Assembly: GCA_028710985.1 (NCBI GenBank)
Contig: JAQTTB010000001.1
Coordinates: forward strand, 359,397 to 423,396
Source: Patescibacteria group bacterium
GTDB lineage: Bacteria > Patescibacteriota > Patescibacteriia > JAHJFT01
Direction of reading: 5' to 3'
Length of the DNA stretch: 64,000 nucleotides
This document shows positions 1 through 64,000 of the stretch, one piece after another. Every line of letters starts with the position of its first letter. Positions within the stretch are counted from its first letter, which is position 1. The position numbers and the translations under genes are program-made. The notes beneath the pieces were generated by a model, which saw only the letters and a program-made list of their open reading frames with translations, made no database searches and was not told the DNA's origin.

Positions 1-778
1 GGTTGGCTCTATTCTTTGCCATGTCCGCTTCCACCTGGGGGCGGAGCTCGGCCACCTTTTCGGGCGGCAGAAGGGGCTCGCGCGGCGCGGCCTTGGGAGC
101 CTCGGGGGCGGGCATGGCCTCGGCCGGCGCGGCCTTGGGGGCCTTGGCAGCCTCCGCGTCGACTCGCGCCATCTCATCCTCGAACGATCCTCTCGAGATG
201 ACGCCGCCCTCGTAAAGGCCTCTGAGGACCGCCCTCTTCTCGTCCGGGGTGTTGGGGCACTTCTTGGTAGCGGGGGCTTCGGTCTTGGGAACCCTGCCCC
301 GGACTTCGGCCATGGTTACCAGGGCGTTGAACCCCAGCTTCACCGACTTGTCGCGGAGGGCTAGCAGCAGGTCGCGAAGCTCCATGGCCCGCTTGAGCAC
401 GTCGTCCGAGAGATAAAAAGTTATCTCCGGAGCGAGTGGCGTTCCGCTTTCATCGGGCGGGGCGTAGTGAGTCACTCTGGTTTCCTCGTCGGCTTCCTTG
501 TAGAGAACCTCGATCTTGCCGCCGTCCTTGGTGTTCACCGCGATCTTCTCCTTACCGCGGTAGGCGGCAAGGAGCAGGGCGAACGAGATGAATACCGAGC
601 GCGCCCGTATCTTCTCTCCCTCGGTCATGGGGTCCAGATTAACCTGGATCTGGAGCGCCTCGAGCACGGGCTCGAGGAGCGAGCGAAGCGCGAGCACGAC
701 CGTGTACCAGCAGCCGTCCGAAGCCTTGACCTCGCCGATCCTCATCTTTACTATGGTCCTTATGCTCTTTCCCTTCAT
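1..778 (-). CDS. hypothetical protein, C-terminus cut by the window edge (ATG at 778-776; at least 259 aa; Ala/Pro-rich distal part)
   Basis: Manual reverse-complement translation gives an uninterrupted frame from ATG 778 to position 1 (MKGKSIRTIVKMRIGEVKASDGCWYTVV...). A GGAGG/AAGGAG RBS lies 7-15 nt upstream. The ORF track lists only complete ORFs, so this one is missing from it. GC about 65%, against about 50-55% for the rest of the window. Confidence 0.5.
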   Translation of the reverse strand, partial: MKGKSIRTIVKMRIGEVKASDGCWYTVVLALRSLLEPVLEALQIQVNLDPMTEGEKIRARSVFISFALLLAAYRGKEKIAVNTKDGGKIEVLYKEADEETRVTHYAPPDESGTPLAPEITFYLSDDVLKRAMELRDLLLALRDKSVKLGFNALVTMAEVRGRVPKTEAPATKKCPNTPDEKRAVLRGLYEGGVISRGSFEDEMARVDAEAAKAPKAAPAEAMPAPEAPKAAPREPLLPPEKVAELRPQVEADMAKNRAN

Positions 779-943
779 GACTGAACTCCTTATTGCCTCC
801 CGCACTGCGGGGGGACTTGGCTTGGGTTTAAGGAACTAAGTTTCGCATCAGCCGCCAATTGTGATTCGCGGCTAGTGTGATGGCACGAAAGTTCGTGCCG
901 TGTGGTGTGAGAAAAGCGGATTGGAACTGTGAAAGGTGAGTGG

Positions 944-1333
944 CTACAGGATGCAGCCGTGCTTGCGAAGCAGTGCCTCGGCGGCGCGCTGGCGCTCCGA
1001 AGCGCGCTTCGCGGTCTCGATCGCGGCGAGGATCTCGGAGGCTGAACGGGCGCGGACCACAGCGATCGACGCCTTGGCGTAATCCGCCTTGGCCGCGGGA
1101 ATCTGCTCGAAGGTCCGGATGACCTCGGACGCTGCGCCCATCCGGCGGATGGCGGCGGAGACGGCCTGGGGTGTCGCGGCCTGGAGCAGGTCGCACTTGG
1201 CGGCGCGGCGGAGCACGATGCTCTGTCGGATGACCGCTACGCCCTCGCGGGTGATCGGCGTGCCGGCGGGCTCGGGCGCGGGGAGAACCGGAACGATCTG
1301 GATCAGACCGGGGGCCATGATGATGCTCGACAT
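944..1333 (-). CDS. hypothetical protein (129 aa)
   Basis: Complete ORF with an AGGAG RBS 8 nt upstream of the ATG. Same strand and same high GC as the 1-778 gene. No recognisable motif. Confidence 0.4.
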   Translation of the reverse strand: MSSIIMAPGLIQIVPVLPAPEPAGTPITREGVAVIRQSIVLRRAAKCDLLQAATPQAVSAAIRRMGAASEVIRTFEQIPAAKADYAKASIAVVRARSASEILAAIETAKRASERQRAAEALLRKHGCIL

Positions 1334-1879
1334 GCAGAGCTCCTTCTATATACCTCGACACTCGGTCGAGGATTTGCTTGGGGTTATATCACCGCTTCCC
1401 AGCTGGAGGAGAACCGTGGCACTAATTGGCGAGCTAAAATGCTCTTAATTATTTGAATGCCTGGTTAAACCCCCTCCATGTGGCAGGCGGTAATTTTTCC
1501 GGGAAAGAACTGGAGGCGTGTCTATTTGCGGGTTGCGCACGAGGCGCGCCGCAAATATAGGTTCTGCGAATGTACATGTTTTAGTAAACTCCTTGCGGAG
1601 ACCAAAACGGACATCCTTGGAACCGCCTCCGACTTGCTTTGTCCCAAAGGGACTGGGCTCGCCGTTGGTTGACCCCTCCATTTCTTTCTTGGAAAAAATC
1701 GCGGACGCGGAATTGGAGGCAGCGCCCGGGCATGGCCAATAAATTGGTCTTCCCGAGCAAATGGCATCCCTGTGACAAGGATTCACGAAGATTGCTCCTC
1801 GATTGATCCTTGAAGATGCCGCAGTTCGCATTGCCCGCTCCTCAACGGGCGGCGCGAAACAGTTGCTGTATATCCCGAT

Positions 1880-1898
1880 CTGCCTGCCGGTAGGCAGG
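1880..1898. repeat. copy of the 20-nt palindrome family (CTGCCTGCCGGTAGGCAGG), nested in the longer palindrome CCCGAT...ATCGGG (1874-1908)
   Basis: Direct read. It matches the perfect copies at 13248, 36130 and 36524 with 1-2 changes. Confidence 0.7.
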
Positions 1899-2366
1899 TG
1901 TTATCGGGACCTCCTCCAAATCTGCGTCCGCGATTGAATTGTGATGAACAAAAAAGAGATTATTTAGTCGCGGAGAGTATAATCTCAAAACAAATAATCT
2001 CTTTCTTGATCCCGAATAACAAAATGGTAATCGGGACCCTATTTTCTCTCTCCTCGTATTAAATTGTATGGTTCAAATACTTATTGATTTTTGATTTTTA
2101 ACAAGTAACTATACCATAGGCTAAGGGATTTGTCAAGACCTGCTGACAGATATTTTAGCTAAATTAAGCCTTTTATGCATAGATTAGCCAAAATATGTCA
2201 AAAACTAAAATATAAGGGCAAACAAGCGAATTTTAATGTGACTGTGGATAATCTTGGGGATAATTTTTTAAATATCCGGCTTGACGAAGCAAAAAATATT
2301 AAAAAATGGCTTATTTTAGCCATATTATCGCATCTCTTGACAAGCTCAAAGTTATACCCACAAAAC

Positions 2367-2395
2367 TTGACAGTTTTGAGAAGTCTTGTTAAAAT
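2367..2395 (+). promoter_or_regulatory. sigma70-like promoter (TTGACA-17-TAAAAT) upstream of rpoB
   Basis: Consensus -35 at 2367-2372, a 17-nt spacer, and TAAAAT at 2390-2395. It sits about 210 nt upstream of the rpoB start. Confidence 0.4.
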
Positions 2396-2606
2396 TAGGG
2401 CACGCTGTTTGATTTTTGGCTTATTTTCCGCTATAAAGTCATACTTTCTAAGAGTGGAACAAGTCTCAAACATGACACATCAGTAGCAAAATTTTTTTTG
2501 GCTGCCCTAGCCATTTATTGGCGCGGGGATTTTTTATTTTTAGACCCTAAAAATTTATCAAAATTTCTTAATAAAATAATTTCCGCAAGATATTTATTAA
2601 CACCCT

Positions 2607-5600
2607 ATGATATTTAAAAGAATGGCGCCGACCGAGCCGGGCAGAAAATATTTTACCCGCTTGCGCGAGGCGATTCCGCTCCCGAACCTAATTCAGGTCC
2701 AGCTGGACTCATATCGCTGGTTTCTTGAAAACGGTATTCGCGAGCTTTTTAACGAGATTTCGCCGATTAAGGATTTTATCGGCCGTGATCTTGAGTTATA
2801 TTTTGAAGATTATTATTTCGACGAGCCCAAGTTTGACGAGCCGACATCGCGCGAAAAAAATATTACTTACGAAGCGCCGCTCCGTGTGCGCGCCAAGCTC
2901 ATGAACCGCCGCACCGAAGAAGAGCGCGAGCAGGATATTTATCTCGGCGACTTGCCGGTAATGACTGACCGCGGCACTTTTATCATCAATGGTATCGAGC
3001 GCGCGGTTGTCACCCAGCTCGTGCGTTCGGCCGGCGCTTTTTTTACTTCCGAATTCAACCGCGGACGCAAGTATTACGGAGCGAAACTGATTCCCAACCG
3101 CGGCGCCTGGCTTGAATTTGAAACCGACGCGAGCAATGTCATCTGGGTGAAGATTGATCGTAAAAGAAAAGTCGTGGTTACGGCGCTCATGCGTTCGTTC
3201 GGATATTCCACGGATGAGGAAATTATCAAAGAGTTTAAGGACGTGGATATTCACCCGACCAATCGTTACATTGAATCAACCATCGCGAAAGATGTTTCGC
3301 ATGATCAGGACGGCGGCTTGATCGAGGTGTACAAAAGAATTCGTCCTGGCGATCTTGCAACTCCAGATAATGCCAAAAGCTTGATACACGCCATGTTTTT
3401 TAATTACGATCGTTATGATTTGGGTAAAGTCGGTCGTTATAAATTCAATCTGCGTTTCGGACTGGATACGGCAAAAAAACACGTTGAAGATGAAAAGAAT
3501 CGCATTCTCCGACCCGAAGACATTGTCATGATTGTCCGTGAAATTATCCGGCTGAATATTAGCCAGGGAGACGCCGATGATGTCGATCATCTCGGCAACC
3601 GCCGCGTTCGCGCGGTCGGAGAACTGGTGCAGGCGCGTTTCCGCGTCGGCCTCGCGCGCATGGAGCGCATTGTCAAAGACCGCATGAGCACCATTGATGT
3701 TTCGGCCCTGACTTCCGGAAAATTGGTCAACGCCCGCCCGGTTATCGGCGCGGTGCGCGAATTTTTTATGTCATCCCAGCTTTCGCAGTTCATGGATCAG
3801 ACCAATCCTCTGGCCGAACTTGAGCACAAGCGCCGGCTCTCGGCCATGGGCCCGGGCGGCTTATCGCGCGAACGCGCCGGATTTGAAGTCCGTGACGTCC
3901 ACCCGACTCACTACGGCCGCATCTGCCCGATTGCCACTCCCGAAGGACCGAACATCGGCTTGGTGGGCCATCTTTCCTGCTACGCGCTTGTTAATGAATA
4001 CGGTTTTATTGAATCTCCTTACCGTCGCGTGGTGCATGATGTGCCGAACGACGGCAAGTCCGCGGTCGGGGAATATGCCCGCCATGATTTGAAAGACGCT
4101 GAAGGCAAAATTGTTGTTTCCGCCGAAGAAAAGATTACCAAAGAAATCGCTGCGAAACTTATAGGCAACGGAACGGAAACCATTCCGCTCAAGCCGCGCG
4201 TCACCAATGATATTGAATATTTGAACGCGTTTCACGAAGAAAAATCAATCTGCGCTTCGGCCACCACTGCAATCGACGAAAAAGGATTCTTTCTGGAAAC
4301 GCAGGTCGGCGTCCGCAAACGCGGCGAGCCGAGCGTTGAAGACGTTCACTCCATTGATTACATGGACGTTGCTTCAAAGCAGATTGTGAGTATCGCCACT
4401 GCCTTGATCCCGTTCCTGGAACATGATGACACTGTCCGCGCCTTGATGGGCACGAACATGCAGCGCCAGGCAGTGCCGTGTGTTAAAGCCGATGCTCCGA
4501 TTGTTGGCACCGGCGTGGAGGAGCGCGCGGCGCGCGATTCCGGGCATATGATATCGGCCGAAGAAGACGGTGTGGTGAAATATATTGACGCCGCCCGCAT
4601 TATTATTGAGAAGAAAGACGGCGACGCGCATGAATATGTGATGAAAAAATTTCTGCGCTCCAATGCTTCCACCTGCATCAACCAGACTCCGGTTGTTTCA
4701 CCCGGCCAAAAAATTAAGATTGGAGATGTTCTCGCCGACGGTTCGGGCATCGATCAGGGCGAACTTGCCCTGGGCCAGAATGTTTTCGTGGCTTTCATGG
4801 CCTGGGAAGGGTACAACTACGAGGACGCGGTTATTATTTCCGAGCGCCTTGTGCAGGACGACCGTTATACATCAGTGAATATTGAACACTGCGTGGTTGA
4901 TGTGCGCGATACCAAACTCGGGCCGGAAGTGGTTACTTCGGATATTCCGAATATCGGCGAAGAAAAACTCCGCAATTTAGATGAGAACGGCATTGTACGC
5001 GTCGGCGCCGAAGTCACATCCGGCGATATTTTGGTCGGCAAAATTACTCCCAAGGGCGAAACCGAACTTTCGGCCGAAGAAAAACTCCTGCGTGCCATTT
5101 TCGGCGAGAAGGCCCGCGACGTGCGCGACAGTTCGCTTTATCTTGAGCACGGTGAACATGGCAAGGTAGTGGATATTAAAATTTTTTCACGCGAGGACGG
5201 CGACAAACTGCCGCCCGGCGTTATTAAATCAATTCAGGTTTCCGTGGCCGATCTCCGCAAGGTGCAGGTTGGCGACAAGCTCGCCGGCCGTCACGGCAAC
5301 AAAGGCGTTATTTCCAAGGTGGTTCCGATTGAAGACATGCCGTTTCTCGAAGACGGCACGCCGGTTGACATGATTCTTTCGCCGCTCGGCGTTGTCTCCC
5401 GCATGAACCTCGGCCAGATTCTGGAAACTCATCTTGGCCTTGCGGCCAACGCCCTTGGCTATCAGGTTGCGACTCCGGTTTTGGATGGCGTCTCGGAAGA
5501 AACTATTCACAGCGAACTCAAGCGCGCCGGTTTTCCGTCCGACGGAAAAATCAAGGTATTTGACGGCCGCACCGGCGACGCATTTGAAAACAAACCGACA

Positions 5601-6017
5601 GTTGGCTACATATATATGATGAAGCTCAACCATATGGTTGAAGATAAAATTCATCAGCGCTCCATTGGGCCATACTCGCTCATCACTCAGCAGCCCCTTG
5701 GGGGCAAAGCCCAGTTCGGCGGCCAGAGGTTCGGTGAAATGGAAGTCTGGGCGCTCGAGGCTTACGGCGCGGCGCATACCCTGCAGGAAATACTCACCAT
5801 CAAATCCGACGACGTGCCCGGCCGCAGCAAGGCATATGAATCAATTATCAAGGGTGAGGAAATCAAAAAACTCAATATTCCGGAATCATTCAATGTATTG
5901 GTGCGCGAGCTCAAGGGCCTTTGTCTGGATGTGGAACTCCTGAAAGACGGTGAGCGGGTTGACAGCATCATTGATTCTGGAGAAGTGACGAAACGGCCTG
6001 ACTCATTTCAAAAATAA
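2607..6017 (+). CDS. rpoB: DNA-directed RNA polymerase subunit beta (short form, 1136 aa)
   Basis: Conserved blocks are readable, for example GTFIINGIERAVVTQLVRS, rifampicin-cluster region, HGNKGVISKV and GGQRFGEMEVWALEAYGAA. The start could also be the Met at 2622. Confidence 0.95.
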   Translation: MIFKRMAPTEPGRKYFTRLREAIPLPNLIQVQLDSYRWFLENGIRELFNEISPIKDFIGRDLELYFEDYYFDEPKFDEPTSREKNITYEAPLRVRAKLMNRRTEEEREQDIYLGDLPVMTDRGTFIINGIERAVVTQLVRSAGAFFTSEFNRGRKYYGAKLIPNRGAWLEFETDASNVIWVKIDRKRKVVVTALMRSFGYSTDEEIIKEFKDVDIHPTNRYIESTIAKDVSHDQDGGLIEVYKRIRPGDLATPDNAKSLIHAMFFNYDRYDLGKVGRYKFNLRFGLDTAKKHVEDEKNRILRPEDIVMIVREIIRLNISQGDADDVDHLGNRRVRAVGELVQARFRVGLARMERIVKDRMSTIDVSALTSGKLVNARPVIGAVREFFMSSQLSQFMDQTNPLAELEHKRRLSAMGPGGLSRERAGFEVRDVHPTHYGRICPIATPEGPNIGLVGHLSCYALVNEYGFIESPYRRVVHDVPNDGKSAVGEYARHDLKDAEGKIVVSAEEKITKEIAAKLIGNGTETIPLKPRVTNDIEYLNAFHEEKSICASATTAIDEKGFFLETQVGVRKRGEPSVEDVHSIDYMDVASKQIVSIATALIPFLEHDDTVRALMGTNMQRQAVPCVKADAPIVGTGVEERAARDSGHMISAEEDGVVKYIDAARIIIEKKDGDAHEYVMKKFLRSNASTCINQTPVVSPGQKIKIGDVLADGSGIDQGELALGQNVFVAFMAWEGYNYEDAVIISERLVQDDRYTSVNIEHCVVDVRDTKLGPEVVTSDIPNIGEEKLRNLDENGIVRVGAEVTSGDILVGKITPKGETELSAEEKLLRAIFGEKARDVRDSSLYLEHGEHGKVVDIKIFSREDGDKLPPGVIKSIQVSVADLRKVQVGDKLAGRHGNKGVISKVVPIEDMPFLEDGTPVDMILSPLGVVSRMNLGQILETHLGLAANALGYQVATPVLDGVSEETIHSELKRAGFPSDGKIKVFDGRTGDAFENKPTVGYIYMMKLNHMVEDKIHQRSIGPYSLITQQPLGGKAQFGGQRFGEMEVWALEAYGAAHTLQEILTIKSDDVPGRSKAYESIIKGEEIKKLNIPESFNVLVRELKGLCLDVELLKDGERVDSIIDSGEVTKRPDSFQK

Positions 6018-6019
6018 TA

Positions 6020-9000
6020 TTGAAACATATGCCAGAACCAATCACGAAAATTGCCGACTTTGACGCCATGCGGCTTCGGCTCGCTTCTCCGGAAGCGATC
6101 CGCTCCTGGTCTTACGGCGAAGTTACAAAACCCGAGACCATTAATTACCGCACCCAGAAACCGGAAAAGAGCGGCCTTTTCGCCGAAGAAATTTTTGGGC
6201 CGTCCAAAGACTGGGAATGCTATTGCGGTAAGTATAAAAAAATCCGTTATAAAGGAATTGTCTGCGATAAATGCGGCGTTGAGGTCACGCATTCCATCGT
6301 GCGCCGCGAACGCATGGGCCACATTGAACTTGCTGCGCCGGTATCGCACATTTGGTTTTTACGCGGCGTGCCGTCCAAAATCGGCACCGTGCTTGATATG
6401 TCGGCGCAGGCGCTTGAAAAAGTAATTTATTTTGGATCATTTATCATAACCGGGGTTGATGAAGGAGCAAAGCGCGCCACTCTGGAACAGCTCAAATCCG
6501 AATACAAGAGCAAGCGCAAGATGATTGAAAACGAGCATAAGCGCGATTATGAACGCGCTCAGAAAAACGCCACCGAGAAAAATATCGGCGAAAAAGAACT
6601 GCAAACCGAATTGGAAAAACTTTACAGCATTAAAGAAAATAAACTCAAGGAACTTGATAAGGATTACAGCTCTACGGATAAGGAGCTCAAGGAGCTCAAG
6701 GTTTTAAAAATTATTTCCGAAGCCGAGTACCAGGATTATTCCCTAAAATTCGGCCACATCTTTAAGGCCGGCATCGGCGCCGAGGCGGTTCACTATCTCC
6801 TGTCCAAAATCGATCTTCCGGCGACCATCAAGGCGCTCGAAGAAGAGCTCGCGAATTCCAAGGCCGCAAAGCAGGACCGCATTGTCCGCCGCATCAAGCT
6901 CATGAAGAGTCTTGAAAAAAATGGGATCAAGCCCGACTGGATGATTCTCACGGTTGTTCCGGTCATTCCGCCGGATTTGCGCCCCATGGTCGCCCTGGAC
7001 GGCGGTCGGTTCGCTACCTCGGACTTGAATGATTTATATCGCCGTGTCATCAACCGCAATAACCGCCTCAAAAGGCTCAAGGAGCTGAACGCGCCGGAGG
7101 TTATCACGCGCAACGAGAAAAGAATGCTGCAGGAAGCCGCCGACGCCCTGATCGACAACAGCGCGCGCCATTCCAAAACCGTAATTGCCGCGACCGGCAA
7201 AAAGCGCCAGCTCAAGTCGCTCGCCGACACACTCAAGGGAAAGCAGGGACGCTTCCGCCAGAACCTGCTGGGTAAAAGAATCGATTACTCCGGCCGTTCG
7301 GTCATCGTAGTCGGCCCGTCGCTCAAGATCCACCAGTGCGGACTTCCGAAGAAAATGGCGCTTGAGCTCTTCAAGCCGTTTGTGATTTCCAAACTCATTG
7401 AGCGTGAATACGTTCATAATATAAGAAGCGCGAACCGTTTTATTGAATCCGATCGTCCCGAAGTCTGGGATATTCTTGAAGAAATTATCAAAGACGCCGT
7501 GGTTCTCCTAAACCGCGCGCCGACCCTGCACCGCCTCGGCATTCAGGCATTCTGCCCGATTTTGATTGAAGGAAAAGCGATTCAGGTTCATCCCATGGTC
7601 TGCTCGGCCTTTAATGCCGACTTTGACGGCGACCAAATGGCTGTGCACGTGCCGCTCACCGTTGAATCAAAGCGTGAAGCCCGCGAAATTATGCTTTCGT
7701 CAGTCAACCTCCTGAAGCCGGCCACCGGACATCCGGTCGCGACCGCGAATAAGGATGTTGCCTGGGGCTGTTATTATATGAGTACGCTGGTTGCTCCCGA
7801 GGGACGCGAGCCCAGGGCTTTGTATGGCATTGAAGAAGCGCTGTTCGCTTACAATTCCAAAAAAATCAGCATTCGTGAAAAAATCCGCGTTCCGTTAAGG
7901 CAAGGCGGTGAGCTTATTGAAACTAATGTCGGGCGGCTTCTCATTAATCGCTGCTTCCCGGAAAAGATCCCCTACATCAATGAGACAATGGGCGTAAAAA
8001 AACTTGGCGAAGTCGTTCGCCTGTGCCTTGAATATTACGGCAACGAGCGCACTGCCCAGCTTTTAGATGATTTGAAGGAACTCGGCTTTAAGCACATCAC
8101 ACTTTCCGGATATTCCTGGGGCATGAGCGATCTGCCGATTTTGGAAAAAAAGAAAGAACTTATTACCGAAGGAAACAATCAGGTTAATCTTATTCAGGGA
8201 CAATATGATCAGGGCTTACTCACGCAGGCGGAACGCCACAGCCAGATTATCAAAGTCTGGACGGATATTAAGGAACGGGTTACCAAGCTCTCTCGCGAAT
8301 CGTTGCCTAAAGACGGCTCGGTATTTTCCATGATTGAATCCGGCGCCCGCGGTTCCTGGGGCCAGCTCACCCAGATGGTCGGCATGAAAGGCCTGGTGTC
8401 CAATCCGGTTGGCGACATTATTGAGCTGCCGGTCAAGGCGAATTTTCGCGAAGGTTTTGACGTGCTTGAATTTTTTATCTCCACCCATGGCGCGAGAAAA
8501 GGTCTTTCCGATACCGCTCTTCGTACCGCGAGTGCGGGTTATCTTACTCGTCGCCTGGTTGATGTGGCGCAGGATATCGTTGTCACTCAAGAAGATTGCG
8601 GTGAATCGGAGGGCATTCTGATTACCAAAAAAGAACAGGAAGAAATTGGTGAAGCCGTCAATACCCGTATCCTCGGCCGATTTACTCTTTCGGATATTAA
8701 GAATCCAAAAACCGGCAAGGTTGTCATTAAACGCGATACCTTGATTACCGAAGAGCACCTTCGTAAACTCGAGGGCATTGAGATTGAAGAAGTGCGCGTC
8801 CGGAGCGTCGCGACCTGCAAATTGCACCGAGGTATCTGCCAGAAGTGCTATGGTTACGATCTCGCTTATAATAAACTGGTGGAATTCGGCACCGCGGTCG
8901 GCATTATGGCTGCGCAGTCAATCGGCGAGCCGGGTACCCAGCTTACTATGAGAACATTTCACACCGGCGGTGTGGCTGGTCAGGATATCACCCAGGGTTT

Positions 9001-9910
9001 GCCGCGCGTTGAAGAGCTCTTTGAGGCGCGTCCGCCCAAGCGCCGCGCTATCATCGCGGATTTCACCGGCAAGATTCGGATTGAAACCATTGAGCGCAAA
9101 ATTATTGAATCTCCGACCGGCCAGAAATATCTTGACCTGAATCAGCCCGGCCAGCGCATTATCAAAATTGAATACGAAGGCGTGGACGAAGAAAAATTCC
9201 GCGCCGACGAAGGCGATGAAATCAAGGTGAAGGATGGCACCAAGGTTTTTGAAGGCGATGAACTTATTGTGCGTAAAGACGGCGCCGCGATTCCGGCGCG
9301 CCGTGAAGGCACGGTAAAGGTGGAAAAAAATATTGTTCGGGTTGTCTTTTCAACAAAGAGCACTCACGAATACGTAATACCGCCTGGCGTTGTCATCTGG
9401 GTAAAGGATGGCGACGAAGTGCAGGCCGGCGACCAGCTCACCGAAGGCGACCTGGATCTCCAGCAGCTTTATACCCTCCGCGGCGGCGAATCGGTCAAGA
9501 AATATCTGCTCAAAGAAATTCTCTTTATTTACGCTTCGCAGGGACAGAAGCTCAATTCCAAACACATTGAGCTCATCATTCGCCAAATGTTCTCGCGCGT
9601 TTATGTCAAAGATGCCGGCGACACCGATCTCTTGCCCGGCGATATAGTGGAAAAAGCAAAATGGCTTGATGAAAACGAGAAGGCCGAAAAAACCAAGGGA
9701 CGTCCGGCCGAAGCCCATGAGCTTTTTCTCGGCGTGAGTAAGGTTTCGCTTTCCACCGAATCATTCCTCTCGGCCGCCTCCTTCCAAGAGACCGCCCGCG
9801 TCTTAATTAACGCCGCGGTCACCGGAAAGATTGATAAGCTTGAAGGCCTCAAGGAAAATGTTATCATCGGCCGCCTCATTCCGGCCGGCACCGGATTCCA
9901 CAAGCAATAG
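6020..9910 (+). CDS. rpoC: DNA-directed RNA polymerase subunit beta' (1296 aa), with a lineage-specific Lys/Glu-rich insertion around 6460-6900
   Basis: Zinc-binding CGKYKKIRYKGIVCDKCGV, NADFDGDQMAVHVP and FATSDLNDLYRRVINRNNRLKRL motifs. It starts 3 nt after the rpoB stop. Confidence 0.95.
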   Translation: MKHMPEPITKIADFDAMRLRLASPEAIRSWSYGEVTKPETINYRTQKPEKSGLFAEEIFGPSKDWECYCGKYKKIRYKGIVCDKCGVEVTHSIVRRERMGHIELAAPVSHIWFLRGVPSKIGTVLDMSAQALEKVIYFGSFIITGVDEGAKRATLEQLKSEYKSKRKMIENEHKRDYERAQKNATEKNIGEKELQTELEKLYSIKENKLKELDKDYSSTDKELKELKVLKIISEAEYQDYSLKFGHIFKAGIGAEAVHYLLSKIDLPATIKALEEELANSKAAKQDRIVRRIKLMKSLEKNGIKPDWMILTVVPVIPPDLRPMVALDGGRFATSDLNDLYRRVINRNNRLKRLKELNAPEVITRNEKRMLQEAADALIDNSARHSKTVIAATGKKRQLKSLADTLKGKQGRFRQNLLGKRIDYSGRSVIVVGPSLKIHQCGLPKKMALELFKPFVISKLIEREYVHNIRSANRFIESDRPEVWDILEEIIKDAVVLLNRAPTLHRLGIQAFCPILIEGKAIQVHPMVCSAFNADFDGDQMAVHVPLTVESKREAREIMLSSVNLLKPATGHPVATANKDVAWGCYYMSTLVAPEGREPRALYGIEEALFAYNSKKISIREKIRVPLRQGGELIETNVGRLLINRCFPEKIPYINETMGVKKLGEVVRLCLEYYGNERTAQLLDDLKELGFKHITLSGYSWGMSDLPILEKKKELITEGNNQVNLIQGQYDQGLLTQAERHSQIIKVWTDIKERVTKLSRESLPKDGSVFSMIESGARGSWGQLTQMVGMKGLVSNPVGDIIELPVKANFREGFDVLEFFISTHGARKGLSDTALRTASAGYLTRRLVDVAQDIVVTQEDCGESEGILITKKEQEEIGEAVNTRILGRFTLSDIKNPKTGKVVIKRDTLITEEHLRKLEGIEIEEVRVRSVATCKLHRGICQKCYGYDLAYNKLVEFGTAVGIMAAQSIGEPGTQLTMRTFHTGGVAGQDITQGLPRVEELFEARPPKRRAIIADFTGKIRIETIERKIIESPTGQKYLDLNQPGQRIIKIEYEGVDEEKFRADEGDEIKVKDGTKVFEGDELIVRKDGAAIPARREGTVKVEKNIVRVVFSTKSTHEYVIPPGVVIWVKDGDEVQAGDQLTEGDLDLQQLYTLRGGESVKKYLLKEILFIYASQGQKLNSKHIELIIRQMFSRVYVKDAGDTDLLPGDIVEKAKWLDENEKAEKTKGRPAEAHELFLGVSKVSLSTESFLSAASFQETARVLINAAVTGKIDKLEGLKENVIIGRLIPAGTGFHKQ

Positions 9911-9924
9911 AAAATCATAAAAAT

Positions 9925-9963
9925 CGTCCCGACGTTCACTTCGTTCAGTCGGGACGATTTTTT
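9925..9963 (+). terminator. rho-independent terminator after rpoC (GTCCCGAC-loop-GTCGGGAC hairpin plus a T-run)
   Basis: cgtcccgacgttcacttcgttcagtcgggacg followed by ttttttg. The same stem family recurs at tRNA scars (see findings). Confidence 0.7.
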
Positions 9964-10017
9964 GTTGAAAATTACCTGGATTTTTGATACTATTAAGTCA
10001 ATCCTAAACAATACTCT

Positions 10018-10725
10018 ATGTCCGGACACTCCAAGTGGGCAAACATAAAAAACCGAAAACAATCCGAGGACGCCAAAAAGGCCAAGGTTTTCACTAAAAT
10101 CGCGCGCACCATCACGGTCGCGGCGCGCGGCGGCGCCGATACGGCATCGAATTTTCAATTGCGCCTCGCGATTTCGCAGGCGCGCGCGGCCAACATGCCC
10201 CGCGAAAACGTTGACCGCGCCATTGCCCGCGCCACGGGTGAAGGCAAAGAACAGCTCGAAGAAGTGCTCTATGAGGCTTACGGCCCGTTCGGTATCGCGA
10301 TTTTGATTCAGGCATTGACCGATAACCGCAACCGCACGGTTTCCAATCTCAAACATATTTTTTCAAACTACGGCGGTTCGCTCGCCGGCGCCGGATCGGT
10401 AAAATACTTATTTGACCGCAAGGGCGTGGCGCGTGTCGCCTCGCTCGGTTCGGACCGCGAAGCCACGGAGCTCAAGCTCATTGATGGTGGGGCCGAAGAC
10501 ATTGCCGAGGAAGACGGGCTTTTCGTGATATATTCCGCGCCGGACAAACTCAAAAACATTCTCGCCGCGCTCGGCGATCTCGCGGTTGAATATTCGGGCC
10601 TGGAATGGATTGCCAAAGAGCGTATCGCGGTGAGCGACCCGGCGGTCAAGCAAAAACTTGAAGAATTGTATAATTCGCTCGATGAAGACGATGATGTCAA
10701 CGAATGGTACTCCAATGAAGCGTAA
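10018..10725 (+). CDS. yebC: YebC/PmpR family probable transcriptional regulator
   Basis: N-terminal MSGHSKWANIKNRK...NRNRTV is characteristic of the YebC family. It sits in the conserved yebC-ruvC arrangement. Confidence 0.9.
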   Translation: MSGHSKWANIKNRKQSEDAKKAKVFTKIARTITVAARGGADTASNFQLRLAISQARAANMPRENVDRAIARATGEGKEQLEEVLYEAYGPFGIAILIQALTDNRNRTVSNLKHIFSNYGGSLAGAGSVKYLFDRKGVARVASLGSDREATELKLIDGGAEDIAEEDGLFVIYSAPDKLKNILAALGDLAVEYSGLEWIAKERIAVSDPAVKQKLEELYNSLDEDDDVNEWYSNEA

Positions 10726-11203
10726 TTCAAAAATAATCCTGGGCATCGATCCGGGTTTTGCTCGCCTTGGCTGGGCCGTGATTGAGGACAGTGGTAAACT
10801 TGCGGCAATTGATTACGGCTGCATCGAAACATCCTCTCGGGACGAGCATGCCGGCCGGCTTCTAGAAATATCTCAAAGGCTCGATAAAATTATAAAAAAA
10901 TATAAGCCCGATATCGCGGGAATGGAAAAATTATTTTTTTCAAAAAACGTAAAAACCGCAATTCAGGTCGGCGAAGCGCGCGGCGCGATTTTGCTCACCC
11001 TCGCGAGCGCCGGAATTACACCGCTTGAATTCACGCCCGCGCAGATTAAACAGGCCGCCGCCGGATGGGGGAGCGCCGATAAGATTCAGATTCAGCGCAT
11101 GGTGAAAACCATTCTGAATCTCACCGAGATTCCGCGGCCCGATGATGCGGCCGACGCTCTGGCGATCGCGATTTGCGCCGCTACGACCAAGAAATTCAAT
11201 TAA
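10715..11203 (+). CDS. ruvC: crossover junction endodeoxyribonuclease RuvC
   Basis: ILGIDPGFARLGWAV... with acidic catalytic residues. The ATG at 10715 overlaps the yebC stop. The track's longer upstream start was rejected. Confidence 0.85.
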   Translation: MKRNSKIILGIDPGFARLGWAVIEDSGKLAAIDYGCIETSSRDEHAGRLLEISQRLDKIIKKYKPDIAGMEKLFFSKNVKTAIQVGEARGAILLTLASAGITPLEFTPAQIKQAAAGWGSADKIQIQRMVKTILNLTEIPRPDDAADALAIAICAATTKKFN

Positions 11204-11208
11204 AAAAT

Positions 11209-12132
11209 ATGAAACCAGAAATCCGCAAAGATTACATCCAGGAAAAATACGTGATTATCGCGCCGCGCCGCGGCAAGCGGCCGCACGAAATCGCGCCGCC
11301 CGAGTGTCTTTCCAGCCAGAAGAAAAAAACATGCGCTTTTTGTTCGCCGCGGATAGAGAAAGAAAAAGCTTTTCAGACGGTTGGCGGCCGGAAATGGAGG
11401 ATTAAAGTTCTGGAAAATAAATTTCCCGCGGTAACGCTCACGAATCCCCGCGCCTACGGCAAACAGGAGATTATCGTCGAAACGCCGGACCACGGACTTG
11501 AGCTTGAGGACTTGAGCGAACGCCAGATTGCCGATATTTTCCGGGTCTATTCCGACCGCACCGAGGCGATTTCCAAGAATAAAAAAATTGAATACATCCT
11601 GATTTTTAAAAATAACGGCGGTATAGCCGGCGCGTCGCTCGCGCACTCCCATTCGCAGATTTTTGCCACGCAATTTTTGCCGCCGCACCTCGGAGACAAA
11701 TGCCAAAAGGTCCAGGACTACAAGCTTCGCCATGGCCGGTGCGTCTTCTGTGACGTGATCCGCAAAGAATCGCGCGGACCGCGCCGCGTCTTCCATGGCC
11801 GGCACGTTGTCGCTTTTGCGCCGTACGCTTCAATGCACAATTACGAAGTCTGGATACTGCCCCGCCGCCACATTGATAACATTTCCGATCTAAACGACAA
11901 GGAGCGCCTTGAATGGGCGCGCGTCCTCAAGAAAATATTGCGCCAGATTTCCAAACTCGGCTTACCATATAATTTTTATTTTCATCAGGTTGTCTACGAC
12001 GAGGACCAGCATCTTTACATGAAGATTACGCCGCGGGGGAGCGTCTGGGCCGGCGTGGAAATCGGCTCCGGGCTCATCATCAATCCGGTCGCGCCTGAAG
12101 AAGCGGCTAAATTCTACCGAAAAGCATTCTAA
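11209..12132 (+). CDS. HIT-superfamily GalT-like nucleotidyltransferase (galactose-1-phosphate uridylyltransferase / ApA-phosphorylase-like)
   Basis: CxxC zinc motif (CAFCSP) and an HxHxQ-type active site (AHSHSQIF). Start chosen at the ATG at 11209, which gives a 5-nt gap after ruvC. Confidence 0.65.
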   Translation: MKPEIRKDYIQEKYVIIAPRRGKRPHEIAPPECLSSQKKKTCAFCSPRIEKEKAFQTVGGRKWRIKVLENKFPAVTLTNPRAYGKQEIIVETPDHGLELEDLSERQIADIFRVYSDRTEAISKNKKIEYILIFKNNGGIAGASLAHSHSQIFATQFLPPHLGDKCQKVQDYKLRHGRCVFCDVIRKESRGPRRVFHGRHVVAFAPYASMHNYEVWILPRRHIDNISDLNDKERLEWARVLKKILRQISKLGLPYNFYFHQVVYDEDQHLYMKITPRGSVWAGVEIGSGLIINPVAPEEAAKFYRKAF

Positions 12133-12145
12133 AATCAATTGAAAA

Positions 12146-12172
12146 ATCCTCCCGTTCGCGGGGGGATTTTTT
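12146..12172. terminator. rho-independent terminator (CCTCCCG-TTCG-CGGGGGG plus a T-run), possibly bidirectional
   Basis: atcctcccgttcgcggggggat followed by ttttttg. It lies between convergent genes. Confidence 0.6.
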
Positions 12173-12207
12173 GATATAGCGTAAACTGGATCGCCTCTGA
12201 TTAGGGT

Positions 12208-12897
12208 TTATTTTATAAGCAGTTTCGCGTACCTTCTCACTTCTCGCTTCCATGAATTCGAATCCGTGGTATCAATTTCAGCAAAAATCGGGAATGGAAA
12301 CTTTTTAATAATCCACTTACCGCCCTCTTGATTAACCCAACGATAATGATGGGGAGTGCGGCGCCACATCTCGCGAATCTTCACGGCAGCGCCCTTCGAT
12401 TGTTCGCTTCCTTGCCACCTGGACTTCGCGCCGCCAAAGAAGTCGTCAGCACTATCGTGGTAGGTTGCGGTAATTACGCGTCCAACTATGACATCAATGT
12501 CGCAATGAGTACGAACGAAAACAAGGCGAACGCCTGCTTTTTGCGCTTTTTCGCGAGCACTGGCGCGATTCTTCGCATCCACGAAGTCCGAATCGAGGAT
12601 AACATTACCGCCTCGTTTTAAAACTTCAAGCGCGGCATTTTCACCGATAGCACGGACTCGCTCATAGCATTCGTTTTGTTTGCGAAGTTCAATACGAATG
12701 TCGTCGCCCTTGATAATCGTCGCACCGATGTGCTTGGCAAGTTCTTGCGCCACCGTGCTCTTGCCAGAACCGACGAGGCCGATAATGGCCACGATGGTCG
12801 GCTTTTTAGACTTGCGTTTCTTGACGCTAAGCATTGACAAGAAAGATTCTTGGGCGCGTTGCTCTCTTTGTGTAAATTTTTTGTGTTCGTGAACCAT
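12208..12897 (-). CDS. P-loop NTPase / AAA_33-like kinase (zeta-toxin-like fold is possible)
   Basis: Walker A GLVGSGKST. Start placed at MVHEHKK (12897), so the ORF does not overlap the 12947 hairpin. Confidence 0.55.
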   Translation of the reverse strand: MVHEHKKFTQREQRAQESFLSMLSVKKRKSKKPTIVAIIGLVGSGKSTVAQELAKHIGATIIKGDDIRIELRKQNECYERVRAIGENAALEVLKRGGNVILDSDFVDAKNRASAREKAQKAGVRLVFVRTHCDIDVIVGRVITATYHDSADDFFGGAKSRWQGSEQSKGAAVKIREMWRRTPHHYRWVNQEGGKWIIKKFPFPIFAEIDTTDSNSWKREVRRYAKLLIK

Positions 12898-12964
12898 ACT
12901 GTAAATCTTAAGTAAAATATTTGAGTTGTCGATTTTAATTTGGAGCCCGCCAAAGGCGGACAAA

Positions 12965-12982
12965 AGCGGGCGACCGGAATCC
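12965..12982 (-). repeat. partial copy of the tRNA-Gly 3' end (T-loop through acceptor: agcgggcgaccggaatcc)
   Basis: Identical to 13076-13093 of the intact tRNA-Gly up to the T-loop. It lies 100 nt downstream of the gene. Confidence 0.7.
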
Positions 12983-13024
12983 CTGCCTTCGCCCCTCGAT
13001 AAGCTCGGGGCTACGGCAGGCAGG
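12982..13024. repeat. palindrome-family variant: CCTGCC + 27-nt internal segment + GGCAGGCAGG
   Basis: cctgcc-ttcgcccctcgataagctcggggctac-ggcaggcagg. The termini equal the arms of the 20-nt palindrome. Confidence 0.55.
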
Positions 13025-13075
13025 AAACCGGCATTCTATTTCGAGGATCCCGATCGGGTTGTTTAAAAAATTATC

Positions 13076-13147
13076 AGCGGGCGACCGGAATCGAACCGGC
13101 ATCTTCAGCTTGGAAGGCTAACATAATAGCCATTATACGACGCCCGC
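13076..13147 (-). tRNA. tRNA-Gly (anticodon TCC)
   Basis: Manual fold: GCGGGCG acceptor, anticodon loop CTTCCAA, T-arm GCCGG-TTCGATT-CCGGT, discriminator U, no encoded CCA. Leader and trailer form an extended inverted repeat (aaaaaattatca / tgataatttttt and ttcgaggatccc / gggatcctcgaa). Confidence 0.85.
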
Positions 13148-13222
13148 TGATAATTTTTTAAGGACTCTTACGGGCGGGATCCTCGAAAATTCAACCTCGC
13201 TTCGCTTCGGGAATTTTCGGGA

Positions 13223-13248
13223 GAAGGCTAACGTAATAGCCATTATAC
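13223..13248 (-). repeat. partial copy of tRNA-Gly positions about 10-35 (D-arm to anticodon loop), joined directly to the 20-nt palindrome
   Basis: gaaggctaacgtaatagccattatac matches 13113-13138 with 1 mismatch. The copy ends within the anticodon loop. Confidence 0.7.
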
Positions 13249-13267
13249 CTGCCTGCCGGCAGGCAGG
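13248..13267. repeat. 20-nt perfect palindrome CCTGCCTGCCGGCAGGCAGG
   Basis: Exact self-complementary 20-mer. Confidence 0.9.
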
Positions 13268-13279
13268 CGACACTCGCGA

Positions 13280-14269
13280 TTAAAATGCTGATCCAATAAT
13301 GCGATTAAGGATTTGCTTATATGATAATCCCTCATTGATTAACAGTCGTGGGAACATCGAAATGTCTGTAAAACCTGGAAGCGTGTTAATTTCATTTATA
13401 TAAACACGATTGTTATTTATAAAAAAATCGATTCGCGCAAAGCCGCGGCAGTCGCAAAGCCGATAAGCGCGTGAGGCGTAATTTAGAATTATGGAGGCTT
13501 GAGAGGTAGTCAATTTTGCTGGAATATTAATTTGCGTTTTATTGAGTTTATATTTGTCATCAAAATCGTAAAATTCATTTACCGGCACTATTTCGCCGGG
13601 TTTAGAAATCAGCGGGTCATGATTGCCTATAACCGCTACTTCAATTTCTTGCGGATTTTTAAGCCCCTGCTCAATCAATATTTTCTGATCATGCCGTCGG
13701 GCTTTGTTTATCGCCGCTGGCAGTTGAGAAAAACTATTAACTCTCGAAATTCCGATTGAAGATCCGGAGTTTGAAGGTTTTACAAAAATTGGCAAGTTAA
13801 AGGTTTTTTTAATTTTTTTTAATTTAATATCAATTTCTTTTTTTGAAAGAGTAGAATAATCAATTGATGCGAATCTGACTTGAGGGATACGATTATATTT
13901 AATAAAATTTTTAAAAAAAGATTTATCCATGCAAAGAGCCGAAGACAGAACGCGGCAGCCGCAATATTTGATGCCGCAATTTTCGAGCATGGCCTGCAAT
14001 ATCCCATCCTCGCCAAAACGGCCATGCGTTATGGGAAATGCAATATCAATAATTTTTTTAAAATCTTTTAATTCAATTTTTTTCAAACCAAGACGTGAAA
14101 GGTTATTGAAATTTTTTACAATATTGAATTCTCCATTTTTCCGCCAATACATTAACACCAGTGAGTATTTTTTAAAATCAAAGTTCTCGGCAATATTCTT
14201 CGCGGAAATTATGGATATATCCGATTCATTCCCCGGACCGCCAAGGATTAAACCTATTCTTTTTTTCAT
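13280..14269 (-). CDS. ddl: D-alanine--D-alanine ligase
   Basis: ATP-grasp Ddl layout: N-terminal GGxxxE..., a central ATP-grasp region and a C-terminal ...EINTLPGFT motif. GC is about 30%, far below its surroundings. Confidence 0.85.
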   Translation of the reverse strand: MKKRIGLILGGPGNESDISIISAKNIAENFDFKKYSLVLMYWRKNGEFNIVKNFNNLSRLGLKKIELKDFKKIIDIAFPITHGRFGEDGILQAMLENCGIKYCGCRVLSSALCMDKSFFKNFIKYNRIPQVRFASIDYSTLSKKEIDIKLKKIKKTFNLPIFVKPSNSGSSIGISRVNSFSQLPAAINKARRHDQKILIEQGLKNPQEIEVAVIGNHDPLISKPGEIVPVNEFYDFDDKYKLNKTQINIPAKLTTSQASIILNYASRAYRLCDCRGFARIDFFINNNRVYINEINTLPGFTDISMFPRLLINEGLSYKQILNRIIGSAF

Positions 14270-14277
14270 ATAAACTT

Positions 14278-14340
14278 TGGTCGGGGATGAGAGACTCGAA
14301 CTCTCGACCTTCCCGACCCAACGTCGGGACGCGCTACGAA
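14278..14340 (-). pseudogene. tRNA-Pro-derived fragment (D-stem 3' strand through CCA) with the anticodon arm replaced by a GTCCCGAC-GTTGG-GTCGGGA hairpin; no 5' acceptor strand
   Basis: TAGCGCG...AGGTCGAGAGTTCGAGTCTCTCATCCCCGACCA is identical to the intact tRNA-Pro. Upstream sequence cannot pair with the acceptor 3' strand. Confidence 0.7.
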
Positions 14341-14354
14341 TTATTTATTACAGA

Positions 14355-14395
14355 TGGTCGGGGCGGTGAGATTTGAACTCACGATCTCATGCTCC
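14355..14395 (-). pseudogene. 3' half of a split tRNA-Pro: GGA-GCATG-AGATC-GTGAG-TTCAAAT-CTCAC-CGCCCCG-A-CCA
   Basis: Pairs perfectly with the 5' half at 14510-14544 (see findings). Confidence 0.75.
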
Positions 14396-14509
14396 CCCGC
14401 CTGCCGTCGCCTTGGTCGGGGATGAGAGACTCGAACTCTCGACCTCCTGCTCCCAAAGCAGGCGCGCTACCAACTGCGCTAATCCCCGGCTCAGGCCATG
14501 GCGGGCAGG
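14396..14509 (-). mobile_element. 114-nt insertion splitting a tRNA-Pro in its anticodon loop; it carries a complete tRNA-Pro(TGG) and ends in CCCGCCTGCC...GGCGGGCAGG
   Basis: Boundaries defined by where the two tRNA halves stop pairing. Mobility is inferred. Confidence 0.45.
14413..14488 (-). tRNA. tRNA-Pro (anticodon TGG), CCA encoded
   Basis: CGGGGAT-TA-GCGC-AGTTGGTA-GCGC-G-CCTGC-TTTGGGA-GCAGG-AGGTC-GAGAG-TTCGAGT-CTCTC-ATCCCCG-A-CCA. C1:G72 and A73 are Pro identity elements. Confidence 0.9.
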
Positions 14510-14544
14510 CAAAGCATGCGCCTTAGCCGCTAGGCCACGCCCCG
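14510..14544 (-). pseudogene. 5' half of the split tRNA-Pro: CGGGGCG-TG-GCCT-AGCGGCTA-AGGC-G-CATGC-TTTG
   Basis: Acceptor, D-arm and anticodon-stem 5' strand. Complements 14355-14395. Confidence 0.75.
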
Positions 14545-14626
14545 GATAAATTTATTCTAATAATAGCAGAAATCACTAAATAAATCAAGATGCCCGGCTG
14601 GATTTTTTTGCTAAGATAAGCCATTT

Positions 14627-14662
14627 TAAAACCGTTCCGACAATTTGCCGGAACGGTTTTTT
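14627..14662. terminator. bidirectional rho-independent terminator downstream of tRNA-Phe
   Basis: aaaaccgttccg-acaatttgc-cggaacggtttttt: a 12-bp stem flanked by an A-run and a T-run. Confidence 0.65.
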
Positions 14663-14674
14663 GAAAATCCGTAA

Positions 14675-14746
14675 ATGCCTGGGGACAGAATTGAACTGTC
14701 GACACGTGGATTTTCAGTCCACTGCTCTACCACTGAGCTACCCAGG
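14675..14746 (-). tRNA. tRNA-Phe (anticodon GAA)
   Basis: GCCTGGG-TA-GCTC-AGTGGTA-GAGC-A-GTGGA-CTGAAAA-TCCAC-GTGTC-GACAG-TTCAATT-CTGTC-CCCAGGC-A. Confidence 0.9.
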
Positions 14747-14767
14747 CCCAGGGCTTTATAAAATTGA

Positions 14768-14844
14768 TGGTGGGCGCACGTGGACTCGAACCACGGACCT
14801 CGTCATTATCAGTGACGCGCTCTAACCAGCTGAGCTATGCGCCC
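14768..14844 (-). tRNA. tRNA-Ile (anticodon GAT), CCA encoded
   Basis: GGGCGCA-TA-GCTC-AGCTGGTTA-GAGC-G-CGTCA-CTGATAA-TGACG-AGGTC-CGTGG-TTCGAGT-CCACG-TGCGCCC-A-CCA. This is the classic tRNA that follows 16S in rrn operons. Confidence 0.9.
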
Positions 14845-15092
14845 AATATGTCATGGCTGATTCTTGCTTGTAAAAAGCGCCTCCCAAATCCGGTCTTAAA
14901 ATATTTTTCTCGCTTAAGGGCAAGTTCTTTGCTCAGGCAGGCTTCATAATATACCAGTTTCAATGGACGGCGTATTCGCGTTGAGTCCACTTTGCCCAAC
15001 GCATGCTCTTGGCAGCGTTTTTTTAAATCATCCGTAAAACCGATATAAAATTTCTTATCTTTTAAACTTAATAAAACGTAGGTAAAAAACAT
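14835..15092 (-). CDS. GIY-YIG nuclease family protein (85 aa)
   Basis: YVLLSLKDKKFYIGFTDDLKKRCQEH matches the GIY-YIG motif. Its 3' end overlaps the tRNA-Ile 5' end by about 10 nt. Confidence 0.7.
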   Translation of the reverse strand: MFFTYVLLSLKDKKFYIGFTDDLKKRCQEHALGKVDSTRIRRPLKLVYYEACLSKELALKREKYFKTGFGRRFLQARISHDILGA

Positions 15093-15107
15093 TATTCGCG
15101 AGTCCTC

Positions 15108-15488
15108 CTATGCACCCTTGGTTTCCAGGGTGACATTGATATTGGATGGATTGAATTTGTCCTGTATGTATTCTTTGATTTTATTCGGAGTATCCGAGCT
15201 GCCGCAGGTCAGAATGTCGATTGAGCAGTAGCCGTATTCTGGCCAGGTATAAATCGCGGCGTGGGATTCTTCCAGTATCGCGACTGCCGAGACCCCCTGG
15301 TGTTTAGTCAGCTCGCCGTTGAAAATTTTGTGATGGTAGTCAACAAAATTTACCAAATGTAAGCCGGCTTTGCTTATGGCAGATGTCAGAGTTTCTTTGA
15401 TTAGATTTCGGTCATTGAGCAATTGTTCGTTGACCCCATAGAACTCGGCGTAAAGATGATAGAGCCGAGGCGTATAGAGTTGTTCCAT
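15108..15488 (-). CDS. speH: S-adenosylmethionine decarboxylase proenzyme (class 1b, pyruvoyl)
   Basis: The self-cleavage motif ILEESHAAIYTWPEYGY is present. Size is about 126 aa. Confidence 0.85.
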   Translation of the reverse strand: MEQLYTPRLYHLYAEFYGVNEQLLNDRNLIKETLTSAISKAGLHLVNFVDYHHKIFNGELTKHQGVSAVAILEESHAAIYTWPEYGYCSIDILTCGSSDTPNKIKEYIQDKFNPSNINVTLETKGA

Positions 15489-15677
15489 TTCTTTATCCTC
15501 AATATTGGCGCGGCGGAAAGGCCCGTCAATATAAAAAAGACTATAAATTATGTAGCTACAGTATATTAATTTTCTGTAAGGATCGCAAGAGACTTTGTCC
15601 CTGTGGATACATAATTTAAAGCCTTCTCAACTTAGAAAGTGATAGGATTTCCTTCTTTGGGATATTTACTCCCTAGA

Positions 15678-17175
<1,498 letters not shown>

Positions 17176-17430
17176 TGTTGTTACTTTGAGCTTACGGGGA
17201 AATTCTCGTTGGGCTCAAAGTGATGATATTTTGTTGTGATGTGAATCTGCCGTCAGGCAGATTCGAGGAATCCTATCACTTTCTAAATTGGAAAAGAGCT
17301 AAACTTAGCTTTTTTTAATTGCTCCAATATGATATACCAAGCGCAATTGTATGTCAAGAGCTTAAAATGGTCAAGTCCAAGGCGTATTTTAGCCAAAAAA
17401 TGGTATGGGTCGCATATATGCGAGCCATGC

Positions 17431-17458
17431 AAAAAAAGTCCTCCGCGGGGCGGAGGAC
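17431..17458 (-). terminator. rho-independent terminator after the 17476-17955 gene (GTCCTCCGC-GGGG-CGGAGGAC plus a T-run in minus sense)
   Basis: Hairpin preceded by an A-run on the plus strand. Confidence 0.6.
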
Positions 17459-17475
17459 AGGGGGAGGGCGGAAGG

Positions 17476-17955
17476 TCAGATGAAGCGCGCTCCGAGTCCC
17501 GAGATGAGCCGAGTGCAGAACACCCTGAGTTCCGAGGGCGACTTGCGTTTCGCGCAGTCAATCTCGTAGGCTGAGAGGGCGCTGGCGTAGGCAGTTGGAC
17601 TGACGCGGTGGCTCGTGACGAGCTTCGCCGCCTGCGATGGCAGTCCGCCGTCAATCGCTGAAGCGATGGCGCGTTCGGCCCACTGATCCACGATCGATCC
17701 GAACTGCCAGCGATCGCCGAGCGCAACGAGGCGTCCCCAGTCTCCCGTTTTCTCGAGAACCCGGATATTCATTAGCAGAATATTGGTGAGTCCCAGAATA
17801 TTCCACCAGGTCATTTCATAGCGGTTGCGGTCGATGCCGAGGTGAAAGAGAAAGCGCTTGAACTCGAACCCGTTCGTCGGATGGCGCGTCCGCCACTTGA
17901 TCGCCTCTTGCTTGAAACCCTCGGTGTTTATTTCGCCTGTGAATTCTTCGCTCAT
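17476..17955 (-). CDS. hypothetical protein (159 aa); first gene of the GC-rich island
   Basis: GGAGGAGTG-ATG RBS and a terminator downstream. GC about 62%. Confidence 0.5.
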   Translation of the reverse strand: MSEEFTGEINTEGFKQEAIKWRTRHPTNGFEFKRFLFHLGIDRNRYEMTWWNILGLTNILLMNIRVLEKTGDWGRLVALGDRWQFGSIVDQWAERAIASAIDGGLPSQAAKLVTSHRVSPTAYASALSAYEIDCAKRKSPSELRVFCTRLISGLGARFI

Positions 17956-18135
17956 CACTCCTCCTTGCGAAATGTTTCCCCCCGAAAAGAACCAAGATGC
18001 CGAATAGTATAATATAATATTTTATTATTGTCAATGGAAAAATAAAACAGCCGCATTTGGCTGTTTTTCCGCATGAGCCGTGAATCATCTGTACCATCGG
18101 AATTACTTGTTCATCCAATACCGATAATTATTAAT

Positions 18136-18178
18136 TCGCGTCTCATGTGGAGGCACGATCAAGCGATCATGCCAGTGG
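18136..18178 (-). repeat. island-specific intergenic element, copy 1 (hairpin plus TCCACATGAGACGC); copy 2 is at 19021-19063
   Basis: gcgtctcatgtggaggca(c/t)ga...tcatgccagt is conserved between two intergenic spacers of the island. Confidence 0.55.
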
Positions 18179-18212
18179 GAAGGAGCTTGGGGTTGAGGTG
18201 GCGGGGAATGTC

Positions 18213-18686
18213 CTAGATATCGGAGACATCGACGAGCATGTCTTCGGACATGTCTTTGATGTGCATCTCTTTTTGCCAGTCCCTGTATGTGTCCTCCAGA
18301 ATGGACGTGTCACGGCCAGCAGAACGCAGGTACTCTTCGTATGCCAGGCACTCTTCGATCTTGTCCTTGTCCTCGTGGGGCTCCATGCTCTCGCACCACT
18401 CGTAGAAATCCTCATCCCCCTCGTCGCTCATCTGTTCCAGGGCCACGCGGCCAGTCATCTTGAGTTCCACGCGCGCGGACTGACGGTCGGCGCGGAAGTA
18501 GCGGTTTCGAATCGCGTGTAACTTTTTCCGCCCGGCGTTGCTCTTCTCTTCAGTGAAGAGATAGTTTCTCCGCTTCCACTCAGCGAAGAGATGGTCTATC
18601 TGCTTCCGCCGATTGCTGAGACGGTGTGGGCATCTTCTGACTTCGATATCCATGTTGTCCTCCTCGATACTTGCATTGGAGCGCAA
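18213..18686 (-). CDS. hypothetical acidic protein (about 146-157 aa)
   Basis: ORF only. Codon usage matches the island. Confidence 0.4.
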   Translation of the reverse strand: MRSNASIEEDNMDIEVRRCPHRLSNRRKQIDHLFAEWKRRNYLFTEEKSNAGRKKLHAIRNRYFRADRQSARVELKMTGRVALEQMSDEGDEDFYEWCESMEPHEDKDKIEECLAYEEYLRSAGRDTSILEDTYRDWQKEMHIKDMSEDMLVDVSDI

Positions 18687-18737
18687 TCAAGCAATCCTAG
18701 CACGAATTGCCAAATTGCACAAGGGCGCCGGGTTCGG

Positions 18738-18974
18738 TCAGGCTTCGGGCCTTGGCCGGCTCGCCAGGGCGATGCCGATGGAAATCGGCCAGAGCAGGGT
18801 GAACAGCATGGCCGCGCCCAGGCTCTTGAAGAACAGGTTGTCCTTCTTCGGCCGGTTCGGGAGATCGCGCAGCCGGATGCCGCCGACCTTGAGCTCCAGG
18901 CCGATGATGACCATGGCGCCGATCGTGTACCAGACCGAAAAGATCAGGATGGCAACGTAGATTACGAGCTCCAT
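18738..18974 (-). CDS. small membrane protein (78 aa, 2 predicted TM helices)
   Basis: AAGGAGG RBS 5 nt upstream and two hydrophobic segments. Confidence 0.45.
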   Translation of the reverse strand: MELVIYVAILIFSVWYTIGAMVIIGLELKVGGIRLRDLPNRPKKDNLFFKSLGAAMLFTLLWPISIGIALASRPRPEA

Positions 18975-19020
18975 GAAATCCTCCTTGTTATTATGTCCGC
19001 ATCAGCCGCCGATTTGCATC

Positions 19021-19063
19021 AGCGTCTCATGTGGAGGCATGACGTAAGAATGTCATGCCAGTT
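19021..19063 (-). repeat. island-specific intergenic element, copy 2
   Basis: See 18136-18178. Confidence 0.55.
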
Positions 19064-19087
19064 AGGTGGGTAGGAAAGAGCGGATTG

Positions 19088-21055
19088 TCAGAACGACAGG
19101 ATGCCCGTGGAGGTTCTCGTGACGCCGGTGAATGTCCAGCCGGAGTCATAGAGGTTGATCCACGCGCGATGCCGCGGTGTGCCGCGTGTGCCAATGGCGA
19201 AGACCAGGAACTCGTCATTCCAGTCCGGAATCCGGATGAAGTATGACGAGCTGTCGTTCGCATAGCTCGTGCACACTGGGAACGCGGGGTCGGTGTGGTA
19301 GGTGTCCGGATCCCAGACCTGGTCGTCCCAGTCTTCGGACCCGTAGGTCACGCAGAGCGCGCCGATTTCCTCTGTCCCTTCCAGGGCAAAGGGGTTGTCG
19401 CTGAACGCGGCCGCGTGATGAGCCTCGAGCGTGCCGCGGATCTCAATCTCGCGGTAGCCCGACATGGTCCGGCCGGTGATGCTGTACGTGCCCGAGGTCG
19501 TTGAGCTTGAACAGCCCTCGTCCACGGTACCGTCGCAGTCATCATCTGCCGAGTTGCAGGACTCGCCCGGCGGAACGCAGGTCCCCCAGCTGCACGAAGT
19601 ATCGCAGGTCTGGGTGCCGGTCGTTGAGCACGAACTCGTGCAGGTGCGGGTTGAGTAGCGGACGCAGGTGAACGTCTCGTCCGTGAGCCCGTCGGAATCG
19701 TTGTCGCTGCCGTCGCAGATTTCGGTTCCGGATATTGGAGGCGTTGCACCTCCGCAGGAGCCGAGTCCCCACGCCGTAAGCGCGGTGTTTGACGCGGTGC
19801 GGCAGAGATCGCCGGCGAGCACGAGCTGTGTCACATCCATCTTGAGGATTGCTCCCCAGGAGGTGATGACCGCGGGTTTCACCTGCGTGAACCCGCAGAG
19901 CGTGAAGCCCATGGGCTCGCCGTCGCCCGGGTAGTCGAGCGAGAAGCACGCGCTGTCCAGGCAGCCCGTTGTGGCGTCATGGTAGGCCGTGACCCGGTCG
20001 ATGTACTCGCCCGGATTCAAGGGCCGCACCAGCCCGTAGCCGTCGCGCGAGTCCAAGTAGAACGTGCCGGAGAAGTTGACGCATGACCCGATTGCGACCC
20101 CGGAGAGCCGGCTTATCTGGTCCGGCGTGGCCGGCGGCTCCCAGAACGTATCGCAGTCCGGGTCGTCGTCGTCCGTCACTCCGTCGTGATCGTTATCCGC
20201 ACCGTCGGTGCAGACATCCATCTCCGGGAGGGCCGGGCAGCGCAGTGCGAGCCGGGTCGTGCCGCCATCCGAGGCGGCCGCACGGTAGCAGGGCTCCGTG
20301 CTCACGAAGTCGAACTTGGAAAGATCGAGCTCGTACGTCGCCGAACCGAGCTGGAAGAACCAGCCCGTGTCGCCGCCCCGGGTGTACCAGAGGCTGCCCG
20401 GTGTGGCCGTTTCCGACCACGTCTTGCAGATCCGACCGGTCGTGGTTGACCAGCTGTTCCAGCTGCCGAAGGCGCAGAGCGCGCTCGGCCGGCCGGGGAG
20501 TGTGGCGAACGTTCCGGAGAGCATGTCTCCGTAGATTCGCGACTCCACCGCGTCGCCGGGGTTTGAAACCCAGTCGCGGAACTCGGCATAGATCGTGCCG
20601 ATTGGGGCAGGCGGGCCGGGGATTTCCCCGCCATGCGGGGAATCATCGGTCGCGGTGTCCACGGCCGTGTCCGGAGTTGTGTCCGGAACCGTGTCCGTGG
20701 TCGTATCGGTTGCCGTGTCAGTCGCCGTGTCGCAGGTCGTATCCGGCTCGGTGGCCGCATCGTCGGTCCCTGTGTCGGTCGTCGTGTCCGCGGCCGTGTC
20801 AGAATCAGTTGCCGCGTCCGTACCGCCGATGCAGTCCTCCTCGTCCACGAACCCGTCGATGTCGTCGTCCCAGCCGTTGCCGCAGATCTCGGGGGCGGGT
20901 GCGTCGGAATCGGTTCCGGCATCGCAGATCTCGTCCACGAGTCCGTTGCCGTCGTTGTCCACGCCGTCGCAGATCTCCGGGGGCCAGCCCATTGGCTCGT
21001 TGGTGCAGCCAGTGAGCATCCAGATCGTCGCGATCGTCCAAAGCGTCTTCTTCAT
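19088..21055 (-). CDS. secreted lipoprotein (lipobox LTGC) with repeated CxDGxDNDxDGxxDE metal-binding-type motifs and Thr/Asp-rich low-complexity segments
   Basis: Signal peptide MKKTLWTIATIWMLTGC and multiple EICDGVDNDGNGLVDE-type repeats (MopE-like putative metal-binding motif). The family assignment comes from motif recognition only. Confidence 0.7.
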   Translation of the reverse strand: MKKTLWTIATIWMLTGCTNEPMGWPPEICDGVDNDGNGLVDEICDAGTDSDAPAPEICGNGWDDDIDGFVDEEDCIGGTDAATDSDTAADTTTDTGTDDAATEPDTTCDTATDTATDTTTDTVPDTTPDTAVDTATDDSPHGGEIPGPPAPIGTIYAEFRDWVSNPGDAVESRIYGDMLSGTFATLPGRPSALCAFGSWNSWSTTTGRICKTWSETATPGSLWYTRGGDTGWFFQLGSATYELDLSKFDFVSTEPCYRAAASDGGTTRLALRCPALPEMDVCTDGADNDHDGVTDDDDPDCDTFWEPPATPDQISRLSGVAIGSCVNFSGTFYLDSRDGYGLVRPLNPGEYIDRVTAYHDATTGCLDSACFSLDYPGDGEPMGFTLCGFTQVKPAVITSWGAILKMDVTQLVLAGDLCRTASNTALTAWGLGSCGGATPPISGTEICDGSDNDSDGLTDETFTCVRYSTRTCTSSCSTTGTQTCDTSCSWGTCVPPGESCNSADDDCDGTVDEGCSSSTTSGTYSITGRTMSGYREIEIRGTLEAHHAAAFSDNPFALEGTEEIGALCVTYGSEDWDDQVWDPDTYHTDPAFPVCTSYANDSSSYFIRIPDWNDEFLVFAIGTRGTPRHRAWINLYDSGWTFTGVTRTSTGILSF

Positions 21056-21091
21056 GATCTTCTTTCTCCTATGTTGCTATCTTGCTGTTTC

Positions 21092-21195
21092 AATGTACTC
21101 TTCATGAACCCACCATCCCAATGATGGCGGACTCATGTGAGTGCGCGACTGATTCAGGGGATGAATCATTATGTCGCGCAAGTTGGTGTGAAAGA
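21092..21195 (-). promoter_or_regulatory. 104-nt conserved leader, copy B (upstream of the lipoprotein gene); contains a GCGCGAC...GTCGCGC hairpin and a short uORF whose stop overlaps the main ATG
   Basis: About 98% identical to 22342-22445. Each copy sits directly 5' of a minus-strand Cys-rich gene. Confidence 0.6.
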
Positions 21196-21200
21196 GCAAT

Positions 21201-22304
21201 CTATTTATTCTGTGCTGCCTTTTTCTTAGCACGGCGTTCACGCGCGTAGCAGGTGCCGCAGACAGGTCCTTGGTCATTCCGTATTTTCACCGGCCTTACC
21301 TTGTGGCAGCAAATGCATTCTTCCTCAGACCGCTTGTAGCAGTTTACGCAGACAGGTCCTTGGTCAGTCCGCTGATTAACCGGCCTTACCTTGTGGCAGC
21401 AAATGCATTCTTCCTCAGGCCGCTTGTAGCAGTTTACGCAGACAGGTCCTTGGTCAGTCCGCTGATTCACCGGCCTTACCTTGTGGCAGCAAATGCATTC
21501 TTCCTCAGGTGGTTGGTAGGCCTTATAATAGCAACTTGCGCATATGGGGCCGTCATCAGTACGTTTATGAACAGGCTGCTCTTTATGGCAACGAACGCAT
21601 TCTTCTTCAGGCGCTCGGTAGCATCTATCACAGACAGGGCCGTCATCTAAGCGCTTCCTAACTGTTCTTACCCGATGGCAGAGTATGCACTTTTCTTTAG
21701 GGCGTAGGTGAGTCTTTCTGTAGCAGGCATCACAGATTGGACCCTCGTCCGTGCGCTGAACCACGGGCCTTACCCTATGGCAACAAATGCATTCTTCTTC
21801 CGGGCATTTATAGCAACAGTCACAGATTGGACCCTCGTCCGTGCGCTGAACCACGGGCCTTACCCTATGGCAACAAATGCATTCTTCTTCCGGGCGTTGG
21901 TAGGTTTTATTGTAGCAGCTTGCGCAAATGGGGCCATCGCTCGTGCGCTGCAAAACCGGCCTTACACTGTGACAGCGAACGCATTCTTCAAGGGCCGTAT
22001 GGTAACACTTGCCGCAGACTAGGCCGCCGTCCATGCGTTGAAAATTAATTTCGCTCCTTTCGTTGCAGACGCAGCAAATATCAATTTTCCTGTGGGACTC
22101 CAGGCCGGCGCATTGCCGACAGACGAGCGCGCCGGTTTGATTGAAATATTTTAGCGCTCGCAGATTATTGCAGTCCGGACATTTGCTCCGGGGCTTTGGC
22201 TGGCCTTGGCCCTCGCGTCGTGTTGGCTCGTGCATGCGCACGCAGTCTTCGTCTCCACAAACCGGGCAAATATGCCCGTGCGTTTCAGTGTGATTCTCGC
22301 ACAC
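21201..22304 (-). CDS. tandem zinc-ribbon-like repeat protein (367 aa; about 10 repeats of C-x-C-C-H-x10-GP-x-C-x2-C-Y)
   Basis: The protein repeats EEECICCHKVRPVNQRTDQGPVCVNCYKRP. The underlying 99-bp DNA repeats at 21289-21486 are near-identical. Probable GTG start. Confidence 0.65.
   Translation of the reverse strand: MCENHTETHGHICPVCGDEDCVRMHEPTRREGQGQPKPRSKCPDCNNLRALKYFNQTGALVCRQCAGLESHRKIDICCVCNERSEINFQRMDGGLVCGKCYHTALEECVRCHSVRPVLQRTSDGPICASCYNKTYQRPEEECICCHRVRPVVQRTDEGPICDCCYKCPEEECICCHRVRPVVQRTDEGPICDACYRKTHLRPKEKCILCHRVRTVRKRLDDGPVCDRCYRAPEEECVRCHKEQPVHKRTDDGPICASCYYKAYQPPEEECICCHKVRPVNQRTDQGPVCVNCYKRPEEECICCHKVRPVNQRTDQGPVCVNCYKRSEEECICCHKVRPVKIRNDQGPVCGTCYARERRAKKKAAQNK
21289..21486 (-). 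repeat. two near-identical 99-bp tandem repeats (plus diverged copies up to about 22000) inside the Zn-ribbon repeat gene
   Basis: ccggccttaccttgtggcagcaaatgcattcttcctcag... repeated with 1-2 mismatches. Confidence 0.85.
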
Positions 22305-22341
22305 GGCATACCTACCTTTCTGTGGTTAGATTTTGTTGTCG

Positions 22342-22445
22342 AATGTACTCTTCATGAACCCACCATCCCAATGATGGCGGACTCGTGTGAGTGCGCGACT
22401 GATTCAGGGGATGAATCATTATGTCGCGCAAGTTGGTGTGAAAGA
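22342..22445 (-). promoter_or_regulatory. 104-nt conserved leader, copy A (upstream of the Zn-ribbon repeat gene)
   Basis: See 21092-21195. Confidence 0.6.
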
Positions 22446-22446
22446 A

Positions 22447-22797
22447 CTAGTCGTCTCCGCGGCGGAGACGGTCGTAGCGAATCCGGTTGTATGCCCACTG
22501 GACGTGCCGCTCGTCGTAGCTCTCGCCCGGGTTGGGCAATGGCCGACCGCCGGGGAAAAGGCCGGTCTCGGGGTCGAACTTCTTCGGCCTGGGAAGCTTG
22601 GGCCGGCGGGACTGTTTTACAATCCGGTTGTAGGCCATGACCGGCAATACGGCCGGGGCGAGGAACACGAGGAATATCCGGTCGAGGATGTCGGTCGTCT
22701 CGCGTCCCATGCAGAACGCGCCGATGGTCCAGCAGATGATGTTCCATGGTGGGGTGACGAGGGCGGCGATGGTGAGAATTCTATAGAAAGCGCGCAT
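22447..22797 (-). CDS. small membrane protein (116 aa)
   Basis: Two hydrophobic helices at the N-terminus. Last gene of the GC-rich island. Confidence 0.45.
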   Translation of the reverse strand: MRAFYRILTIAALVTPPWNIICWTIGAFCMGRETTDILDRIFLVFLAPAVLPVMAYNRIVKQSRRPKLPRPKKFDPETGLFPGGRPLPNPGESYDERHVQWAYNRIRYDRLRRGDD

Positions 22798-23195
22798 GCT
22801 CTTCCTTTCCTAGAGGCAATGCCTCCCTCTTTGGCAAATGGCTTGTAAAGAACGACTCTGGGAGAGAGTATTTTTTATTGCCATCGGCCAAAGGGGGAGA
22901 CCCGCCTCAAACAAAAAGGCGAAGTCAGCTTGGGAAGAGTATTTCCAGTCTAACTTCGCCCATATAGCCAAATCCGGCTATATTTTGCGATTATTTATGA
23001 TATTTCTCTCTCCCCGATATTTGATTGTTAACGGGGTATAATATCATATTTTTGCGATTTTGTCAAGAGTGGCCGCCGGCCGAGCCGGCGGCAATTTTAA
23101 GTTGTAAATTTTAAATTTTAACTCAAATCCCAATTTTAAATGATAAATTACTTAATGTCGGGTCGCTTCGCCATTAAAGCATTCAAAATTTTTCA

Positions 23196-23240
23196 TTTAA
23201 AATTGAATTAAAATTTAAAACTTAAAATTTAAAATTAAAA
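23196..23240. repeat. AT-rich 41-bp unit tttaaaattgaattaaaatt|taaaacttaaaatttaaaatt: the 'empty site' version of 36106-36170
   Basis: The same unit at 36106-36170 carries the 20-nt palindrome exactly at the marked junction. Confidence 0.8.
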
Positions 23241-23894
23241 TCACGCTGATTTTTCCCGCCATTTCTTGATTTTTGCGTGATCGCCGGAAAGCAGGATTTT
23301 GGGCACTTTTTTGCCCTTATAATTTTCCGGCCGGGTATATTGGGGAAACTCTTTATATCCTTTCTTGGAATAGGTTTCTCCTTCAAGCGATATCTCGCAT
23401 CCGATTGTCCCGGGAATGTGCCGGCCGACCGCATCGGCAATAATCATGGCAGCCAGCTCTCCGCCGGTAATAATATATTCGCCGACGCTAAGCTCTTCAT
23501 CCGCCACGAGTTCGCTGACCCGTTCATCGACCGATGAATAACGCCCGCACAAAAATATCAGCTGATCATAATTTATGAGCCGCGGCACATCTTTTTGCGA
23601 AAAAATATTACCCCGGGGAGAGAGCAATATTACGCGGGTTTTTTTACCGCGTTTTTTTACTGCTTTAACCGCCCGGTCAAACGGTTCAACCATCATTACC
23701 ATGCCGGCGCCGCCGCCGTAAGGCTGATCGTCAACCGACCGGTGCCTGTCACTGGTCCATTTTCTAAGATTGTGCACCTTGATTGTAATCAATTTATTCT
23801 TAACCGCCTTGCCCAAAACACCAACCTCGAAATAAGGCTCAAACACTTCGGGAAAAATCGATATAAAATCAAATTGTATTGTTTTTTTCTTCAT
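23241..23894 (-). CDS. trmD: tRNA (guanine37-N1)-methyltransferase
   Basis: SPOUT fold motifs (...GGGAGMVMM...LLCGRYSSVDERV...). It lies in an rpsP-KH-trmD operon. Confidence 0.9.
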   Translation of the reverse strand: MKKKTIQFDFISIFPEVFEPYFEVGVLGKAVKNKLITIKVHNLRKWTSDRHRSVDDQPYGGGAGMVMMVEPFDRAVKAVKKRGKKTRVILLSPRGNIFSQKDVPRLINYDQLIFLCGRYSSVDERVSELVADEELSVGEYIITGGELAAMIIADAVGRHIPGTIGCEISLEGETYSKKGYKEFPQYTRPENYKGKKVPKILLSGDHAKIKKWREKSA

Positions 23895-23966
23895 ATTTTT
23901 AACAAAAAACGCGGTATCTACATGATACCACGTTTTTGCCCCAATACTAAGGGGAAATGTTTGAAA

Positions 23967-24290
23967 TTATATGCTGAGGTCGTCAACAGCCGAAGTGTCG
24001 ATGTCGGCGTTTTCTGGCCTTGGTCTGGGTCCGCGGCCGCCTTCCGGCTCGTTGATCTTGAGGTTAACGCGAGCGTTGTTTTTCGCGCCAACGATCTTGA
24101 GGAGCGTGCGGATTGAGCGGGCGGTCTGGCCCTGCTTGCCAATAACATAGCCCATGTCGGCCGGATTCAGGAAAAGGGTGATTAAGACGCCGCGCTCGTC
24201 GACCGTGCGCTCGGTCTTAACATCCTTGGGGTTATTGACGATGCATCTTACAATTGTTTCAACAAATTCTTGATCGTCGTATTTCGCCAT
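23967..24290 (-). CDS. KH-domain RNA-binding protein (YlqC/KhpA-like)
   Basis: GYVIGKQGQTARSIRTLL matches the KH GxxG motif. Confidence 0.8.
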   Translation of the reverse strand: MAKYDDQEFVETIVRCIVNNPKDVKTERTVDERGVLITLFLNPADMGYVIGKQGQTARSIRTLLKIVGAKNNARVNLKINEPEGGRGPRPRPENADIDTSAVDDLSI

Positions 24291-24431
24291 ATCATTAATT
24301 TATGTGTAAGCATTTTAAGGTTCGAGACTTTCGACCGGTTTTTCCGCTATTTTGAGCGGAATCAAGCCCCGTTATAAAAAATATATCAAAAACCGGCCGC
24401 TGTGTCAATTGGCCGGTTTTGGTTTGTAATG

Positions 24432-24941
24432 TTACGCCTTTGGCTCCTCGGCGGGTGCTTCTGCCGGGGCCGGAGTTTCTGCCGGAGCGGGCGTTTCTGC
24501 AGCCGGAGTCGGAGTTTCCGGTACTGGTGCCGGGGTCTCTGCCGGAGCGGGCGGTTCGGGTTCCGGAGTCCCGACCGCTGTCGGGACTGCCGCGGCGGCG
24601 GCGGCTTCAGCCTTGGCTTTATCGGCTTCAGCCTTGGTTTTGGCTTCGGCAATTCGGGCGCGGCGCCGGTCCGATACTTTAACGCTCTTGCGTTTTTTGC
24701 CGGAAATAATTCCCTGGCTCACGAGCAAATTGTGCACCGTGTTTGAAGTCTGGGCGCCCCGCTCAATGTAATATTTGATGCGTTCAATATTGAAATTAAT
24801 GACTTTTTCTTTGGCGCGGGGATTATAGTTTCCCAGATTTTCAAGAACCCGGCCCCAGGGATCGCGGCTTTTTTCCGAAATAACCAGGCGGTAGGTCGGC
24901 TGTTTTACCTTGCCAACTCGCGCAAGTCGGATATGAAGCAT
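24432..24941 (-). CDS. rpsP: 30S ribosomal protein S16 with an Ala/Pro/Glu-rich C-terminal extension
   Basis: MLHIRLARVGKVKQPTYRLVISE... is a typical bS16 N-terminus. Confidence 0.9.
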   Translation of the reverse strand: MLHIRLARVGKVKQPTYRLVISEKSRDPWGRVLENLGNYNPRAKEKVINFNIERIKYYIERGAQTSNTVHNLLVSQGIISGKKRKSVKVSDRRRARIAEAKTKAEADKAKAEAAAAAAVPTAVGTPEPEPPAPAETPAPVPETPTPAAETPAPAETPAPAEAPAEEPKA

Positions 24942-25017
24942 AATTTAAGATGAAAATTTATTGATTATTTTGAGCACTTATGCAGCAGGGCTATTATAGA
25001 TAAAACCCGGTTTTTCG

Positions 25018-27261
25018 TCAAGCCTTGGCCGCGGCTTCCTCGAGCTTCACGGAAAGCATTTTTGAAACCCCGTCATCGCCCATGGTGACGCCGTAAAGAA
25101 CGCGCGCCACGTCCATGGTCGCGCGGTTATGCGAGATCACGATGAACTGGGTCTTCTTTGAAAGCTCATCAATGATTTTTGAGAATTTTATTGAGTTGGA
25201 CTCATCCAGCGCGGCGTCAACCTCGTCTAAGACGATAAACGGCGACGGATTGTTGGTCATTATCGCGCAAATCAGGGCAATCGAAGTAAGCGCGCGCTCG
25301 CCGCCGGAGAGCGCGTTGATGGATTTCAGGCGCTTGCCCGGGGGAGTGGCCTGAATCTCCACGCCGGTGATGATTTTTTTCTTGGCCGCGGGCTTTTCCT
25401 CAAACGGCATTTCTTCGGGCGCCTCTTCCCCGACGTTCCGCTCCGCGGAAGTCGGGGCCTCGGCCTCTTCCGGCTCCTCGTCGGTTATTTCTTCATTCAC
25501 CTGGATAAGTCGCGCTTCGCCGCCGCCGAATAGGAGTTTAAAATATTTTTCAAATTCGCGGTTCAGGTTGCGGAACGCGCTTTCGCTCTGGGCTTTTATT
25601 TTTTGGTCAAGCTCGCCGATGATTTGCTCGAGCGAATCAATCGCTCCGGAGAGATCCTTGGTTTGGCCTTCGAGATATGTAAATCGTTCCTGCGTCTCGT
25701 TGTATTCGGCGAGTGTCTCGGGATCAATCGCGCCGATGAGGTCAAGCTGATGTTTGAGCCGCGCCATCTCCGGATAGATCGCTTCGGGTGAAACCGATTC
25801 GGTCGGCACGTAAGATTTCATTTCTTCGGCGCGCTCGGCCAGATCCTGCCGCATTTCCTGTTCAAGCGATTCTCGTTTTGTCTCAAAGCGGGCTTGTTCT
25901 ATCTTCACGTCGTTCAGCCGCGACTCCAGATCGTGCACGCGTACGCCTTTTTCCTGCAGTTCGCGCTGAATGGAAAAAAATCGGCCGCGTTTTGCCTCTT
26001 CGTCTTTATTGAAATTGGTAATTTTTTGCTGGACCGCGGAAATTTTGTTGTCAATCGCAATGAGTCCCTTGGCAATCTCTTTTAGATCTTTTTCCATGCC
26101 CGGGTCGAGCGCCATCGCCTGGTCAGGCTGTTTTAGTTTGGCGAGCAGGTCTTTGATTTTTTTTGCCAGGGTCCGGATTTTTTCCGGCGCATCTCCGCCT
26201 GCTTCAATCGCGCGCATCGCCTCTTCGCCCAGGGCGTCAATCTCTTCAAGTTCGGACAGGATCATGGCCACGGGCACGGGCGGCGCCTTTTTTTCCTTGA
26301 GGCTCGCGAGTTCGATTTTTCTCTGCAGATCAAACTGCTTTTCGCGCAGAGCGGATTTCTCGTTCATGAGCTGCTGGTAGTCGTTCTGCAGGCCGGAGAA
26401 CACGTCGCCCCGCGGCTCTTCGCGCTCCATTTTGGAAAATTCGGACTGCAGGGTCTCAAGCCGGCTTTTGGCGTCAATGAGTTCCTCGTCAATCACTTTG
26501 TAATTCCGTTCCTGGATTACGATTTTTTCGGAAATATCTTTCCATAATGTGCCGTAATATTTTTTCTGGAGTTCGCCGAGCTCGGCCTCGGTTTCTTCGC
26601 GCCGTTCCAGCCTTTTCGCGAGCCGGGTGAGCGAGCGGAGCCGCGGCTCGATTTCCTGCATCACAAGCAATGCCTGGTTCAGATTTTCGCGGCTTGCTTC
26701 AAGTTTATTAACCGACGACTGTCTTTTTATTTGATATTGTTTGACCCCGGCCGCTTCATCAAAAAATTCTTTGCGCTCCTGCGGGGTAGCGACCAGGATA
26801 TGATCAACCATGCCCTGGCCGATGACCGCGTAGCTCCGCTGGCCGAAGTTTGCCTGCGCGAGCAAGAGCTGGATGTCCTGGAGACGCGCCTTGTTGTTGT
26901 TGAGGTAGTATTCGGTCACGCCGTCGCGGTAGAGCCGCCGCGTGATCACGAGTTCGGAATAATCAATATCCGCGGCGCGGTCTTCGTTATTGAGATACAG
27001 CGAAACCTCGGCAAAGCCGGCGCGGCTGCGCTTCGGCGTGCCCGAAAAAATCACGTCTTCGCTTTTCTTGCCGCGAAGAAGCTTGAGGCTCTGCTCGCCC
27101 ATTGCCCAGCGCACCGCGTCCGCGATGTTGGATTTGCCCGAGCCGTTCGGCCCGACAATCGCGGTGGTGCCCTTTTTGTCGCCGGCGGGCGCTAGGAATT
27201 CCAGGGTGGTTTTGAGCGCAAAGGTTTTAAAGCCTTGGAGCTCCAGTCTCTCTAAAAACAT
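25018..27261 (-). CDS. smc: SMC-family chromosome-segregation ATPase (short form, 747 aa)
   Basis: N-terminal Walker A GPNGSGKSN, C-terminal signature LSGGE and Walker B VLDEVDAALD, and long coiled coils. Confidence 0.8.
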   Translation of the reverse strand: MFLERLELQGFKTFALKTTLEFLAPAGDKKGTTAIVGPNGSGKSNIADAVRWAMGEQSLKLLRGKKSEDVIFSGTPKRSRAGFAEVSLYLNNEDRAADIDYSELVITRRLYRDGVTEYYLNNNKARLQDIQLLLAQANFGQRSYAVIGQGMVDHILVATPQERKEFFDEAAGVKQYQIKRQSSVNKLEASRENLNQALLVMQEIEPRLRSLTRLAKRLERREETEAELGELQKKYYGTLWKDISEKIVIQERNYKVIDEELIDAKSRLETLQSEFSKMEREEPRGDVFSGLQNDYQQLMNEKSALREKQFDLQRKIELASLKEKKAPPVPVAMILSELEEIDALGEEAMRAIEAGGDAPEKIRTLAKKIKDLLAKLKQPDQAMALDPGMEKDLKEIAKGLIAIDNKISAVQQKITNFNKDEEAKRGRFFSIQRELQEKGVRVHDLESRLNDVKIEQARFETKRESLEQEMRQDLAERAEEMKSYVPTESVSPEAIYPEMARLKHQLDLIGAIDPETLAEYNETQERFTYLEGQTKDLSGAIDSLEQIIGELDQKIKAQSESAFRNLNREFEKYFKLLFGGGEARLIQVNEEITDEEPEEAEAPTSAERNVGEEAPEEMPFEEKPAAKKKIITGVEIQATPPGKRLKSINALSGGERALTSIALICAIMTNNPSPFIVLDEVDAALDESNSIKFSKIIDELSKKTQFIVISHNRATMDVARVLYGVTMGDDGVSKMLSVKLEEAAAKA

Positions 27262-27291
27262 ATTGATAGATTATAGCGAAAATCCGCTCTA

Positions 27292-27320
27292 TTGACAAGG
27301 AAAATATCCAGCGTTATAAT
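27292..27320 (+). promoter_or_regulatory. consensus sigma70 promoter (TTGACA-17-TATAAT) for nrnA
   Basis: Perfect hexamers with a 17-nt spacer, about 25 nt upstream of the ATG at 27343. Confidence 0.6.
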
Positions 27321-27342
27321 GCCGGATTGAATATTCAGCCAT

Positions 27343-28305
27343 ATGACGCAAGAAATCACAAGCCAGCGCATTTTTAGCCGCATTATGGGGGCCAAAAGCC
27401 CGCTTTTTGTGATTCACAAAAAACCGGACGGCGATGCCATCGGTTCGGCGCTCGCGCTCGCGCACTGGCTGGAGGAATCGGGCCGGCCGGCGCCCGTGTT
27501 TTGCCGCGATCCTGCCCCCGGACATTATGATTTTTTGCCGCGTTTCGGAAATATTACCGCGGATGAGGAAATTTTTTTCCAGCCCGGCGTTGATCTCATT
27601 GTGGTCCTGGATTCCGGAGACGCCATGTACGCCGGCGTGCAGGAAATTTTCGCGCGCCTCTCGCCGGAGATTACGGTTATAAACATTGATCACCACCCGA
27701 CCAATCAGCATTACGGCGAGCTCAATCTGGTTGATGCCGGCGCTTCGTCAACCGCCGAAGTGATTTATAATTTTTTTGTGCATAACGGCGTGCGCGTTGA
27801 TAAGTACATGGCGACCGCCCTGCTTTCCGGCATTCTGACCGATACCACGAATTTCACCAATCCCGCCACCACGGTAAGTTCAATGAGCGCGGCTTCGGAT
27901 CTTGTGGGTTTGGGCGCGCGTGCAAACGATATTTCAAAATATCTGCTTAAGAACAAATCAATTGATGCGCTCCGCCTCTGGGGACGGGCGCTCGCGCGGC
28001 TTGAAGAAAACAAGCGGTTCAACATGGCGATTGCGGTCATCAAGCGCGAAGACCTTGCCGGCATTGAGGCCGAAGCCGAAGCGGTTGAAGGCGTGGCGAA
28101 TTTTTTGAACGCGCTTTTGAATGTCAAACTCGTCATGGTTCTCCGCGAAACCGAGGACGGATATGTCAAAGGCAGCATGCGCTCCACCGATGCCGATGTT
28201 TCGCTCCTTGCCAAAGCCATGGGCGGCGGCGGTCACAAAAAAGCCGCCGGTTTTTCGGTCCGCGGCCGGCTTGATAAAATTAATGGGCAATGGACAGTCG
28301 TATAA
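27343..28305 (+). CDS. nrnA: DHH/DHHA1 phosphoesterase (NrnA-like oligoribonuclease / pAp phosphatase)
   Basis: DHH motif VINIDHHPTN and a DHHA1 GGGH motif near the C-terminus. Confidence 0.8.
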   Translation: MTQEITSQRIFSRIMGAKSPLFVIHKKPDGDAIGSALALAHWLEESGRPAPVFCRDPAPGHYDFLPRFGNITADEEIFFQPGVDLIVVLDSGDAMYAGVQEIFARLSPEITVINIDHHPTNQHYGELNLVDAGASSTAEVIYNFFVHNGVRVDKYMATALLSGILTDTTNFTNPATTVSSMSAASDLVGLGARANDISKYLLKNKSIDALRLWGRALARLEENKRFNMAIAVIKREDLAGIEAEAEAVEGVANFLNALLNVKLVMVLRETEDGYVKGSMRSTDADVSLLAKAMGGGGHKKAAGFSVRGRLDKINGQWTVV

Positions 28306-28347
28306 AAAAATGCTACATTCTATATATAAAATATTAATAAATTTAGT

Positions 28348-28956
28348 ATGACAAAAAATAACCGTGAACCCGAATCCCAGATTCTGATACCGACCGTCAT
28401 CGAAAAAACAACCTATGGCGAGCGCGCCTATGATATTTATTCGCGCCTCCTCAAAGACCGGATTATCTTTTTAGGCATGCCGGTTGACGACAATGTCGCG
28501 AACATTATTATCGCCCAGCTTCTGTTTTTGGAATCACAGGATCCGAAAAAAGACATCAAGCTCTATATTAATTCTCCGGGCGGTTCGGTGACCGCCGGGC
28601 TTGCGGTCTACGACACCATGCAGCTTGTAAAACCCGATGTTTCCACCATCTGCGTCGGCATGGCCGCTTCAATGGCCGCGGTCTTGATGGCCGCCGGCGC
28701 CAAGGGCAAGCGCTTCGTATTGCCGAACTCGGAGATTATGATCCATCAGGTCATGGGCGGCATGGAAGGCCAGGCCGCGGACATCAAAATCCGCGCCGAA
28801 CGGATTCTGCGCATCAAAGACCGCCTGAATGAAATCCTTGCCGAGCACACCGGCCAGCCTATAGCCAAAGTTGAAAAAGACACGGACCGCGATTATTTTA
28901 TGACCCCGGAAGAGTCGGTAAAATATGGCATCGCGGATAAGGTGATTAAGAAATAA
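28348..28956 (+). CDS. clpP: ATP-dependent Clp protease proteolytic subunit
   Basis: [19 protein letters not shown]...[18 protein letters not shown]...IMIHQ covers the catalytic Ser/His/Asp regions. Confidence 0.9.
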
Positions 28957-28965
28957 TATATATTT

Positions 28966-29982
28966 ATGGAAAGTGAATCGCGCGGAGAATTACCAGTTGT
29001 TGAAAAAGAGGCTTCATCCGACGATGCCCGCGCACTTGAATTAATCACCAAATGGCAAACTGCGACAAATGAGGCGAAGGGCTATGGAGATCTCGGTCGG
29101 AGAAATTTTCGAAAATTGGGAGGGCAGCTCGAGGCGTTTGCGGATAGTAAAGACCGTACAACCTGGAATGAGGATGAAACGGAGCGAGCGCTCAGCGGTT
29201 TAGTTGCGTGGGAAAACGGGGATGAACCAAAAGATCTTTTGTCCGCGATAAAGGAAACAATGCAGTTCGCAATGCAGCATAATATGTTCAAAAGGGCGCG
29301 GGAGGTTGCGCAGCTGCTAGAGATGTGGGATGAGGAAGGAAAGATTAACCGCGCACATTTTGATAGTCTGGTAAGCAGGCTGGATAAAGAGGTAAAGAAT
29401 AATAACATTCTTGAAATATATGAAATAATCAAAGCTTATCTTGAGAAATCTGGTCAGCCAGATCTGGGAAAAGACTATGAAGGAAAAATTAAGGATTTCA
29501 ATGATCAATTATTCGAAATTCTGATCAAGGAATTCGCGAGCGAAAAAAGTGTCGAAATGAAAGGATATATTGTCCGCCCTTACGCCACTGAATTGGCGAA
29601 GATAAGCGGAGATGATGCCAAGATGCAAAAAGTAGAGGAGCTCAAACACGATCTTTTGCTTTATGAATTGCGAAATTGTTTCATTGGTCGAGTTAAGAAA
29701 TCAAAAATCGAAGAGGCTTTTTATAGTGCCATGAACATCTTGTCCGAGCATCCGATTGATTTAAAAACAGCCGATGCTGAACTTTGGGCTAGCATGCACG
29801 AAGGTGCAAGAGTGCGTATTAAAAAAATGATCGATGAAGCAAAAGAGCGATCGGGAACCATCCACGGTACCCTCCACCGTTATGTATGGTCGAAATTGAA
29901 TCAAACCCTAGAAAGCTATTTAGCCTTGGGGATAATGGATTTCGAAGAAGATGCTGACTTGATTGATGAAGTGACGGGATAA
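28966..29982 (+). CDS. hypothetical protein (338 aa, acidic, predicted all-alpha), in the position usually held by clpX
   Basis: Starts 10 nt after clpP. It has no Walker motifs and no zinc ribbon, so it is not ClpX. Confidence 0.55.
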   Translation: MESESRGELPVVEKEASSDDARALELITKWQTATNEAKGYGDLGRRNFRKLGGQLEAFADSKDRTTWNEDETERALSGLVAWENGDEPKDLLSAIKETMQFAMQHNMFKRAREVAQLLEMWDEEGKINRAHFDSLVSRLDKEVKNNNILEIYEIIKAYLEKSGQPDLGKDYEGKIKDFNDQLFEILIKEFASEKSVEMKGYIVRPYATELAKISGDDAKMQKVEELKHDLLLYELRNCFIGRVKKSKIEEAFYSAMNILSEHPIDLKTADAELWASMHEGARVRIKKMIDEAKERSGTIHGTLHRYVWSKLNQTLESYLALGIMDFEEDADLIDEVTG

Positions 29983-30027
29983 TTATGCCAGGCATCGCTA
30001 AACATAGCACGATTATTAAAAAATAAT

Positions 30028-30327
30028 ATGGAAAAAGAAACCTGGCGCGAGCCTCCCGAAGAAAAAGAAGAAGACGCCGAAGATGTCAGCCTTAGTCCGG
30101 AGTTGGAAAAGGCTTTACAGCAGCATCTGAATGACAACAAGTACGACTATATAATTGAAAAATTTGGAATCACCTTGCTGCAAAAGGCCGGTCTGACTAA
30201 GGAAGTTTTCAATGAATTGAACCAAGAAGATCCGGATCGGCTTGATGAATATCTTAGAGAAATCGGTGCGGCGCCGGATAGCAAGAGCGTCAAGAAAATA
30301 ATCAATGAATTGCTGGCTAAGGAATAG
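30028..30327 (+). CDS. hypothetical acidic protein (99 aa)
   Basis: ORF followed by a terminator. Confidence 0.45.
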   Translation: MEKETWREPPEEKEEDAEDVSLSPELEKALQQHLNDNKYDYIIEKFGITLLQKAGLTKEVFNELNQEDPDRLDEYLREIGAAPDSKSVKKIINELLAKE

Positions 30328-30351
30328 CCGGTTATCGATTAAATTTAAAAA

Positions 30352-30385
30352 ACAGGTGATACTTTTGATGGTCGCCTGTTTTTTC
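30352..30385 (+). terminator. rho-independent terminator
   Basis: acaggtgat...tcgcctgt stem plus ttttttc. Confidence 0.55.
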
Positions 30386-30474
30386 TTGCCGTTATCCTTA
30401 GCTTGACACGCCTTTGGCCCGGGTGTATAAAGGAGAGTCCGGAAGAGGGGTGGAAAAATGAATTTGTCAGCCCC

Positions 30475-30503
30475 TTGACAAGAGTTACAGACTCTGTTAT
30501 TAT
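30475..30503 (+). promoter_or_regulatory. near-consensus sigma70 promoter (TTGACA-17-TATTAT) driving a short transcript
   Basis: Hexamers at 30475-30480 and 30498-30503. Confidence 0.55.
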
Positions 30504-30509
30504 ATAGAG

Positions 30510-30791
30510 TTAATGAAGGAGGGAAAATGCTTTTTCCTCTTGTTTTATACAAAAAAACGCCCATTTGGGTAATCCGCTCTCACGACAAGCATGGGGATCT
30601 TTCCAAGGCAGCTTCTGGCGCAAGCTCGAACTCGCCTTAATAAGATCTTCTTGAGCGCGGATTACTTTTGCGGGTGTTTTTTATTTTGTATTTCAGCCAA
30701 TTGATGTTCCCCCTCCTTTGTAAAGGAGGGGGACAGAGCCCGCCCGCCACGCCTGAGGCGTAGCCGATAGCGGGCGGGGGTGTCTTTTTTT
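30510..30791 (+). ncRNA. candidate about 280-nt transcript: either an sRNA or the mRNA of a 37-aa ORF (30527-30640, RBS AAGGAGGG), ending in a strong terminator
   Basis: Promoter, RBS, ORF, two GC hairpins (ccccctcc-tttgtaa-aggaggggg; gcccgcccgc...gcgggcgggg) and a T8 run. Confidence 0.35.
30738..30791 (+). terminator. rho-independent terminator (10-bp GC stem with a nested hairpin, T8 run)
   Basis: gcccgcccgc-cacgcctgaggcgtagccgata-gcgggcgggg-gtgtctttttttt. Confidence 0.7.
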
Positions 30792-30793
30792 TA

Positions 30794-31150
30794 CTATTTA
30801 TTCTTTGGTTCTTGTTTAAATTCGATTGGAAGAAACGCGGATACATCGCTCGGCGAGTAACCTTGTTCCTTGAAGAAATCAAGAATTTTGGTCGTCGCCG
30901 CTTCGCTCGCCTTCGCGTCTCGAAAAGCAAGAACATCATCCATGATCTGCGCACTGAAGTTATCCCATAGCTCTTCCTCGAAATGTAGTTCGCCCATCCC
31001 TTCTTTTTTTTCGACGGCGTCGATAGCGTTAAAAAGATCGGCGAATGTCGTGTCCTTAGAAATGGACACTCTCAAATTCCGTTCCTTTTTTTCTGTCTCT
31101 TTTGCCCCCGGAAAGCCGGGGAATCCCCCCATTCGTTCAGGTGATTTCAT
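30794..31150 (-). CDS. hypothetical protein (118 aa)
   Basis: ORF only. Confidence 0.4.
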   Translation of the reverse strand: MKSPERMGGFPGFPGAKETEKKERNLRVSISKDTTFADLFNAIDAVEKKEGMGELHFEEELWDNFSAQIMDDVLAFRDAKASEAATTKILDFFKEQGYSPSDVSAFLPIEFKQEPKNK

Positions 31151-31179
31151 AATATAAATTATTAATTAATTATAATTTT

Positions 31180-31872
31180 TTATTCAAAAAATTCTTTTAT
31201 CTCCCCTCCGAGTGTAATAATCAGTGAAAGCAATAATTTTACCGAAAATACTTTTCTATCAAACGAAGACATCACAGACATTATAACTGGATCGGTTGGA
31301 TTAACTAAGTAATTAACATCTGTACAGCCAACACCAATGCCACGAATGACATCGTCATTTTCTTTCCAAAGCTTATTAAAATTTTTTAGGGTTGCCCGAA
31401 CATGAAAACTCCTAACTTTAATACTTGACAAAGAAGTATTCCTCATGTATTCACTATTCTCCGCCCATTCGTAAAAACTATTGATTTCAAAATGTTCCGG
31501 TTCCAGACTTACCGCAGCGATGCCGGCACCTAAAGGGTCATCGGGAGGCTCGGAATAAACCCGGATGCTTTCTTTATGTCTGTAGTCATGTTCCCGATCA
31601 GGAATAATGAATTCATAATCCTTGGTCATTGACACGAATCGTTCAACTGGCATATCGTCCTTAAGAAAGATATGCCCATTTTCAACTAAATCTGGGTTAC
31701 TCCCGGATATTCTTTCAAGGTTGGCTCGCATCAAGGCGATGTTTTCCTCAGTTGTGTTTTTATTATGGGGCCACGGGCAGGTTTGGTTATTCGGGTATTT
31801 CAATGACGCCAATATGCCTAAAATCACTATGAGCAAAACAAATGGCATTATAATCATTAACGGCTTTTTCAT
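31180..31872 (-). CDS. hypothetical membrane-anchored protein (230 aa)
   Basis: N-terminal TM helix MIIMPFVLLIVILGILASL. Confidence 0.5.
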   Translation of the reverse strand: MKKPLMIIMPFVLLIVILGILASLKYPNNQTCPWPHNKNTTEENIALMRANLERISGSNPDLVENGHIFLKDDMPVERFVSMTKDYEFIIPDREHDYRHKESIRVYSEPPDDPLGAGIAAVSLEPEHFEINSFYEWAENSEYMRNTSLSSIKVRSFHVRATLKNFNKLWKENDDVIRGIGVGCTDVNYLVNPTDPVIMSVMSSFDRKVFSVKLLLSLIITLGGEIKEFFE

Positions 31873-31891
31873 AAAATAACAAATTAGTTAC

Positions 31892-33832
31892 TCATTCCGG
31901 AATGACTGGTTCGGCCGGATTGTCGCCCGGCGTGCTCGCTTCATCAACCGGCGGGGTGGAGAGCTCGGCCACGCCGATAAGGCACACCGCGCCCCAGGGG
32001 CGGTAATGGGAGGTAAACGTGGTTTCTTTCACTTTGCCGTCCGGATAGGTTACTTTGTAATCAAATTCCGCATCGGCTCCGGCATGGGCGCTTTCGGTGC
32101 ACTTTTTTTCGCCCGGCGCGAGATCTAAAGTTTCCACCTCTTTAAGTGCCGGAGGAGAAGTGATATTAGTGATGCGCGAATCGGACTGATAAATCTCGCG
32201 GTTGTCGGGTGTGCCCCAAAATTCAAAAACCAATTCATCGCCCTCAATGCGCGTCTGGATTAAAATATAATTTTCCGTATCGTTTAAAAATCTCAAGTCC
32301 GGATGCATTTCATAGACTGCCGCGTCTTTTCCCGCGGGTTCGTAATAAACCACGCGGTATGAATGTGGATTGCGTTCGGTAATTGGCAGGCCGGCCGAAA
32401 TTGCGACGCGGAACATGGTCGTGCCGATCTGACAAAGGCCGCCGCCGTATTCGGGTAGGGTTTTATTTTCTTTAATTACAAGTTCAGGCAAATAGCCGTT
32501 TTCCGCGTTGACCGGGGCGAGATTCGTGATGGTTGAGAATTCCTCATCCGCCGGTACCAAGAGTCCGTTCAGTTTTTCGCTGCCCACGCGGATATTGTGG
32601 CGCCGGTTGACCGGCGAGCCCTTGAAATTGGAACGGCCGACGCCGATGAGCTCTTTGATGCCCAAATCATTTAAGTCCGCGATTTTAATTTCCGGTTCGG
32701 TAATTTTTACAATGATTGCGGCGTCCTTTTGTTTGTCGGTGAGCAGTAATTGCTCAAAATTTGCGATTGTCGCCGGCCAATCGATGGTGATTCCGTCGTT
32801 ACTGCCGGCAAATTCAATAACGCGGTTGTTTTCCATTTTAAATTTTGCATTCTGCGGTTCAACCTCAATCAAATTCGCGGCCTCGGCGAGGGTTGTTTTA
32901 ACCCCTTCTTCCAAAAAGCCGATCAGGATATTTCCGTCAGCCGCTTTTTTGAGAGTGAGCCACGCGGCAAAATCCTCGGACGCGATGTTCCAGCTGAAAT
33001 TTTCAAAATCAGTCGAGTATTTTATTTTGACCGGCGCGAGCGCCATGGCCTGGCTTATCGCAGGGAGCATCTCTTCGGCTTCCGCGGCACTAATCTCCGG
33101 CTCATCGGCCACGGATTCAAGTTCAATCGGCGCGGACTCAATAAGCAAGAGCTGTTTTTCAATTTCCGAAAGCGCGGCTGCATAATCAAGGGTCTGGCCC
33201 GAATGTTCGGGTTCAACCGTGAGAATCGGATTCGTGGAATTATCAGCCATGGTGATCATAATGCGCGCGTTCGCGGCCGGGGAATCGTATTCCTTGAAGA
33301 TGTTTTTCATAAATGCGACAACCGAATTTTCTTCAATGCCGAATTCTGCCGCAAGCTCAACGCCAAGCGTTCGGGCGCGTGCCTGGCTGCTTATTCTACT
33401 GAGCCAGGATGCTTCACGGCCCAGATTCCAGGCCGCGGAAATCATGCTGTCAATATTATAATTTACCAGTTCGCGGCTTGCTTCCGGATTCTGCTCATTA
33501 ATCTCGTTTGTCATAAGCGCGACCTGTTTGTCCGCGTGCTTGAGAGTGAAGCCATTGTCCAGAAAATCTTGGATCGCCTGCGACAGTTTTTCGGACGCCT
33601 GATCGCGGGTTAAACCGCCGATATCAACTGATCCGATTTTTACGCCCGGAAAAATTTTATTTTCATAATTTTTGGCGTATGCCCAGGACGTGCCGTAGAT
33701 AATTCCGCAAATCAAAACCGCGGCCAGCGCGCCGAGCACGGCCCAATGCGAAAAAATCCTTGCTAAAGCCGGGGGCAGCAAGGATTTATTGCGCTTTATT
33801 TCCGGTTTGTTTTTCTTATTCGTTTTCCCCAT
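31892..33832 (-). CDS. VanW-family protein with an N-terminal TM anchor (646 aa)
   Basis: VanW-like core ...GGGLCQIGTTMFRVAISAGLPITER.... Confidence 0.75.
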   Translation of the reverse strand: MGKTNKKNKPEIKRNKSLLPPALARIFSHWAVLGALAAVLICGIIYGTSWAYAKNYENKIFPGVKIGSVDIGGLTRDQASEKLSQAIQDFLDNGFTLKHADKQVALMTNEINEQNPEASRELVNYNIDSMISAAWNLGREASWLSRISSQARARTLGVELAAEFGIEENSVVAFMKNIFKEYDSPAANARIMITMADNSTNPILTVEPEHSGQTLDYAAALSEIEKQLLLIESAPIELESVADEPEISAAEAEEMLPAISQAMALAPVKIKYSTDFENFSWNIASEDFAAWLTLKKAADGNILIGFLEEGVKTTLAEAANLIEVEPQNAKFKMENNRVIEFAGSNDGITIDWPATIANFEQLLLTDKQKDAAIIVKITEPEIKIADLNDLGIKELIGVGRSNFKGSPVNRRHNIRVGSEKLNGLLVPADEEFSTITNLAPVNAENGYLPELVIKENKTLPEYGGGLCQIGTTMFRVAISAGLPITERNPHSYRVVYYEPAGKDAAVYEMHPDLRFLNDTENYILIQTRIEGDELVFEFWGTPDNREIYQSDSRITNITSPPALKEVETLDLAPGEKKCTESAHAGADAEFDYKVTYPDGKVKETTFTSHYRPWGAVCLIGVAELSTPPVDEASTPGDNPAEPVIPE

Positions 33833-34052
33833 CTTTTAAAATTTCATTGAGAATTGTTTTGGCGAGTTTCTCGCGCTCGGCTTCGTCGGTTTCGCTCGTG
33901 TAGAGCACGAGCCGCACGGCCGCGCCTTCGGCTAAGCCCTCCGGCAGGTCGGAAACCGGCCAGATAATATTCTGTCCGTCATCGAGCCGGATGACGGCCT
34001 TGTCGCCTTCAAACCGGTCAATCACGCCTTTTCTGAAAAGCTCTTTATTCAT
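33816..34052 (-). CDS. small hypothetical protein (DUF3006-like, about 79 aa)
   Basis: Start trimmed to MNKELFRKGVIDRFEG to avoid a 68-nt overlap with hsp20. Confidence 0.45.
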   Translation of the reverse strand: MNKELFRKGVIDRFEGDKAVIRLDDGQNIIWPVSDLPEGLAEGAAVRLVLYTSETDEAEREKLAKTILNEILKDGENE

Positions 34053-34452
34053 ATACCTCATCAAGCCCCTGCACCGCCACGCGCGCGGTTTTGTGCGCCC
34101 TGGGTATGACAATGGTCAGAACGCCGTTTTTTAAAATCGCTTCGGCTTCATCTCCCTTGATATGCACCGGCAGGATGATGGTGCGGGAAAAACTTCCCCA
34201 GTAGCATTCCTGAAAAAAATAATTCCGTCCGCGGGCCATGTCTTCTTCGTGGCGGCGGCCGCGGATGGTAATCATGTCGTTTTCAACGGAAATGTCCAGA
34301 TCCTCGGGCTTAACCCCGGCGATGGTTGAGCGGATGATGATATTGTCGCCCTGCTCAAAAACATCAACCGCAAGCTGGCCCTCCTCGGTCGGGGTAAAGT
34401 ATGTTTCCTGTTCGTTCGGCGTTCCGAATTGTTGGATAATCGGCGTTGGCAT
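34045..34452 (-). CDS. Hsp20/alpha-crystallin family small heat-shock protein
   Basis: ACD-domain signature ...ENDMITIRGRR...AILKNGVLTIVIPR. Confidence 0.85.
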   Translation of the reverse strand: MPTPIIQQFGTPNEQETYFTPTEEGQLAVDVFEQGDNIIIRSTIAGVKPEDLDISVENDMITIRGRRHEEDMARGRNYFFQECYWGSFSRTIILPVHIKGDEAEAILKNGVLTIVIPRAHKTARVAVQGLDEVYE

Positions 34453-34505
34453 AATTTTATTTAATTATAGAGGTAATTTACCGGGCTGTAAAGAGATGAT
34501 ATTGA

Positions 34506-34540
34506 CAAAAAAACCTCAGAACGTTTTTGTTGCTCTGAGG
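34506..34540 (-). terminator. rho-independent terminator, paralogous to the tRNA-Glu terminator, followed by a tRNA-3'-end-like scar (tttcttggtagcgcg, 34541-34556)
   Basis: CCTCAGA...TCTGAGG stem plus a T-run in minus sense. Compare 36325-36350. Confidence 0.55.
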
Positions 34541-34563
34541 TTTCTTGGTAGCGCGTGAAAAGC

Positions 34564-34594
34564 AAAAAAACTCCTACTCATAATAAGTAGGAGC
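34564..34594 (-). terminator. rho-independent terminator after the 34609-35376 gene
   Basis: gctcctact-tattatg-agtaggag plus ttttttt in minus sense. Confidence 0.6.
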
Positions 34595-34608
34595 CGCGTG
34601 TGCACGAT

Positions 34609-35376
34609 TTAAGTGAAGAGCTGAAGAGCTTTGATGAGGTATGCCTCGGCCATATGCCAGTCGATTGGATCCAAAGCGTTACCGCTTGGACGAAGTCGTG
34701 CCTGTGCGTCAATGCTCAAATCGGGAAATACTTTGATGAGCGGTTCGACCAAATGAATGGTTTCCGGCCCAAGTCCGCCCGCAGCCCCGATGCCAAACAT
34801 CGGAAAGCGTTCCCTGATCGCTCGAGCGAATGGTATTAGATCAACGGCATTCATGCCGAGACCCTTTCCCATACTCTTGTCGAGTAGAACGCGGTGTATC
34901 GCACCTTTGTAGTCGCCAAGTTTCTTGATAACAGCTTGCGGATTATTATTGACTTCCTTCAAAGCATTTTTTCCAATCTGGAGGACGACTTCGATGTGCT
35001 TGCGTGAGGCATGGACACCATCTATGATCTGATTCGGATCGGGCCAAGTCATGTCGAGTTGCAGAGCGTGCAGGCCGGCACCACCGCAAGAGATGGCGTC
35101 GGCAAGGCTTTTCCAGAGGCCGGAGTTGTTGCCATAGTCCACGTAGTGCAGGCAGTTGTATGCTTCATCCGAAGAGAAGATGTCGGCGACTGTTTCCTTC
35201 GGCGGAAAAGTATTCTGCCACTTGCTCGGAATGCCGTGAAGCGTCTTGTAGCTCATCATAACGCCGACATGCAACTTGCGCGTTGATCCAATTGGCAGAT
35301 GAGCGGCGAATATCCTGGACATGCTTTGAACTTGCTCGAATTTTGTAAAATCAGTAATGCCGATGTATGGGTTCAT
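34609..35376 (-). CDS. hypothetical enzyme (255 aa), possibly a TIM-barrel/FMN-binding fold
   Basis: Only weak resemblance (a Gly-rich IGAAGGLG segment near the C-terminus). The family is unresolved. Confidence 0.5.
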   Translation of the reverse strand: MNPYIGITDFTKFEQVQSMSRIFAAHLPIGSTRKLHVGVMMSYKTLHGIPSKWQNTFPPKETVADIFSSDEAYNCLHYVDYGNNSGLWKSLADAISCGGAGLHALQLDMTWPDPNQIIDGVHASRKHIEVVLQIGKNALKEVNNNPQAVIKKLGDYKGAIHRVLLDKSMGKGLGMNAVDLIPFARAIRERFPMFGIGAAGGLGPETIHLVEPLIKVFPDLSIDAQARLRPSGNALDPIDWHMAEAYLIKALQLFT

Positions 35377-35510
35377 TGCGTACCCCTTTCGTTTAAAAGG
35401 ACATTTTGTATTAAAAAATCCTATCCTATTTATGCTAAAAAGTCAAGGAAAAAGCCTTTATAATAAAAAAAGAGCAGTTTTAAGACTTGCTCGGGTCATA
35501 AGTCATTAAA

Positions 35511-36002
35511 CTATATATCATCCTCTTCCACGTATTGGGGGCGCAGAGAGCAAACTTCCTCCTCCCTCTCTCGCCTTTCCGCTTCATACCATGCCTGCGC
35601 CGCCGGATGGTTGGGGAAGATATCTTCGGACCCGCATGTTGGGCAAACATGCGCCTCGGCATCGGCCACGGGGATTGTCTTTCGGTCCCTGTAAGCAAAT
35701 TCGCACTTACAACTTTCGCACACCCACGGCGCATCCGGCTCGTGAGAGCGGGGATCGGAGTCAGGATGTATCCACTCCTGTGCCTCTTTTTCCCGCGCCC
35801 GGACACGGGCTTCATTGATTTCGTTTTGCTGCGCCTCGAGCCGCGACTTCTCCCGGCGCAGCTCCTCGAGCTTGTTCTCGGGAATGCCCGGCTCTTTGAG
35901 GATAATCGGGATTTCCTTGAGCCGCGAATCAATGAGTGTAAGTTCAAATGCAAGGTCCTGTTCCGAGGGCTGACCTTCGGGTTCCTTATTCTCAGCCGAC
36001 AT
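35511..36002 (-). CDS. hypothetical coiled-coil protein with a C-terminal CxxC...CxxC zinc ribbon (163 aa)
   Basis: WVCESCKC...HVCPTCG. Confidence 0.55.
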   Translation of the reverse strand: MSAENKEPEGQPSEQDLAFELTLIDSRLKEIPIILKEPGIPENKLEELRREKSRLEAQQNEINEARVRAREKEAQEWIHPDSDPRSHEPDAPWVCESCKCEFAYRDRKTIPVADAEAHVCPTCGSEDIFPNHPAAQAWYEAERREREEEVCSLRPQYVEEDDI

Positions 36003-36026
36003 GTTTTCCTCCTTTTAAGTATCTGC

Positions 36027-36054
36027 ATTTTACTGAATATTGCTAGAATGTCAA
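36027..36054 (-). promoter_or_regulatory. sigma70-like promoter (TTGACA-16-TAAAAT, minus sense) for the 35511-36002 gene
   Basis: Reverse complement of tgtcaa at 36049-36054 and atttta at 36027-36032. A GGAGG RBS follows. Confidence 0.5.
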
Positions 36055-36105
36055 TAAACAAAAAATCCCCCGGTTCTCGTGGGGAATTCCGTAATTGCTC
36101 AAATT

Positions 36106-36170
36106 TAAATTTAAAATTGAATTAAAATTCCTGCCTGCCGGCAGGCAGGTAAAACTTAAAATTTAAAATT
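36106..36170. repeat. AT-rich 41-bp unit (as at 23196-23240) carrying the 20-nt palindrome at 36130-36149: the 'filled site'
   Basis: tttaaaattgaattaaaatt-CCTGCCTGCCGGCAGGCAGG-taaaacttaaaatttaaaatt. Confidence 0.85.
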
Positions 36171-36181
36171 GCCCGAAGGGC

Positions 36182-36232
36182 TGGTAGCCCGTAGGGGAAT
36201 CGCCCCGACGTTTCGCTTCGCGAAAGTCGGGG
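36182..36232 (-). repeat. tRNA-Glu 3'-end copy (T-loop to CCA, 36182-36202) fused to a 30-nt hairpin CCCCGACGTTTCGCTTCGCGAAAGTCGGGG (36203-36232)
   Basis: tggtagcccgtaggggaatcg equals the 3' end of the intact tRNA-Glu. The hairpin core is identical (reverse orientation) to 52339-52366. Confidence 0.75.
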
Positions 36233-36353
36233 TACCGGGGCGCGGAGTTTATCTCGATGTATATCGGGACCTCTCGCGCCCGTTCGATTCCCTAAATTTA
36301 ATATTATTAAACATACAAAAAATCTCAGACATTTATCCGCGTCTGAGGTTTCT

Positions 36354-36428
36354 TGGTAGCCCGTAGGGGAATCGAACCCCTATTACCACATTGAAAGCGT
36401 GGTGTCCTAGCCATTAGACGAACGGGCC
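36354..36428 (-). tRNA. tRNA-Glu (anticodon TTC), CCA encoded, followed by its own terminator (36321-36350)
   Basis: GGCCCGT-TC-GTCT-AATGGCTA-GGAC-A-CCACG-CTTTCAA-TGTGG-TAAT-AGGGG-TTCGATT-CCCCT-ACGGGCT-A-CCA. Confidence 0.85.
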
Positions 36429-36510
36429 ATGAAATATGTTTTTAAATATGTTACCACATTGTCCGCCAAAGGCGGATGCGCCTCGCCTGTCCGCCTCTGG
36501 CGGAGGCGCA

Positions 36511-36565
36511 AAAGCGTGGTGTCCCTGCCTACCGGCAGGCAGGCTAGCCATTAGACGAACGGGCC
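36511..36565 (-). repeat. copy of the tRNA-Glu 5' half (positions 1-35, ending in the anticodon loop), interrupted after position 21 by the palindrome (36524-36543)
   Basis: GGCCCGTTCGTCTAATGGCTA-[CCTGCCTGCCGGTAGGCAGG]-GGACACCACGCTTT compared with the intact gene. Confidence 0.8.
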
Positions 36566-36659
36566 GTAAATTTATGGCCATATTATCAGGAAATTGAATA
36601 AAAGTCAAGATTCATGAACCGGGCTTTTTTATTTTAGGCTATAATGATAGAATAATCTC

Positions 36660-37706
36660 ATGAAAATTCTGGGCATTGAAACTTCTTGCGACGAAACCGC
36701 GCTCGCGGTCGTGGAGACCGACGGCCGGGATTTTAAGGTTATTAAAAACCTGGTTTATTCGCAGATCCCGATTCATGAGAAATACGGCGGCGTGGTGCCC
36801 GAGGTAGCGGCGCGGGCGCACGTGGAAAAAATGCCCGAGCTATTGATGTCTCTCGGAAGCCGCGATGGGAAGGGAATTGACGCCATTGCCGTCACTCACG
36901 GTCCGGGACTCGTTACTTCGCTCCGCGTGGGCGTGGAAACCGCCAAAACGCTCGCCTGGCTCTGGAAAAAACCACTTGTCGGGATCAACCACATTGAGGG
37001 CCACATCATGGCGAATTGGCTGGCGCCAATTCGCAAAATCCAAAATCCAAATAACAAATTCCAAAATATTAGATTTCCGGCGATTGCGCTCGTGGTATCC
37101 GGCGGGCATACCGAGCTTTTTCTTATGCCCCGCCTTGGGGAGTATAAAAAAATCGGCCAGACACTGGACGACGCGGCCGGCGAAGCCTTTGACAAGGTCG
37201 CGAAGATTTTAGACATCGGCTATCCCGGCGGACCGGCGGTCGCGCGGTGGGCTGAATCCGGAAGAACGGATGCATTTGACTTTCCGCGGCCCATGCTTGA
37301 CCGTCCGGATTTCAATTTTTCATTTTCCGGACTCAAGACCGCGGTGCTTTACCAAGTCATGAAAAATAAATCTAAAACCAAGAATCAAAAATATATGGCC
37401 GATGTCTGCGCCTCGTTTCAGGAGGCGGTTGTTGATACCCTGGTCGGAAAAACCATCAAAGCCGCGCAAGCGTCCGGCGTCAAGATTATTATGCTCGGCG
37501 GCGGCGTTTCGGCAAATGCGTGGCTCCGGCGCGAGCTCGAGATGGGAGTGACAAAATTTTTGCCTAACGTCGGTCTCGTACTTCCGGAAATCAAATATAC
37601 CGGCGACAACGCGGCCATGATCGCGGCCGCCGGATATCTCCATGCGATTAAGAAAGATTTTATTGATTGGCGGAAGATTGAGGTAGATCCCAATCTGTCT
37701 CTATGA
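36660..37706 (+). CDS. tsaD: tRNA N6-adenosine threonylcarbamoyltransferase
   Basis: MKILGIETSCDETALAVV...GHIMANWL...VSGGHTELF. It contains an in-frame AAAATCC-repeat insertion (KIQNPNN). Confidence 0.9.
   Translation: MKILGIETSCDETALAVVETDGRDFKVIKNLVYSQIPIHEKYGGVVPEVAARAHVEKMPELLMSLGSRDGKGIDAIAVTHGPGLVTSLRVGVETAKTLAWLWKKPLVGINHIEGHIMANWLAPIRKIQNPNNKFQNIRFPAIALVVSGGHTELFLMPRLGEYKKIGQTLDDAAGEAFDKVAKILDIGYPGGPAVARWAESGRTDAFDFPRPMLDRPDFNFSFSGLKTAVLYQVMKNKSKTKNQKYMADVCASFQEAVVDTLVGKTIKAAQASGVKIIMLGGGVSANAWLRRELEMGVTKFLPNVGLVLPEIKYTGDNAAMIAAAGYLHAIKKDFIDWRKIEVDPNLSL
37035..37070 (+). repeat. heptanucleotide (AAAATCC)n-like tract inside tsaD
   Basis: aaaatccaaaatccaaataacaaattccaaaatatt. Confidence 0.8.
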
Positions 37707-38143
37707 AAAAAATAATTAATTCCGAACAAGAGATGCACGCTTTCGCGGGCAATATCGCCAAAAAATTAAGAGCCGGCGATGTTTTGGCATTGGCCGGCGA
37801 TCTGGGCTCCGGAAAAACCACATTCGTGAAAGGCCTGGCGCGGGCGCTCGGCGTTAAAGAAACCGTGACCAGCCCGACTTTTGTTTTGCTCAAGCCATAC
37901 CAGACAAAAATCCAAAATCCAAAATCCAAAATCCAAAATTTAATCCACGTTGATGCGTATCGGATAGAGAAAGGCGAGGAGCTTATTTTCGTTGGGCTCG
38001 ATGAATTTTTTGAGAGTCCGGACACAGTCACGGTGATTGAGTGGGCGGACAAAGTTAAAAAAATTCTGCCTCGCGGCAGAACCAAATGGATTAAATTTTC
38101 TCTGGGCGCAAATCCAAACCAGCGGATTGTTGTTATTCCGTAA
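37703..38143 (+). CDS. tsaE: tRNA threonylcarbamoyladenosine biosynthesis protein TsaE (P-loop)
   Basis: Walker A GDLGSGKTTFVKG. Its start overlaps the tsaD stop. It contains KIQNPKSKIQN from the same DNA repeat. Confidence 0.85.
   Translation: MKKIINSEQEMHAFAGNIAKKLRAGDVLALAGDLGSGKTTFVKGLARALGVKETVTSPTFVLLKPYQTKIQNPKSKIQNLIHVDAYRIEKGEELIFVGLDEFFESPDTVTVIEWADKVKKILPRGRTKWIKFSLGANPNQRIVVIP
37906..37935 (+). repeat. (AAAATCC)x4 tract inside tsaE
   Basis: aaaaatccaaaatccaaaatccaaaattta. Confidence 0.85.
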
Positions 38144-39845
38144 CCCGAAACACTTCGTCAACCGAAGTCATGCCGTCCAGGGCTTTGAGGACGCCGTCCT
38201 GCACCATGGTAATCATGCCCTGCGCGGCGGCGAGTTCCTCCATCTTGTATTCAGCCACCTCTTCGGCGAGGATGGCTTTTTCTATATCCTTATTCATGGT
38301 GAAAATTTCATAAATGCCGACCCGCCCCTTGTAGCCGAGTCCGTTGCATGCGTCGCAGCCCGCACCTTTCCAGAATTTTAAATTTTTCATATCAACCTTG
38401 ACGCCGCTTTTCTCCGGAATCTTAGAGATGACTTCCAGGATGCGCGTTTGCGTTGCTGCGTCGAGTTTGATTTCCGCTTTGCATTTTGAACAAATTTTCC
38501 GGCAAAGGCGCTGGCCGATGACCGCGTTTAAGGCCGGCGCGAGCAAAAACCCCTTGGCGCCCATGGCAAGGAACCGGGGAATCGCGCCTGCCGCGTTATT
38601 CGTGTGGATGGTGGAAATCACCAGGTGCCCGGTGAGTGCCGCGTTGATGGCGATATCCGCGGTTTCCAGATCCCGGATTTCGCCGACCATGATGATATCC
38701 GGGTCCTGGCGCAGAATTGACCGCAGGCCCTTGGCAAATGTGTAATCATGGGACGGATCAATCTGGCTCTGGCTGATTCCCTCAAGCCGGTACTCAATCG
38801 GATCCTCAAGAGTGATGATTTTGAGTTCCGGATTTTTTATTTTTTTCAAAATCGCGTAAAGCGTGGTGGTTTTGCCGGATCCGGTCGGGCCGGTGGTGAG
38901 GATCATGCCGTTCGGCCGCGTGATCTGGGCCGAAAGAATCTCAAGCGCCCGTCCGCGGATGCCGAGCGCGTCAAACTCAAGGGCAATGGCTTTTTTGGAG
39001 AGTATTCTCATGACCACCGACTCGCCGTAATTCGTGGGAATCGCGGAGACGCGCACGTCAACCTCTTCGTCTTTCATGAAAATGGTAAATCTCCCGTCTT
39101 GCGGCTTGTCGGTTACGTTAATCTTGAGCCCGGCCACGAGTTTGATGCGTGAAATAATTTGTTTCCATTTTTTCTGGTCAATGTCGGCCGCATCCTGGAG
39201 CACGCCGTCGATTCTGAGACGCAGTTTTATGGCATGTTCTTCGGCTTCAACATGGATGTCGGAGGCGCCGAGCCGGAGCGCGGCCGCGATGGCGAGGGCG
39301 AGTATTTCGGTGGTGGAGACTTTGTTGATTTGCGCCTGAAGAGATTTAAAATCAGCCACCGTCTCCTGGAATTTTAAGAGGTCATCCGCCGAAATTTCCA
39401 CGCCTTTGATGATTTTCCGCGGTTCGGGCAATACATCGTAAAGCTTCATCGACCGGTTCAGGCTCTGCTCGGTGACCAGATAAATTTTTCCGTCCGTGTG
39501 CAGGCGTTCTTCAAGCTGGAAGAGAACCTCTTTGATTTTTTCGTCTGCCGGTTCAAGCGCGGCGAGCCGGAGCTCGGGTCCGGTGTAGAGAAAACATAAA
39601 ATCTTGAGCTTCTCCGCCTGCTCGCGGGGAATGAGCGCCAGCGCCTCCGGGCTTATGGCAAAGCCCTTGAGGTTGATATACGGAACGCCCAAAGACTGGG
39701 CCTTGCTCTCGGCAAGGCGCTCCAATTCCGCCTCGCGGACCTCGCCCATCTTTTCCTTGAGTTTTTCTCCGGTCGCCGAAGTCGCCCCCTTCTTTTGCCT
39801 TGAAGGAATGAGGTCTTCGATTGATTGTGGGCCCTGATTGGCCAT
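38133..39845 (-). CDS. pilB: type IV pilus assembly ATPase PilB / GspE family
   Basis: Walker A GPTGSGKTTTL, Asp/His boxes and a C-terminal tetracysteine CRKICSKC...CDAC. Confidence 0.9.
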   Translation of the reverse strand: MANQGPQSIEDLIPSRQKKGATSATGEKLKEKMGEVREAELERLAESKAQSLGVPYINLKGFAISPEALALIPREQAEKLKILCFLYTGPELRLAALEPADEKIKEVLFQLEERLHTDGKIYLVTEQSLNRSMKLYDVLPEPRKIIKGVEISADDLLKFQETVADFKSLQAQINKVSTTEILALAIAAALRLGASDIHVEAEEHAIKLRLRIDGVLQDAADIDQKKWKQIISRIKLVAGLKINVTDKPQDGRFTIFMKDEEVDVRVSAIPTNYGESVVMRILSKKAIALEFDALGIRGRALEILSAQITRPNGMILTTGPTGSGKTTTLYAILKKIKNPELKIITLEDPIEYRLEGISQSQIDPSHDYTFAKGLRSILRQDPDIIMVGEIRDLETADIAINAALTGHLVISTIHTNNAAGAIPRFLAMGAKGFLLAPALNAVIGQRLCRKICSKCKAEIKLDAATQTRILEVISKIPEKSGVKVDMKNLKFWKGAGCDACNGLGYKGRVGIYEIFTMNKDIEKAILAEEVAEYKMEELAAAQGMITMVQDGVLKALDGMTSVDEVFRVTE

Positions 39846-39847
39846 AA

Positions 39848-40876
39848 TTATTTTTTTCGTTTACTGATTTTTTTATGTTCGTGCAAATTCGCGAGTCCGT
39901 GGACCCAGCGGGCAAGTCGCGAAAGTCCGCCACGCGACGCGAGCCGCTCAAAAAGCATGACCCACGCCGTGTACTGGAAGGTGACCGTAAACGCACTTCC
40001 GAAAATCATGACTCCCGCAAAAATCAGCACCGAGAGGATGAGTATCACGAGGAATGCTGCGTTTGAGGCGAGTGCTACAGCCGCGAGAACGAGCAGCATA
40101 ATGGGGAGTGAGATCACGAGGAAGATAAGCACGATCGCAAGTCCAATGAGAAAAGAGATAACGAAAAGCAAAAATCCAAGTTCCATGCAGATGAGCCAGT
40201 GGCGTTTGAAAAGTTCCCAGGCATGGTACAGGGCCGAGCCGTAACCCTTGTTGCGGAGCATCACATAGCATGAAGCGAGCATGGCGATAAAATAAACGAT
40301 TACCGCCGCCGGTATAAATATCAGAAATGATACAAGATAAAGCGCGGCATTCAGGGCGATATTCGCGGAGAGCAGCAGGAACAGGGGAAATGTGGTGAAC
40401 ATCACGAGAAGCGCGATCGCAACCTTGAGTGACACATTGATGCCGAGAAGCGGCCAGAATTTATGCATCCCCAGCGTGAACGCGTCGCCGGCCGGCATTA
40501 ACTTATTTTTTGCCTTTCCGGCGGCCGCCGTAATGAGCGCGCCCTGTGAAGCGACTGAAAGCCAGATGAGCCCGAGTCCGATGGCAAGAGCCACGAGGAC
40601 CGCGGTAATCAGCCAAACGTTTTCCAGAGTGAATAATTGCTTTATGCCGCTCAATTTATCCGGCAATCCAAGAGCGGATTCAAATGGCATGCCCTGGCTA
40701 ACCGCCTGCCACGCCGAACCGAGATTGGTAACGCGGCCGAACATTTTAACACCCAGGTCGTAGATTCCGCCGCTCATCATGAGTCCGGCAAAAAATCCGA
40801 AGACCCAGAGTACTTTATTGCGCCAGGCGAAGAACCAGGCTTCACGAAGCACTTCACGGTATATTGGTTGATGCAT
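39848..40876 (-). CDS. polytopic membrane protein (342 aa, at least 8 TM helices), co-transcribed upstream of pilB; not PilC-like
   Basis: Continuous hydrophobic helices and a 2-nt gap to pilB. Confidence 0.55.
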   Translation of the reverse strand: MHQPIYREVLREAWFFAWRNKVLWVFGFFAGLMMSGGIYDLGVKMFGRVTNLGSAWQAVSQGMPFESALGLPDKLSGIKQLFTLENVWLITAVLVALAIGLGLIWLSVASQGALITAAAGKAKNKLMPAGDAFTLGMHKFWPLLGINVSLKVAIALLVMFTTFPLFLLLSANIALNAALYLVSFLIFIPAAVIVYFIAMLASCYVMLRNKGYGSALYHAWELFKRHWLICMELGFLLFVISFLIGLAIVLIFLVISLPIMLLVLAAVALASNAAFLVILILSVLIFAGVMIFGSAFTVTFQYTAWVMLFERLASRGGLSRLARWVHGLANLHEHKKISKRKK

Positions 40877-40930
40877 ATTCCTCCCTGTCTTGCCGAAGCC
40901 CCGACCGCAGTCGGGACGAAGGCAGACTCC

Positions 40931-42778
40931 TTATTTTTTAATTTTTTTGTTTTGTTGGTGGGATTTTTTCGGAACCTCGATATCCCGGAACAGCGCTTCG
41001 AATTCCTCCTGCTCCAGGGTTTCTTTTTCCATGAGATTTTTGACGATGAGTTCTAGTTTGTCTTTATGCTCGGTCAGAATTTTTTCCGCCAGGCCGCGCG
41101 CGTCTTCAATTAACGCGGCCATTTCCTTGTCGATTTTTTCCGCGGTTTTTTCGCTATAATCCTTTTCTTCGTGGAAATCGCGGCCAAGAAACACGAGCTC
41201 GTCTTTTCGTCCGAAGGTTCTGAGATCAGAACCCATTGCATAGGTTTTGACCATTTGCTCGGCGAGTTTGGTCGCTTGTTTCAGGTCATTGGAGGCGCCG
41301 GTCGTGACATCGCCAAAAATCATTTTTTCTGTGAGATATCCGGCCACCATTACCGCGATGTCGGCGGAAAATTCAGCCTTGGTATGCAGATATTTGTCTT
41401 CGGTCGGGAGCTTGAGGGTGTATCCGGCTGCCGGTCCGCGTGAAATTATTGAAACTTTGTGAACCGGATCCGCGTCCGGGAGCATTTCGGCAGTAAGCGC
41501 GTGCCCGGCTTCATGGTACGCCGTGACGCGGCGTTCGCGGTCGCTCAAAATATGGCTCCGGCGCTCCGGTCCGAGCATAACTTTTTCAATGCTTTCAAAC
41601 ACTTCGTCCAGGCCGATTTTATTTTTATTGCGCCGCGCCGTGAGAATCGCCGCCTCGTTCAGGAGGTTGGCGAGATCGGCTCCGGAAAATCCCGGAGTGC
41701 GCTCGGCAACGCGTCGGAGGTCAATGCCCGCCTCAAGTGGTTTATTGCGCGCATGAATTTTTAAAATTGCTTCGCGGTCGCGGATGTCCGGAAGATCCAG
41801 GATCACTCGCCGGTCGAAACGTCCCGGCCGCAGAAGCGCCGGATCAAGCACGTCCGGCCGGTTTGTCGCCGCGATCACGATGACGCCGATGTGCGGATCG
41901 AATCCGTCCATTTCAACGAGTATCTGGTTCAGCGTCTGTTCGCGCTCGTCATGCGAGCCGCCCAAGCCCGCGCCGCGCTGGCGCCCGACCGCGTCGATTT
42001 CATCCACGAACACGATGCAGGGCGCGTTCTTTTTCGCTTTTTGGAACAGATCACGGACGCGCGCCGCGCCCACGCCCACGAACATCTCCACGAACTCACT
42101 GCCCGAAATATGGAAAAACGGCACATTGGCCTCTCCGGCCACGGCGCGCGCGAGCAGGGTTTTGCCCGTGCCCGGGGCGCCCATGAGGAGAACGCCTTTG
42201 GGAATCTTGGCGCCGAGGGCGACGAATTTTTTCGGATTTTTCAAAAATTCAACAATTTCCTGCAATTCGTCTTTGGCTTCGGTGACTCCGGCCACATCCT
42301 TGAATGTGATTTTGTTTTTCGCGTTTTTGCCGGTTTCGCGCACGCGCGATTCGCCGAAAGATATCGCCTTGGCGTTCTGGCCCTGGACCTGGCGAAAAAA
42401 GAAATAAATGATAACGCCAAAAATGATAAGCGGCAGCAGGCTGGGGAGAAGCAGGGCGAGCCAGTCACTTTGCGGTTCGCTGACTTTTACATTAATTGCC
42501 GCGAGTCGTTCGGCCGGAACATCGTAATTTTTAAGCATTTCAGAAAACGATTCGCCGGATTCTTTATAAATCTCCGCGGTGCTCTGATCCTGGAATGTCG
42601 CGATAAGCTCCTGGCCCTTAACCTCAACGCCCGTAATTTCACCGGCCTTGATCTTGGCGACAAATTCAGAAATATCCATTTTCTTCGCGGATTCAAAATT
42701 GATATTGCTCATCACGAGCGCGATAATCAAAGCGGCGAGTGCCAGCCACAGCAGATTTTTTGTTAGAATTTTTTTCAT
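40931..42778 (-). CDS. ftsH: ATP-dependent zinc metalloprotease FtsH
   Basis: AAA+ [21 protein letters not shown] motif and HEAGHAL zinc site. Confidence 0.95.
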
Positions 42779-42860
42779 ATATACCTTATATTATAGTTGT
42801 TTTCGCGGAAAAATGAAATGGGGACGGATTAAACCGTCCCCATCTGTGTTTTTTCATTCC

Positions 42861-44051
42861 CTACTCGGCCACGGCCTCTTTTTTTTCTTCTTTTTTCTCT
42901 TCCTGTTTTTCATCCTGCTTCTCATCTTTTTTCTTTTCTTCTTTTGCCGGTTTGGCTGAGCGTTTCAGGCTCAAGCCCAGGCGATGATGTTCCGGTTCGA
43001 TTGAGATAATGGTGAATTCCAGGGTGTCGCCGACTTTTGCGAGCTCGCTGGTATCCTTTACCGGTTTGTCCGAAAGTTCGGAAATATGGGCCAGGCCGTG
43101 GATGTCCGGGTCAAGCTCCACGAAGAGCCCGAACGGATTGATTTTCAAGACCTTGCCCTTGACCTTCTGGCCGAGAGCGTATTTTTCCTTAACATTGCTC
43201 CACGGATCCGCCAGGAGTTTTCTCATGGATAAGAATATTTTTGAACCCTCGACTGAAATGATTTCCGCCTTGACATTGTCGCCGACTTTCACGAAGTCGC
43301 GCGGATTATCGATGCGCTGCCAGGCGATTTCCGAAATATGGACCAGGCCCTCGAGGTTGTCGAATTTCACGAACGCGCCGAAATCGGCAACCGCCGTGAT
43401 CGTTCCCTCAACCACATCGCCGATTTTGTAGCGGTCAATCAGCCCTTTCTGCTGCTCTTCCCAGACTGCCTTTTCGGAGACGATGAGCTTTTCGGTTTTT
43501 TTATCAACGTCAATGACGCGCACCTCGGATTCTTTGCCGATAAATTCTTTGAGTTTTTCCAGAATCTTGGCTTTGTCTCCGCCCGCGACGCGCGGATAAT
43601 TCTCCGGAGAAAGCTGGGAAACCGGCAAAAAGCCGATTACGCCCGCGTGCTTTATGATCAATCCGCCCTTGTTGGCGTCAAGTACTTTCACATGGATGAT
43701 TTCGCGGCTCGAGAGCAGATCAGCGAGTGTCTGCCAGGCCTTTTGATGGCCGGCGGAACGGAATGAGAGTTCTACCTCGCCATTCTCGTTTTCGAGGTCA
43801 ATGACCGTGGCTTCCACTTCCGCGCCCGGAACCAGTTTTTCAAATTCCGCCGCGTCCTCAAAAAGTTCGCGGCCGCGCACCACGCCGATGTTATATCCCG
43901 GGATATCGATTTTAACTTCGTTTTTTGAGGCCGAAATTACGGTGCCGCGCACCACGTCGCCGGGTTTTGGTATATTTAAAAATTGCTTCTCGGAGAGAAG
44001 TTTATTGAGTTCGCCGTCTTTTGGTTCGGCAATTTTCTTCTTTTTTGCCAT
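42861..44051 (-). CDS. rpsA: 30S ribosomal protein S1 (4 S1 domains) with a Lys/Glu-rich tail
   Basis: Repeated S1-fold blocks (GxV.G.V..I...G.FV). Confidence 0.8.
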   Translation of the reverse strand: MAKKKKIAEPKDGELNKLLSEKQFLNIPKPGDVVRGTVISASKNEVKIDIPGYNIGVVRGRELFEDAAEFEKLVPGAEVEATVIDLENENGEVELSFRSAGHQKAWQTLADLLSSREIIHVKVLDANKGGLIIKHAGVIGFLPVSQLSPENYPRVAGGDKAKILEKLKEFIGKESEVRVIDVDKKTEKLIVSEKAVWEEQQKGLIDRYKIGDVVEGTITAVADFGAFVKFDNLEGLVHISEIAWQRIDNPRDFVKVGDNVKAEIISVEGSKIFLSMRKLLADPWSNVKEKYALGQKVKGKVLKINPFGLFVELDPDIHGLAHISELSDKPVKDTSELAKVGDTLEFTIISIEPEHHRLGLSLKRSAKPAKEEKKKDEKQDEKQEEKKEEKKEAVAE

Positions 44052-44192
44052 ATTATTAATTAGCTTAGCTCATTTTGGCTGGGATGAGCCCCCGTCGCCC
44101 GGGACGGGGATATTAAATAAGTAAAAAAAGTATATACTATATTAAATATCTTGGCAAGAGGCGGCCGCGTTGATATAATATATATAGAATAT

Positions 44193-44867
44193 ATGCCGCA
44201 AAAATACCAAAACGAACTTAATCTCCTCAGAATAGCGATTGAAAAGACGCCGTTCTCTTTTTCGCGCGATGAACGCTCGAAATTTGAAACCCGCCTGGCC
44301 GCGCTTGAGGCTAATCCAGAAACAAAACGCGACGAGATTGAAACCGTGATTGTTGAAGTCGGCAAGGCGACCTGGCCGCATCGCAAGGCCTACGAGGGCA
44401 TGTTTGCCGCTTATGCCAAAGAAAAATACGAAGAGCAGTTTATCAACAATCTGGATGATGATCTTCGCGTCAAATATGAAAATTTTACCCGCGCCGGCGG
44501 CAGCCTGCACGATTACCGCCGCACCCGTGAAATGGAACAGGCCTTTACGCCGGAAGAGTATACTCGGCTAGAAGATGCGATTTTTGAAGCGCGCAAATTT
44601 CTGGATTCATACATGGAAACCGTGATCGCCGAAAACTCCGACGAATACAATGAATCCGTCAAACGGTACGAGTCCAAACAGCGCGACTGCGCCAATATGA
44701 TTGAGAGCCTGAAGGAAATCGCTCGCACCTCGGAAAAATGGGCACCAGAAATCATGGCCAAGGTGCGAAAATTTGAAGAGGGCTGGAGTGCGATTGAACG
44801 CGACTTTGATGAAGACCAATTGAAACATGAGATAGAGTATTGGCAGGGAGTGATCGGACTTGAGTAA
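44193..44867 (+). CDS. hypothetical protein (224 aa)
   Basis: ATG at 44193 with a TATAAT-like box immediately upstream and no clear RBS, so the mRNA may be leaderless. Confidence 0.5.
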   Translation: MPQKYQNELNLLRIAIEKTPFSFSRDERSKFETRLAALEANPETKRDEIETVIVEVGKATWPHRKAYEGMFAAYAKEKYEEQFINNLDDDLRVKYENFTRAGGSLHDYRRTREMEQAFTPEEYTRLEDAIFEARKFLDSYMETVIAENSDEYNESVKRYESKQRDCANMIESLKEIARTSEKWAPEIMAKVRKFEEGWSAIERDFDEDQLKHEIEYWQGVIGLE

Positions 44868-44953
44868 TCGGGCGTTTTTGTGGCTGATTTTCTCTTTACA
44901 CGCCCGTTTTTTTATGGTAAAATTATTCCATTAAATAAGGTCAATTTTAAGTT

Positions 44954-45607
44954 ATGCAAATCTCTTGGCACGGCTTGGCCTGCTTTGAAATCACGGCTAA
45001 GATCGGCGGTGAGGATGTTACCCTGGTTACCGACCCCTATCAAAATTCTACCGGATTGCGTTTCCCACGAACCCTGTCGGCGGATACTGTGCTCGTTTCC
45101 GAAAACCGTCCCGAACAGAATAACGTGGAATCCATTGCCGGCAATCCATTTATCATCAAGCACCCGGGTGAATATGAAATCGGGGGCGTTTTTATTTACG
45201 GAATAAACATCTTCAAAAACGATAATGGAGTAAAAGAGGGCCGGCGCCCGCTCATTTACCGCATCGAAATGGAAGGCATTACCATTGCCCATCTCGGCAC
45301 CATGTATCGCGAGCTTTCGGACGATGAATTGGCCAAGCTCCGGCAAATCGATATTCTTACCTTGCCGGTCGGCGGCGGTCCAGTAATCTCACCCGAACAG
45401 GCCGATAATCTCGTGAGCCAGATTGAGCCGCGCATTGTGCTGCCCATGTATTATGGCTCGCCTAACCTCAAAGAAAAATTGGAAAAGATTGACAAGTTTT
45501 GTAAAGAAATCGGCGTCTGTCAGACCGAACGGCCGAATAAATTTAAAATTTCAAAAAAAGATCTGCCCCAGGAAGACATGCGGGTAATTATATTGGAAAA
45601 AGCTTAA
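44954..45607 (+). CDS. MBL-fold metal-dependent hydrolase (UPF0173 family)
   Basis: MQISWHGLACFEI...VTLVTDPY... matches the UPF0173 N-terminus. Confidence 0.75.
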   Translation: MQISWHGLACFEITAKIGGEDVTLVTDPYQNSTGLRFPRTLSADTVLVSENRPEQNNVESIAGNPFIIKHPGEYEIGGVFIYGINIFKNDNGVKEGRRPLIYRIEMEGITIAHLGTMYRELSDDELAKLRQIDILTLPVGGGPVISPEQADNLVSQIEPRIVLPMYYGSPNLKEKLEKIDKFCKEIGVCQTERPNKFKISKKDLPQEDMRVIILEKA

Positions 45608-45608
45608 T

Positions 45609-46283
45609 ATGCCCAAGAAAGAAAAAGCAAAATCAATAAAGATCGTTGCCGAGGCAAAGCCCGCGGCAAAACCCCGGCCAAAAAAACGCATTTTGAAAGT
45701 CCGGAAAGCCGCGTCCGAGAAACTGGCGCCGCTTGCCGAAGTTGCGAATTTTCCGGTTGAGAGCGGGGAGGCCGGCCGCGCTGAACTCGATCGCCTCATT
45801 GTCCAGGAGGCGGTAAAAGACCAGCCTGTTTTTTCGATGGGCGAAGAAACAAAACCCGAGGAAAGCATTTTTAATACCATTGAAGAGCCGGCTGAGTTTG
45901 AGCCGGATGAAGATGGCACGATTTTTGTCAGCCCGGGCGAACCAGTGAGCCTTTACCGCCGGGTCCTGCTCTGGTCTTCGGTCAGCCTTTGCGCCGCGGT
46001 CATCGGTTTTGGTTGGATTCTAACCATCGGCGGCAGTTTGGGGCTTAAATCCCAGTCCAGCGCGGCTGAATATGAACCCATGACCATGGAAGAAATAAAT
46101 CGCGAAGTCAATTCCAATCTCGAAGATATAAAGGCCGCGGTGGATGAAGATGCTGCTAAGGCTATGATCGAGGACAATACTCTTGAAAAGATCATTGAAG
46201 AAGTAAAAAATTCTTCAAGTACCGGCGAAGTCGCGACCGGGGAGCGCGATATATTTTCACCCCCGTCCAGCACAACGGAATAA
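45609..46283 (+). CDS. hypothetical protein with a Lys-rich N-terminus and one TM helix
   Basis: ORF only. Confidence 0.5.
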   Translation: MPKKEKAKSIKIVAEAKPAAKPRPKKRILKVRKAASEKLAPLAEVANFPVESGEAGRAELDRLIVQEAVKDQPVFSMGEETKPEESIFNTIEEPAEFEPDEDGTIFVSPGEPVSLYRRVLLWSSVSLCAAVIGFGWILTIGGSLGLKSQSSAAEYEPMTMEEINREVNSNLEDIKAAVDEDAAKAMIEDNTLEKIIEEVKNSSSTGEVATGERDIFSPPSSTTE

Positions 46284-46319
46284 TTTTTAATTTTGCATTT
46301 TTAATTTTTAATTGTTGAG

Positions 46320-48785
46320 ATGCCTGACAAAGAAAAAAATTTGAATCCAATCGGCAAAGTCGAGAATCTCCCCATCGTCGAGGAGATGGAGACTTCGTAT
46401 TTGGATTACGCCATGAGCGTAATTATTTCCCGCGCCCTGCCGGATGTGCGCGACGGCTTAAAGCCGGTTCATCGTCGCATTCTATACGCCATGTGGAATG
46501 TGGGTTTGAAATCAAGCGGTAAATTCCGCAAATCCGCGACCGTAGTCGGTGAAGTTTTGGGCAAATACCATCCGCACGGCGATGCCGCGGTCTATGATTC
46601 CATGGTGCGTCTGGCGCAAGATTTTGCTTCGCGCTATCCGCTGATTGCCGGTCAGGGCAACTTTGGCTCCATGGACGGCGACTCGGCGGCCGCCATGCGC
46701 TACACCGAGGCCAAGCTCTCGGCCATCTCCGAAGAAATGCTCACTGATATTGAAAAAGAAACCGTTGATTTCATGCCGAATTATGACGGTACGCAGAAAG
46801 AACCCAAAGTTCTTCCGGCCCGGCTCCCGAACCTGCTCTTGAACGGCACGCTCGGCATCGCGGTCGGCATGGCGACCAATATTCCGCCCCACAATCTTAC
46901 CGAGCTCTGCGACGGTATTGCTCTTCTTATTGATAATCCCGATGTCTCGGTCGACGAACTCTGCGAGCACGTGAAGGGTCCGGATTTTCCGACCGGCGGA
47001 CTTATCTATGATGTCAAAGAAATAAAGCAGGCTTATGCCACCGGCAAGGGTCATATCGTGATGCGCGCCCAGACCGAAATCATTGAGGAAAAGAGCGGCT
47101 ATTTCCGCATCATCGTCCACGAAGTTCCGTTTCAGGTGAACAAGGCCACGCTTCTTGAGAAAATCGCCGAATTGGTTCAGGAAAAGAAAATTGATGGCAT
47201 CAAGGATATCCGCGACGAATCTTCCAAAGAAGGCGTTCGGATCGTGATTGAACTCAAACGAGAAGCTTTCCCCAAAAAAGTTTTAAATCGCCTTTTTAAA
47301 CTCACTCAACTGCAGGAAACATTCCATGTGAACATGCTTGCCCTGGTTGACGGCATCCAGCCTCGCGTTCTCACTCTGAAGATGATTCTTGAAGAGTACA
47401 TCAAACACCGTGAGCAGGTGGTGCGCCGCCGCGCCGAATTTGATCTGGCGCGCGCCCGCGAACGCGCTCATATTTTGGAGGGCCTAAAAATTGCCCTTGC
47501 GAAAATTGACCAGGTTATTGCCACCATCAAAAAATCAAAAGACCGCGAAGAGGCCAAGGTCAATCTCATAAAAAAATTCCGCCTCACCGAAGTCCAGGCG
47601 CTCGCGATTCTGGAAATGAAGCTCCAGCAGCTTGCCGGTTTGGAACGCCTCAAGGTTGAGCAGGAGCTCAAAGAAAAGCAAAAGATTATCAAAGAGCTGG
47701 AAGAACTTTTGAAATCAAAAAAGAAAGTTATGGCGCTCATTAAGAGCGAGCTTTTGGCAATAAAAGAAAAATACGGCGATGAACGCCGCACGAAGATCGT
47801 GCCCCACGGCGTTGAAGAATTCAAAGTGGAGGATCTGATTCCCAAAGAGCCGACGCTGGTCATGATTACGCGCGACGGCTATATCAAGCGCCTGCCCCCG
47901 GAGACCTTCCGCACCCAGGGGCGCGGCGGCAAGGGCATCATCGGCCTCACCACCAAAGAGGAAGACGAGGTTGAGCTTTTCTTTACCACCACTACTCATT
48001 CGGATTTGCTTTTCTTTACCACCAAAGGCCGCGTGTTCCAGCTTAAGGCCTACGATGTCCCGGCGGCGACGCGCACGGCCAAGGGCCAGGCATTGGTGAA
48101 TTTCCTTCAGCTCGCGCCCGGAGAGCTTGTCTCGGTCTGCCTGCCGCTTGATAATCTCGGCGACGCGAAATTCCTGGTCATGGTGACAAGCAAGGGCCTC
48201 GTCAAAAAAACCGATATCAAAGAATTTGAAAAGGTCCGCCGTTCCGGTCTCATTGCTTTAAAAATCAAGCCCGACGACAATCTCAAGTGGGTCAAGCCTT
48301 CAACCGGTAAAGATAACATCGTTATCATTACCGCGAACGGCCAATCCATTCAGTTCCCGGAGAAGCACGTGCGCGCCATGGGCCGCAATGCCGCCGGCGT
48401 GCGCGGCATCCGCCTCAAAAAAGCGGACGAGGTTCGCGGCATGGATATTGTTAATGCCGAACTTGTGCGCAAGGGCAAGCTTGAAATCGCGACCATCATG
48501 GAGCAGGGTTACGGCAAGCGCAGCAATCTTAAGGAATACCGCGTTCAGAGTCGCGGCGGTTCGGGCGTCAAAACCGCGAAAATTACTCCCAAAAACGGCA
48601 AAATCGTGAGCGGCTTTATTTCAGAAAGCGATGAAGAAAAAGACTTGATTGTTATTTCCGCCAAGGGCCAGGTCATCCGCCTGCCGTTCGCGAGCGTGCC
48701 GGCAATCGGCCGCGCCACCCAAGGGGTGCACATCATGCGCTTTAAAGAAGCCAAAGACCGGGTCGCGAATGTGAGCCTGATCTAA
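46320..48785 (+). CDS. gyrA: DNA gyrase subunit A
   Basis: [29 protein letters not shown], the catalytic Tyr region and C-terminal beta-pinwheel repeats. Confidence 0.95.
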
Positions 48786-48902
48786 AAAATATGATATTTC
48801 AAAGAGGCGGACCGCATCCGCCTCTTTTTCTTGCCTAATTTACGCTCTTTTGTTATAATTTCCACAAGTTTGATATAATTATAAATAAGAAAAGAATTTC
48901 AT

Positions 48903-49169
48903 ATGGTGCAAATGAAACGGAGGACAAGGTCCCAGAAAAGAAGGAGAGCGTCGCACTTCGCCCTGAAGCGCACGAGTTTTACCAAATGCAGCCACTGCGG
49001 CAAGGCAGTGCTTCCGCATCGCGCCTGTCAGTATTGCGGATATTACCGTGGACGCGTGGTTTTGGAAGTTGAAGCCAAGCTCCTCAAGAAAATGGAAAAA
49101 GAAAAAGCCAAGCGCGAGAAAGAAGAAAAGAAGGAAGAGAAAAAAGAGGAGAAAAAAGAAAAAAAATAA
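48903..49169 (+). CDS. rpmF: 50S ribosomal protein L32 with a Lys/Glu-rich C-terminal extension
   Basis: KRRTRSQKRRRASHFAL...CSHCGK...CQYCGYY zinc ribbon. Confidence 0.8.
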   Translation: MVQMKRRTRSQKRRRASHFALKRTSFTKCSHCGKAVLPHRACQYCGYYRGRVVLEVEAKLLKKMEKEKAKREKEEKKEEKKEEKKEKK

Positions 49170-49190
49170 TATTTTAATAAATAGCTCTTT

Positions 49191-49679
49191 ATGTCAAATC
49201 GTCATCTCGCCCGTGCCATCGCCATGCAGTCACTTTATCAGTGGGATTTTCTGAAAGCCGCTGGCCAGGAAAAAAATATTCAGGAAATAACCGGTCATAA
49301 TCGTGAGGAATTCGCGCCGAATTTTGATGATAAGGGATTTATTGATGAACTCATTGAAGGCGTGGTTAAGCATGTGGACGAAATAAACACGCTTATTACC
49401 AAATACGCGCCCGAGTGGCCGCTCGAACAGATTACCACTGTCGATCGGAATATCTTGCGGCTCGGGGTGTTTGAGCTGAAGTTTTCTCCGAATATTCCGT
49501 CAAAAGTAGCGATCAATGAAGCAATCGAACTCGCCAAATCATTTGGCGGCGAATCGTCGGGCAAATTTGTAAACGGCGTACTCGGCGCGATTTACCGCGA
49601 CATGGTGGCCCGGGGCGAACTGAAAGAAATTGATACCGCAAAACCCGAAGAAAAAAAGTCCGAGGAGGCGGTCCAATAA
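49191..49679 (+). CDS. nusB: transcription antitermination factor NusB
   Basis: RHLARAIAMQSLYQWDF... Confidence 0.85.
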   Translation: MSNRHLARAIAMQSLYQWDFLKAAGQEKNIQEITGHNREEFAPNFDDKGFIDELIEGVVKHVDEINTLITKYAPEWPLEQITTVDRNILRLGVFELKFSPNIPSKVAINEAIELAKSFGGESSGKFVNGVLGAIYRDMVARGELKEIDTAKPEEKKSEEAVQ

Positions 49680-49698
49680 TTAATTGAATGTCTGTGTT

Positions 49699-50394
49699 AT
49701 GAATGAGAATTTATCGGAATTGCAGGAGCGTCTGGGGATAAAGTTTAAAAACGAAGATTTTTTGCGCCAGGCCATGGTGCATCGTTCATATTTAAATGAG
49801 CATCCGGATTTTCCGCTTGGCCACAACGAGCGTCTTGAGTTTTTAGGAGACGCGGTTCTTGAACTCGTGGTTACAAAACATCTTTACGAATCATATCAAA
49901 ATCCCGAGGGGGAGCTTACCAATTGGCGGGCTGCACTGGTGAACGCGCATATGCTCGCGACTCTGGCGCGTGAACTCAATATCGAAGAGTTTCTTTATCT
50001 TTCGCGCGGTGAGGAAAAAGACAACGAGTCAAAGGCTCGGCAGTATATTTTGGCGAACGCTTTTGAGGCTTTGATCGGCGCGATTTATCTCGATCAAGGC
50101 TGGGACGCTTCGGACGAATTTATCATGAAGAGCCTGATGATTAAGCTTCCGGAAATATTAAAATTAAAATTATATCTTGATCCAAAGAGCCGTTTTCAGG
50201 AAGCGGCGCAGGAGCAATTCGGCACTACGCCGACCTACCGAGTCGTTTCCGAAACCGGTCCGGACCACGACAAGCATTTTCGCATTGCCGTGCTGATTGG
50301 CGAAGATATTGTCGCCGAAGGCGACGGCTCTTCAAAGCAGGAGGCGCAGATTGAAGCCGCGAGAAACGCTCTTGAGGAAAAAGGCTGGTCGTAA
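49699..50394 (+). CDS. rnc: ribonuclease III
   Basis: ERLEFLGDAVLELVV signature and a C-terminal dsRBD. Confidence 0.9.
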   Translation: MNENLSELQERLGIKFKNEDFLRQAMVHRSYLNEHPDFPLGHNERLEFLGDAVLELVVTKHLYESYQNPEGELTNWRAALVNAHMLATLARELNIEEFLYLSRGEEKDNESKARQYILANAFEALIGAIYLDQGWDASDEFIMKSLMIKLPEILKLKLYLDPKSRFQEAAQEQFGTTPTYRVVSETGPDHDKHFRIAVLIGEDIVAEGDGSSKQEAQIEAARNALEEKGWS

Positions 50395-50418
50395 AAATTA
50401 AAATTCAAAATTAATTAT

Positions 50419-51468
50419 ATGGCTGAAGAAGGAACAGGAATAAAAAAATGGCTTAAATTCGTGATTTCCGAGAGCGCCTCGGATCTGCATCTCGTCGCCA
50501 ATAATCCGCCAGTCATCCGAGTTGACGGAGCTTTGCGGAAAATTGAAGGCGAACCAGTACTTACACCCGCGGATGTGGCTAGCGAAACATATTCAATTCT
50601 TACAAAAGAGCAGAAGGATTATTTTGAAACCAATAAAGATTTGGATTTTGCTTATCAGATTGATTCCGCGCGTTTCAGAATGAATCTACATTATGAACGC
50701 GGCAACGTGGCGCTTGCGGCGCGCGCCATTCCGGAGCAGATTCCGACCATGGAGGATGTGGCGCTTCCGGAGATTGCCTATGAACTCACGCGTCTGCCGC
50801 ACGGCATTATTCTTGTCACTGGTCCGACCGGCTCGGGAAAATCAACTACCCTAGCGGCCATGCTCAATCTCATTAACGAGGAGCGCACCGGCCACGTGAT
50901 TACGCTTGAAGATCCGATTGAATTTTTGTTTGAATCCAAAAACTGCGTCGTCGAGCAGCGCCAGCTTCACTCTGATATGGTGAGTTTTAGCGAAGGTCTG
51001 AAGCACGTTTTGCGCCAGGACCCGAACGTGGTCATGGTCGGCGAAATGCGCGACCTTGAGTCCATCGCCACGGCCCTGACACTCGCCGAGACCGGCCATC
51101 TTGTGCTTGCCACTCTCCATACCTATTCGGCCGCGCAGACCGTTGACCGCCTGATTGATGTTTTTCCACCACACCAGCAGATGCAGATTCGTCTGCAGGT
51201 CGCTCTCACGCTTCGCGGCGTAATTTCCCAGCAGCTCCTGCCGCGCATCGGCGGCGGTCGCGTCGCGGCGCGCGAAATTATGATCATGAATCCGGCCATT
51301 GCCAATCTTGTTCGTGAAAACAAAGTACCGCAGATAAAATCCGTGATTCAAACTAGCGCGGCGCAGGGCATGGTTACTCTGGTCCAGGATCTGAAAAGAT
51401 TGATTCAGGAAAAAGCCATTACTCAGGAGATTGCCGAAACATACGTGCTGGAAGAAAGTTTGAAGTAA
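50419..51468 (+). CDS. pilT: type IV pilus retraction ATPase PilT
   Basis: Walker A GPTGSGKSTTLAAM and HTYSAAQTVDRLIDVFP. Confidence 0.9.
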   Translation: MAEEGTGIKKWLKFVISESASDLHLVANNPPVIRVDGALRKIEGEPVLTPADVASETYSILTKEQKDYFETNKDLDFAYQIDSARFRMNLHYERGNVALAARAIPEQIPTMEDVALPEIAYELTRLPHGIILVTGPTGSGKSTTLAAMLNLINEERTGHVITLEDPIEFLFESKNCVVEQRQLHSDMVSFSEGLKHVLRQDPNVVMVGEMRDLESIATALTLAETGHLVLATLHTYSAAQTVDRLIDVFPPHQQMQIRLQVALTLRGVISQQLLPRIGGGRVAAREIMIMNPAIANLVRENKVPQIKSVIQTSAAQGMVTLVQDLKRLIQEKAITQEIAETYVLEESLK

Positions 51469-51527
51469 GGGCGATTCATGAATCGCCCTTACGTACGGCC
51501 GCAATATTTTGCGGCCGTACTTTTTTT
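51469..51527 (+). terminator. tandem-hairpin rho-independent terminator after pilT
   Basis: gggcgattcatgaatcgccc and gtacggccgcaatattttgcggccgtac, followed by ttttttt. Confidence 0.7.
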
Positions 51528-51588
51528 ATATAAAAAAAGGTCCCGACCTGCCAGTTGGTAGGTGGGACAGGGTTGGGACGAGACAAGG

Positions 51589-52023
51589 TCAGGTTTGGGC
51601 AATTTCTTCCGCAGATTCACGCCGTTCGCGTTTCCGGAGCACGAGAATGAAGACAGCCGCGGGGATCGGAAGAACGAGCAGGCTCCACCAGCGCAGCGCA
51701 TAGAATACGCTGCCGATTACTTCATGGCCGAGTAGTGTGCAGAGCCTGGAAGTGCCGTTCAGTATGACCGGCAGACTGACGAGTATGAGTGCCGCCGCGT
51801 TGAGCGCAATGACTTTCGGCAATCTGCCCGGGATAGAGTGCCGATCATGGATGCTCACCATGATGGAAATGATAATTATTCCCGCGACGATCGGAGCGAC
51901 GAGCGTCAGCGGCGCCGCGACCCAGAGTGGTCCGCCGGCGCAGCATGCGTAGCATACTGCGAGAACCGCGCCGATCAGTAAATAGTAGAATGCCTCCGCG
52001 AGGTCCAGACGGAAGTTACTCAT
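51589..52023 (-). CDS. hypothetical membrane protein (144 aa)
   Basis: GGAGGAGG RBS 4 nt upstream and 4 hydrophobic helices. Confidence 0.5.
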   Translation of the reverse strand: MSNFRLDLAEAFYYLLIGAVLAVCYACCAGGPLWVAAPLTLVAPIVAGIIIISIMVSIHDRHSIPGRLPKVIALNAAALILVSLPVILNGTSRLCTLLGHEVIGSVFYALRWWSLLVLPIPAAVFILVLRKRERRESAEEIAQT

Positions 52024-52142
52024 GCGCCTCCTCCTTTGTAAAAAAACGATTTTTCTCTATCTTACTTCTCGCAAAGTATATTGTCAATGCCTTGAATATT
52101 TGATTTATTTATGCTATTATACGTCAAAACATCCAGGCTCGT

Positions 52143-52214
52143 GCCCCTGTAGTGAAATGGACATCACGGCAGTCTTCGGAACTGCAATTTCAGGTTCGAA
52201 TCCTGGCGGGGGCA
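52143..52214 (+). tRNA. tRNA-Arg (anticodon TCG)
   Basis: GCCCCTG-TA-GTGA-AATGGACA-TCAC-G-GCAGT-CTTCGGA-ACTGC-AATT-TCAGG-TTCGAAT-CCTGG-CGGGGGC-A. Confidence 0.85.
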
Positions 52215-52336
52215 AGAGCGCGGGTGTTTTTTAATATTTTGGGTTCTGCGCCCGAGGCGCACTCGCCTTCGGCGAGGATTCCCTCTGGGCGCATTTTGTA
52301 ATTGACGTGGTTCGCCCCGACGCTTCGGTCGGGGGC

Positions 52337-52403
52337 GTCCCGACTTTCGCGAAGCGAAACGTCGGGACGAATCCTGGCGGGGCAAGAGCGCGGATGTTTT
52401 TTA
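52337..52403 (+). repeat. hairpin GTCCCGACTTTCGCGAAGCGAAACGTCGGGAC (52337-52368) fused to a 35-nt copy of the tRNA-Arg 3' end plus downstream flank (52369-52403, matching 52198-52233)
   Basis: gaatcctggcggggcaagagcgcggatgtttttta versus gaatcctggcgggggcaagagcgcgggtgtttttta. Confidence 0.8.
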
Positions 52404-52478
52404 TTTACATTCCGCTCCGGCTATGCTAATATGTCCGCAAAACGTTCCTTGGAAATAATAAGAAAAAAGGAGGTCGCG

Positions 52479-52727
52479 ATGCCGGAGCATGCAGTCACAG
52501 GCATGCAGTGGGTGCACATGAGTATCGTAATCGTCGTGACTTTAATTGTCTGGGCAATCGTTATTTTTATTTTCCTTCCGCGCTTGGAAAAGCGAGTTGA
52601 ACAGCGCAAGAAGATGAAAGACATTCGCCGTATTCCCGGACCGGAGGAACGGATGACGATCGAGGCACTCAACAGGGTCATTGAGAAGATTGGGTCGCCA
52701 TCCGACGAACCACCGACTGACCCCTGA
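52479..52727 (+). CDS. small membrane protein (82 aa)
   Basis: AGGAGG RBS, one TM helix, and a terminator at 52733-52762. Confidence 0.5.
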   Translation: MPEHAVTGMQWVHMSIVIVVTLIVWAIVIFIFLPRLEKRVEQRKKMKDIRRIPGPEERMTIEALNRVIEKIGSPSDEPPTDP

Positions 52728-52732
52728 TCCCT

Positions 52733-52762
52733 GGCTGGCGGCTCTTAGCCGCCAGCTTTTTT
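52733..52762 (+). terminator. rho-independent terminator
   Basis: gctggcggc-tctta-gccgccagc plus tttttt. Confidence 0.65.
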
Positions 52763-52835
52763 ATTGCATTTTTTATATAAAAAAAACGACCACCGTTAAG
52801 TCTCGGTAGTCGTAGGGGTGCACCAAGGGTTGGTG

Positions 52836-53132
52836 CTACATTATCTCCTCTTCCCTGTCGGAGTGCGACGGGGCATCGGGGTGCTCACGGCGCTCCTCTT
52901 CGGCCGCCTTCCAGTGCCCCTCGAACTCGGCGGAGAGTGCGGCTTCATCTTGCGGCACCCCGTTCTTGCCAGAGAACGGGTACATGGAGATGTAGGGATT
53001 CTTGTGGAAACTGACCGGACCGGCTCGCTCTAGAAAGCGGCGTTCGGCGGGGCTCATATCTTCTAGGGGAGAGAGCGGACGGCGCAGTTCTTCTTCGGTC
53101 GGCCGATAGCGTTTCTCTTGGTCGTTCGGCAC
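52836..53132 (-). CDS. hypothetical protein (98 aa), paralogous N-terminus MPNDQEK
   Basis: Shares an about 35-nt RBS-start region with the next gene. Confidence 0.4.
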   Translation of the reverse strand: MPNDQEKRYRPTEEELRRPLSPLEDMSPAERRFLERAGPVSFHKNPYISMYPFSGKNGVPQDEAALSAEFEGHWKAAEEERREHPDAPSHSDREEEIM

Positions 53133-53153
53133 GGTTTCCTCCTCCTTAATTTA

Positions 53154-53357
53154 TCAGCGGCGGTTACGCCTCAGAATCAATTCGGCGTCATGCATGGAAA
53201 TCTTTCCGCGCTTGAAACGCAGGTCGTGATAAACTTCCGGACCCAGTTCTCGGAGCAGGAACTCATTGGCTTCGCGGTGATCATGACCCGCTCGATCCAT
53301 CCCTGCTTCAAGTGGCTGACAGTGCAGCTCGCCCGTTTTCTCTTGGTCGTTCGGCAC
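53154..53357 (-). CDS. hypothetical protein (67 aa), paralogous N-terminus MPNDQEK
   Basis: See 52836-53132. Confidence 0.35.
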   Translation of the reverse strand: MPNDQEKTGELHCQPLEAGMDRAGHDHREANEFLLRELGPEVYHDLRFKRGKISMHDAELILRRNRR

Positions 53358-53412
53358 GGTTTCCTCCTTTGTAAGTTACGAAAACTTAATAGGTAAAGCG
53401 CAAAAAGTCAAG

Positions 53413-55383
53413 CTACTCTCCGGCCACGACCACGCCTTTGCCGCGGGCCGTTTCATCTTCCGGAATGTCCGTGGAAATCGGATCGGTCGTAATTATTAGC
53501 GTGTCGGTTGTTTTTTGATCAAGCGCCTCAAGCTTGCTTTCGGTCGCGAGTTTTATAAATGTGCCGACATCTTCCTCGCGCGGCTTGACGCTTACTTCAA
53601 AGCTTGCCGAAATTTGCTTCATTGAGGTTGGTAGGCGGTTGATTGTCCAGGTCACCATATTTGTCGATTCGTTAAAAGTAATGTCACCGGCTTCCACATT
53701 TTTGCGACCCGTCCAGGTAACATTCTGCGGCAGAGTGGCGGTGGCGCGGATATCTTGGATTTCGTGCAAAGAATTCGTAATCGTCCAAAAGACATGATAG
53801 CCCGTGGTCTCATTGACGCGCGGCGGAATCGGGCCAAACCCCAGAGTCTCTCCATCTGGATTAAAATACCGGCCGCTTGCCGTAAAGTCAAGGTCGGTAT
53901 TTATGGCGATTACGACTGGCGTTGTCTGAATCAGGCGGTTGGTTTCGAGATCGCCGATTTTCGCCACCTTTGATTCCGCCCAGATTTTCACCTCGTATTT
54001 TCCGGAAAGGGAAGAAAGCGGTTCGGCGACGAGCGGAATAGAAAAATCAATTGCTTCCCCGGCGTCTTTTTCGATTTTACCCAGGGCATCATAGTTTTCT
54101 TTTTTCCAAACGATGGTCTGATCTCTTACTTCCCCGGTTTTATCATCCGGCATGTTCAAATCCTTCCAGATTACCAAAGTTTCATTGTTTATTTTTGGAT
54201 CAGATTCAACATGAACCGTAAACTCAACATTTTCCATTGTTTCGCCACTCTTATTGTCGTACGAGAGTGAGAGTCGCAGATTTTCGCCAAAATTAAGATT
54301 CTGGCTGGCTTCGGTGCCATTTATAAAAAGATGGGTGACCAGATCGCCGGCCAGCACCTCGGTCTGAACCCTTGCTTCTTTTTGCAGGCGGAATTCATTA
54401 TTGTTGATAAATCCGAATTTAAAAACCATATCTTGGAGTCCCTGGCCCTGGGCGGTGAAATTGCCCTTTATTTTAATAATTCCTTCGGTACCGCTCGCGA
54501 GTTCCGTGATTCGCCAGCGGTCACCGCCATCCGATGTCGCGGCGGGTTCACTGCTTGCAAAAATAAAATTTTCTGGGAATACGGCCGCAATCTCGGTCTC
54601 GCCATAGGCAAATTCACTCGTATTTTTGTATTTAACGGTATATTCAACCTCGTCGCCGGGCACTGCCTTGGCCGGCCCCTCGGCCGCCATATCAACGCGG
54701 CTGTCGCTCAAGAGAACGGAAAGAGTTTTTATATCCTGGAAATCCGAACTGAAGTTCGCCGGCCGGTAGGTGATGATAGCTTGGATATTGAGCGAAGTCT
54801 TAACTTCATCGCGAAAATATCCTTCAAATTTTATTGTCCCTTTGCCGCCGACGTCCATACTGCCGAGCTGCCAGACATTTCCCTCGTCCGTGGGCGCCGG
54901 TTCGGTTGAAATAACCATGAAACCGGACGGTAGATTTGTCTGAACCTCCACCGCGGCGAGCGGAACCGTATTCCGGTTTTCATATTCAATTTGGTAAATC
55001 ACGCGTTCGCCGTTTATTACCTGACTCGGGCCGGCAATTTCAAGCCCGACGCCGCCCCTGTCTGGTCGTTCCCACGGTTTCCAAAAAACCCAGCCTGCAT
55101 AAATTGCCGCCGCCACGGCTCCCAAGAATAGCAAAACAAAAAGACCGGCAAGCCATAATCGCCTTGGCCGGCGTTCAAGCCGGCTCATGTCCGGCATATC
55201 ACCTTCGGCTTCGTAGATTTCCTTGAGCTCTGCGGTGATTTTGTCGGTTTTTACCGCCGAGCGCTTTATGGATTTTTTTATAATACGCTCTTCTTTCGGC
55301 TCGGGAATTTTTACAATTTCAATTTCTTTCGGCTCCTCAACCGGTCCGGCGATCTTCTTTTCTTTTTTATTTTTATTCTTCAT
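53413..55383 (-). CDS. large membrane-anchored surface protein with repeated beta-domain (DUF11-like) segments
   Basis: N-terminal TM helix LWLAGLFVLLFLGAVAAAIYA, then repetitive Thr/Asn/Gly-rich beta-like segments. The start lies 1 nt after the upstream gene's stop. Confidence 0.6.
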   Translation of the reverse strand: MKNKNKKEKKIAGPVEEPKEIEIVKIPEPKEERIIKKSIKRSAVKTDKITAELKEIYEAEGDMPDMSRLERRPRRLWLAGLFVLLFLGAVAAAIYAGWVFWKPWERPDRGGVGLEIAGPSQVINGERVIYQIEYENRNTVPLAAVEVQTNLPSGFMVISTEPAPTDEGNVWQLGSMDVGGKGTIKFEGYFRDEVKTSLNIQAIITYRPANFSSDFQDIKTLSVLLSDSRVDMAAEGPAKAVPGDEVEYTVKYKNTSEFAYGETEIAAVFPENFIFASSEPAATSDGGDRWRITELASGTEGIIKIKGNFTAQGQGLQDMVFKFGFINNNEFRLQKEARVQTEVLAGDLVTHLFINGTEASQNLNFGENLRLSLSYDNKSGETMENVEFTVHVESDPKINNETLVIWKDLNMPDDKTGEVRDQTIVWKKENYDALGKIEKDAGEAIDFSIPLVAEPLSSLSGKYEVKIWAESKVAKIGDLETNRLIQTTPVVIAINTDLDFTASGRYFNPDGETLGFGPIPPRVNETTGYHVFWTITNSLHEIQDIRATATLPQNVTWTGRKNVEAGDITFNESTNMVTWTINRLPTSMKQISASFEVSVKPREEDVGTFIKLATESKLEALDQKTTDTLIITTDPISTDIPEDETARGKGVVVAGE

Positions 55384-55384
55384 C

Positions 55385-58039
55385 TCAGAATTTTTTTTCG
55401 AGAAGAATTGCAAAAAAAGCATCGGTTGTCAGTTTCTGTTCAAGCTTTCCCATCATCAGTTCCGGAACATTGGACCAGAGCGCCTGATAACGCGCTGGAT
55501 AAATAATCGACTGGCTGAAATCAATTTTTTCGGCGCCCGGTTGTCTCTGCAAAAGCATGGAGTAAGTTTGCGTGATTGGAAAACCAAGCTTTTCTTTAGC
55601 CGTGGCCAAAAGTCCGGTTGGTTCCGCGGATGAGATGCGGAACGGCAGGCGGTATTTAAAGGTAATTAGGGTTGATTCGCCGGGCTTGGTTTGTGTCCAA
55701 CCGCCAAAAACCGTTTTACCAAATTCGTTATTGATCTTGGCGCCGGAATTATGAAAGCTCCATGTTCCCTCAATTTCGGCAAGATCCGAATCAACCCCCG
55801 CGCCCTTTCGCGGTTCGTCAAAAAGTTCTGGTGCCGGTGGATTGAACCCCGATGCGTTAAGAAGCTCGGCGCCTTGCGGTACATAGACCCGTAGATAATT
55901 TACATTGTTCACGCCGGAAAATCCCTGATTTTTTATTCCATCATGCGCTCTTGCCACCGTCAGTGTATTGACGATGTCGCCGTTTTCCGAAATTTCGGTT
56001 TTTAAATCAACGTTCTGCGAAATGACGCCGTCGGTTTTGCCTCCGGCAATATTTGCGTTCACGAGCATAAGATAATCCTGATCCGCTTTTTTGATTTCGC
56101 CGGTCCAGCCATGCTCCGAAAGGCCCCGCTCAATCGCCGCGTTCTGGTGATAAATCATAATCTGCCGTTCGGTGAGGCTCGAACCCAGAGCCTCGAGGGT
56201 TTCAATGAATTGTTCGCGGTTTGCGTGCATCATGCGGTCAAGAAGGATTGGCGCGAGATCGCCGATGACTTTCTTGGGCTTGTTTTCAGTTTTGTCATAT
56301 TCAAGTTCAACGATTTTTTGGGTTTCTTCAATAAAATTTTCCGCGGTAAACGTTCGGCCGTAGGCCGGCATTTCAATGGGCCCGTAAATTTCAAGGAGCC
56401 GCTCCATCACCGTGGCCGTAATGACCACCACGCCGTCCGGCGTCGGGCCGCCTGAATGCTCATAGAACCAGATTATTTTTTTGGCCGAGGTCGGAAAATC
56501 GGCAAACCAATTCGCGTCCTGAAATTCCCAGCGGTCGGCAATCAGGCGCAGGGGTTCGGGCGGAATGACATCCGTGTCCAGGCTGCCTTGCATATCGTAG
56601 GTGCCGCCGCCCGGAACCTCGATGTTTTTAATTTCGCCGCGGTCCATGTCGATAAGAGCGAAGGATCCCATGAATCCGCCGGTCGGCCGGATCTCGGTAT
56701 TATTTTCAAAAATAAATAAATATCGCTGGTTTTGTTCCTTTCCAAGAAAGAGTTCCATGGTTTCGCCGAGATTTATAAAGTCGTTCAGGCTTTGTTGGAT
56801 AAGGGTAAGATTGCCGTAGGCGAGTGAGAAATTTTTTTGATATTCTTCCGGAAGCGCGCCGAGGTCCACGGCCCGGGCCTGTTCTTCGGCCAGTGTTATG
56901 AGCGGTTCGGCCTGACGGACATAAGCAAGCATTGCGTCAAGTTTTGTCACGAGATTAATGCTGTCTTCGGCGAGAAGCCCCTGCGCTCCTTTGGCGAGAA
57001 GCACCGCCGCGGCGGTCAGATTATCCCCCATGGCGATAAGCGCTTCTCCGGTCTGGACTTTTTTTCCGGCGCTCGGGGTAAGTTCCGCGATTTCAATGAG
57101 CAGGCGATTCACGCGGCTGAGTTCTTGCCCGGCTTCGCGGAAAGAGCGGTTTGCCTGTTCGATAGAAAACAGCGCGCGCGTCAGATCTTCTCCGCCTTTG
57201 GCTGCGGCCGAGAGCTCGGCCACGGCATCACGGCCATAACGCTCGATCGTATCTTTTGTGTCGCGGACGTTTTTATAATAAGCATATCCCTCGAACGGGA
57301 GCACGACGACAAGCACGAGCCCGGCGAGCGATACGATGGCCCGCATCCAGCCCTGGGGCGGCTCAAAAATAATCGGCGCGGCAAGATGCTCAAGGGGAGT
57401 TTCGATAAAATCTTCGCGGAAGCGATCCGCCGCCGGCCGCAGGAATGAAAATGGCCAATTGAGCCCGCGTTCCAGCTTGCAGAGGACAAGCCCGGCGATT
57501 TCCGCCACGCCAAAAAGCGCGAGTTCGCCGACTGGTGTGGCATCTTCTTTTTTAAAATCATCCATCAGCTCTTCGATATTGATTTCTGAGTCAGTGATAT
57601 TGAGTCCGGCATTCGGGCCGCCGTCCCGAAGTTCGGCGAACGTCTGTTCAACCGTGAGCGCCGATTCGGGCGAGGTCAAATCCATGCGCTCGAGCCGGGG
57701 TGGCCGTTCATCTTCGTAATACAAATCAACCACAAAAGGCGATCTTGCGGTTTTTTCGAGTTTCACGGGGATTATTTTATGCGTTGGTTTTTTTGCGGTT
57801 ATGCGGACGGTTTCGGCTTGAGGCGTGGCCGCCTTAACTTCAATATTCATTCGGGCGGCTGGTCTTCGGGTCGTTTTTTTTCGGCGTGATATTTTTTTTG
57901 CCGCCTTTTTTGACCGAATCGGCAAAATCCGCTTTTTCTTAAGCGGTTTTTTCAGAGTCTTTTTCACCGGTTTTTTTGTCTTTTTTGCGGATTTTTTGCC
58001 GGCCAATGTTTTCTTGATTTTTTTCCTCTCTTGAGCCAT
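55385..58039 (-). CDS. large hypothetical membrane/extracellular protein (884 aa), Lys-rich N-terminus
   Basis: ORF. The middle carries a hydrophobic anchor AIVSLAGLVLVVVLPF. Confidence 0.6.
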   Translation of the reverse strand: MAQERKKIKKTLAGKKSAKKTKKPVKKTLKKPLKKKRILPIRSKKAAKKISRRKKTTRRPAARMNIEVKAATPQAETVRITAKKPTHKIIPVKLEKTARSPFVVDLYYEDERPPRLERMDLTSPESALTVEQTFAELRDGGPNAGLNITDSEINIEELMDDFKKEDATPVGELALFGVAEIAGLVLCKLERGLNWPFSFLRPAADRFREDFIETPLEHLAAPIIFEPPQGWMRAIVSLAGLVLVVVLPFEGYAYYKNVRDTKDTIERYGRDAVAELSAAAKGGEDLTRALFSIEQANRSFREAGQELSRVNRLLIEIAELTPSAGKKVQTGEALIAMGDNLTAAAVLLAKGAQGLLAEDSINLVTKLDAMLAYVRQAEPLITLAEEQARAVDLGALPEEYQKNFSLAYGNLTLIQQSLNDFINLGETMELFLGKEQNQRYLFIFENNTEIRPTGGFMGSFALIDMDRGEIKNIEVPGGGTYDMQGSLDTDVIPPEPLRLIADRWEFQDANWFADFPTSAKKIIWFYEHSGGPTPDGVVVITATVMERLLEIYGPIEMPAYGRTFTAENFIEETQKIVELEYDKTENKPKKVIGDLAPILLDRMMHANREQFIETLEALGSSLTERQIMIYHQNAAIERGLSEHGWTGEIKKADQDYLMLVNANIAGGKTDGVISQNVDLKTEISENGDIVNTLTVARAHDGIKNQGFSGVNNVNYLRVYVPQGAELLNASGFNPPAPELFDEPRKGAGVDSDLAEIEGTWSFHNSGAKINNEFGKTVFGGWTQTKPGESTLITFKYRLPFRISSAEPTGLLATAKEKLGFPITQTYSMLLQRQPGAEKIDFSQSIIYPARYQALWSNVPELMMGKLEQKLTTDAFFAILLEKKF

Positions 58040-58158
58040 GATATTGCAATAAAATGTTCTTGAATTATATCATTTTTAGGGCATTAAAACAAAACTTTTT
58101 AACCACAATTTAAAAACCGGGCCAACGGGCCCGGCGAATGCGACAAGGCGTTAATTGT

Positions 58159-58635
58159 TTAAGCCATTTCGTAATGAAATTCGTCGTCATCTGTGTTCGG
58201 ACTGGTCGCGATTACTAGGAGAACCGCGCCGGCCTTTTTTGCGGTTACGCGATGGCTGATGAGCGAAGGCACGAAAAACACCGCACCTTCAGCCGAGCGC
58301 AAATCGAGTTGGACGCGTTCTTTTGTGTCAATGTCTTCCAGGGTGACGGTAAAACTTCCGCAGATCGGAATAAAGAGCTCTTTTTTCTTTTGATGATAGT
58401 GGTTGCCGGCCGAATTGCCGTCTTCCAGAAATCGGACATAGTAAGAATAGTGCGCCTTAAAGCTCGGAATTATTGGAAATCGGTCATCGAAATTTACCAC
58501 AAGCTCACGGCCAGGCTTCGCCGGATTTCGTCGCGGCGTCATATAAAATAACGTTCCGAGTTTATAATCCTTTTTATCTGTCGGATGAGAGAATTGATCC
58601 ATGGGATCTTCCTGGCGGGGGATAATATTTTCCAT
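58159..58635 (-). CDS. cupin-fold sugar isomerase-like protein (WxcM/FdtA-like)
   Basis: AGNHYHQKKKELF resembles the FdtA HxH...Q metal site. It sits in a glycosyltransferase cluster. Confidence 0.5.
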   Translation of the reverse strand: MENIIPRQEDPMDQFSHPTDKKDYKLGTLFYMTPRRNPAKPGRELVVNFDDRFPIIPSFKAHYSYYVRFLEDGNSAGNHYHQKKKELFIPICGSFTVTLEDIDTKERVQLDLRSAEGAVFFVPSLISHRVTAKKAGAVLLVIATSPNTDDDEFHYEMA

Positions 58636-58637
58636 GC

Positions 58638-59780
58638 TTAGAGTGCTTTAGAATAAATTTCTAATATTTCTCTTGCCATTTTTTGCCAGTCGTATTTTTG
58701 CATATGCAATTTTCCGGCGTTCAGGATGGTCCGGCGCAATATCTTGTTGTCCAGGCCTTCGGCAATGGCGCGGGCCATGTCATCTGGGTCGCGCGGATTA
58801 AAATAGATCGCGCCCGGACCGAGAATCTCGGGGAGACACGACGCGTTCGAGCTCGCGACCGGCAGATTGAAGCTCGCGGCCTCGAGCGGCGGCAGGCCGA
58901 ATCCCTCGGAGAGCGAAGGAAATACATAAAGGCTCGCTCGCCGGTAGAGCCGCGGCAGGTCGCGGTCGTCAATGAATCCGGTAAAATTTACTTCTTCGGG
59001 CACTTTAATTCCCCGGCCGCGGGTTTCGCGCTCCAGACGTTCGTAAAAAAAGTTTTTTTGCCCGGCGAGCACGAGCTGGAGTTCGGGCTTGGTTTCGCGG
59101 AGCCGTAAAAAAGCTTGGATGAGCATTTCCAGATTCTTGTGCGGATAAGCGTTGCCAAGATACAGGATAAACGGCTCACGGATTTTGCGTTCCGCTAAAA
59201 ATGCGGCGTCCTGCTCCAGTCCGAGGCTGGCTTCATCGAGCCGCGTCATGCCTTCGTAAACAACTTTGATTTTTTGCGCCACGGTTTTGGGAAAATATTT
59301 CAATATGCTCGCTTTTACATATTCTGACGGCACAATAATACTCTGCGAGCGCGAAACCGCGTGGCCGAGTATTTGTCGGTACGCCGCATATTTAATTCCG
59401 TAGATGAGCGGACCGAGCGTGGTCGCGCGCGTGCTCGGATGTTCAAGCAGGATCAGGTCGTGGATTGTCACCACGAACGGGGTTTTGTCAAAAAGCGGAA
59501 CATTAAAATGCGGATAATGCACAAGCTCGCAGCCAGTCTCTCGGACGAGCCGCGGCATCTCGGTTTGTTCTTTGAATGAGTACCAGGGGATATCGGCCAG
59601 TATCTTATGGAAGTTCGCGGTTTCTGACGCCTCGTGCCAGTTGCTTTTACGCAAAAATAAAAAATAGTCATTCTCGCGGTCAATCCGCTGAAGATTGATG
59701 ACCAGCTCTTTGATATAGCGGCCCAGTCCGCCGCCGGCGGTTTTTGGCCCCAAAAGCCTTGCGTCAATGCCGATTTTCAT
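58638..59780 (-). CDS. glycosyltransferase family 4
   Basis: C-terminal EGFGLPPLEA...P motif of GT4/GT1. Confidence 0.85.
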   Translation of the reverse strand: MKIGIDARLLGPKTAGGGLGRYIKELVINLQRIDRENDYFLFLRKSNWHEASETANFHKILADIPWYSFKEQTEMPRLVRETGCELVHYPHFNVPLFDKTPFVVTIHDLILLEHPSTRATTLGPLIYGIKYAAYRQILGHAVSRSQSIIVPSEYVKASILKYFPKTVAQKIKVVYEGMTRLDEASLGLEQDAAFLAERKIREPFILYLGNAYPHKNLEMLIQAFLRLRETKPELQLVLAGQKNFFYERLERETRGRGIKVPEEVNFTGFIDDRDLPRLYRRASLYVFPSLSEGFGLPPLEAASFNLPVASSNASCLPEILGPGAIYFNPRDPDDMARAIAEGLDNKILRRTILNAGKLHMQKYDWQKMAREILEIYSKAL

Positions 59781-59810
59781 ACGCGGCTATTTTAACTAAA
59801 AATTCGTCCC

Positions 59811-59839
59811 TTGACAAACCGTCCTCTCCGTGTTAAGCT
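59811..59839 (+). promoter_or_regulatory. sigma70-like promoter (TTGACA-17-TAAGCT)
   Basis: Upstream of 59866. An AGGAGG RBS follows. Confidence 0.45.
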
Positions 59840-59865
59840 TTCATGATTCATGATAGGAGGATGTT

Positions 59866-60330
59866 ATGTCGTCTGATGAGTCATCCACTTCCATTCCCGA
59901 TGGTTCTTTCATTGAGATTTTGGGCGTAAAATTCAGGCGTTCCGCCAATTTGGCCGGTCGCGCCGATTTCCAGATCAGAGAAGATACCGGCAACCCCGCC
60001 TATCGGATGCTTGAACCATGTTTCCGGATGGAAATATTGGTGCGTCCAAACGTTGGTGAACGGGTGCGCCGAGCACTCCAAGAGAACACTTACGTAGACA
60101 AGGAGTCGATTCAGCCAAGGTCACCGGATAAGGGCTGGATGCGCTGGAAGGCGATTGTCCGTTTTAAGACCGCCGGCGATCCCCGGACCGAGGACGGTCT
60201 GCACATGCGCGAGGAGTCCATCGAGTTCGTCTGGCAGCGTCTTGTTGCCATATTGACCGAGGCAGTTCTGGTCGCGTCGTCGCCACGCCGCGAACGTCCG
60301 CTATCCTACATCTGCTCCCGGCAAAACTGA
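59866..60330 (+). CDS. hypothetical protein (154 aa), opposite strand within the glycosyltransferase cluster
   Basis: Promoter, RBS, and a terminator at 60329-60362. Confidence 0.5.
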   Translation: MSSDESSTSIPDGSFIEILGVKFRRSANLAGRADFQIREDTGNPAYRMLEPCFRMEILVRPNVGERVRRALQENTYVDKESIQPRSPDKGWMRWKAIVRFKTAGDPRTEDGLHMREESIEFVWQRLVAILTEAVLVASSPRRERPLSYICSRQN

Positions 60331-60362
60331 TCCGTCTGTCTCATGCAGCGGATCGTTTTTTT
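60329..60362 (+). terminator. rho-independent terminator (GATCCG...CGGATC plus T7)
   Basis: Direct read. Confidence 0.6.
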
Positions 60363-61438
60363 ATAAGCGCGAGCATTTCCTGCCCGGCTTTGTCCCAGGA
60401 ATATTTTTTGAGAATCTCTGCGCTGCGGTTCCGGAGATTCTGTCGCAGTGTCTCGTCGGTGAGCGCCGTTTCCATCGCCGCGGCGAGTTCAGCCGGATTG
60501 TCCGGATTCGCAAAAACGGCCGCGTCTTCGAGCACCTCGGGAAGAGAACCGGCGTGACTTGCCACCACTGGCGTTCCGGCGGACATTGCTTCAAGCGGCG
60601 GAAAACCGAAGCCTTCGTAAAAGCTCGGATAGGCAAAAAGTCCGGCAAGCGCGTAGAGCGCGGCTTTGTCGTTCGGATCCACGTAGTCAATTGTGCGGAT
60701 TTTATCCGCTCCCCAGCCGCGCGGCCCGGCAACCACGAGCTCGTGAGTCAGGCCGGAATTTTTTTTCATTATTTTAAAAGCCCGGATCAGGGCCGGAAGG
60801 TTCTTGCGCGATTCAACCGCGCCGAGATAGAGAATAAATTTTTCCGGCAGGTTGTATTTTTCGCGCACGCGATCAAGCGACGCCCGGTCGTATACCATGC
60901 GCGCCACGCCCGGATAGATTACGGAAATTTTTTCCTCCGGTATGCCAAAAATACTGATTAAATCCCGCTTGGTGTTCTCCGAAACCGCGGTAATCGCGTC
61001 GGCGGCGTGGCACATTTTTTTGGCATTTACCGCCCAGTGCCAGGCCCGGCTCTTTGGTGAAAAAAACCCCGGATTAATCGAAAAGCTTAAATCATGGACC
61101 ACGAGTATTTTTTTGATCCCCGCGGAAAGCGCATAAAAATTCAGATTTGGAAAAATGAACGCGTCCAATTTTTCGCCGATCAGGCTGTCAATTCGCGGCG
61201 CGCAAAAAGATTTGAAATACAAATTGAGAGTCTTGTTCGGAAAACGAAAATGCTTGTCGTGAATATTGCTGCCGCCCTCGGGCAGGGGGACGGCAGCAAG
61301 ATTTTTCGCATTGGAGAAAATGTAATAATCGTTTTCCCGATCAATCTTAAAAATGGCGTCCAAGAGATGCCAGGTGTATTCTCCGACGCCGCTTCTCTTC
61401 CGTTCCTGGAGTGGCCGCGCATCAATACCGATTTTCAT
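60341..61438 (-). CDS. glycosyltransferase family 4
   Basis: EGFGFPPLEAMSAGTPVVAS motif. Confidence 0.85.
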   Translation of the reverse strand: MKIGIDARPLQERKRSGVGEYTWHLLDAIFKIDRENDYYIFSNAKNLAAVPLPEGGSNIHDKHFRFPNKTLNLYFKSFCAPRIDSLIGEKLDAFIFPNLNFYALSAGIKKILVVHDLSFSINPGFFSPKSRAWHWAVNAKKMCHAADAITAVSENTKRDLISIFGIPEEKISVIYPGVARMVYDRASLDRVREKYNLPEKFILYLGAVESRKNLPALIRAFKIMKKNSGLTHELVVAGPRGWGADKIRTIDYVDPNDKAALYALAGLFAYPSFYEGFGFPPLEAMSAGTPVVASHAGSLPEVLEDAAVFANPDNPAELAAAMETALTDETLRQNLRNRSAEILKKYSWDKAGQEMLALIKKRSAA

Positions 61439-62540
61439 AAAATCTTTTTTGGCCGAATTCGGTCCATTTATTATTCACGTAATCTCGGATTTGCGCCTTA
61501 AATCTCTCTTCGTCGAACTGCGCCGCGTATTCTTTAATGGTTTGGGGATTGTATTTTTCCGGCTGGAAGCGGATGATGAGCGCGCCAAGCTCTTCCCAGG
61601 ACTGTTCATCCATGAATTCCCCGGTTTGTCCGGGCACCACGGTTTCCATGGCGCCGCCGGCCGCGTATGCGATAACCGGCCGGCCTGAGGCCATTGCCTC
61701 CACGGCTGTAATGCCAAAATCTTCAATCTGCGGATGAATGTAGGCGATGCATTTTGAATAAAGCCCGGCCCTCTCTTCGTCCGAAACGTGGCCCAAAAAT
61801 TCAATGTTCGACTTTGCAAGAGCGCGGAGTTTGTTCATCGCTGGTCCGACGCCAAAAATTTTGAGTGGTATGCCGAGTTTATTGAAGGCGCGGATGGCGA
61901 TGTCAAACCTTTTGTATCCGACCAGCCGACCGCCCGCCAGGAAATAATTTTCCGGACGCGAAATTGAAAAGAGTTTTGTTTCCACGGGTGGATAGATGAT
62001 ATCGCTGGGCCGGCGGTAGTATTTTTGGATGCGGTCACGCACGGTTGCCGAATTTGCCACGAACCGGTCGACGCGGCCGGCGGCCATCATGTCCCACTGA
62101 CGCAGGCTTTTTAAGACGAACGGAATAATTTTTTTTATAAAACGATTATAGTTCAGATCCTCGATGTACTGATGCATGTCGCTCCAGAGGAAGCGCGTCG
62201 GCGTATGACAGTAGCAGACGTGGAGGGTGCGCGGATTGGTAATCGCGCCTTTGGAAAATGCGGACGAACTTGAGAGTACGATGTCGTAATCCTCTAGATT
62301 ATGCTGTTCGGTGGCGAGGGGCATGAGCGGAAGATACCACTGATATTTTTTTATGCCCGCCGGCATGTTTTGCAAAAAAGAAGTGCGGATATCTTTATTC
62401 AAAAACACCGGGTTTGATTTTTCCCGGTCGTGCAGCAGCACGTATGTGGGGGATTCTGGCCAGACTTGCTGGAATGATTTTAATACTTTCTCCGCCCCCC
62501 CGTCTTGGATCAAGTAGTCATGAACTAATGCAATCTTCAT
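61422..62540 (-). CDS. glycosyltransferase family 4
   Basis: EDFGITAVEAMASGRPVIA motif. Confidence 0.85.
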   Translation of the reverse strand: MKIALVHDYLIQDGGAEKVLKSFQQVWPESPTYVLLHDREKSNPVFLNKDIRTSFLQNMPAGIKKYQWYLPLMPLATEQHNLEDYDIVLSSSSAFSKGAITNPRTLHVCYCHTPTRFLWSDMHQYIEDLNYNRFIKKIIPFVLKSLRQWDMMAAGRVDRFVANSATVRDRIQKYYRRPSDIIYPPVETKLFSISRPENYFLAGGRLVGYKRFDIAIRAFNKLGIPLKIFGVGPAMNKLRALAKSNIEFLGHVSDEERAGLYSKCIAYIHPQIEDFGITAVEAMASGRPVIAYAAGGAMETVVPGQTGEFMDEQSWEELGALIIRFQPEKYNPQTIKEYAAQFDEERFKAQIRDYVNNKWTEFGQKRFYENRY

Positions 62541-62567
62541 GTTTGAAATTTGGTATCTGGATTTTAT

Positions 62568-63995
62568 TTAGTAGACGCCTTTTCTTTGTATTACCACAAA
62601 AGGAGTCTTTAGTAAAATCCAGATATCGAGCCAGAGAGACCAGTGCTCGATGTAATATATGTCCAGTCGCGCTTCTTCTTCAAATTCAAGGTCAGAACGG
62701 CCGGAAATCTGGGCAAGGCCGGTGACGCCCGGACGGATGAAGTGAATCTGCTTCTGTTCGGCCGCGTAATTTTCTACCTCGCGGGGCTGGTGCGGCCGTG
62801 GTCCGACAAGCGACATACTGCCCGCCAGAACGTTGAAAAATTGCGGCAGCTCGTCAATGCTGAAGCGCCGGATAAAACGGCCGACACGCGTGACGCGCGG
62901 GTCGTCGGCGATTTTGTAGACCGGACCCTCCTTAATACTGCGTTCTTTAATTAGTCTTTGTTCCAATTCCAAGGCTTTATTCTGGTTTTTGAACTGTGCG
63001 CCGATGCAGTATTCTTTATACATGGACCGGAATTTATATGTGAAAAATTTTTTTCCGAATACACCGACCCGTTCGTTTTTAAAAATTATCGGCCCCCTTG
63101 ATTCTAAGCGAATAATAATGGCAGTTAGAGTAAGGAGCGGTGAAGTTATGACAATGAGAAAGAGAGACCCGGTGATGTCAAACGCGCGTTTCAGTATCCG
63201 GCCCCAGCCCCGGAGCGGCGTGCGCGCCATTTCAATAATCGGAATGCCGGCCAGGGTTTCAAACGTGATGTTTGTCGCTTGCGTGGCAAAAAGATCGGCC
63301 GTATATTTAAAAATAATGTGGTGCTCGTCGGCAAAGCTCAGGATTTTAAGTGCGAGTCCTTTTGCGGCCCTGGGGTCAGAAAGAAGAATTTCGTCAATGC
63401 GTTCGCGGCCGTGGATTTTAAGTATTTCCCTTTCAATCGTCGTGTCAAAACTGTTAAAATTCGCGACCACCGCAAAACCCAGGCCCGGATTGGCGCGCAA
63501 GAGATGGATGATATTATCCGTGATTTTATCCGAACCGATGACGATCACGCGGTTAAGCCCGACTCCGGCGCGGTAGAGTGTATGCTGGATTACCCGGACG
63601 ATGAGGCGGGCAAGCGCCACGAACAGGATGCTAAAAATCCACGCGGCGATAACCAAAAAACGCGAAGAAAAAAGTTCGCGCTGGAAAAATATAAGCACAA
63701 TCACCGCGAGTATTCCGGTTGAGCAGGCGAGGAGTATTCTGACGAATTCGTTTGAGACCTTGCGGCGTTTTATTTGATACAGGCCGGCGGCGGCGAAAAT
63801 CAAAAGCCAGGCCGTGGCAATGATCATGCTCGCTCCGAAATAATCGCGGAACGGCAGTTCATAAATCACCGGCCGGAGTTCGGTCACGGCCGCGGATTGA
63901 AAGCGCAGAAAATAGGCGGTTGCCGCCGCGAGGGCGAGCATCAAAAAATCAAGCGGCAAAAGCAGGGCGGAGAAGAATAGCTGGAATTTTTTCAT
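62568..63995 (-). CDS. polyprenyl-phosphate sugar-phosphotransferase (bacterial sugar transferase, WbaP/CpsE-like)
   Basis: C-terminal KFRSM...[21 protein letters not shown] signature and an N-terminal TM bundle. Confidence 0.85.
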
Positions 63996-64000
63996 ACTGA

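Follow-up and report, generated by a model that had tools for sequence, protein, structure and literature searches.

An undescribed two-hairpin intercistronic element recurring through a variable gene array of one Patescibacteria lineage

Several described systems share features with the element reported here. In the early and late mRNAs of phage T7, as reportedly established by Dunn and Studier, RNase III hairpins lie between cistrons, and their cleavage is said to leave a stabilizing 3' hairpin on the upstream message. The REP sequences are palindromes of 20-40 nt with a conserved GTAG-type head, which occur in both orientations, are linked to RAYT transposases and can stabilize the upstream mRNA. 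Correia (NEMIS) elements are marked by terminal inverted repeats and TA duplications, and RNase III can cut them. The attC sites of integrons require the sequence GTTRRRY (R''/R' core RYYYAAC ... GTTRRRY), and it is their bottom strand that is recombined. Finally, the promoter-early stem-loop (PeSL) cassettes of T4-type phages combine a consensus sigma-70 promoter with a terminating stem-loop; recombination between their copies inserts, deletes or swaps single genes, and excised mini-circles have been detected in phages (PMC2839356, PMC4122927).

Here we describe a 104-nt repeat in a 64-kb stretch of a Patescibacteria genome (the window), which represents two copies of an undescribed family of intercistronic two-hairpin elements in one lineage of this group. 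The genomes of Patescibacteria are tiny; they encode few regulators but numerous surface and secreted proteins that are lineage-specific, and to our knowledge gene expression in this group is essentially unstudied. A covarying element that separates nearly all the genes of a variable array is of value in several respects: 1) It offers a handle on the post-transcriptional expression of long accessory operons. 2) It offers a handle on the swapping of single genes without obvious mobile-element machinery. 3) The covariance model is ready for finding such arrays in metagenomes. The reading we favor, with a probability of roughly 0.55, is that the element serves as a portable RNA module between cistrons and, by being repeated, also drives the gain and loss of gene cassettes by recombination.

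The repeat and its family

The preliminary description of this DNA had reported a leader duplicated at about 98% identity directly upstream of two Cys-rich genes on the minus strand. A repeat search of the window recovered both copies (21092-21195 and 22342-22445, 104 nt) with 103 of 104 positions identical; in the pairwise alignment the sole mismatch, T vs C, falls on position 61 of the element (window 21135 and 22385). At both ends of the repeat the identity breaks off abruptly, and a 37-nt core had 2 matches in the window as against 0 in 100 shuffles. The placement was likewise as described, with gaps of 37 nt to the GTG of the Zn-ribbon gene (22304) and 36 nt to the ATG of the lipoprotein gene (21055). 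At their 5' ends the copies begin 1-5 nt past the stop codon of the preceding gene, a feature that had gone unremarked. The Logan assemblies of SRR22315508 and SRR22315509 contain genes of the source organism, and the Logan contig with the lipoprotein gene begins exactly 30 nt within the repeat, as is expected of a genuine multi-copy sequence. The repeat copies, each comprising two hairpins termed H1 and H2, and the genes around them are:

22447..22797, minus strand: ORF116, a small membrane protein of the PPWNIxCW family; first gene of the array
22339..22445, minus strand: element copy B (exact repeat 22342-22445), with H1 at 22393-22429 and H2 at 22347-22392; between the ORF116 stop and the Zn-ribbon gene
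21201..22304, minus strand: Zn-ribbon repeat protein gene, 367 aa, GTG start; single-gene cassette between copies B and A
21089..21195, minus strand: element copy A, with H1 at 21143-21179 and H2 at 21097-21142; between the Zn-ribbon stop and the lipoprotein gene
19088..21055, minus strand: MopE-motif lipoprotein gene, 655 aa, PF11617 at 2.4e-7 (Pfam); conserved anchor gene of the array

In relatives the family was reached solely through lipoprotein-gene synteny. A covariance model with 7 seed sequences (R1) was run on 12 loci totaling 138.6 kb, namely the window and 11 related Patescibacteria loci; it gave 44 matches at E < 5e-4, and all 44 lie on the gene strand. Copy B scored 111/108 bits with R1 (E ~1e-25) and 73 bits with a model R2, with which copy A scored 76 bits (E 5e-19). 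Across the family the element is ~90-105 nt long; its 5' end lies between about -17 and +38 nt relative to the upstream stop codon, and its 3' end mostly 20-40 nt ahead of the next Shine-Dalgarno sequence and start codon. Between genomes the element is 79-87% identical while the flanking proteins are 42-55% identical. At least a dozen unrelated small genes are found downstream of elements, including those for the Zn-ribbon protein, lipoproteins, small membrane proteins and a basic 'RRFFRADRQ' protein, and elements follow such genes too. The proposal that the leader is specific to the two Cys-rich genes is thus contradicted, and searches of the element-associated genes with Pfam, NCBIfam, PHROG and PADLOC revealed no functional theme.

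With R2, five copies were detected in the 64 kb of the window (the genome being ~744 kb), all on the minus strand and in two accessory loci. The three in addition to A and B are:

18987..19074, minus strand: element copy 3, diverged, H1 formed by GGCAUGAC/GUCAUGCC with a short loop; R2 58.7 bits, E 4e-14; R1 27.6 bits
18059..18188, minus strand: element copy 4, after a 157-aa ORF; R2 22.8 bits, E 4e-4 with filters off
835..914, minus strand: element copy 5, in a second locus adjoining rpoB; R2 22.7 bits, E 4e-4; R1 19 bits

Copy 3 is situated 12 nt past the lipoprotein stop and 12 nt ahead of a 78-aa ORF. Copy 4 has the 5' arm of H2 in common with copy 3, but its H2 tip is extended by an insertion of 48 nt. 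Copy 5 is flanked by a 129-aa ORF (944-1333) and a gene whose start is at 778. A gathering scan of the whole window against Rfam 15, a check that the preliminary description had proposed, returned the 16S rRNA and tRNAs only, and a permissive scan of 20900-23300 gave no match overlapping either repeat copy. The exact pattern of H2 had no match in GTDB genomes, nor had two exact patterns of H1 in IMG/VR viral contigs.

Structure, covariation and strand of the element

Read 5' to 3' in the mRNA sense, the element consists of: 1) A pyrimidine-rich tract extending from the upstream stop codon. 2) H1, whose basal stem is G+C-rich and 7 bp long and whose top varies freely. 3) H2, which abuts H1 and is built of a 4-bp base, a small internal loop and an upper stem of 13-15 bp. 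4) An A/C-rich unstructured spacer of ~20-30 nt, followed by a strong Shine-Dalgarno sequence and the start codon of the next gene. The GCGCGAC-N23-GTCGCGC hairpin noted earlier is H1, which in the window repeat has an additional inner stem (UGAUUCA/UGAAUCA) with the loop UCCCC. The second hairpin noted, CCAUC-AUUGG-GAUGG, also exists and proved to be the tip of the larger 15+4 bp H2. Folding of the two repeat copies gave z-scores of -4.9 and -3.75, with 0 of 200 shuffles equally stable.

The top of H1 is swappable among copies, with loops of 3 to ~45 nt, and the loop sequence of H2 is unconserved; the unpaired stretches that are kept are the C/U-rich 5' tract and, in some copies, the UCCCC loop. 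The basal arms of H1 vary both on the 5' side (GCGCGAC, GCACGAC, GCCCCUC, GCGCGAU, GCACAAC) and on the 3' side (GUCGCGC, GAGGGGC, AUCGCGC, GUUGUGC). At the base of H2, GGGA pairs and covaries with UCCC, with ACUC/GAGU taking this place in the window copies. In an alignment fitted to the model, and hence leaning towards it, 88.3% of cells were paired vs 33-46% in slid controls, and double changes occurred in 31 of 32 pairs, values reached by 0 of 500 shuffles, though the non-independence of copies within one genome inflates these covariation figures. In a structure-blind MAFFT alignment H2 was still 83.6% paired (controls 27-45%), with double changes in 8 of 15 pairs vs at most 2, a count subject to the same inflation. 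RNAalifold recovered H2 independently; as modeled it comprises 19 pairs, 83% of them paired across copies.

The sense reading contains 103 G-U vs 50 A-C pairs, a modest excess of ~2:1, and the sense strand folds more stably in 34 of 43 copies (mean 2.9 kcal/mol, p = 0.0017), these strand statistics being similarly inflated by the non-independence. Compensatory changes give good support to H1 and H2 alike, and folding favors the sense over the antisense strand. The earlier proposal of a structured element conserved in the mRNA sense is therefore borne out, and homologous elements with both hairpins covarying, for which it had suggested a search, are present in other genomes. A subset of the H1 hairpins has a conserved inner sequence, AAUGAUUCAUCCCCUGAAUCA, which the intercistronic-module model leaves unexplained and which hints at a specific binding partner.

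Gene-plus-element units gained and lost between element copies

Gene order at the array locus is shuffled among relatives. In three of the related loci (L010, L013 and L015) trmD is followed by the lipoprotein gene with no intervening Zn-ribbon gene, and in all relatives examined the latter is missing at the position between ORF116 and the lipoprotein gene. L018 instead has two tandem Zn-ribbon genes, each with elements, and L021 a single one, in both loci downstream of the lipoprotein gene. ORF116 lies upstream of the lipoprotein gene in the window and in L022, and downstream of it in L010. L019 and L020, which are 88-93% identical, likewise differ by exactly one unit, consisting of ORF159 plus an element; both element copies flanking this unit align to the single L020 element. 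Hence, gene-plus-element units have been gained and lost between element copies. The copies themselves are mosaic: copies a and b of L022 share H1 only, and those of L025 share H2 only. Assemblies break at element copies, and at this locus they do so because of the repeated element.

The lipoprotein is 100% identical to P0014, labeled as a protein of a Patescibacteria MAG, and its orthologs are 42-55% identical. Exact look-ups of the Zn-ribbon protein and ORF116 returned no record. A word-based protein search with the Zn-ribbon protein gave only matches of at most 37% identity in unrelated mobile-element contexts, such as an integrase with HTH genes (L007) or Replic_Relax (L008), and a scan of these distant loci with the element model showed that none carries the element. 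Closer homologs, with near-identical N-terminal residues, were found on reading the loci, in L018 and L021 only.

Candidate functions and competing readings

In the reading favored above, the array would be transcribed as a single message from a strong promoter situated after trmD. The relevant features are:

23038..23066, minus strand: sigma-70-type promoter, TTGACA-17-TATTAT with an upstream TG; strong, 11/12 matches
~22800-23070: head-of-array leader, with a predicted GGGGAGAG/CUCUUCCC pairing
22909..22960, minus strand: intrinsic terminator, GGCGAAGUUAG...CUGACUUCGCC then a U-run, within the conserved leader between promoter and ORF116; conserved in 5 loci
49699-50394: rnc (RNase III), PF14622 at 1.8e-39

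The promoter, which alignment shows to be conserved after trmD in relatives, presumably drives the whole array, and the terminator is a candidate gate for its transcription. On the resulting message each element might serve as a portable module of expression and insulation. H1 would protect the 3' end of the upstream cistron, and the long H2 duplex would act as a processing site, most plausibly for the organism's own RNase III, or as a 5' stabilizer; the open spacer and Shine-Dalgarno sequence would then allow each cistron to be translated independently. Both an irregular intercistronic duplex of ~20 bp (H2, 4 + 15 bp), as expected of an RNase III site, and rnc itself are present. The T7 hairpins offer a parallel in being irregular, ~20 bp long, placed between cistrons and constrained in structure over sequence, but the element differs from them in its extra hairpin (H1) and its conserved single-stranded flanks, and cutting here is a prediction. 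As H1 and H2 abut without a single-stranded linker, a cut between the hairpins is unlikely and any RNase III cut would fall inside H2. We infer co-transcription, processing and stabilization of the array message. Recombination between copies could excise or insert single-gene cassettes because the same ~100 nt recurs between genes, and such an exchange might have placed the Zn-ribbon gene, with its near-identical copies on either side, between ORF116 and the lipoprotein gene.

An unlikely alternative is that the element is a composite terminator-promoter module like the PeSLs of T4-type phages. Each gene would then have its own transcript, started at a promoter within the element, and the array itself might encode the non-sigma-70 factor that reads it. 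The element and the PeSLs both run between genes from the upstream stop codon through a stable stem-loop motif to the downstream Shine-Dalgarno sequence and start codon (PMC2839356). Both are also concentrated in variable regions of small ORFan genes of unknown function, which are shuffled by recombination between copies, as in the L019/L020 indel and the bracketed Zn-ribbon gene. Moreover, the 3' edge of the element carries AAGGGAAC(U)U, a conserved sequence that resembles an ECF-type -35 box, and one conserved array gene gave a very weak sigma-factor-like match (E = 0.03). Against this, a scan of 28 intergenic regions for sigma-70 promoters yielded best scores averaging 5.4/12 vs 5.0 for shuffled sequence, with none reaching 10 and inconsistent positions, whereas the head-of-array promoter, used as control, scored 11/12. 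One weak promoter-like match inside the element (TTCACA-16-AATGAT) was discarded, being unconserved in other copies. With no sigma-70 promoter conserved within the element, the fallback offered earlier, that of a plain duplicated promoter, fails as well. Between GGAAC and CAUAG, the motif that recurs next, the spacing ranges from 14 to 21 nt, and GGGA is engaged in the H2 base. Furthermore, the element differs from PeSLs in having two abutting hairpins, neither with a U-tail, though canonical U-tailed terminators occur in the same loci. The exception among element copies are the array-final ones (L019 4550-4653 and L020 5408-5510), where a U-tailed hairpin stands in place of H2, with a strong promoter following in L019. 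The element also differs in being part of a bacterial chromosome, where its locus after trmD is syntenic among relatives. A phage or defense origin was rejected, since comparison with phage DNA gave no match and PHROG and PADLOC were uninformative.

It is similarly improbable that we are dealing with a miniature repeat of the MITE, REP or Correia kind, selfish or neutral, which has spread in intergenic gaps and has no host function beyond co-transcription. In favor of this, the element is multi-copy and near-identical within a genome (99% in the window), its copies are mosaic and evolve in concert, assemblies break at them, and in the window they are confined to accessory loci; like REP/BIME and Correia sequences, the element forms multi-copy intergenic hairpins that may be substrates for recombination, and the known repeats are co-transcribed with their neighbors. 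Yet the gene orientation of all copies and their exact stop-to-start placement argue against it, as does the compensatory upkeep of two hairpins across genomes with such diverged flanking proteins. In a ~0.74-Mb genome ~140 nt per gene is also costly. Unlike REP/BIME sequences, the element is 90-105 nt long and strictly gene-oriented, with two different hairpins. Unlike MITEs and Correia elements, it has no terminal inverted repeats and no target-site or TA duplications: the exact repeat begins UCUUUCACACC... and ends ...GAAGAGUACAUU, sequences that are not mutually inverted, and the flanks share no duplicated bases.

We attach a low probability to the elements being attachment sites of integron-like, recombinase-driven cassettes that are recognized as folded single-stranded DNA, with the RNA structure a by-product. 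Conservation of the hairpins would be expected of such a site too. The array is indeed made up of small ORFs of unknown function that share one orientation, and after each comes a structured repeat that is similar from copy to copy and conserves its fold, with a hairpin top of variable length, better than its sequence; the unit of change is one gene plus one repeat. However, the invariant GTTRRRY/RYYYAAC core of attC sites is absent, the variable arms of H1 share no invariant GTT, a pair of separate hairpins takes the place of the single bulged one, and the better-folding strand is the coding strand and not the bottom strand. A crude motif scan detected no tyrosine-recombinase-like ORF among window ORFs of at least 120 aa (64 kb of ~744 kb), and no Phage_integrase match was found among the called genes of the related loci. 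The tight spacing to the Shine-Dalgarno sequence and start codon, and the exchange of H2 for a terminator in array-final copies, point to a role at the transcript level. A more speculative scenario, to which we give little credence, is that the elements are junctions of a dedicated CPR gene-cassette system, in function an integron lacking any recognizable integron integrase, in which a structure-specific enzyme would excise gene-plus-element units as circles and re-insert them at other elements, the elements would supply expression signals and the terminator-containing leader after trmD would switch the array. TIGR-Tas arrays were set aside, as these are repeat-spacer arrays and not gene-separated elements.

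The metal-responsive riboswitch or uORF-coupled attenuator proposed at first is not supported and is very unlikely: although two stable hairpins do precede both Cys-rich genes, each of the two repeat copies contains a short uORF and the lipoprotein bears a 'putative metal-binding' MopE motif, the element precedes and follows many unrelated genes, matches no Rfam family, shows no expression platform (internal copies have no U-tail after H1 or H2) and has a freely replaceable H1 top, which would be unusual for a ligand pocket. The Shine-Dalgarno sequence also escapes cognate sequestration by the 5' flank: the duplex energy was -9.33 for cognate and -9.28 for non-cognate pairs (p = 0.44), and the pairing was not above that of a shuffled flank, which led us to reject anti-Shine-Dalgarno sequestration or translational coupling via the pyrimidine-rich tract. 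Coding potential of the ORFs crossing the element was rejected too: the longer one (MIHPLNQSR...) differs in length between copies, and the changes in it preserve the pairing of the stem, not the encoded residues. The AUG of the MKST uORF falls within the 3' arm of H2 and is replaced by GAC, GUG, UUG or GGA in other copies. This uORF does occur in both window copies, as described, but the stop overlapping the main ATG (tcATGAag) belongs to copy 21092-21195, upstream of the lipoprotein gene; in copy 22342-22445 the uORF has 9 codons and ends 20 nt before the GTG.

The duplicated repeat and its family

A repeat search bore out the near-identical duplication of the preliminary description as a direct repeat, 104 nt long and present in two copies (21092-21195 and 22342-22445, 99% identity). 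In pairwise alignment of copies A and B the sole mismatch is at element position 61 (U/C), and similarity drops sharply beyond either end; a 37-nt core has two matches in the window and none in 100 shuffles. On the minus (mRNA) strand both copies start 1-5 nt past the stop codon of the preceding ORF and end 36-37 nt short of the next start codon (GTG 22304, Zn-ribbon gene; ATG 21055, lipoprotein gene). The two hairpins described earlier are present in both, though bigger than stated: H1 comprises a GCGCGAC/GUCGCGC stem with an inner UGAUUCA/UGAAUCA stem, and H2 is a 4+15-bp hairpin with the tip CCAUC-AUUGG-GAUGG. Folding z-scores of the two copies are -4.9 and -3.75.

Nucleotide searches of syntenic loci with the window segment returned several matches per locus (45-128 nt, 78-90% identity), which, once read, had identical architecture every time. 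A covariance model built from seven copies (R1; matches counted at E < 5e-4) yielded 44 matches in 138.6 kb from 12 loci, 44/44 on the gene strand. A second model, from 44 sequences (R2), searched against the window without filters, recovered five copies and none in the housekeeping operons.

Element copies in the window (R2)
22339-22445, minus strand: copy B
21089-21195, minus strand: copy A
18987-19074, minus strand: copy 3
18059-18188, minus strand: copy 4
835-914, minus strand: copy 5, diverged, in another accessory locus next to rpoB, flanked by a 129-aa ORF and by a gene that is cut off at the window start

Since the last of these adjoins rpoB in a separate locus, the family extends beyond the array after trmD. 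Across loci the element starts about -17 to +38 nt relative to the upstream stop and ends mostly 20-40 nt ahead of a start codon that has a Shine-Dalgarno sequence. It is a conserved, oriented, two-hairpin intercistronic element. The element noticed earlier is real, but its portrayal as a metal-sensing, uORF-coupled leader private to two Cys-rich genes does not hold: the genes 3' of its many copies are diverse, they share no theme that would fit a riboswitch for Cys-rich or metal proteins, and internal copies of the element show no U-tail, nor is the Shine-Dalgarno region masked by its cognate 5' flank. Both window copies contain the MKST uORF, and the stop overlapping the main ATG is that of copy A, 5' of the lipoprotein gene; the uORF's AUG is not conserved among other copies, which speaks against a uORF attenuator. 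An Rfam scan matched the element to no family, and a search of phage DNA left it unmatched. No -35/-10 pair is conserved as expected of a promoter, the repeat ends show neither the terminal inverted repeats nor the target-site duplication of a MITE, and an attC site is dismissed by the absent GTT core and by two hairpins instead of one.

Structure and strand of action

The consensus runs ucuucCccaCcuaCUuG, H1, H2, AAGGgaAcuU, an A/C-rich spacer, and GAAAGRGAGG with the start codon. The H1 basal stem carries paired substitutions (GCGCGAC/GUCGCGC, GCACGAC/GUCGUGC, GCCCCUC/GAGGGGC, GCGCGAU/AUCGCGC, GCACAAC/GUUGUGC), and its top can be as small as a 3-nt loop or as large as an additional stem of ~45 nt. 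In a subset of copies the inner H1 is AAUGAUUCAUCCCCUGAAUCA with the loop UCCCC, almost invariant across genomes; in others it is absent altogether. Its rare changes are compensatory (GAUUUA/UAAAUC in L019, one of the other loci examined), and its near-invariance suggests a specific binding partner.

Inner H1 of the AAUGAUUCAUCCCCUGAAUCA type
21143-21179 in the window; equivalents in loci L010, L019, L020, L021, L022 and L025

Homologous element copies in related loci show paired substitutions in both H1 and H2. In the model-fitted alignment of 54 distinct sequences, which is biased towards the model and includes related within-genome copies, 88.3% of cells were paired (33-46% in slid controls), double changes occurred in 31 of 32 pairs, and 0/500 shuffles matched the observed values. 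A structure-blind MAFFT alignment of 13 copies, for H2 only, gave 83.6% paired cells (controls 27-45%) and double changes in 8 of 15 pairs (controls at most 2). RNAalifold independently recovered H2, whose base covaries: UCCC/GGGA in most copies, ACUC/GAGU in the window pair. From these patterns we infer that the structure is under selection.

Read in the sense direction, G-U pairs outnumber A-C pairs by 103 to 50, and in 34 of 43 copies the sense RNA folds more stably than its antisense counterpart (mean 2.9 kcal/mol, p = 0.0017; 10 of 12 loci agree). Along with the strict gene-wise orientation and the placement from stop to start codon, this folding bias favours, without proving, action on the transcript; the U-tailed terminator that replaces H2 in array-final copies fits such a role.

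Cassette gain and loss

The element is, in addition, a site at which single-gene cassettes break and join. L019 and L020, which are 88-93% identical, differ by an extra unit of ORF159 plus element in L019, and both copies flanking ORF159 align to the lone L020 element. In the window, copy B, the Zn-ribbon gene and copy A are arranged in just this way.

Single-gene cassette presence/absence
L019 3298-3993 versus L020 4090-4192: direct element copies on both sides

Within genomes the copies are mosaic, some sharing H1 only and others H2 only, which indicates exchange between them. The trmD-lipoprotein interval of relatives has no Zn-ribbon gene; in L018 and L021 such genes sit on the downstream side of the lipoprotein gene, as a tandem pair in L018 (2713-4155 and 4226-5311, both accompanied by elements) and as one gene running from 4313 to the end of the contig in L021, and their N-terminal residues are near-identical to the window's. 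A word-based protein search missed these and returned matches of at most 37% identity, from unrelated organisms, adjoining integrase and HTH genes (L007) or a Replic_Relax gene (L008). ORF116-like and 'TLYIDGR' genes switch sides of the lipoprotein gene among genomes. The Zn-ribbon gene itself is made of ~30-aa CxxC...CxxC units (21245-22018), and because some neighbouring 90-96-nt units are nearly identical in DNA, recent internal expansion is suggested.

Several metagenome contigs start within or very near the lipoprotein gene start (L019, L021, L023) or inside an element (L018 1-61), and L003 (1-30) is a further contig that opens within or next to an element or that gene; the contigs come from several assemblies. 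Logan assemblies of two runs contain the organism's genes, and there the lipoprotein-gene contig begins exactly 30 nt inside the repeat. These breaks suggest that assemblies of this lineage are routinely interrupted at the element repeats.

Proposed function and the leader after trmD

Our combined reading, to which we assign slightly better than even odds (about 0.55), is of a portable intercistronic expression module whose repetition also drives cassette gain and loss. The whole array would be a single transcript from the promoter after trmD; H1 would shield the 3' end of the upstream cistron, H2 (~19 bp) would act as a processing or stabilising hairpin, and the open A/C-rich spacer with a strong Shine-Dalgarno sequence would let each cistron be translated autonomously. 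The ~100-nt repetition would supply homology for recombination inserting or deleting units of gene plus element. The encoded RNase III is a candidate cutter of the long H2 hairpin, a step less certain than the reading as a whole.

Genes and signals
49699-50394, plus strand: RNase III gene (PF14622 at 1.8e-39, dsRNA-binding domain)
23066-23038, minus strand: strong array promoter, 11/12 matches
22800-23070, minus strand: conserved leader unit, found in five genomes (L010 7085-7420; L013 7600-7830; L015 1835-2040; L022 2124-2520)

By logic the nearest system is the PeSL cassettes of T4-type phages, alike in layout and gene shuffling, whose defining promoter is missing from the element (PMC2839356, PMC4122927). 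T7 RNase III sites, REP/BIME, Correia elements and attC sites each have part of their features in common with it and others not. We place it among intergenic structured repeats uniting expression signals with recombination.

The minus-strand order is SMC, rpsP, KH protein, trmD, promoter, leader with terminator, ORF116, copy B, Zn-ribbon gene, copy A, lipoprotein gene, more small ORFs and the 16S rRNA gene; in syntenic loci lipoprotein orthologues (42-55% identity) follow SMC, S16, KH, trmD and leader. The window's lipoprotein itself has a 100% identical match in a Patescibacteria MAG, encoded on a 744-kb contig. Directly 3' of trmD, the leader unit begins with the strong promoter CTTGACAAAA..TGnTATTAT, followed by the 5' motif GGGGAGAGAG, a variable hairpin and an intrinsic terminator, whose loop holds CUYUYCCC, complementary to GGGGAGAG; the two could form a pseudoknot. 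Past the terminator, three genomes have a second domain with ACUCUCUCCC, the exact complement of the 5' motif, placed within a CUUUGGC..AUGG / CCAU..GCCAAAG stem. An Rfam search of the unit gave no match; it looks like an attenuator, riboswitch-like leader or small RNA gating the entire array.

Arrays also keep a basic protein with an RRFFRADRQ motif (window 18213-18686; L010 12724-13182; L020 3673-4089; L019 2897-3289), which could be an array-specific regulator; the window protein matches a model of RpoE-like sigma factors very weakly (E = 0.03, far short of the cut-off). Between trmD and the array promoter lies an A+T-rich imperfect palindrome (23093-23240; 68-nt arms, 74% complementary).

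Follow-up and report, generated by a model that had tools for sequence, protein, structure and literature searches.

A putative nucleic-acid-binding array of tandem C4 zinc modules encoded in a Patescibacteria genome

Tandem arrays of zinc modules that read DNA are a hallmark of eukaryotes, and their use by bacteria is thought to be rare. Bacterial topoisomerase I carries tandem C4 ribbons (zf-C4_Topoisom, PF01396), which bind single-stranded DNA via aromatic and basic residues. LIM domains are described by the pattern C-x2-C-x16-23-H-x2-C, a 2-residue gap and C-x2-C-x16-21-C-x2-C/H/D, to which the protein presented here does not conform. Zinc-ribbon HNH endonucleases possess one or two ribbons, not arrays (PMC3592412). 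In the literature on tandem zinc ribbons, GIY-YIG and recombinase fusions, treble-clef arrays and DZR_2 we found no description of the family to which this protein belongs. Its gene was encountered in a window of 64,000 nucleotides (the whole stretch of DNA that was analysed) from a tiny-genome Patescibacteria bacterium.

The array gene and its tandem modules

The array gene (21201..22304, minus strand) is a real gene. It is a complete and intact ORF encoding a 367-aa protein of tandem C4 zinc modules, and it runs uninterrupted by any frame break, in agreement with an earlier note made on this DNA. Its GTG start occupies the same position as the ATG of the orthologues L006, L010 and L011, behind a conserved 'AGGTATGCC', and a Shine-Dalgarno-like GAAAGGTAGG (22311..22320, minus strand) could be read from the sequence 6 nt upstream of the GTG. 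The 28 nt preceding the start showed 96% identity in L011. With a dN/dS of 0.11-0.12 across the N-terminal 107 codons, in comparison with L011 and L010, the gene is under purifying selection. The protein contains 52 Cys and 16 His in 367 aa. Its N-terminus is not hydrophobic (maximum 15-aa Kyte-Doolittle mean 0.59), which bears out the previously proposed lack of a signal peptide, and a location in the cytoplasm is supported. No exact record of the protein was found in large protein and contig collections. Logan contigs with the neighbouring trmD were 100% identical to the window and ended at 23208-23210, short of the array gene.

Near the N-terminus lies a knuckle, CPVCGDEDCVRMH (22230..22268, minus strand; aa 13-25), which is a putative C-C-C-H metal site. 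Residues C13, P14, C16, C21, V22, R23 and H25 were invariant in an alignment with L006, P0030 and P0035, and the motif C-P-x-C-x4-C-V-R-x-H was also present in L010, L011, L012, P0047 and P0160. The knuckle is followed by ten CxxC-x15/16-CxxC units with first residues at aa 42, 77, 108, 142, 172, 206, 236, 270, 300 and 330. Two of these are atypical (CxxC-x16-CxxC; 22005..22181, minus strand; aa 42-100) and collinear in orthologues, and eight are canonical (CxxC-x15-CxxC-Y; 21246..21995, minus strand; aa 104-353), with lengths of 34 aa alternating with 30 aa and the consensus P-E-E-E-C-[IV]-x-C-x-K-[VTI]-[RK]-P-V-x-[QK]-R-T-x-[DE]-G-P-[IV]-C-x-x-C-Y. The linkers between units are acidic (PEEE). 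At the C-terminus follows a basic tail of the RERR/K type, ARERRAKKKAAQNK (21204..21245, minus strand), and RERR/RQRR-type tails were also seen in L006, L010, L012, P0030, P0062, P0069 and P0116. Full-length orthologues have a pI of 8.4-9.5.

The earlier description as about ten tandem zinc-ribbon-like repeats is thus supported, and the unit quoted there, EEECICCHKVRPVNQRTDQGPVCVNCYKRP, occurs twice in the protein. The C-x-C-C-H ligand set given with it did not hold up: the third Cys and the His vary among orthologues (CIRC[R/H/G]), and only the four Cys of CxxC...CxxC are invariant. Beside these four, positions P13, V14, R17, T18, G21, P22 and Y28 are near-invariant in 38 units from 8 proteins. 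Hypervariable positions are few (7, 15, 25, 26 and 29) and fall within the knuckles, within the hairpin and at the beginning of the helix.

AlphaFold modelled units 3-10 with a pLDDT of 74-93 per ten-residue block, mostly 85-93, and a three-unit fragment with a mean pLDDT of 86.6; for the atypical units (aa 42-100) confidence was low (pLDDT <50). The unit model consists of a strand, a hairpin and a short helix and is weakly LIM/GATA-like. Best fold matches in the PDB were tandem LIM domains, with GATA3 lower in the list, and all were weak (E 8e-4 to 5e-2, TM 0.1-0.4). Matches to viral structures, phage HNH endonucleases among them, were weak too. By sequence profile no significant match was obtained in the PDB, where the best hits were the LIM protein CRP2 (E 0.06) and cytochromes (E 0.03-0.14). 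Zinc occupancy is suggested by the invariant C4 sets of fixed spacing and by confident finger-like models that were built without metal, and about 11 zinc sites would be predicted per 367-aa protein.

On the DNA level, near-identical repeats were detected in the array gene (TRF score 458) with a period of 90 bp, i.e. 30 aa. The youngest duplication comprises units 8 and 9 (21330..21509, minus strand), whose 90-bp copies at 21420-21509 and 21330-21419 are identical at 89/90 positions, the single difference being synonymous. A second young duplication is found in units 4 and 5 (21730..21895, minus strand), with a 76-nt exact repeat (21820-21895 and 21730-21805) again at a 90-bp offset. Over the whole ORF, self-similarity was strongest at 192 nt, corresponding to the 34+30-aa double unit. 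The earlier note had correctly seen two near-identical repeats, but their length is not the 99 bp (33 aa) it gave, and its blocks at 21289-21387 and 21388-21486 match at only 28/99 positions. Its view that older copies are progressively diverged is too simple in light of the 76 identical nt in units 4 and 5. Recent expansion or ongoing recombination, which it also proposed, is indicated by the two young pairs and by the unit counts of the syntenic relatives L012 and L006, with 5 and 12 units, respectively. Unit number may shift fast via unequal recombination between 90-bp units and 192-bp double units.

Family, fusions and genomic context

No family match for the window protein was found in Pfam, NCBIfam, PADLOC or PHROGs, and the HMM searches (Pfam, NCBIfam) thereby agree with the earlier statement that no named family was recognised. 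DNApolII_N (E 0.003) and phrog_36808 (E 1.4e-4) appeared as sub-threshold noise. A phmmer search against 1.84 billion representatives recovered 740 clusters at E<=1e-3 and 289 at E<=1e-10, and within this wider uncharacterised family the window protein represents the stand-alone (array-only) form. The array-only orthologue set comprised L006 (51% identity, E 2e-135 in BLASTP), L010, L011, L012, P0030 and P0035. In at least six orthologues the ORF is intact and the N-terminus, array and tail are shared with the window protein; the architecture is collinear, with two atypical units, canonical CxxC-x15-CxxC-Y units and a basic RERR-type tail. Array-only orthologues in other Patescibacteria kept the N-terminus and tail with 5 to 12 units. 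A profile scan of genome contigs with a narrow alignment recovered one orthologue. Among the best 150 matches, at least 24 were array-only proteins; one of the array-only proteins, P0069, adjoins a protein in which repeated AP2-like motifs were seen by eye and called by no tool.

Further relatives carry the array together with enzyme domains. Among those of at least 430 aa, GIY-YIG was found in 10/63 and Phage_integrase in 7/63. P0019 and P0026 encode array, integrase and GIY-YIG; P0022 and P0024 encode array and GIY-YIG according to Pfam, P0022 with a weak integrase match in PHROGs only (E 0.005). HNH, HNH_4 and HNH_5 matches occurred among the 91 shorter relatives. For actinobacterial relatives of 700-780 aa the best PDB match of the C-terminal part was XerD (E 0.022), and one of them bears the NCBI name 'phage integrase family protein'. 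P0008 is located in an ICE-like region, adjoining an integrase, an HTH protein, a TrwB-like protein and a relaxase. Fusion partners were restricted to distant relatives (30-40% identity), with none in the Patescibacteria orthologues. The window protein itself has no catalytic HNH, GIY-YIG or tyrosine-recombinase domain according to Pfam, NCBIfam, PADLOC and PHROGs, the array filling the ORF, and no gene for any of these three was present among the genes adjoining it.

The array gene is part of a 4-kb cluster with a GC content of 53-65%, compared to a window mean of 51%. Upstream lies a gene for a 116-aa hypothetical protein (MDD4995183.1; 22447..22797, minus strand), by eye a small membrane protein and without family match in Pfam and NCBIfam. 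Between this gene and the array gene we found a two-hairpin element, E1 (22340..22445, minus strand; fold z-score -3.5). A 104-nt copy of it with 1 mismatch, E2 (21092..21197, minus strand), separates the array gene from the downstream gene for a MopE-related lipoprotein-like protein (19088..21055, minus strand; 655 aa, 65% GC), which begins with an apparent lipoprotein signal, MKKTLWTIATIWMLTGC, recognised by eye. Further copies of this intercistronic element are found between other cluster genes. Neither the window nor the flanking elements had a match in Rfam. A reading of the repeats as integron attC sites was rejected, the GTTRRRY / RYYYAAC core pair being absent by eye in most copies. 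In L011, a MopE-related homologue is encoded on the same contig as the array orthologue, and the linkage is thus seen in two genomes including that of the window. Gene neighbourhoods otherwise varied between orthologues and no partner gene was conserved across them, as expected of a stand-alone factor. Contexts of P0018, P0028, P0116, P0047 and P0062 were uninformative, being on short contigs.

Putative function of the array

Because the array of this family is elsewhere attached to enzymes that cut or recombine DNA, we infer that nucleic-acid binding, and not storage of metal alone, is the most likely role of the protein. The earlier note had named a metal buffer and a nucleic-acid-binding array side by side; the latter is better supported by the fusions with GIY-YIG, HNH and tyrosine-recombinase-like partners, and for the former there is the zinc-transporter gene cluster in which P0035 lies. 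Overall, we give about even chances to a putative zinc-dependent nucleic-acid-binding array, with DNA as the most likely ligand. Each canonical unit would be organised by a single structural Zn(Cys)4 site and consist of a short strand followed by a beta-hairpin and by a short helix starting from the second CxxC, i.e. a treble-clef, GATA/LIM-like module. Contacts might be made by the conserved Arg17, Thr18 and Tyr28 and several Lys/Arg of the hairpin displayed per unit. In other lineages the array would lie at the N-terminus and direct HNH and GIY-YIG nucleases as well as tyrosine-recombinase-like proteins to their targets, and a possible target here are the two-hairpin elements on either side of the array gene.

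Several observations count against this reading. The fold matches are weak, and LIM domains bind proteins, not DNA. The fusions are limited to distant relatives, the PEEE linkers are acidic, and the context of P0035 points to zinc handling. Moreover, syntenic relatives have gained or lost seven units, which fits poorly with a binding site of fixed sequence. A far-reaching version of the nucleic-acid-binding reading is speculative and rather unlikely: a natural modular and fast-reshuffled zinc-finger array of bacteria, which would parallel C2H2-finger or TALE arrays in prokaryotes and follow a recognition logic unit by unit, in which positions 7, 15, 25, 26 and 29 would set specificity, used in stand-alone regulators and as targeting module of HNH/GIY-YIG nucleases and recombinase-like proteins, and here possibly acting on the two-hairpin elements of its own cluster.

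It is conceivable, if somewhat unlikely, that the protein is instead a zinc buffer, store or chaperone that would hold about 11 Zn per molecule, with a capacity set by unit number, as a partner of zinc import and export. P0035 is encoded 18 nt downstream of a ZntA-like heavy-metal P1B ATPase gene (TIGR01512, 386.7 bits, above cutoff) and is followed after 62 nt by ZnuC- and ZnuB/AztB-like ABC genes of the same orientation. The range from 5 to 12 units among close relatives and the 52 Cys in the protein are also consistent with storage, as are the annotation of the window neighbour as MopE-related, i.e. with a putative metal-binding motif, and the presence of a GATA-type zinc-finger fold in bacterial metallothioneins (PMC10612145). 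However, the zinc-gene context was found in just one of roughly eight neighbourhoods with informative neighbours, relatives join the array to nucleases and recombinases, and no metallothionein match was obtained in Pfam. The P-V, R-T, G-P and Y kept in every unit and the basic tail would be needless for a pure metal sink. Isolated Zn(Cys)4 sites of folded fingers are structural, bind very tightly and are poorly suited to buffering, which we also count against this role.

An improbable alternative is a protein-protein scaffold of LIM-like double fingers which would recruit or bridge, for example, the neighbouring membrane and lipoprotein gene products. Tandem LIM domains were the best structural matches, the periodicity peak at 192 nt recalls the two-unit super-repeat of LIM, and the array gene is linked with the MopE-related gene in the window and in L011. 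On the other hand, there was no LIM match in Pfam, the spacing is unlike that of LIM (x15 between knuckles, linkers of 7-11 aa instead of 2) and orthologues share no conserved gene partner. The MopE-related protein would moreover reside outside the cytoplasm because of its apparent lipoprotein signal.

The array gene might also be a decaying or tolerated remnant, namely what is left of a mobile nuclease or recombinase gene after loss of the catalytic domain: a DNA-targeting part without function in the cell. Fusions with nucleases or recombinases among relatives, 104-nt direct repeats on both sides of the gene and the raised GC content of the cluster would fit this explanation, but we regard it as highly doubtful in view of the low N-terminal dN/dS, the six or more orthologues that share N-terminus, array and tail in intact ORFs, the number of array-only proteins among the best matches, and the occurrence of the flanking repeats as intercistronic element between other cluster genes. 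Least probable is a redox protein, either a multihaem c-type cytochrome with eight CxxCH (CVRCH, CICCH, CILCH), for which near-noise PDB sequence matches include multihaem cytochromes, or a series of Fe(Cys)4 centres resembling rubredoxin: no rubredoxin or cytochrome match was found in Pfam, His never follows the second CxxC, and the cytochrome reading was rejected with the signal peptide lacking and R, G or N standing in place of the His in units of orthologues (CIRCR, CIRCG, CINCN).

The putative nucleic-acid-binding array belongs to a conserved family of about 740 sequence clusters that has no curated model for the window member. Where it is attached to nucleases and recombinase-like proteins, the array would be nature's counterpart of engineered zinc-finger nucleases; in Patescibacteria it stands alone and varies in unit number between close relatives. 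If its binding specificity is modular, it might serve as a new scaffold for programmable DNA or RNA binding and give access to gene regulation in uncultured bacteria with small genomes. Should it be a zinc store instead, it would add a new type to the metallothionein-like proteins of bacteria.

Comparison with known zinc modules and repeat arrays

DZR_2 (PF18912) and DZR (PF12773) resemble the array in their tandem paired CxxC...CxxC zinc modules. DZR_2 matches were found in 37/154 relatives, with E down to 8.8e-21 summed over repeats, whereas the window protein had no DZR_2 or DZR match at E<=1 in Pfam (the DZR_2 gathering cutoff being 27 bits). In comparison to both, the family stands out by a signature of its own (P-V-x-x-R-T-x-x-G-P-x-C-x-x-C-Y), by arrays that reach 17 units and by a specific N-terminus and tail. 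Its units are predicted to resemble the eukaryotic LIM domains and GATA fingers in having two CxxC knuckles, a beta-hairpin between them and a helix from the second knuckle, and as in LIM there is a super-repeat of two units (64 aa). It differs in the spacing between knuckles of x15 (x16 in units 1-2) versus x16-23 in LIM and x17-18 in GATA, in linkers of 7-11 aa in the window protein versus 2, in its all-Cys ligands, in its bacterial origin and in the lack of sequence homology; LIM (PF00412) gave no Pfam match to the window protein at E<=1.

For the proposed mechanism, zf-C4_Topoisom would be the nearest functional analogue. Its units are longer (approximately 40-45 aa), number only 3-5 and are attached to an enzyme, and it neither matched the window protein in Pfam nor appeared among the fold matches. 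The bacterial metallothioneins SmtA/BmtA are zinc proteins of the cytoplasm that are rich in Cys, have a GATA-type finger fold (PMC10612145) and are tied to zinc homeostasis genes, as is the orthologue P0035. SmtA is a single small domain with a Zn4 cluster and bridging Cys and His, whereas the array protein has predicted isolated C4 sites in a long, regular and conserved repeat; Pfam and NCBIfam gave no SmtA/BmtA match to the window protein. Eukaryotic C2H2 arrays (PRDM9, KRAB-ZFPs) and TALEs are unrelated to the array family in fold and ligands, and for the array family DNA binding and a recognition code are putative. What they have in common with it are modular tandem units from near-identical DNA repeats, where recombination quickly alters unit number and a small set of positions within each unit.

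Structure and conservation of the array gene

The minus strand at 21201-22304 carries an uninterrupted open reading frame with a GTG start, encoding a protein of 367 aa with 52 Cys and 16 His. Its core is formed by ten CxxC-x15/16-CxxC units (first residues aa 42, 77, 108, 142, 172, 206, 236, 270, 300 and 330), preceded by a knuckle, CPVCGDEDCVRMH, and followed by a basic tail, ARERRAKKKAAQNK. No hydrophobic 15-aa stretch was present (maximum Kyte-Doolittle mean 0.59), and the protein therefore lacks a signal peptide. About ten tandem units and the missing signal peptide had been described in the earlier note and are confirmed here, as is an intact frame.

Tandem Repeats Finder reported a period of 90 bp in two regions: 21246-21509 holds 2.9 copies with 93% match (score 458), and 21730-21895 holds 1.8 copies with 100% match. 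The near-identical pair of DNA repeats noticed before does exist, as 90-bp blocks at 21330-21419 and 21420-21509 that are equal at 89/90 positions with one synonymous difference, but its length of 99 bp and its coordinates were wrong: the blocks 21289-21387 and 21388-21486 agree at just 28/99 positions. Nor did older copies diverge progressively in a simple gradient, as units 4 and 5 form a second young pair with 76 identical nt between them. The best self-match across the entire frame, at an offset of 192 nt, corresponds to a double unit of 34+30 aa. Between young units 9 and 10 pN/pS was about 0.7, and changes fell at unit positions 1, 15, 16, 18, 25, 26 and 29, five of these seven being among the most variable positions (small numbers in both cases). 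The signs of recent unit duplication are clear.

Orthologues without a fused catalytic domain were found in a Patescibacteria MAG (L006, JAHJFT010000092; 426 aa, 51% identity, E 2e-135) and on three metagenome contigs. The L006 protein has 12 units, with N-terminal knuckle, two atypical units and tail as in the window protein, and its gene has its own promoter (TTGACA-17-TATATT). Contig L010 encodes 10 units and L012 only five, while the orthologue on L011 is truncated, with the N-terminus nearest to that of the window protein (74% identity over 107 aa). L012 and L006 are syntenic, sharing a divergent GT4 glycosyltransferase gene upstream, despite 5 versus 12 units. Two more distant proteins, P0030 and P0035, are collinear with the window protein, and the starts of all six align with its GTG. 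Over the non-repetitive N-terminal 107 codons dN/dS was 0.11-0.12 against L011 and L010, and the gene is therefore under purifying selection; it is real and intact. Amino acid identity between units was 66-67% inside the window and inside L006 and 58% between the two, which indicates lineage-specific expansion or homogenization.

Among 38 canonical units out of eight proteins the four cysteines were invariant (38/38), and P13, V14, R17, T18, G21, P22 and Y28 were nearly so, whereas positions 7, 15, 25, 26 and 29 varied most. A ligand set C-x-C-C-H had been proposed earlier; the "CICCH" of the window protein, however, reads CIRCR, CIRCG or CINCN in orthologues, so that the additional Cys and His are not kept and the ligand set is C4. 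AlphaFold2 gave block pLDDT values of 74-93 (mostly 85-93) for units 3-10 and a mean of 86.6 for a three-unit fragment; the model of the first ~100 residues was poor. Each unit was predicted to fold into a short strand and a beta-hairpin, followed by a helix, also short, that begins at the second CxxC. Top Foldseek matches in the PDB were tandem LIM domains, at weak scores (E 8e-4 to 2e-3, TM 0.1-0.4), with a GATA3 double finger ranking lower. Viral structure matches, also weak, included HNH endonucleases of phages and zinc-finger proteins of giant viruses. By shape only, the modelled unit would belong with treble-clef/zinc-ribbon fingers.

Relatives with fused domains

The window protein had no match in Pfam, NCBIfam or PADLOC, in keeping with the earlier remark that no named family was recognizable, nothing meaningful in PHROGs, and no sequence match among solved structures. 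When 1.84 billion representatives were searched exhaustively with phmmer, 740 clusters matched at E<=1e-3, of which 289 reached E<=1e-10 and 10 reached E<=1e-30. We scanned 154 of the best relatives with Pfam. Among those of 430 aa or more, GIY-YIG occurred in 10/63 and Phage_integrase in 7/63; the 91 shorter ones gave matches to HNH, HNH_4 and HNH_5. An array of 17 units in P0019 and of 11 in P0026 is followed by integrase and GIY-YIG domains, and in P0022 and P0024 Pfam placed GIY-YIG after the array, P0022 having a weak integrase match in PHROGs only (E 0.005). These four are large low-GC proteins (866-1071 aa, 11-17 zinc modules) with the nuclease domain at the C-terminus, and in P0019 and P0026 the domain between modules and GIY-YIG is of tyrosine-recombinase type. 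We found no description of this architecture.

In actinobacterial relatives of 700-780 aa (e.g. P0029 and P0081, alignment A11; ~34 among the proteins examined), ~9 units precede a conserved region of ~390 aa that contains a WLFPG motif. In the PDB this region matched XerD best, though weakly (E 0.022), and one member is named "phage integrase family protein" at NCBI. Close to the C-terminus there is an invariant Trp, roughly where the catalytic Tyr of a recombinase would be expected. One shorter member is encoded in an ICE-like region alongside an integrase, an HTH protein, a TrwB-like ATPase and a relaxase. A degenerate recombinase domain carried by ICE-like elements is one possible interpretation of the ~390-aa region. 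On L016, a 548-aa protein (991-2637) is encoded 1 nt after the array-only protein P0069; it has about five YRGV...W.A...LG.F...EAA.A.D.AA repeats, which by eye resemble AP2-type DNA-binding domains, and no Pfam match is recorded for it. Our literature search, directed at such zinc-module arrays, found no description of the family. The window protein is an array-only member of an uncharacterized family of tandem C4 zinc modules.

Gene cluster and two-hairpin element

The array gene sits in a four-gene cluster on the minus strand of a 744,538-bp contig ("Patescibacteria group bacterium" MAG; neighbour proteins MDD4995181, MDD4995183, MDD4995184 and MDD4995185). A consensus-like promoter, TTGACA-17-TATTAT (23066-23038), is followed by genes for a 116-aa hypothetical protein (22797-22447; by eye, small membrane protein-like), the array protein (22304-21201), a MopE-related protein of 655 aa with a lipoprotein-like N-terminus (21055-19088; Pfam and NCBIfam scans) and a membrane protein-like 77-aa frame (18974-18741). 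GC content of the cluster genes is 53-65% versus 51% for the window, and is raised across the whole 18.7-22.8 kb. The MopE-related gene (65% GC) encodes acidic double-disulfide repeats; in two related genomes it is linked with the array gene, in different order (L011: 2-2209). Housekeeping genes surround the cluster (trmD, KH-domain protein, S16, SMC, ClpP, Ddl, 16S rRNA). Between trmD and the promoter lies an AT-rich stretch (23100-23240) with reiterated TTTTAA(A)/TTTAAAA motifs, within which Logan contigs 100% identical to the window end (23208-23210), and after it a GC-rich hairpin, GCCGCCGGCCGAGCCGGCGGC (23072-23092). Behind the 16S rRNA gene (15677-17174, minus strand) come tRNA genes (region 13076-17174); 23S and 5S genes were not detected across the 64 kb of the window, pointing to an unlinked rRNA operon.

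Copies of 104 nt with one mismatch flank the array gene (22342-22445 and 21092-21195). They belong to minus-strand elements at 22340-22445 and 21092-21197, and behind the MopE-related gene there is a third copy, which has diverged (about 19084-18990). One stands after each cluster gene, in intercistronic position. Further copies lie between genes of the homologous cluster on L011 (2235-2335, 3438-3580, 4170-4270) and upstream of the array gene on L010 (20-125); in view of these and the third window copy, cassette duplication was rejected as origin of the flanking repeats. Two hairpins were predicted in 7/7 copies. The first stem varies in sequence with complementarity kept (GCGCGAC/GTCGCGC, GGCATGAC/GTCATGCC, GGCACGACC/GGTCGTGCC, GGCGCGAT/ATCGCGCC, GCGCGATC/GATCGCGC). 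The left box of the element is CTCTTTC..ACCCACC, and its right box resembles CCCCATCGAGAC. The element had no match in Rfam, was absent from L006 and L012, and was not found outside the cluster in the 64-kb window. It may act in RNA processing or stability between cistrons, or it may be an operator specific to the cluster; that the array protein recognizes it is an idea we put forward.

Putative function and relation to known zinc fingers

The most economical reading of the sequences is that the protein would be a zinc-stabilized nucleic-acid-binding array, because nucleases and recombinase-like proteins of other lineages contain the array as their non-catalytic part, and because each unit retains Arg, Thr, Tyr and several Lys/Arg besides the ligands. 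Full-length proteins are moreover basic (pI 8.4-9.5) with a conserved basic C-terminal tail, and gene neighbourhoods differ between orthologues, as expected of a self-contained factor. A zinc buffer or chaperone is the chief alternative. The number of units is flexible, a GATA-type finger fold occurs in bacterial metallothioneins (PMC10612145), and the P0035 gene is separated by 18 nt from a preceding gene for a ZntA-like P1B ATPase (TIGR01512, 386.7 bits) and by 62 nt from the ZnuC- and ZnuB/AztB-like genes that come after it. This zinc-transporter context was, however, seen once, and a metal sink would not be expected to conserve non-ligand residues so strongly. The P0035 gene and these three neighbours share one strand (L007, 6016-10678), with two DUF3299 and three Band_7 genes upstream and a CorC/CNNM gene downstream. 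Less likely readings are that the array serves as a LIM-like scaffold for proteins, that it is what remains of a decaying mobile nuclease, or that it is a redox protein with haem or iron. Modular nucleic-acid recognition, if shown, would raise the interest of the array family.

The window unit differs from LIM domains, as from GATA fingers, in HMM match, spacing and linker. DZR_2 (PF18912) is common to 37 of the 154 relatives but absent from the window protein in Pfam. The window protein is a new variant within zinc-ribbon/treble-clef repeat proteins rather than a new category.

Follow-up and report, generated by a model that had tools for sequence, protein, structure and literature searches.

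The DNA analysed here is a window of 64,000 nt from a Patescibacteria metagenome-assembled genome (MAG), which contains four copies of CCTGCCTGCCGGCAGGCAGG, a 20-nt perfect palindrome (herein the 20-mer). The pattern search would be expected to return 0.01 copies by chance, and none of 100 shuffled windows held four or more matches. Two copies are perfect (36130-36149 and 13248-13267), a third has one mismatch (36524-36543), and the fourth has two (1879-1898); no strand is assigned to any of them. A preliminary description of this DNA had listed the same copies, with the fourth starting at 1880, and had proposed that the palindrome behaves as a mobile insertion. The perfect copy at 36130-36149 lies in an AT-rich spacer, 32 nt past the 3' end of an old tRNA-Glu fragment, and the copy at 1879-1898 lies inside the loop that a CCCGAT...ATCGGG hairpin (1874-1908) forms. 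The variant at 36524-36543 belongs to a subfamily (CCTGCCTACCGG... on the plus strand) that recurs at many other loci in both orientations. An empty counterpart of the spacer is also present: the 41-nt AT-rich unit tttaaaattgaattaaaatt|taaaacttaaaatttaaaatt is unbroken at 23196-23236 (plus strand; junction 23215/23216), and at 36110-36170 the 20-mer interrupts it precisely at the bar, as the preliminary description had observed.

Four of the six tRNA genes in the window adjoin dead fragments of themselves, and the palindromes reside in those fragments. The intact tRNA-Glu(UUC) gene (36354-36428, minus strand) provides an empty reference for a dead 5' fragment that covers tRNA positions 1 to ~47 (36451-36565, minus strand). 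This copy is identical to the real gene except for two insertions: the 20-mer between positions 22 and 23 of the D-arm, at the D-loop/D-stem junction (36524-36543), and 49 nt in the anticodon loop (36462-36510) that form a double TCCGCC...GGCGGA palindrome. The exact insertion of the 20-mer, which the preliminary description had used as a control, thus stands; the presence of the second insertion is an amendment to it. A dead 3' fragment of the same tRNA (36182-36300, minus strand) has a T-loop full of palindromes, including a 30-nt CCCCGAC...GTCGGGG element at 36203-36232.

The intact tRNA-Gly(UCC) gene (13075-13148, minus strand) has a 14-bp inverted repeat on both sides (13175-13188 and 13039-13052). 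It adjoins a dead 5' fragment (13223-13277) in which the perfect 20-mer at 13248-13267 follows tRNA position 10, an insertion into a tRNA fragment that had previously gone unremarked. Its dead 3' fragment (12965-13032, minus strand) holds in the T-loop a 43-nt composite (12982-13024), which is a 20-mer that encloses a second hairpin; the composite had been described before, and its position in a tRNA T-loop can now be added. Similarly, the dead 3' fragment of tRNA-Arg (52309-52384, plus strand; real gene at 52142-52215) has two CCCGAC-family palindromes in its T-loop (52315-52334 and 52336-52369). The outer tRNA-Pro (14355-14544) is interrupted in its anticodon loop by 114 nt (14396-14509, minus strand) that enclose an intact tRNA-Pro (14413-14488) between palindrome arms (CCTGCCCGCCAT... 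and ...GGCGACGGCAGGCGGG; the left arm also written CCTGCCCGCC...). In silico removal of 14396-14509 regains a canonical 76-nt tRNA-Pro, so the insertion is real, as had been claimed; the arms are assigned to a sister palindrome family that is related to the 20-mer and distinct from it, and not to a variant of it as had been supposed. Fragments of this kind around tRNA genes break assemblies and can mislead tRNA annotation.

Between the 16S rRNA and tRNA-Ile (14768-14844) lies a gene for a single-domain GIY-YIG nuclease of 85 aa (14835-15092, minus strand), the stop codon of which falls within the first 10 nt of the tRNA. Residues 1-69 match PF01541 (E = 2.8e-14), and the protein is identical (100%) to one from Patescibacteria that is annotated as 'GIY-YIG nuclease family protein'. 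Its nearest solved structures are the UPF0213 proteins EF2693 and BH0048 (E ~1e-12), followed by SLX1; the only NCBIfam match is a sub-threshold one to a group I intron endonuclease, and searches of phage and plasmid collections gave distant UPF0213-type matches only. No palindrome was found directly upstream of this particular gene, and its clade pairs with the sister palindrome family CCCGCCCGCC...GGCGGGCGGG rather than with the 20-mer. Among the 50 open reading frames (ORFs) of the window, which otherwise appear to be housekeeping genes, Pfam detects no RAYT, TnpA, Y1/HUH or other transposase domain. The preliminary description was thus right that the window has no RAYT or TnpA gene. The element is not an orphan: it is tightly linked to miniature GIY-YIG nuclease genes fused to tRNA genes, one of which is in the window.

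Insertion of the 20-mer is exact. Six clean pairs of filled and empty sites, from the window and from other phyla, differ by precisely 20 nt with no target duplication, and among 123 sites with the 20-mer a flanking direct repeat is absent from 69 and is 1 nt long in 39. A miniature inverted-repeat element (MITE) of a DDE transposon was rejected on these grounds, as there is no target-site duplication of fixed length. Copies nested within other copies exist, and sequence subfamilies recur at independent sites in either orientation. A large autonomous element bounded by CCTGCCTGCC...GGCAGGCAGG with cargo of up to 4 kb was also sought, and the search yielded nothing beyond paired independent copies and nested ones. 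The 20-mer is therefore a real, discrete and precisely inserted mini-element, and the original proposal of a mobile insertion without target-site duplication is upheld by the six pairs, by the self-nesting, by the two orientations and by its occurrence at more than 160 sites.

The palindrome is clearly not confined to the four places in the window. The exact 20-mer occurs at at least 120 loci in GTDB contigs representing one genome per species and many phyla, among them Patescibacteria, Bacteroidota (including cultured isolates), Omnitrophota and Planctomycetota; cultured carriers include Winogradskyella echinorum KCTC 22026, Flagellimonas yonaguniensis and Longitalea luteola. By our calculation, ~0.5 chance matches are expected in the 596 Gb searched. 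A further 35 stretches of viral contigs contain it. Altogether the 20-mer is found at more than 160 nonredundant sites with unrelated flanks; it is widespread and recent. We found no mention of the 20-mer string in the literature searched. About 90% of the copies in the genome scan are not close to a GIY-YIG gene or tRNA fragment, and tRNA-like flanks were seen at 12 of 127 sites in that scan. Dispersed solo copies are enriched ~3-fold at hairpin apices, where most of them abut the stem. The base immediately preceding the palindrome (position -1) is A in 35 of 36 nonredundant cassette sites; at solo sites, A at -1 or T at +1 is present in 59%, vs. 44% of controls (p = 1e-4).

The relationship between palindrome and nuclease was assessed from the protein side using 80 metagenome loci picked by protein similarity alone, 77 of which have enough upstream sequence. 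The 20-mer (with up to two mismatches) lies upstream of the nuclease in 49 of these 77 loci (64%), mostly 12-45 nt ahead of the start codon, 3' of an A and within a duplicated tRNA 5' fragment. Across the 269 kb of these loci, 67 of 72 copies fall within ~140 nt of the nuclease ORF. A tRNA is found within 40 nt of the nuclease stop codon in 49 of 70 loci, the ORFs stopping 2-10 nt short of the tRNA or inside it. Conversely, the ~120 loci selected by the 20-mer contain 10 GIY-YIG ORFs, and six of these have the 20-mer or a decayed copy of it 18-40 nt before the start codon. The linkage between 20-mer and nuclease is thus evident from both directions; action of the nuclease on the hairpin is suggested by analogy.

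The recurrent order is [tRNA 5' fragment + palindrome]-nuclease ORF-[intact tRNA], an arrangement (herein the cassette) for which we found no description in the literature searched. The encoded proteins are 77-88 aa long and consist of the catalytic domain only, with no extra DNA-binding domain; the catalytic Y, Y, G, R, H and E are invariant among the nucleases compared. The palindrome follows an A. It is always in the dead, disrupted copy of the tRNA, on whichever side of the ORF that copy is, and usually sits where a loop meets a stem. Its position in the tRNA varies between D-loop, anticodon arm, variable loop and T-loop. Tandem cassettes occur at four loci (L160, L190, L135 and L197); like the duplicated 5' segments of tRNA, they would be compatible with copying through repair. 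The duplicated tRNA halves, previously treated as mere controls for insertion, are instead a footprint of nuclease-tRNA cassettes and the preferred home of the element. A downstream 3' tRNA fragment is present at four tRNAs of the window but in only 6 of 46 cassettes; insertion of a whole [nuclease + tRNA] unit into an older gene was accordingly rejected as a general rule.

The palindrome family covaries with the nuclease clade. In the clade that includes the nuclease of the window, the CCCGCCCGCC...GGCGGGCGGG family replaces the 20-mer in eight of nine independent loci, and at one locus (L251) both arms of the sister palindrome flank the ORF in the manner of terminal inverted repeats. The perfect 20-mer, for its part, is retained while the nucleases associated with it fall to 43% amino acid identity. 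Asymmetric subfamilies of the 20-mer occur in either orientation relative to the ORF, for which reason a function of the hairpin at the RNA level was rejected.

Among known systems, the Ssn nuclease and its NTS/SRM hairpins come closest. Ssn proteins are single-domain GIY-YIG nucleases that bind a hairpin repeat in single-stranded DNA and cut just 5' of it; the NTS-ssnA-NTS arrangement is IS-like, and an IS-like origin has been proposed for Ssn (Chenal et al., Nat Commun 2025, PMC11893778). Both systems have a tiny single-domain GIY-YIG protein that lacks a DNA-binding domain. In both, a GC-rich hairpin repeat borders the gene, in some cases on either flank, with further copies scattered through the genome, and distinct nuclease clades pair with distinct hairpins. 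As in Ssn, the hairpin is in the immediate flanks of the gene (49 of 77 loci; sister palindrome of clade 2, 8 of 9). The near-invariant A immediately 5' of cassette palindromes (35 of 36) may be an indirect hint of an Ssn-like cleavage site. The 20-mer differs in being a perfect palindrome with random flanks and no oriented 5' arm containing GTC, and it does not fit the SRM consensus HGTCWYN(0-2)YYVSBRHN(0-5)WNVSBRGN(0-2)RNCYNB. It is identical across phyla, whereas SRM is lineage specific. The genes described here are, in addition, joined to a tRNA gene at its 5' end and accompanied by a second, partial copy of a tRNA, and tRNA is not mentioned in PMC11893778.

The preliminary description had looked for its analogue among REP/RAYT and IS200/IS605-type elements. 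REP/BIME-RAYT and the 'peel and paste' IS200/IS605 elements, with their palindrome-only derivatives, are likewise hairpin-forming units that insert to the 3' side of a short target in one strand with no target duplication (for the 20-mer, as judged from the six pairs and the direct-repeat counts). In both cases one small nuclease gene, with the same hairpins on its flanks, is presumed to mobilize nonautonomous hairpin copies in trans. The RAYT enzyme is, however, of the Y1/HUH type, none of which was found in the window, and the linked, repeat-flanked gene here encodes a hydrolytic GIY-YIG nuclease, so that Ssn/SRM is the better fit. REPs are also imperfect, species-specific palindromes with a conserved GTAG-type head, whereas the 20-mer is shorter, perfectly symmetric and common to several phyla. 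Mobile-looking small dispersed repeats (SDR) of ~21-27 nt, which Elhai et al. are said to have described from heterocystous cyanobacteria in Genome Research in 2008, reportedly lie within one another and enter hairpins that are already there, leaving no target duplication; we know of no transposase for them, nor of a linked nuclease gene or tRNA cassette, and they differ from the 20-mer in sequence and host phylum. The GC clusters of yeast mitochondria and other organellar palindromic mini-elements are short GC-rich palindromes in AT-rich spacers, and occasionally in genes, whose presence varies by site. They differ in being organellar and longer, often with short target duplications and with no linked GIY-YIG/tRNA cassette. 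With respect to the cassette, a parallel is SegB of phage T4, reported as a free-standing GIY-YIG homing endonuclease in a tRNA gene cluster (PMC2330249). The location among tRNA genes is shared, and the cassette layout and tandem arrays would fit cleavage of a tRNA followed by donor copying; SegB-type enzymes nevertheless have a C-terminal DNA-binding domain in place of the bare catalytic domain seen here, and neither a duplicated tRNA half nor an associated dispersed palindrome is known for them.

On balance, we think that the 20-mer is probably, if by no means certainly, the cognate hairpin of one clade of miniature GIY-YIG nucleases (~80 aa, a single domain), which mobilize it and are themselves carried in selfish, tRNA-fused cassettes. 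The nucleases, which resemble Ssn and UPF0213 proteins and whose cassettes adjoin tRNA genes at their 5' ends, would bind the hairpin in single-stranded DNA and, by analogy with SsnA, cut at its base when replication, transcription or cruciform extrusion exposes it. Cleavage would set the hairpin free or lead to its being copied, and host ligation or repair would seal it into another exposed loop or nick; because GIY-YIG enzymes hydrolyze DNA and do not perform strand transfer, such a putative ligation/repair step is needed for insertion. The 20-mer would thus be a nonautonomous element moved in trans. Cuts in the D-arm of the tRNA, once repaired with the cassette as donor, may spread the cassette and generate tandem arrays. 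The copies of the window at tRNA-Gly and tRNA-Glu would then represent cassettes minus their nuclease ORF, and those at 36130 and 1879 solo insertions. A bolder version, which we advance only tentatively and regard as rather doubtful, is that the 20-nt palindrome is by itself an entire mobile element, smaller than any other known. A GIY-YIG nuclease of 80 aa would excise it from single-stranded hairpin loops, and host ligation would seal it into them. The nuclease gene would persist by wedging itself against tRNA genes, duplicating the 5' half of each, and the pair would have spread with its hairpin unchanged across Patescibacteria, Bacteroidota, Omnitrophota, Planctomycetota and their viruses.

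The nuclease could instead be a neighbor and not the motor, with another enzyme or host repair at hairpin loops moving the 20-mer, which would pile up in the dead tRNA fragments made by cassettes, the sole neutral, hairpin-rich DNA of compact genomes. The scarcity of tRNA-like flanks in the genome scan (12 of 127 sites) and of GIY-YIG ORFs at 20-mer loci (10 of ~120) is in keeping with this, as are the insertions into unrelated hairpins, SRM-like repeats and terminators, the varied insertion positions within tRNA (D-loop, anticodon arm, variable loop, T-loop) and the unrelated TCCGCC...GGCGGA and CCCGAC...GTCGGG palindromes that share the same fragments. Since other palindrome families also gather in dead tRNA fragments, passive accumulation contributes at least something. 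We nonetheless judge this explanation unlikely as a whole: it sits poorly with the upstream 20-mer in 64% of cassettes chosen by protein, mostly within 45 nt, and with 67 of 72 copies lying within ~140 nt of the ORF; with a palindrome family that changes along with the nuclease clade and arms that bracket the ORF in L251; with 20-mer identity maintained across nucleases that are only 43% identical; and with a window of 50 ORFs that offers no other candidate enzyme. An improbable alternative of similar standing is that the palindrome is a cis-acting part of the cassette, selected for its benefit there, and that solo copies are by-products of cassette-templated break repair. It might break up the direct repeat that the tRNA fragment forms with the intact tRNA and so protect the nuclease gene from recombinational loss, confer homing immunity by destroying the site at which the nuclease would cut the dead copy, or act as an operator. 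Its constant presence in the disrupted tRNA copy on either side of the ORF, inside the repeated segment, where it shortens uninterrupted homology, would suit such roles; tandem arrays fit cleavage of the intact copy and repair from the upstream one, and free-standing GIY-YIG homing endonucleases of tRNA clusters have a precedent in T4 SegB (PMC2330249). Any insertion would interrupt the repeat, however, yet one specific 20-mer prevails; precise solo insertions with no flanking cassette sequence are hard to obtain from templated repair, and the random orientation of asymmetric subfamilies speaks against an oriented operator or RNA role.

Two further explanations fare much worse than mobilization by the nuclease. 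The location of the insertions in tRNA loops, and a tRNA-Met on a viral contig (L227) whose cloverleaf is intact but for a 20-mer in the variable loop, might suggest an RNA-level element: either a small bacterial tRNA intron or an additional arm, removed by splicing or else accommodated in the mature tRNA. This is highly improbable: when the 20-mer was deleted in silico at 127 sites and ARAGORN was rerun, essentially no intact tRNA was restored. The host tRNAs are truncated fragments beside intact copies, the majority of 20-mers are outside tRNA in random orientation, and Rfam gives only tRNAs and 16S rRNA, with no intron family, for the window and 14 cassette loci. A tRNA intron, a group I or II intron and other known RNAs were rejected on the basis of the deletion experiment in silico and Rfam. 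Coincidence, or an artefact of sequencing or assembly (an adapter, say, or one locus duplicated), is more improbable still. Short-read assemblies do break here, the Logan contigs L001 and L002 both ending within tRNA-Glu, and an exact search with the TsaD protein gave only contigs of 1.5 kb, broken within the repeated tRNA-Glu. The independent contigs L001 and L002, though, carry the 36524 copy exactly, the identical 20-mer is present in isolates as well as MAGs, across many different studies and sequencing platforms, its position is conserved relative to tRNA structure and the ORF, and it has sequence subfamilies.

Taken together, the evidence points to one of the smallest known mobile systems composed of a nuclease and a hairpin. 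If the link between them is causal, the system would be a minimal one with three uncommon features, namely a mobile unit of 20 nt, an enzyme that is a bare catalytic domain and a conservation that extends across very distant phyla, and it would provide a tractable model of how REP-like repeats multiply. The enzyme and the 20-mer would join the toolbox of sequence-specific nucleases for single-stranded DNA. The newly described Ssn family would gain a new recognition hairpin and a lifestyle anchored, as a cassette, to tRNA genes, which would account for the tRNA genes of Patescibacteria and Bacteroidota being ringed by their own fragments.

The palindrome CCTGCCTGCCGGCAGGCAGG (herein the 20-mer) occurs in the window as two perfect copies (13248-13267 and 36130-36149) and two imperfect ones (36524-36543, one mismatch; 1879-1898, two mismatches), where shuffles give 0.01 matches by chance; its predicted fold as single-stranded DNA (ssDNA) is a hairpin whose 8-bp stem carries a CCGG loop (-8 kcal/mol). 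The preliminary description read it as a minimal mobile insertion, and both of its empty/filled comparisons hold. A 41-nt AT-rich unit is unbroken at 23196-23236 and divided at its midpoint by the 20-mer at 36110-36170, and the duplicate of the initial ~47 nt of tRNA-Glu (minus strand, 36565-36451) equals the real gene (36428-36354) except for two inserts, of which one is the 20-mer, placed where D-loop meets D-stem, and the other a 49-nt palindromic sequence within the anticodon loop. The composite reported at 12982-13024 is also real. The 114-nt tRNA-Pro-bearing insert at 14396-14509 is a genuine insertion, because its deletion gives back a 76-nt tRNA-Pro; its arms, however, are those of a sister palindrome type and not of the 20-mer family to which they had been assigned. 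The mobile reading is supported, and the original observation is correct and wider in scope than was recognized.

Insertion of the 20-mer is exact and without target duplication. Flanks are unrelated between sites, a flanking direct repeat is absent from 69 of 123 sites and a single nucleotide long at 39, and six filled/empty pairs differ by exactly 20 nt (the window and, among the fetched loci, L080, L111, L191, L093 versus L048, and L021). Three of the hosts in these pairs are hairpins resembling the NTS/SRM repeats of Ssn nucleases (TGTCATTCCCG...CGGGAATCC), within which the 20-mer sits at the loop/3'-stem junction; such hairpins lie in Thermodesulfovibrionales and Planctomycetales MAGs (L093 1720-1790; L048 4776-4851; L021 3490-3560 and 4880-4915). 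Insertion follows an A^ rule (directly 3' of an A) and favors loop/stem junctions: for solo copies, outside nuclease cassettes, the rule is modest, with an A as the preceding base of one strand at 59% of sites versus 44% of controls (p = 1e-4), and tips of pre-existing hairpins are ~3-fold enriched as sites, most abutting the stem. Copies also lie within the loops of other copies (L020, L023, and L044).

The exact 20-mer is found in at least 120 stretches of a one-genome-per-species collection and in 35 viral-contig stretches; by our calculation, ~0.5 would be expected by chance in 596 Gb. Among the matches listed, hosts include Patescibacteria, Bacteroidota, Omnitrophota, Planctomycetota, Thermodesulfovibrionales, Bdellovibrionales, and others, with cultured Bacteroidota represented by Winogradskyella, Flagellimonas, Longitalea, Aquiflexum, Agriterribacter, and Aestuariivivens. 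The 20-mer has spread across phyla, with recurring subfamilies. On one viral contig (L227, 2239-2330), a tRNA-Met whose cloverleaf is otherwise intact has the 20-mer within the variable loop and is still called by ARAGORN, as a 92-nt tRNA; the insert may be a tolerated long extra arm.

Judged by linkage, the 20-mer is no orphan; its putative partner, to which it would supply the hairpin, is a mini GIY-YIG nuclease anchored to tRNA genes. The same order recurs in several phyla: a tRNA 5' fragment bearing the 20-mer, a short ORF encoding a single-domain GIY-YIG nuclease (PF01541, E about 1e-14), and an intact tRNA. Loci selected on the 20-mer contain 10 such ORFs; in six, the start codon is preceded at 18-40 nt by the 20-mer or a degenerate form of it. 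To counter selection bias, we chose 80 metagenome loci purely on protein similarity. A tRNA lies within 40 nt of the stop codon in 49/70 of these (mostly tRNA-Leu, some Arg, Asn, Gly, and Lys), and an upstream 20-mer is present in 49/77 (33 perfect matches; one mismatch in 10 and two in 6), mostly 12-45 nt before the start codon and within the tRNA 5' fragment. Across 269 kb there are 72 copies, 48 within 100 nt upstream of an ORF and about 19 within 140 nt downstream; where the intact tRNA is upstream of the ORF, the 20-mer occupies the T-loop of the downstream 3' tRNA fragment. An A directly precedes the palindrome at 35/36 non-redundant cassette sites and is usually the last D-loop base. 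Identity among the nucleases falls to 43%, yet a perfect 20-mer is retained. Fragment, 20-mer, and ORF also form tandem arrays (L160, L190, L135, and L197). Linkage of the 20-mer to these genes is tight and specific. In a MAG labelled Saccharibacteria, a same-family ORF interrupts a 23S rRNA gene (L095 4740-5200), with no adjoining 20-mer.

The window has its own GIY-YIG ORF (14835-15092), between 16S rRNA and tRNA-Ile, whose product matches a Patescibacteria protein in NCBI with 100% identity. It overlaps the tRNA by 10 nt (14835-14844), its stop codon being the TAG of the conserved tRNA motif A-TAG-CTCAG; many cassette ORFs elsewhere likewise terminate 9-22 nt into their tRNA, which suggests obligate co-transcription of ORF and tRNA with RNase P processing. 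Its clade is Patescibacteria-rich (1,498 or more relatives at E ≤ 1e-8) and in 8/9 independent loci carries the sister palindrome (CC[CT]GCCCGCC, a variable nested hairpin, GGCG..GCGGGCGGG) instead of the 20-mer, so palindrome family co-varies with nuclease clade. Sister arms depart from the 20-mer at two positions alone, 3 and 7, where C replaces T. Seven of the eight loci are tRNA-linked (His, Lys, Val), the palindrome lying in the 5' tRNA fragment in some (at GGTTA^GAGC in L244) and between stop codon and tRNA in others; in L251, with no tRNA detected, the ORF has an arm on either flank, in the manner of terminal inverted repeats. The left arm of the tRNA-Pro-bearing window insert equals that of the tRNA-His cassette locus L238 over 12 nt. 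Directly 3' of the L238 cassette is a HicB/HicA toxin-antitoxin pair (1828-2305).

The window is otherwise housekeeping DNA of a Patescibacteria MAG (16S rRNA, rpoB/rpoC-sized ORFs, gyrA, ftsH, SMC, tsaD, and similar genes). The stretch 14676-17174 holds, in order, 16S rRNA, an AdoMet-decarboxylase ORF (15108-15488), the GIY-YIG ORF, tRNA-Ile, and tRNA-Phe, with neither tRNA-Ala nor 23S rRNA; it is an invaded, unlinked rRNA operon spacer. Four of six tRNA genes are surrounded by dead fragments of the same tRNA: Gly (5', 13223-13277; 3', 12965-13032), Glu (5', 36451-36565; 3', 36182-36300), Pro (nested within an outer tRNA-Pro, with an additional 3' copy at 14278), and Arg (3', 52309-52384). 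Because tRNA halves are duplicated, assemblies break here; the Logan short-read contigs L001 and L002 of the same organism terminate within tRNA-Glu (window 36392). A perfect 14-bp inverted repeat (TTTCGAGGATCCCG / CGGGATCCTCGAAA; 13039-13052 and 13175-13188) brackets intact tRNA-Gly and a second takes in its acceptor stem. The replacement gene apparently occupies the loop of a long palindrome. Some dead 3' fragments start with their own T-loop inverted (GGGAATCGAAC ... CGATTCCC; 36233-36300, minus strand, and L041 1090-1290), which looks like fold-back repair of a T-loop break. A 28-nt nested palindrome, CCCGACTTTCGCGAAGCGAAACGTCGGG, common to the T-loops of the dead Glu (36203-36232) and Arg (52336-52369) 3' fragments, seems to be a second family of mobile hairpins, one that prefers T-loops. 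Two ORFs contain CCCGAC...GTCGGG palindromes that may have inserted into genes in the way of Rickettsia palindromic elements: the SMC gene (25018-27261; palindrome at 25429-25456) and the S16 ORF (24432-24941), in its C-terminal extension (24567-24588).

We propose that the nuclease would recognize the hairpin in ssDNA and nick it at its base, and that the hairpin, released or copied, would be sealed by host functions into another exposed loop; cleavage of a tRNA D-arm followed by cassette-templated repair would both spread the cassette and duplicate it. There are two main rivals. Passive build-up would have an independently mobile hairpin collect in neutral tRNA debris left by the cassette; small GC-rich palindromes do crowd the window's dead fragments (the 20-mer, TCCGCC...GGCGGA, CCCGAC...GTCGGG, and CCCGAT...ATCGGG families), some nested within one another. 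Alternatively, the palindrome would act in cis (breaking up the repeat, serving as an operator, or remaining as an immunity scar), and solo copies would be by-products. Asymmetric subfamilies recur in both orientations at independent sites (CCTGCCTACCGG... and CCTGTCTGCCGACAGGCAGG, each with its reverse complement), which means that insertion has happened repeatedly at the DNA level, as opposed to in-place decay or an oriented RNA role. Readings of the 20-mer as a tRNA intron or an artefact were rejected.

Our literature search found no publication with the 20-mer string or a description of the cassette. The closest described system to this pair is the Ssn family: single-domain GIY-YIG proteins that bind the NTS/SRM hairpin repeat solely in single-stranded form, with cleavage immediately on its 5' side, and whose genes carry flanking repeats in an IS-like arrangement (PMC11893778). 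That paper does not mention tRNA, whereas the cassettes here are tRNA-anchored, and the 20-mer does not match its SRM consensus. The nearest solved structures to the cassette nuclease are UPF0213 proteins and SLX1. T4 SegB is likewise a GIY-YIG homing enzyme within a tRNA cluster but has a DNA-binding domain, unlike the single-domain cassette nuclease. Hairpin-guided insertion that leaves no target duplication is also a property of REP/RAYT and IS200/IS605, but these depend on a Y1 enzyme; no enzyme of the RAYT/TnpA type was found among the window ORFs. We would place the 20-mer and its putative nuclease partner, alongside Ssn/SRM and REP/RAYT, in the nuclease-plus-hairpin-repeat kind of system.
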